Shown here: positions 1 to 15,183 of the stretch, piece by piece
Layout: every line of letters starts with the position of its first letter
Numbering within the stretch: the first letter of the stretch is position 1
NCBI GenBank assembly: GCA_040222015.1
Contig: JAVJWO010000151.1
Span: forward strand, 1-15,183
From: Coleofasciculus chthonoplastes F2-STO-03
GTDB taxonomy: Bacteria > Cyanobacteriota > Cyanobacteriia > Cyanobacteriales > Coleofasciculaceae
Direction of reading: 5' to 3'
Length of the DNA stretch: 15,183 nt
The notes under the pieces: model-generated
The model's input: the letters and a program-made list of their open reading frames with translations, nothing else
Database searches by the model: none
Told to the model about the DNA's origin: nothing
Translations under genes and position numbers: made by a program

Positions 1-221
1 TCAAATGTGGGCATTGTGGTTGGCATGGAGATGCCGACTTTAATGGAGCCAATAATATTGCACTTGTGGGGCTGTCTATAAATCAGCCTGGAGGCACGGG
101 GTTATCGTGCAAGCTAAGCCGAACTATTAAGTATGTTCAGCGTTCGACTGAGCGCTCACGCCGAAGTCTTAGCTTGTTCGATGACTTTAGGGCTACTAAA
201 AACCCAGACCTCAGCTCTTAG
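1..221 (+). CDS. tnpB: TnpB (IS200/IS605 RNA-guided endonuclease), 3' part, truncated by window start
   Basis: Manual translation from nt 3: KCGHCGWHGDADFNGANNIALVGLSINQPGGTGLSCKLSRTIKYVQRSTERSRRSLSLFDDFRATKNPDLSS*. CxxC zinc ribbon followed by the RuvC-III DADxNGA motif; TAG at 219-221. Not in the ORF track. Confidence 0.9.
   Translation, partial: KCGHCGWHGDADFNGANNIALVGLSINQPGGTGLSCKLSRTIKYVQRSTERSRRSLSLFDDFRATKNPDLSS
141..167. repeat. 27-bp small dispersed palindromic repeat inserted in frame in the tnpB tail
   Basis: CGTTCGACTGAGCGCTCACGCCGAAGT forms an imperfect hairpin (TTCG..TGAG-CG-CTCA..CGAA) and encodes RSTERSRRS. Removing it gives ...YVQLSLFDDF. Confidence 0.6.
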
Positions 222-258
222 CCGGTCTGGGTAGTTTATTTAATGCATCTCACCCACT

Positions 259-2043
259 ATGACAATTCTGTTCACCCTCGGTGTTATCCTACTGACTCTG
301 ATTTTATTCATCAGCGAATGGTTGCCCGTTGATATTACCGCACTCACAATTATGGTGTTGCTGATCGTACTGGGATTAGTCACCCCAGAAGAAGGCATAT
401 CTGGGTTTAGTAGTTCCGCCACGATTACTGTGATGGCAATGTTTATCCTCAGTGCAGGAATTGCCCGCACGGGTGCGATTCAAATCGTTAGTGAACTCCT
501 AGTGAAGTGGGGAGGTAAAACATCCTCGCAGCAGATTTTAGCCTTGGGGGTAATTGCGGGTCCGATTAGTGGTGTAATTAATAATACGGCTGTTCTGGCT
601 GTCTTTCTGCCGATTGTGGAAGATTTATGTCGCCAACAGCGGATTTCTCCCTCCAAGCTTCTCATCCCTTTATCTTATGCCAGTATTTTAGGGGGAATGA
701 TTACCGTAATTGGCACATCCACCAACATTTTGGCGAGTGGTTTGTCGGATAAATTGGGGTACGGTACATTCAGTTTATTTCAGTTCACCAAATTAGGACT
801 AATCACCTTCACGATTGGCTTAACCTATCTTGTATTAATTGCCCCCCGACTCTTACCCAATAAAAAAGTTGCGGGTAGTGATACTCAAGAGTATGGACTT
901 CAAGACTATGTGAGTGAAATTGTGATTCCACCAGGCTCAAGCTTGGTTGGACAAACGTTACGTTCAACTCAAATTCAGCGTAAATTTGATATGGACGTAC
1001 TGGAGATTATCCGTAACGAGACTCGTTTCGCCCAACCTCTGGCTGATAAAATATTGCAGGGTGGAGATATTTTAATTGTTCGGGGTAAACGGGAATGTTT
1101 ACTGAATATTAAAGTGGAACGGGGGATCGATATTTTACCCGATGTCCAATTTGGCAAGAAATCCATCGAAGAAGACTTAACATCTGGGGAAGATACGATC
1201 GCTGAAGTCTTAATCTTGTCAAACTCTGATCTAGCTGGCTCTACCCTTAAAGACTTTCGATTTCGGCAACGCTATAACCTGACGGTATTAGCCATTCGTC
1301 GTGGACAAGAATTTGTCCGGGAACGGTTGGGGAAAGTTCCCTTACGGTTTGGGGATTTGCTCTTGGTACAAGGACCAAAGCAAAGTTTTGTCGGATTACA
1401 AAACAGTCGCGACTTGTTAGTCTTTGAGCAACGAGACATGGAGTCGTTACGGCGAGAAAAAGCTGGAATTGCTGTAGCAATTGGTGTGGGTGTTGTTCTA
1501 GTTGCGGCGTTTAACCTATTACCAATTTTGGTTAGTGCCTTGGCGGGAGTGGTTTTAATGGTCGTCACGGGCTGTCTGAAACCCGGGGAAGTGTATAGTG
1601 CTGTTCGCTGGGATATTATCTTTCTCTTGGCTGGCTTAATTCCGTTGGGAATTGCCATGGAAAATTCGGGAACAACGAAATGGTTAGCCGATAATCTGGT
1701 TTCCCTAGGCAGTAGTTTTTCACCCTACTGGATGCTGACGTTTTTCTTTCTGATTACGGCATTATTGACTGAGGTGTTATCCAATAACGCTTCGGTGGTT
1801 TTACTCTTACCCATTTCAGTCCAGGTAGCTGAGACGTTGGATCTCAATCCTTTTGCCTTTATGTTTGCTGTCACCTTCGCAGCGTCGAATAGTTTTATGA
1901 CACCGATTGGGTATCAAACCAACACGATGGTTTACAGTGCAGGCGGTTACAGATTCCTAGACTTTTTCCGTGTCGGTGCTCCCCTGAGTCTTTTGATGAC
2001 TGTTGTTATTCCCCCGTTAATTATTCTGCTTTATGGTTTATGA
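259..2043 (+). CDS. SLC13/DASS family permease with two TrkA-C (RCK_C) domains (sulfate/di-tricarboxylate transporter)
   Basis: 594 aa; hydrophobic N- and C-terminal blocks; SGVINNT, TVIGTSTN, LSNNAS and FMTPIGYQTN motifs; two central soluble TrkA-C-like repeats. Confidence 0.92.
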   Translation: MTILFTLGVILLTLILFISEWLPVDITALTIMVLLIVLGLVTPEEGISGFSSSATITVMAMFILSAGIARTGAIQIVSELLVKWGGKTSSQQILALGVIAGPISGVINNTAVLAVFLPIVEDLCRQQRISPSKLLIPLSYASILGGMITVIGTSTNILASGLSDKLGYGTFSLFQFTKLGLITFTIGLTYLVLIAPRLLPNKKVAGSDTQEYGLQDYVSEIVIPPGSSLVGQTLRSTQIQRKFDMDVLEIIRNETRFAQPLADKILQGGDILIVRGKRECLLNIKVERGIDILPDVQFGKKSIEEDLTSGEDTIAEVLILSNSDLAGSTLKDFRFRQRYNLTVLAIRRGQEFVRERLGKVPLRFGDLLLVQGPKQSFVGLQNSRDLLVFEQRDMESLRREKAGIAVAIGVGVVLVAAFNLLPILVSALAGVVLMVVTGCLKPGEVYSAVRWDIIFLLAGLIPLGIAMENSGTTKWLADNLVSLGSSFSPYWMLTFFFLITALLTEVLSNNASVVLLLPISVQVAETLDLNPFAFMFAVTFAASNSFMTPIGYQTNTMVYSAGGYRFLDFFRVGAPLSLLMTVVIPPLIILLYGL

Positions 2044-2045
2044 CT

Positions 2046-2088
2046 ATTTGTCATTTGTCATTTGTCATTTGTCATTTGTCATTTGTCA
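2046..2088. repeat. Short tandemly repeated heptamer (ATTTGTC)6, cyanobacterial STRR-like
   Basis: Six perfect copies directly after the permease stop codon. Confidence 0.95.
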
Positions 2089-2176
2089 GAATACACAATT
2101 TAAATGCGTTTTAGCTGACTAAACTCGCCATAACCAAGTAGGATAAGTTTTTGACCCATCAACAATCGACAACAAC

Positions 2177-3226
2177 ATGACAAAAGCACGGATCGGGCTG
2201 CTATTTGGAGGACTCTCAGGAGAACACGAGGTTTCGATTTGTTCAGCACAAGCGATCGCAAAAGCGTTGAGTACGCCACCGAATACGGATAAGTACGACG
2301 TTTTACCGATTTACATTCAAAAAGATGGCATCTGGCAACCCCCAGACATCGCCCAGCAGGTTTTGGCATCGGGAACGCCTCTAGATACCCATGGAGACGG
2401 AAACCTCTGGCAATTTCCACCTCAGGTGGCTGACGTGGAGGTTTGGTTTCCCATCTTGCACGGACCCAATGGCGAAGATGGCACGATTCAAGGCTTGTTA
2501 ACGTTAATGCAGGTTCCTTGTGTGGGTTCGGGTGTCTTAGGTTCGGCAATGGCAATGGATAAAATTGCCATGAAACAGGTATTTGATCAAGTGGGACTCG
2601 CTCAGGTGAAGTATAAGGGATTGAGTCGCGCCCAGGTGTGGTCTAATCCCTGCGTCTTCCCGAAACTGTGTGATCAGATTGAGGAAACGTTGGGGTATCC
2701 CTGTTTTGTCAAACCTGCTAATTTGGGCTCATCGGTGGGTATTGCCAAAGTGCGATCGCGAAGTGAATTGGAAGCAGCTTTAGATAGTGCCGCCAGTTAT
2801 GATCGCCGGATTGTTGTGGAAGCAGGTGTCGTGGCGCGGGAAGTCGAATGTGCAGTTTTAGGGAATGATAATCCCAAGGCATCTGTGGTGGGTGAAATTA
2901 GTTATACCAGCGATTTCTACGACTATGAAACTAAATATACAGAAGGTCGTGCCACGTTATCGATTCCCGCACCATTACCTGATGGTGTGACTCGTCAGAT
3001 TCAGGAGATGGCACTCAAGGCATTTGCGGCGGTGGATGCGGCGGGTTTGTCACGGGTGGATTTCTTTTATGTAGAGGCGACAGGGGAGGTTTTGATTAAT
3101 GAAGTCAATACCTTACCCGGTTTCACCGCCACCAGTATGTATCCTCAACTGTGGGAAGCTAGTGGTGTACCGTTCCCTCAATTGGTGGATCAGTTGATTG
3201 AATTAGCCAAAGAACGGCAAACCTAA
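2177..3226 (+). CDS. ddl: D-alanine--D-alanine ligase
   Basis: 349 aa; [46 protein letters not shown] and [10 protein letters not shown] motifs. Confidence 0.97.
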
Positions 3227-3237
3227 GTAGAGGCTGC

Positions 3238-3297
3238 TTTGTCATTTGTCATTTGTTATTTGTCATTTGTTATTTGTCATTTGTCATTGGTCATTTG
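3238..3297. repeat. Heptamer tandem repeat (TTTGTCA-like) x8
   Basis: Eight copies with TTTGTTA/TTGGTCA variants, just after the ddl stop. Confidence 0.93.
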
Positions 3298-3309
3298 GAA
3301 ACTGTAGGG

Positions 3310-3607
3310 GCGACCCGCTTGCTCTAATTTTGAACAGACCCCAACTAGATTGCTTGCAATTAGTTGGGGATTCTCTCCTGCTGTTACCACGAAGAGCCGC
3401 TGTTCTCGGTGAATACCAGGAACTTCTGCCTTGGCACTCCTCCCTGCTATTTCTACTAGGGAGCTAAGACTAAAAAAGCCTTATGAACGCACTCTTGTTT
3501 TTACCCAGTCGATGCGTTATTGTAACAAATAATCTCTACTGGAACCCCTAATCTTAAGTTTTCTAGGTTCTGTAGGTCGTGCCGAACAAATAAATGCCGC
3601 CGTACCT
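3310..3607 (-). ncRNA. Putative TnpB omegaRNA (right-end RNA) scaffold plus flank-derived guide
   Basis: Non-coding interior with hairpins (e.g. CTCCCT/AGGGAG, 3440-3463), downstream of an extended -10 and running through the IS right end. Boundaries are inferred. Confidence 0.5.
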
Positions 3608-3692
3608 GTCGGAATTCTACCAAAATTGTTAGTGTTTCGCAGTCCCCCACCTAAATCTTGCGATTTTAGATGGGGACTGCGCTCAACTTTTG
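3330..3692 (-). mobile_element. Non-autonomous IS200/IS605-type mini-element (363 bp, no protein gene)
   Basis: Minus strand: target TTGAA (3697-3693)|CAAAAG..., CAGT guide plus left hairpin CCCCATCTAAAATCGCAAGATTTAGGTGGGG. Right end: GAAT plus related hairpin CCCCAACTAATTGCAAGCAATCTAGTTGGGG, ending TTCAA at 3330. Confidence 0.8.
3614..3622 (-). promoter_or_regulatory. Extended -10 promoter element (TGGTAGAAT) inside the mini-IS left end
   Basis: TGn-TAGAAT just inside the left-end hairpin, the same position as TGCTACAAT in the element at 15018. Confidence 0.5.
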
Positions 3693-3750
3693 TTCAACAC
3701 CAGTCCATTCAATTGGGTCGGGTCGCCCTTTACTTAAGATTGTAGATTGT

Positions 3751-4057
3751 CTATAGATTAGACTCTGGAGGGCAAAGCCAATCTAACAGTTCAGTCGGAA
3801 TATCTTCATAACGTTCTAGCACAAAGTCCATCAAGGCAAGATGACGCAAATCTCGCTTGTTGAGGACGGCGGTAGTTGCCACCTCTTCTAAACCAGCTTG
3901 CCACAGTAGACATGGAACGATCGCAGATAAAAGCAATGGTTTCATGATTCACCTGCCATTTGGCATAAAACTGTTGCGGCGTCATTCCCAGTTGACAGTA
4001 GCCGTAGAGGTCAATTAACGTGAGTTCGCGTTCAGTGATTGGACGGGGACTCCTCAT
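3751..4057 (-). pseudogene. Small cyanobacterial helix-turn-helix protein, frameshifted
   Basis: MRSPRPITERELTLIDLY...WFRRGGNYRRP (ATG 4057, overlapping the upstream TGA) continues in another frame as DLRHLALMDFVLERYEDIPTELLDWLCPPESNL*. One extra base near 3853-3863. Confidence 0.75.
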
Positions 4058-4646
4058 CGGACTTCCTCCAAAGGTTCGAGATCGTCTTCCCAAGCCGTAT
4101 CAGCCACCGTCCACTGGGAACTGGGGGAATGTTGGTCTAGCCAAATCAGGTAGCACCATGTCCAAGCACAGTGGTGGGGCGCAAAGCTGTAGAATCTGCC
4201 GATCGCAATCCCCCAGTCTGGTGATTTAAGATTATCTTGGCGATCGCTTGTCCATTTCAGTTTGTCTCCGTCTCCAAAACGAGGCGGTTTGACCTGGGGA
4301 AAGTTGGCGGGTAGATGAATTGATGGGAAAAGAAATCGCCGGAAACTGAAGCTGGGAAGTAAATCAGTGCTACCGCGACGTAGGGCGCCATCGATAAAGT
4401 GCGATCGCGTTTCCGTTCAGGTTGGCGGTTAAGTCTCGGATTAGGATTGCAGCGAGGCTGTCGAGTTCCGATGGGGTCAGGTTCACCCAAGAAGCATCAA
4501 AGTCAGCGTCAGAGTAGGTTTGCAGGTGGGTGAACAGAGATGCGATACGTGCTTCGCACACGCTTCGCGATCGCGAAATCTTCTAACGCTTGTTGATAGC
4601 CTTGCTGGTAGGTGAGTTCACCAGGGGGACAATTTGGTTTTAACAT
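4054..4646 (-). pseudogene. Conserved cyanobacterial hypothetical protein with two frameshifts
   Basis: GGAG RBS and ATG at 4646: MLKPNCPPGELTYQQGYQQALEDFAIA [25-bp insert] SLFTHLQTYSDADFDA...LNGNAIALY [shift ~4392] ...LPANFPQVKPPRFGDGDKLKW...DWGIAIGRFYSFAPHHCAWTWCYLIWLDQHSPSSQWTVADTAWEDDLEPLEEVR* (TGA 4056-4054). Confidence 0.75.
4542..4574. mobile_element. 25-bp small repeat inserted at a HIP1 site
   Basis: GCGAT+ACGTGCTTCGCACACGCTTC+GCGATCGC, with internal GTGC-TTC-GCAC hairpin. Deleting 25 bp restores one HIP1 and the reading frame. Confidence 0.7.
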
Positions 4647-4659
4647 AGTAAAAGTCTCC

Positions 4660-4723
4660 GTTTACGGGGTAGTCACAAGTCGGCTGAAAGCGTCGTAAAC
4701 TTGGTGCTGGCTTGTGACCTTTT
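4660..4723. promoter_or_regulatory. Structured leader / possible antisense-RNA terminator upstream of the 4646 start
   Basis: Stem GTCACAAGTCGGC (4672-4684)/GCTGGCTTGTGAC (4706-4718) followed by CTTTT on +. Loop CGTAAAC (4694-4700) is complementary to GTTTACG (4660-4666) next to the RBS. Confidence 0.5.
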
Positions 4724-4731
4724 GAGGTTTG

Positions 4732-5076
4732 TTAGCGGTTGGATAAGTAGACATATCGCTGCTGGTGGATTATTTCGAGTCGGGATAATGCCTCTGGTGT
4801 ATAGCGTTGGGCTTCAATACATATTGATTGCCAGAGGCGATCGAGGGCATTTAGATTGGGACAGTAACGTATGAGTGTGCGACAAGCGGCAATCCACTGT
4901 TCAATTTGACGGTAGCTGACGAAGTAACCGCCGATTCCTTTGATATGTACCCAAAGGACGTTATGCCATTTTTCCCAGTTGAGGATACGCTCTTGGGGGA
5001 TGTTCAGGTGTTTGGCGATTTGCCCAAGGGTGATAACGAAGGTTTTGGGGTTGATGCGATGGCGTATAGGTTGCAT
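4732..5076 (-). CDS. Hypothetical protein (114 aa)
   Basis: Intact ORF, Trp-rich core (NWEKWHNVLWVHIKGIGGYFVSYR), co-oriented with the downstream module; AT-rich promoter-like region upstream. Confidence 0.75.
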   Translation of the reverse strand: MQPIRHRINPKTFVITLGQIAKHLNIPQERILNWEKWHNVLWVHIKGIGGYFVSYRQIEQWIAACRTLIRYCPNLNALDRLWQSICIEAQRYTPEALSRLEIIHQQRYVYLSNR

Positions 5077-5174
5077 GGCTTTACTGTTGGAGTAGATGCT
5101 TTACCGAGTTTTTTGTCAGTCAATATATACAATATATCTGGTAAAGCATCAATATGTAAATACTCTCCTTGAAA

Positions 5175-5660
5175 TTAGTCTTCTTCTATGACGTGGAATC
5201 CAGCCTGTTCTGCAATCAGGCTTAAATACTTAGATGTAGCCAGAGTGGGTTCATAAGCGCTATTTTCCCACTGACTAACTGTCGCCTGTCGCACACCAAG
5301 TTTTTGGGCAAACTCTGCCTGGGTTAAACCCATATAGCGACGTAGTGCCTTGATCAGTTGAGCGTTCCATAGCACGGTGTCACCCATACGTGGAACTTTA
5401 GGTTTAGCCGTAGGTTGGCGAAATGTCACCCGTTGCTGCTCCAAATCAATATCCTCAACCCAATATCCGGCTTCCATCCAGGCATTTGCTTGCAGTGCGC
5501 CTTTCCTACGATTGCTCCACCATGCCCGTTTTTGGCGTGCTGAGTCGGGTAAGGTGTCATTCATGAGTTCCTCAATTTCTGCAAAGGTGAGAATGACTTC
5601 CGCTTGATTGCTCTCTTGCAGAAATTCCAGGAGTGGCTGGTACTTGCTATCTGGCTTCAT
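5175..5660 (-). CDS. XRE-family HTH regulator with N-terminal DUF7662-like domain
   Basis: N-terminal SKYQPL...LTFAEIE...LPDSAR..RAWWSN...AWMEAGY; C-terminal LRRYMGLTQAEFAQKLGVRQATVSQWE HTH. Confidence 0.85.
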   Translation of the reverse strand: MKPDSKYQPLLEFLQESNQAEVILTFAEIEELMNDTLPDSARQKRAWWSNRRKGALQANAWMEAGYWVEDIDLEQQRVTFRQPTAKPKVPRMGDTVLWNAQLIKALRRYMGLTQAEFAQKLGVRQATVSQWENSAYEPTLATSKYLSLIAEQAGFHVIEED

Positions 5661-5874
5661 GCAGCAAAACCTCTACACCAATCAACGTCTGTGGGTTGAG
5701 ATGCTGGTGGGATTTCTTTTGTGGTGCAGTGGGAAAGGGGCATGAAGCTTTTCTAGGGGACTCTTGACCATCTCTAGGATGCCAGAAAATTGGGGCGTGC
5801 GATCGCACTCTCCTGCCAAATTGCCATTAGTAATCGAATCCAGCCTGAGAAAGCGACTAACAGAATAGGCGAAT

Positions 5875-5915
5875 GTAGGGGCACCATCCTTGCGCCCTCA
5901 CCCCCCTCACCCCCT
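5875..5915. repeat. GTAG REP-like hairpin plus short CCCCTCAC-type repeats
   Basis: GTAGGGGCACCATCCTTGCGCCCT followed by C-rich CCCTCAC repeats. Confidence 0.5.
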
Positions 5916-6095
5916 GTATCTATCCTGATGAGAAACGCTATAATCGCTGTCGCAGTCGTTCTTCAAAGCTCCGTTTCAACCTAAATTGAGCGTTAGCCAT
6001 GCCTTGGATGAGGGTATCGAGTTCTGCTTGCGGTGGCTTCTTCGTTTGCACCCAAGCCTCAAGAATATCGGGCAAAGTCAGATGGGGTTCAACAC

Positions 6096-7250
6096 ATGAA
6101 CATGAATTACGAAATTCTAGGTCAGCGCCTGCGGCTAGCGCGTGAGCGATCTCGAATAAGTCAAACTGAAGCCGCTCAAGTTATAGATGTCACGGCGGCA
6201 GCTCTAAACCAGTATGAGAGCGGGAAGCGTCGGGTGGATGCTCTTACCTTGGAGCGTCTATCTCGGCTTTACGGAGTACCCCTGCGATCGCTGTTTGGCG
6301 AAGAAACCGTTCAATCCGACTGGGAAGAAGCATTACGGCTTAATTCTGAAACTATTTCGGCTTCGAGTAAAGCGGAAATTGCCCGTTTGATTGAAAAAAT
6401 TTATGTCCTAGAGGAACTCTATACTCAGACAGACACTCCTTTTCCTGGCGTTTCTCATCCACCTTTTGCTCCTCTTGCCAATCGCCTCTTGCCGGAAACT
6501 GAGACGGCGATGTTAGCGGCTCAAAAGGCTCGATATCACTACAACTTGGGAATGGCTCCTCTAGTTAATTTACGAATTTTCTTAGAGGCTCAAGGATTAA
6601 TGATATTTATCATTCCCTTTGGCAAGGAACAAAATGCTATTTCTGGACTATTTTTGTCTCATCAGAAACTGGGAAATATTATTGCTATTAACCAAACTCA
6701 GACTGATACTCGTCTCTCTTTTAGCTTGGCTCATGGATTAGCTCATCGTCTCTATCAACATGACCAATCTGCTATTCTTTGTCACCATGAAGATACTAAT
6801 CCGTTGGAATGTTTTGCTGAAAAATTTGCTGGCTATTTCCTGATTCCTTCAGCAGCATTGCAGGAACGTTTACATAGTCTGGGAGTAAAACGGGTTAGGC
6901 ATCCGGCGGAAGTTGTGCATTTAGCGCACTATTTCGGCGTTAGCTATGAAGAAATGTTAATTCGATTGGATTGGGAACATCAACTCGCAGGTTCTCAGGA
7001 AGACTTTAAGCAGATTCAGTCCGCACATTTATCTCGAAACTTGGGTTATAGTTCTTACTTTGAGAGTGGAGAGGGGTTTATTCCTGTGGAAAAACGTTTA
7101 CCCAGAATCTTCCTCGAACTTGCCTATCGTGCTGTTCTAGCGGACAAGTTATCCCTGCGGCGGGTAGCGGAAATGTTGGGTATTAGCGATATTGAATTAG
7201 AGGATCGTCTGTTTATGACTGAGCAAACACTTGAAGAAATTGCCAGTTAA
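6096..7250 (+). CDS. XRE-HTH / ImmA-IrrE (peptidase M78-like) fusion with degenerate zinc-peptidase motif
   Basis: N-terminal HTH (LGQRLRLARERSRISQTEAA...LNQYESGKR); SGLF, FSLAHGLAH (HExxH with E>G), ECFAEKFAGYFLIP, LAHYFGVS; C-terminal LSLRRVAEMLGI. ATG at 6096/6102 preferred over GTG 6033. Confidence 0.88.
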   Translation: MNMNYEILGQRLRLARERSRISQTEAAQVIDVTAAALNQYESGKRRVDALTLERLSRLYGVPLRSLFGEETVQSDWEEALRLNSETISASSKAEIARLIEKIYVLEELYTQTDTPFPGVSHPPFAPLANRLLPETETAMLAAQKARYHYNLGMAPLVNLRIFLEAQGLMIFIIPFGKEQNAISGLFLSHQKLGNIIAINQTQTDTRLSFSLAHGLAHRLYQHDQSAILCHHEDTNPLECFAEKFAGYFLIPSAALQERLHSLGVKRVRHPAEVVHLAHYFGVSYEEMLIRLDWEHQLAGSQEDFKQIQSAHLSRNLGYSSYFESGEGFIPVEKRLPRIFLELAYRAVLADKLSLRRVAEMLGISDIELEDRLFMTEQTLEEIAS

Positions 7251-7285
7251 TTAACGGGTGAGTATGTAACCAAATTGTCATTCTT

Positions 7286-7375
7286 AGGACTTACGCAAAG
7301 GCTCCATTTGTAGGGTGTGTTAGCGTAGCGTAACGCACCGCAAGCCTCTATCAGTGGTGTGTCTGCGTAAGTCCT
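7286..7375. repeat. MITE/REP-like element: 12-bp terminal inverted repeats around a GTAG hairpin
   Basis: AGGACTTACGCA (7286-7297)/TGCGTAAGTCCT (7364-7375), a perfect IR; internal GTAG-GGTGTGTTA...TAACGCACC (7310-7339). Confidence 0.75.
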
Positions 7376-7508
7376 GATTCTCTCAGTGAGATACTCAACC
7401 GCCCGGAGTTGAAACCCTAGGCTAAACTGAAGTTACCCCAGCCAAACAATCGAAACTGCCTCACCGTGAGGCTTATCTCATGTCCATCCTGCAAGAATTA
7501 TGAAAAGA

Positions 7509-9092
7509 CTATTGTGGCTTGAATACATCAAGATGTTCCAATAATGTAACTTCATTGGCAACTTTGTTTACATCAGAAAATATTTGAAAATCATTACACT
7601 CTCTAAAAATATCGCATTTATTTTCATGTATTGCTTTGACAATTGGATTAGTGAAACTGTAAGTTTCTTTTAATTTATCTTCCAGATTATTAGATTTGAT
7701 AAAATAGACAATCCAAGAAATTAAATAAATATTATCCATTTCTCGTGATTTCAGTTTTTGAAGAAATTCTTCAAGATGTTCAACTATAGAGTCTTTGTGT
7801 GAGCCAACATTAGATTTCAATATGGATTCTATAATCGCTATAATTTTTGGGAATGACTTTATTCTTAAATCTGCAAGCATGAGCAATAAGCTTATCACTT
7901 TAGGTAAAGTCTTATTATCGAAGGTGATACCTATCTTGTAGTTTTTGTCTACAAAGTTTTTGTCTACAATGTCAGCCAAAAAACGGTCGATAACACCACA
8001 ACCTGGATTGTTTTTATCAATTCTGATAACAGATAAATAGACCTCTTTAAATCCTTCAAAATCATATTGCTTTTTGTTTTCAGGATTGATATTGTAATAC
8101 TCCGATCTCCAATTTCTGAATAAACCATTCGGAAGACTGTAAAACTCAGTCTTACCATCATTAAGTTCAAGATTATATTCTTTTAATGCTGACTGTAAAG
8201 ATTTTATGGTTGATCGTCCACTCAATTCATCTTTGGCAAGGATACGATAATCATCTTTGAACCTGACTACAACAACTTTATCAATCAATGGTTCATCAGT
8301 CACATCAGTCAGCGATTTAGATAGCTGCCTATCTACCCCTGATAGAACCACTTCAGAGATGATGTCTGATACAGCAGGACCAATCGGTATTCCATTAGTG
8401 CAACCATCATTAGCATTCTGAAACAGCTTATCTAGACAATTTCCTACCAAATTAAAGTTGTTTCGGTTCGGGTTTCCCCTTTCATCCTTTTCATTCCTAA
8501 TAAATTCTTTCCCATGTAATGCCCACGGTATACTATGTGTGTAAATAGAAGGATAAAAGTTCTTGATGTCAGTTTTAATTAAATATTTGTACTGGAAAGC
8601 TATGGAAGCGACATCATTTTCCGCCATCTCGATCCATTCATAAATCATTCTGCCACTTCTCAAGCCACCGATTTCTCCTGGATTATTATCATCTACAGGT
8701 ATAGGAAAACTATAGGTACAAACTTGATTGTCTTGATGAAAAATGCAATTTAGTATTTCATCCCAGTGTTGGGCAATTAGATATGCAATGTCTGAATGGA
8801 TTTTTGGGTGTATAATCCCAAAAGTTCTATCTGTTAAGTCTGTTTTTGGAAAATGTATTTGCTGAATTTAATGAAGGTCTGGTTTAAATTTTGTCTTGCC
8901 ATTATTATGCTGTGTTACTGGAAAGTAAGGTTGCCCAAAATTCGGATGCTGGGTCACTTCAAAACAGGGTGTTAACACGTAAGCCTCTGGAAAGTAACCT
9001 TTGGTTACTAACCAATCATAGATATCAGATTTAGTCAGTGCTTTGACAAGCTCATTTGTGCGTTGGAAGTGCTCTTTCGGATTACGGCTCAT
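7509..9092 (-). pseudogene. Abi/UG-type (AbiK/DRT-like) reverse transcriptase, 527 codons, one in-frame TAA at 8868-8870
   Basis: The 74-aa and 384-aa ORFs are in the same frame, and the sequence between them is open (IQQIHFPKTDLTDRTFGIIHPKIH...YSFPIP). Motifs: GYFPE, TDIKNFYPSIYTHSIPWALHG, GIPIGPAVSDIISE, RFKDDY, LELNDGKT; long helical C-terminus. Confidence 0.85.
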
Positions 9093-9137
9093 ATTGTTAT
9101 TTTATATTTAATGATTTAGCAAATTGATAATATGGAG

Positions 9138-11594
9138 TTAACTAGAATTCAAGTAAACATTTGGTATATCTCTTACAAAAAAACTTGTTTCCTTATGATA
9201 GCCTTTAAAATCCCTTGAGGAAGCGGAAATAAACAATCTTTGTTTTGCCCTAGTCATAGCAACATAAAATAACCGCCTTTCCTCCTCTAGCTTATTGTCG
9301 CGTACACTGAAAAAAGTGGGAAACTCATCCTCAGTCGCACCCGCAATAAAAACGGTGTCAAATTCCAAACCTTTGGACTGATGCACCGTGATAATCGGAA
9401 CCTGATTATCATCTTGAGACACTTGATCCAAGTTCTTAGCCAGGGCAGTAAATTCAAGAATGGTGCGTAAAGCGGTGTCCGGGTGCAAATCCGGATTATC
9501 CTGATCCTGAAAGATTCGGATAAGCTGTAACAAGTTTTGCTGTCGTTTTTCGTCTGACTGGTAATATTTGTAGAGTCCCGATTCAACCATCAATTTATTC
9601 AACAGTTCTGCAGGTCGCATGGTTTCGCTGGCATCGCGCCACTTGTCCATCTGTTCAGCCAATTCCTCAAACTCATCGCCGTAGCGATACACCAACGCTT
9701 GACGATAATCCACTCTACGTTCAACCAGTGGAATGAGTCGGGCTAGCAAATCAATCGTGGTTTTCACATCATCCATTGCCTGATGACTTGGCAAATGTTC
9801 AAGCTTTAAATGCTTGGCTAAGGTTTCCAAATTGTAGCGTTCTGCTTCAATAAAACGATTGGCTAACTCTAGCGTGTCTTCCCATCGCAGCTTGGGAACG
9901 GATATACCAACTTTTTGGGCTTGGGCTGTTACCATCTTGATGTCAAAACCGACATTATGCCCAACCAGCATGGCATTTCCCACAAACTCGAAGAACTCGC
10001 GGAAAACCTCTTTAGCCGCTCTACCCTGTTCGGCTAAAAAACGATCGCTATGTCCATGTATCCACTCCGAGTCACCAACAGTTACAGTATTGGTAATATA
10101 GGCATGAAACTGGTTCTGTGGCTGCCCTTTAACCAAACGAACGGCGGCAATTTCGACAACCTCATCCTGACTAACCGAAAATCCGGTTGTTTCTACATCA
10201 AAGACAATCACTGTACCAGATGCATAGGCACTCAACAGCTCACTAAATGGATCGCAATTAATGAACGTTTGCAGGGATACCATATCTGTCAGTCTGAAGC
10301 CACAATCCTTACCCGCTTCAATGACATTTTTGATCGTTACCTCTCCGATTCCCCGACTTGGGCGGAGCAACATCCGGCGCATTGAACCTGTATCAAATGG
10401 GTTCAAAACTAGACGTAAGTACGCTAAAGCATCTTTCACTTCCTGGCGCATGAAAAATTGGAATCGTTCAACCGTGACGCAGGGAATTCTCATTCGTTCC
10501 AATCTCTGGCTGACAACTTCTGTTCGCCTATGGTTACGAGCCAGAACCGCCACTCGACTGTAGGCAAAATCTGGGCGATTATCGGCTAATTTCTGAATCT
10601 GTTTGCCAATCCACTGCGCCTCGGCTTGTTCATCTTTGGCGACATGAACTCGAATTGGTTCTCCGATTTCACAATCTGGGGAAGGTGTAATCTGTGTTTG
10701 TCGATGCTCAAAGGAATCAGCAAACCCAGACGCCGCTTTTAACAGTGTTTTTGTGGCGCGATAGTTCCATATTAAAGAATACTCTGTGGGTTTAAAGTCG
10801 CGCTGAAATTGTGCAATGACTTGAGCAGGTTGAGAGCCTCGCCATTCGTAAATTGTCTGATCTAAATCCCCAATCATCGCGAGATTGCCACTACGAGAGG
10901 CTAAATGGCTGACAATGCTGTATTCCGAAAGATGAGTATCTTGCACTTCATCAACTTGAACGAAATCAAACTTGGACGCCCAACGCTGGCTAATCTCTGG
11001 TTGATGAGCGAACATTGCCCGAACATAGAAAAGTAGATCCCCAAAGTCGAGAACATGACGTTTTTCCAGGATGGCTTGGTATCGAGCCGCATCTTTAGCG
11101 CGATCGCTTCCTAATGAGGCATACACTTGTTCTAGTGCAGCACTGAGGGAGAGTTGGAGGTGACTGGCTTTAATTTTGCAGTTAGCCAGGTTAAAGAATA
11201 ACTCCTGGGCATCTCGATCCTTCGAGACACCAAAGACTTCCTTGATCAGTTCAATACAGTCTGCATCATCATAAATCACAAAATCTGCTGGTAATCCAAG
11301 GGGACAAGCCTCGATCCGCAGCATAGAAGCACACAACCCGTGAAAGGTTTTGATTGTCAAAAAGGGCAACTGCTCTGGACAATACTGAGATAGACGCTCA
11401 CTCATCTGTTGAGCCGCTCGATTCGTGAACGTCAGGCAAAGAATTTTTTGAGGCGAAATACCTGTATTTATGGCATGAACCACTCGCTCGGCTAAAACGC
11501 GAGTCTTGCCCGTACCAACGGGAGCCAGTACCAAAACTGCACCTTGGGTATGCTTCGCGATCGCACTCTGTTGGGAGTTAAGTTCGTGTTTCAT
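9138..11594 (-). CDS. UvrD/PcrA-like SF1 helicase with inserted DEDDh (DnaQ-like) 3'-5' exonuclease
   Basis: LNSQQ, APVGTGKT, LTFTNRAA, VDEVQD, GDLDQTIYEWRG, NYR, TVHQSKGLEFD and EERRLFYVAMTRAK. Exonuclease FDVETTG / GHNVGFD / HQAMDD at ~9760-10210. Start at MKHELN (11594) preferred. Confidence 0.93.
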   Translation of the reverse strand: MKHELNSQQSAIAKHTQGAVLVLAPVGTGKTRVLAERVVHAINTGISPQKILCLTFTNRAAQQMSERLSQYCPEQLPFLTIKTFHGLCASMLRIEACPLGLPADFVIYDDADCIELIKEVFGVSKDRDAQELFFNLANCKIKASHLQLSLSAALEQVYASLGSDRAKDAARYQAILEKRHVLDFGDLLFYVRAMFAHQPEISQRWASKFDFVQVDEVQDTHLSEYSIVSHLASRSGNLAMIGDLDQTIYEWRGSQPAQVIAQFQRDFKPTEYSLIWNYRATKTLLKAASGFADSFEHRQTQITPSPDCEIGEPIRVHVAKDEQAEAQWIGKQIQKLADNRPDFAYSRVAVLARNHRRTEVVSQRLERMRIPCVTVERFQFFMRQEVKDALAYLRLVLNPFDTGSMRRMLLRPSRGIGEVTIKNVIEAGKDCGFRLTDMVSLQTFINCDPFSELLSAYASGTVIVFDVETTGFSVSQDEVVEIAAVRLVKGQPQNQFHAYITNTVTVGDSEWIHGHSDRFLAEQGRAAKEVFREFFEFVGNAMLVGHNVGFDIKMVTAQAQKVGISVPKLRWEDTLELANRFIEAERYNLETLAKHLKLEHLPSHQAMDDVKTTIDLLARLIPLVERRVDYRQALVYRYGDEFEELAEQMDKWRDASETMRPAELLNKLMVESGLYKYYQSDEKRQQNLLQLIRIFQDQDNPDLHPDTALRTILEFTALAKNLDQVSQDDNQVPIITVHQSKGLEFDTVFIAGATEDEFPTFFSVRDNKLEEERRLFYVAMTRAKQRLFISASSRDFKGYHKETSFFVRDIPNVYLNSS

Positions 11595-11705
11595 CTTGAC
11601 CAACACTACGTTTACGGAGTGTATGCCAAGCGCGATCACCCCTCAGCCAGCTTTACTGCTTTCTAACTTTATAGCTCATCTTATAGTTCATCAGCAATAA
11701 TCAAA

Positions 11706-11948
11706 TCAATCATCTGATTCCGAATACTTTTTATTCGTTGCCAGATCACCGGGACCCCCATCAACACAACCCGCAAACTCTTTGGCGGCTTCATAAGCGG
11801 AAATCGGTTCTTGTTCCACCTCTCTCTCCCGCATTCGCGCCTTAAACTGCAAAAATTCAATAAAATCTAATACGTCCTGCTGTTGTTGAGGTGTTAAACG
11901 TTGGAGTCTGTCTAATATCACTTGTTTCTTATCAATAGCTTGAGTCAT
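11706..11948 (-). CDS. DUF2281-like small protein, putative type II antitoxin
   Basis: 80 aa; LTPQQQQDVLDFIEFL N-terminal motif and AGCVDGGPGDLATNKKY tail; GGAGAG RBS upstream. Confidence 0.7.
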   Translation of the reverse strand: MTQAIDKKQVILDRLQRLTPQQQQDVLDFIEFLQFKARMREREVEQEPISAYEAAKEFAGCVDGGPGDLATNKKYSESDD

Positions 11949-12101
11949 TGTTCTCTCCTCTTTATAATTAATCCAACAATCAGGCGGCGTTCAATCAGGG
12001 TTTCTCCGCCTCATTCGCACATATTATTAGGTATAGTTAGACTTCTCTGGCTACGGTATCGCGATCGCTCCTCATCTCCAGTCGCCCTGTCATTCTATTG
12101 G

Positions 12102-12135
12102 AAAGGTTCCATGTTGTCACTCCCAGACGCAATTC
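12102..12135 (-). pseudogene. 34-bp relic of a Uma2 paralog
   Basis: Matches 12528-12562 (ELRSKSDNMEPL codons) at 31/35 positions with a 1-nt deletion. Confidence 0.6.
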
Positions 12136-12337
12136 ACTTTCGTATCTAACAGATTAATCACAAAAGTTCCCAAAGCCCCTGCTCATATTCTCCTTGTTTC
12201 TCTCGTGTCCATGGTTCCCCTTGCCACTTTCCGGCTGTCCTCTCAAAAAAGCCAGGAGACCAGCCTAACTTTTCGGGTGTTTTAGGAATTGATTTTGTGT
12301 CAGTGATGTCTTTAGATGGCATAGCAAGAACTGACTC

Positions 12338-12913
12338 TTAACTCCCCAAAACTACCTGTAAATCCAGTACAAATCCCGGTAAAACATCTTCCCCTGATAA
12401 GCTATTCGGTGACTCTAAAACCTCAACCTCCCGATTCGGTCTATAAATCTCAACCCGTTTATTCTTCGCATCAATCAACCACCCCAAACGCAACCCATTG
12501 TCTAAATATTCCTGCATCTTTTTGCGTAAAGGTTCCATATTGTCACTCTTAGAACGCAATTCGATCGCAAAATCCGGACACAGTGGCGGAAATGCTTCCT
12601 GTTGTTTGGGTGTCAAAGCATCCCATCGTTCTTGACTCACCCACGATGCATCAGGAGAACGATCTGCTCCATTAGGAAGCCGAAATGCAGTAGAAGAGTT
12701 GAAAGCAACCCCTAGTTTTGTCTGGCGATTCCAAAACCACAGTTGTCCTTCTATATCAATATTCCGTTTTCCGGTAATTCCCCCAGTGGGTGGCATAATA
12801 ATTAATTCTCCTATAGCTGTTCGTTCGAGTCGCACGTCGCGATTAGCCGCAGCGAGTTTCTCAAACTGTTCCTGAGTAACTTTTAGGGTTTGTGGGATAA
12901 TAATTGGAATCAT
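12338..12913 (-). CDS. Uma2 family (DUF820) PD-(D/E)XK endonuclease
   Basis: LERTAIGELIIMPPTGG, RSPDASWV, PDFAIELRS and KMQEYLDNGLRLGWLID motifs. Confidence 0.95.
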   Translation of the reverse strand: MIPIIIPQTLKVTQEQFEKLAAANRDVRLERTAIGELIIMPPTGGITGKRNIDIEGQLWFWNRQTKLGVAFNSSTAFRLPNGADRSPDASWVSQERWDALTPKQQEAFPPLCPDFAIELRSKSDNMEPLRKKMQEYLDNGLRLGWLIDAKNKRVEIYRPNREVEVLESPNSLSGEDVLPGFVLDLQVVLGS

Positions 12914-12958
12914 TGTTCGTTACAAGTCAAAAATGCGATCGCCTGTTTTTCTAACTGT

Positions 12959-12981
12959 GGGCGCACGTCTGTGCGCCCCTA
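12959..12981. repeat. REP-like palindrome
   Basis: GGGCGCAC-GTCT-GTGCGCCC-CTA, a perfect 8-bp stem between two genes. Confidence 0.65.
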
Positions 12982-12986
12982 GGAGG

Positions 12987-13499
12987 CTAATTCTTGAATT
13001 TATTGATAAATTGACTACCAATGCCACAACCAATGGCAAGCACCACGACAATAATTTGACTGGCAAGATAATGATGATGGTGAGGATGATCCTCCTGAAT
13101 CTGGCTGATCGCCTCGACATCAATTCCGCGATCGCTAACCGGAATCACTAACATATCCCAATGACTATCTTCACCAATCTCTACCTCCCACTCTCCACTG
13201 ACGGAGTAATCGGGTTCAAAGACAAACATCCCTTGATCGTTTGTCGTTCCTTCAATCGGCGCATAGTCTGAACCCGCAGGAGGATGGACAATCACAGGTG
13301 CATCTTTAAACGCTTCCCCTGTGCTGAACAGCGATTGAAGTTCCAGAGACTTAATGTTTAAGTTATAGTTGGTTTCTACACCATGGGCGAACACCTGCCT
13401 GGGAAAGCCCAAAAGACTGACAAGTACCAGTAGGACAACAAAGAACTGTTTTACTTTCATTTGATATCTGTGAAAAGGTTGTGATTGATTTTGCCTCAT
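12987..13499 (-). CDS. Exported, membrane-anchored putative Ni/Co transport accessory protein (carboxypeptidase-regulatory-like fold)
   Basis: Signal peptide ending VFA-H, STGE, GTTNDQGMFVFEPD, His run HPHHHH before a C-terminal TM helix. ATG 13499 overlaps the upstream TGA; alternative start 13460. Confidence 0.7.
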   Translation of the reverse strand: MRQNQSQPFHRYQMKVKQFFVVLLVLVSLLGFPRQVFAHGVETNYNLNIKSLELQSLFSTGEAFKDAPVIVHPPAGSDYAPIEGTTNDQGMFVFEPDYSVSGEWEVEIGEDSHWDMLVIPVSDRGIDVEAISQIQEDHPHHHHYLASQIIVVVLAIGCGIGSQFINKFKN

Positions 13500-14230
13500 A
13501 ACGAGGTAGTTACTGAAACAACAGTTATACCAAAGCCAATGACCATGATCACGATCGCACTCAAAATGGATAACTTCTGCAACACTTGATCCGTTTGTGG
13601 CAATCGCTCCAGCCACTGGCGAGCATAAATGGCGACGACACCCAAAATAACTAACACTGATGCTAACCCTAGACTAAACCCGCCCACCAAAAACAGCCCA
13701 TAGCTGATCTGGTGCAGAGCCACAGCACTCAATAACATCACCAATGCAGATGGACAAGGAATTAATCCCCCCGCAATCCCTAATTTAACCAGAGATGAAA
13801 GGCTAGTGGGTGAGTGGGCGTGTGAATGGGAATGGGAATGGGAATGGGAATGCAACCGCTTTCTCAGCAGGCTCAATCCGACGATACCAATGGTTAACCC
13901 GCTCACGAAACTCAGCACCGGATAGGATTGTTCAGGCAAAACGTATTGAGACGCAAACAGCGCGATCGCACCCAAGAGAAAAATACTCAGCGTATGGCTA
14001 AAAGTTATCGTTAATCCCAGTAAAACCGCCTGTTGTGGCGTGCCTTGAGAACCAATAAAATAGGCACTGACGAGGGTTTTACCATGTCCAGGGGAGAGGG
14101 CATGAACCGCACCAAATCCAAACGCGATCGCAATCCCGATTAAAATCGTACTTAACGTCGGTTCAGAGGCGATCAGGTTCGGCACAGAGGATGTGTGACT
14201 CAAGTGAGCTAAAATACACGCTTGTGACAT
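13496..14230 (-). CDS. RcnA/NicO-family nickel/cobalt transporter
   Basis: GAVHALSPGHGKT, SHT, (HS)n loop and GLIPCPSAL motifs; multiple TM segments. Confidence 0.9.
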   Translation of the reverse strand: MSQACILAHLSHTSSVPNLIASEPTLSTILIGIAIAFGFGAVHALSPGHGKTLVSAYFIGSQGTPQQAVLLGLTITFSHTLSIFLLGAIALFASQYVLPEQSYPVLSFVSGLTIGIVGLSLLRKRLHSHSHSHSHSHAHSPTSLSSLVKLGIAGGLIPCPSALVMLLSAVALHQISYGLFLVGGFSLGLASVLVILGVVAIYARQWLERLPQTDQVLQKLSILSAIVIMVIGFGITVVSVTTSL

Positions 14231-14291
14231 GGGAAAACTGGGTGGGTAAGTTCGGCGATTATATCAAAACAGTACACCGGGTTCCCATCAA

Positions 14292-14318
14292 GTAGGGGCT
14301 TGGTAACCAAGCCGCTAC
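14292..14318. repeat. GTAG REP-like palindrome, possible terminator downstream of the tRNA
   Basis: GTAGGGGCTTGG-TAA-CCAAGCCGCTAC. Confidence 0.7.
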
Positions 14319-14337
14319 AAGTGTTGTACAAAAAAAA

Positions 14338-14409
<72 letters not shown>

Positions 14410-14455
14410 GTGTATGTAACATACTTACTTAGGTTAACACGAAATTACCGAAAAT

Positions 14456-15016
14456 ATGCCCTCTGGTCAAATACACGATCGCATTACCTTATGGAGCCTC
14501 CCCCTTGTAACCGCTGTAACCCGCATCATGACTAGGAATGGGGACTTAACCCTGATCGTATCTGGAGGATTTTTTTTTAGTGGACTCATGTTCAGTCCCG
14601 ACTTAGATCTCTACTCACGCCCCTTTAAACGCTGGGGGTGGCTGCGCTGGATTTGGCTACCCTACCAAAAGGTGATGCGCCACCGTTCTATTTTTTCCCA
14701 CGGCTTTATCCTAGGGACTACGATTCGTATCCTCTATCTGGGAAGTTGGATCATCGCCTTGGCGGGAATCGGATTAGTGATTATGTACCTATTCCAAGCT
14801 GTACCCTGGACGGGGGAAGAGTTAAAACAGCACATCACGCGATCGCTCCTCGATTATCAAACCCACTGGATTGCTTTATTTATCGGCTTAGAACTTGGCG
14901 CTATCCTCCACTCCCTCAGTGATTGGACGAGTTCCACCTACAAGCGCTACCAGCGTCGCCAGCAAAAGCCGCGCAAATCCACCAAACGCAAGCGAACCTC
15001 AAATCGACGAACTTGA
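14456..15016 (+). CDS. DUF2227-like putative metal-binding membrane protein
   Basis: MPSGQIHDRIT, PDLDLYSRP, HRSIFSHG and LHSLSD motifs with TM segments. Confidence 0.85.
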   Translation: MPSGQIHDRITLWSLPLVTAVTRIMTRNGDLTLIVSGGFFFSGLMFSPDLDLYSRPFKRWGWLRWIWLPYQKVMRHRSIFSHGFILGTTIRILYLGSWIIALAGIGLVIMYLFQAVPWTGEELKQHITRSLLDYQTHWIALFIGLELGAILHSLSDWTSSTYKRYQRRQQKPRKSTKRKRTSNRRT

Positions 15017-15017
15017 C

Positions 15018-15183
15018 CGAAAAAATGGGTCTCAAGCCTCGTCCTTCCAGGACGACTTTTATGTGCTACAATATTGATGCATATTGATGCATAAGTTTTC
15101 CACGTCAAATGCTGGTTTTTGAGTTTAAGGGTCAAGGAAAAACAACTCAATATTCAGCGATCAATGAGGCGATTCAAACCGCT
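15018..15183 (+). mobile_element. IS200/IS605-family element (tnpB directly after left end, IS1341-like), left end, truncated by window end
   Basis: Target TTGAC (15013-15017); CAAG guide (15033-15036); hairpin TCGTCCT-TCC-AGGACGA (15039-15055); extended -10 TGCTACAAT (15064-15072). Confidence 0.85.
15109..15183 (+). CDS. tnpB: TnpB N-terminus (partial)
   Basis: MLVFEFKGQGKTTQYSAINEAIQTA..., resembling cyanobacterial TnpB N-termini; open to the window end and downstream of an IS left end. Confidence 0.8.
   Translation, partial: MLVFEFKGQGKTTQYSAINEAIQTA

Follow-up and report, generated by a model that had tools for sequence, protein, structure and literature searches.

What is the protein-free segment that lies downstream of ddl at this locus, and what would keep it there? 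The window (the whole 15,183-nucleotide stretch that was analyzed) is contig C151 of G000, a 7.7-Mb genome assembly in 219 contigs, and the gene at 2177-3226 is presumably ddl, judged from its sequence. An earlier note on this DNA had read the segment as a mobile element, and every feature that it listed on the minus strand was found in place (two hairpins, CAGT, GAAT, TCAA, an extended -10 box, and TTGAA). We found that 3692-3330 on the minus strand, 363 bases in all, is a protein-free, nonautonomous element of the IS605 family (a PATE) that has moved recently. The sequence was present in more than one copy, its flanks were not conserved, an empty allele exists, and it resembles sequence at the ends of tnpB genes, all of which supports the mobile-element reading. 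The features are collected in Table 1.

Table 1. Positions of the element, its parts, and its flanks in the window
Feature	Positions	Strand	Basis
Palindromic repeat of the host, type GGGCGACCC...GGGTCGCCCCTAC, interrupted by the element and external to it (parts 3729-3693 and 3329-3304)	3304..3729	.	108 flank look-alikes
Host pentamer TTGAA: target of TnpA insertion, predicted TAM of TnpB	3693..3697	-	Precedes 16/16 left ends; present in the empty allele
Left end, with a subterminal hairpin (3675-3645) preceded by the guide CAGT (3679-3676)	3630..3692	-	Common to the autonomous element G000:C195; ssDNA fold
Extended -10 box TGnTAGAAT; inferred transcription start ~3608-3606	3614..3622	-	Conservation in alignment
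5' hairpin P1 (GGT-A-CG-GC ... GC-A-CG-ACC), probable descendant of the tnpB-ORF hairpin (codons DGTV..DID)	3575..3606	-	Fold; shared pattern
Lineage-specific structured linker: hairpin 3570-3542, possible pseudoknot (3542-3535/3512-3505; 3517-3513/3491-3486), hairpin 3483-3464	3464..3574	-	
Putative core of the omegaRNA, homologous to tnpB 3' ends, with a hairpin, a stem (3440-3411) round GGCAGAAGTTCC (3430-3419), and a long-range helix (3405-3400 with 3337-3332)	3330..3463	-	
Right end, with hairpin 3369-3339 after the guide GAAT (3373-3370) and cleavage at TCAA (3333-3330)	3330..3373	-	Sequence; genome copies
Flank AATTAGAGCAAGCGGGTCGC, predicted guide (16-20 nt)	3310..3329	-	Equal to the empty allele in G001, G002, and G007; guide role by analogy with ISDra2 (PMC8612924, accessible text)

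Copies, ends, and the empty site

A BLAST search with the element gave 35 matches in its own genome, among them five full copies of 363 to 384 nt that were 77 to 98% alike, the rest being fragments, many of them at contig ends. The copies sit behind TTGAA and end in TTCAA: all 16 left-end matches with upstream sequence extended to the pentamer, with a variable base preceding it, and the right end GGGTCTGTTCAA was present at 13 places, 12 of which had a 3' flank, each a different one. The five full copies and the fragments, with the same ends and differing flanks, are what the earlier note had predicted for the genome. Among 60 relatives, 15 gave BLAST matches; G003, G004, G008, and G017 carried full or near-full copies, and the other matching relatives had end fragments. 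As expected of a PATE, the element has near-terminal palindromes without terminal inverted repeats, is too short for a transposase, is multicopy, and has ends in common with a tnpA element. Its region folded better than 100/100 shuffled versions (z, -4.56), with both terminal hairpins contributing, and the pairs CAGT/TGAA and GAAT/TCAA agree with the guide pairing rule of IS608.

In the window copy, bases 3' of the left hairpin lengthen the stem across the CAGT guide, with a predicted energy of -15.7 kcal/mol versus -11.1 kcal/mol in a 97% twin (ssDNA fold, in which C195 was also compared). Because the left-end guide is predicted to be paired, the window copy is possibly stuck, and it may now be poorly excised within a family that is still mobile. 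Other derivatives were seen as well. Elements of 65 nt (G000:C210:12626-12695, L043, and L044) join the start of the left end to the finish of the right end via one hairpin, and G005 has a core-deleted copy (L036) where G004 has a full one. In two mini copies (L034 and L075), the -10 box is interrupted at an identical position by inserts of ~100 to 125 nt with a short motif repeated at their flanks; these inserts are another small mobile repeat.

At the orthologous ddl locus, the element was seen in none of the eight congeners examined, and three of them (G001, G002, and G007) carried the exact empty site, TTGAA followed directly by AATTAGAGC, matching the empty allele that had been predicted behind TTGAA. 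The exact empty allele therefore shows insertion 3' of TTGAA without target duplication. Of the remaining congeners, G005 reads TTGGA at this position, the contig of G004 ends early, and G003, G006, and G008 are without the repeat; the locus of G017 gave no anchor for the comparison. When empty sites for nine relatives' copies were sought in G000, one was found, with TTAAA. Look-alikes of the flank with up to 4 mismatches occurred at 108 sites in G000, none of them behind TTGAA. No TTGAA with a perfect 16-nt guide site was found in G000 for the guides of 13 right ends, and the window guide had one perfect 20-nt match elsewhere in the genome, behind TTAGA. This lack of self-targets is consistent with an active system, yet it is equally expected by chance for unique flanks.

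The split repeat belongs to a REP-like palindromic family (window 3304-3329 and 3693-3729) of more than 100 copies, and a mini of G004 (L073) is inserted in the same repeat family at a different TTGAA. The transposase of this repeat may be among the weak Y1 matches in G000. Heptamer tandem repeats of the TTTGTCA type lie at window 3238-3297 and 2046-2088 and are abundant genome-wide.

Helper genes, core, and promoter

An element with the same left end as the mini lies behind TTGAA in contig C195 of G000 and encodes a divergent tnpA (140 amino acids; PF01797 E value, 1e-35) together with a 470-amino-acid tnpB. A second tnpB, in contig C159, is 87% identical to that of C195 and stands beside an eroded tnpA. 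The RuvC D/E/D residues are intact in both TnpB proteins and in 29/29 open reading frames (ORFs) of the family. C195-type TnpB scores below the curated cutoffs of PF01385, PF07282, and NF040570 and above that of TIGR01766, and, judged from sequence, these proteins are a divergent TnpB clade, of which only these two members were found in G000. The genome overall has 75 PF07282 (TnpB C-terminal) matches and few intact-looking Y1 transposases. The C195 TnpA is most likely the mobilizer of the mini, as the shared left end and the intact TnpA suggest.

A full-length parent with tnpB had also been predicted for the mini. The intact tnpA-tnpB element of C195 answers to this prediction with its left end, and no parent was found that has the mini's interior or its right end: C195 and C159 end in GTGCGTTCAA versus GTCTGTTCAA in the mini, and BLAST links them to it at the left end only. 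A search for the right-end pattern in genome contigs gave 23 loci, none with TnpB; an interior 17-mer gave 77 metagenome loci, of which two were real minis and none had TnpB; and interior DNA gave only chance-level matches against 400 genomes of the phylum. A model of the 5' domain (R2) found minis or fragments only in 150 genomes of the order, 40 of the family, and 7 of the G511 family. Genes of the C195-type TnpB family, some of them broken, were present in 5/6 genomes with a full or near-full mini. In G511 (90% complete), which carries a mini, the TnpB query found no match.

The earlier note had recognized no tnpB remnant in the element, which was wrong for the 3' 135 nt. By alignment, this stretch is a remnant of the tnpB 3' end, i.e., the omegaRNA core of the C195-type TnpB family. 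With the loop motif GGCARAAGTTCC as anchor, four minis aligned with 13 tnpB ends over ~100 columns without gaps, bar one single-base insertion, and the core reads GRSS..PRT in the tnpB frame. The core profile score was 46.2, compared with -2.4 ± 3.8 for 150 shuffles (z, 12.7; 0/150 as good). The terminal helix joins six bases located at a constant distance (+25) from the loop motif to the six that precede the last two of the element. It was fully paired (6/6) in 21 of the 22 tnpB loci scored, out of 30 examined (three were without a C terminus and five fell outside the motif pattern), with the best candidate end taken as the 3' partner. The mini has a terminal helix of its own, GAACAG:CTGTTC, whose pairing is full with none of the eight other types; its right-end difference from C195 is accounted for because it is compensated within this helix.

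Compensatory changes also bear out the structured omegaRNA scaffold that had been predicted. Among nine minis, double changes occurred in 11 of 51 chosen pairs (0/500 shuffles; 0 to 2 in sliding controls), counts that come from nine related rows with the structure chosen from the same rows. Four of the 11 pairs lie in the stem round the motif and two in the terminal helix, and these six are outside the TnpA hairpin. A diverged copy in another family (L225, in G511) keeps the ends, a TATAAT box, the 5' domain, and the core, with compensatory changes. The terminal helix was thus shown to covary across TnpB loci and minis, as would be expected under selection on structure. The element has two hallmarks of an omegaRNA: a scaffold homologous to the tnpB 3' end that abuts the right end and has its terminal bases in a long-range helix. 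At one spot in the core loop motif, a small palindromic insert of ~24 to 45 nt occurs in a mini and in tnpB ends alike (L072, L090, L247, and L262) and resembles the small repeats that attack PATEs.

Most members of the family carry the -10 box as TATAAT, and the box is conserved among them; in other lineages, -10-like boxes precede P1. A sigma-70 promoter scan of the element found none, because the scan demands a -35 box. We compared 4 of 22 metatranscriptome runs (X1, X2, X3, and X10), the contigs of which are unstranded. In X1, one 281-nt contig at a depth of 3.4 covered 3330-3599 plus 11 foreign bases past the right end, and the left end and ddl had no cover; in X10, a 311-nt contig at a depth of 6.1 covered 3329-3546 plus 80 flank bases and stopped elsewhere than the X1 contig. 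Parts left uncovered in these two runs prove nothing alone. X2 and X3 covered the whole kilobase evenly, like DNA. The X1 and X10 contigs are a weak hint of an RNA running from ~3607 across the right end.

A hairpin inside tnpB and in ORF-free lineages

A core model built from minis and tnpB cores (R1) had matches in 35 of 150 genomes of the order, and we inspected 40 of the ~150 places listed, with short ones favored, plus 12 others. These places contained about seven ORF-free lineages (labeled A to G) across the order that do not form one clade. They share the left end, a -10-like box, a 5' hairpin, a linker, the core, and the right end; most start with the hairpin just after the -10 box, and 70 to 192 nt separate hairpin and motif. 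The terminal helix was paired 6/6 in 17 of the 20 ORF-free elements tabulated. In a tree of core and right end (29 rows and 163 columns), which is weakened by the short alignment and by end swapping, 16 minis formed one clade in 0% of bootstrap trees (p-AU, 0.018); lineages C, F, and G nested among C195-type ends, and the window lineage (A) stood apart from them. Besides the window lineage, at least four ORF-free lineages of promoter plus omegaRNA occur in this TnpB clade across the order (L249, L252, L273, L280, L282-L286, L289-L291, L294, L276-L279, and L293), with TTGAA or TTGAG as targets, TTCAT, TTCAC, or TTCAA as ends, and four near-identical copies in G047. Lineage F at L296-L298 (G198, G206, and G064) has the same place and 3' flank in three genomes and an eroded left end, and it is possibly an immobilized, domesticated guide RNA with a fixed guide.

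The tnpB genes themselves showed a second constrained segment. In 29 dereplicated ORFs (of 47 found in 72 loci), the median excess identity of synonymous codons was 0.056, and two peaks stood out clearly, one at DGTV..GDID just after the RuvC-I aspartate (0.33 to 0.54) and one in the 3' core (0.41 to 0.45); smaller signals were seen near codons 285 to 303 (0.11 to 0.14) and in a gappy window at the extreme C terminus (0.27). A threonine codon is ACT in 29/29 genes and an isoleucine codon ATA in 28/29, versus family usage of 34% and 18%. In C195, the DGTV..GDID segment lies 573 nt upstream of the core motif; it folds into a hairpin, and the codon data suggest that it is under selection at the RNA level. 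Covariation within the coding hairpin was not above that of shuffles (139/500 for double changes), and its pairs hardly vary.

The 62 nt that directly follow the -10 box matched the place of the tnpB hairpin in 3/3 tested copies of lineages F and G (0/100 shuffles) and in one copy of lineage B (2/100), and gave no significant match there in the other 15 of the 19 copies, the window copy included. A covariance model of the coding hairpin (R3) was significant only for L245, L296, and L301 among 27 loci (E values, 4e-7 to 5e-3). The 5' hairpin of lineages F and G was thus shown, at the level of alignment, to be a retained copy of the tnpB-ORF hairpin, and lineages B and C likely retain it too. 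The P1 pattern with complementary middle pairs, which was written after the sequences had been inspected, occurred in 27/29 ORFs and in 19/33 stand-alone loci (not in D, E, or short forms), and its 14 places in G000 were eight minis, two tnpBs, and four unrelated sites. For the window copy itself, 63/100 shuffles did as well as P1 in a direct profile test against the tnpB hairpin, and the covariance model of the coding hairpin had no match at P1. The window P1 is probably of tnpB origin by way of a chain of intermediates.

The 5' domain as a whole did not match known families: 3606-3464 had no Rfam match at E values up to 10. Three double changes in the linker trace to the diverged G511 copy, and G017 adds another. 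A group I intron or IStron remnant was rejected, as RF00028 misses every copy, the domain is unlike the introns of the genome itself, the G511 copy breaks the supposed P7, and the element ends in A where an IStron ends in G. An IscB/IsrB omegaRNA (HEARO) was likewise dismissed (no Rfam match at E values up to 10; interior TnpB derived). A reading of the whole 5' domain as the eroded last 300 nt of tnpB, plausible to the eye, found no support (no nhmmer match; summed pairwise z, -0.7 to 1.0; profile z, 0.0). A tRNA group I intron at G000:C192:73458-73618 (L221) has an apparent ORF after its core, possibly encoding a homing endonuclease.

Proposed mode of retention, rival readings, and known systems

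The explanation that we favor, and hold to be more likely than not, is that of a PATE that borrows both TnpA and TnpB, has its own promoter, is retained by omegaRNA guidance, and carries a P1 derived from tnpB. A Y1 transposase made elsewhere would excise the minus strand between TTGAA and TCAA, and the excised strand would insert 3' of other TTGAA sites without duplication; the enzyme is a presumed one, and the mobility and the boundaries are observed. The element's own extended -10 promoter would then yield an RNA of ~290 to 300 nt that starts at ~3607 and runs through the right end to the flanking DNA. On the model of ISDra2 and ISGst, the 3' 135 nt of this RNA would fold as the omegaRNA core and load TnpB supplied in trans, and the first 16 to 20 flank bases would direct TnpB to cut the empty allele behind its TTGAA. 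Repair of the cut allele from the filled chromosome copy would retain the element. P1, for which mid-ORF mRNA of tnpB is the most likely source, probably matters for making, stabilizing, or loading the omegaRNA, because the mid-ORF hairpin of tnpB appears to be under RNA-level selection. In the core tree, the mini lineage does not group as sister to the ends of the resident TnpB genes, which therefore encode no more than candidate partners.

That same tree position could mean that the RNA was selected with a TnpB subfamily that is now missing, so that the cassette moves by borrowed TnpA and the resident TnpB cannot use its RNA. The right end, GTCTGTTCAA versus GTGCGTTCAA in C195, with no matching parent found, points the same way, as do the weaker -10 box and one broken linker pair of the window copy. 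We nevertheless consider such an orphaned guide unlikely, since the terminal helix compensates for the right-end difference, 5/6 genomes with full or near-full copies have genes of the TnpB family (some broken), and copies up to 98% alike still spread. If the transcript instead titrated TnpB or TnpA and dampened autonomous elements without a guided cut, it would resemble the PATE RNAs that, as speculated in the accessible part of PMC4615843, compete for TnpA, and P1 could be inhibitory, as is the AmaTnpB mRNA segment that inhibits cleavage in the text available for PMC10278001. The guide-adjacent terminal helix is kept by compensatory changes, however, a contig passes the right end into the flank, and a selfish mobile element would presumably profit more from homing than from damping its helper, so that a decoy or regulatory role seems quite improbable. 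Least credible to us is a passive deletion remnant in which only the ends matter and the interior is functionless leftover tnpB DNA: end-only 65-nt and core-deleted versions exist and the interior is partly tnpB derived, but compensatory changes fall outside the TnpA hairpins, the -10 box persists among diverged copies and among lineages, and several separately placed lineages keep promoter, 5' hairpin, and core and lose the rest.

A narrower doubt leaves the favored explanation standing and makes the window P1 a generic 5' stabilizing stem unrelated to the hairpin within tnpB. The negative profile and covariance-model tests, the post hoc nature of the uniting pattern with its four unrelated places out of 14 in G000, and coding-hairpin covariation that is no better than that of shuffles (139/500) all suit a generic stem, which we regard as a possibility of some weight and still doubtful. 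Against it stand the chain of intermediates with compensated middle pairs, the same place right after the -10 box, and lineage C, the most P1-like among C195-type ends, which is sister to F, whose P1 matches tnpB significantly. Only tentatively do we propose a two-part omegaRNA, in which the ORF hairpin after the RuvC-I aspartate and the 3' core would both be needed to build or license the ribonucleoprotein and the minis would have arisen several times by joining promoter, hairpin, and core. If so, the minis are natural minimal single-guide RNAs that show the real needs of the enzyme, and guides made of nothing but the 3' end would perform badly or not at all.

Parts of this picture are already in print, as far as the accessible texts go: PATEs, an expressed PATE RNA, omegaRNA-bearing PATEs that need TnpB in trans, and stand-alone omegaRNAs (PMC10055086, PMC10691335, PMC4615843, and PMC3119063). 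According to the portion of Meers et al. (PMC10055086) that was available, PATEs often encode omegaRNAs requiring TnpB in trans. The PATE-like ISGst elements of Geobacillus stearothermophilus described there are likewise minimal, ORF-less IS200/IS605 elements with ends common to tnpA/tnpB elements, and their description in that portion includes no internal promoter, 5' domain, or ORF-internal hairpin; the window element also differs in its TnpB clade, its TTGAA target, and its covariation and empty-site evidence. The PATEs of Haloquadratum walsbyi (PMC3119063, in part) similarly have near-terminal palindromes without terminal inverted repeats or target duplication, are too short for a transposase, and include core-deleted forms and attack by small repeats. 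The transcribed PATE VNG_R0052 of Halobacterium salinarum (PMC4615843, accessible sections) is a 99-nt fusion of left and right ends, in contrast to the predicted ~290-nt RNA, full omegaRNA core, and internal promoter of the window element.

The stand-alone OMEGA omegaRNAs in the available text of PMC10691335 are also mobilized without effector or transposase, and theirs were shown to act in trans with compatible effectors. In the ISDra2 system, the scaffold likewise overlaps the tnpB 3' end and the right end, the guide comes from the flank, and the TAM is the TnpA target (PMC8612924, in part); its terminal bases also lie in a long-range pseudoknot helix (PMC10097598, in part), which the helix seen here from covariation parallels. 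ISDra2 differs, in what these sources provide, in that its RNA is encoded in cis with tnpB and has a contiguous 116-nt scaffold, whereas here the ORF holds a further constrained RNA element 573 nt upstream of the core. A distal mRNA segment also affects AmaTnpB, but it adjoins RuvC-II and inhibits (PMC10278001, accessible text). In the literature searched, mostly at the level of abstracts with parts of some open-access texts, no ORF-internal tnpB hairpin kept in gene-less elements was found. What our analysis would add is about seven ORF-free lineages, most of whose predicted RNAs start with a hairpin, shown in two of them to be a copy of the tnpB-ORF hairpin. The stand-alone omegaRNAs tested in a 2021 study were reportedly of IscB type with a 5' guide; the window RNA would be of TnpB type with a 3' guide.

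The element offers what looks like a clean natural case for homing of a TnpB-type PATE via borrowed TnpB, with the empty site and the candidate TAM, guide, and helper genes all identified. Should the ORF hairpin belong to the functional guide or act as a control switch, this would change omegaRNA design in the clade and bear on how TnpB guides are made and regulated. Elsewhere in the window, the 384-amino-acid ORF at 7509-8663 (minus strand) is presumably reverse transcriptase-like, judged by eye from DIKNFYPSI, GIPIGP, and FKDD. Its neighborhood, with 8868-9092 (minus strand) and 6033-7250 (plus strand), seems to include a gene of HTH/peptidase type and, at 9138-11639, a helicase resembling UvrD that carries an exonuclease domain, and is possibly a defense island.
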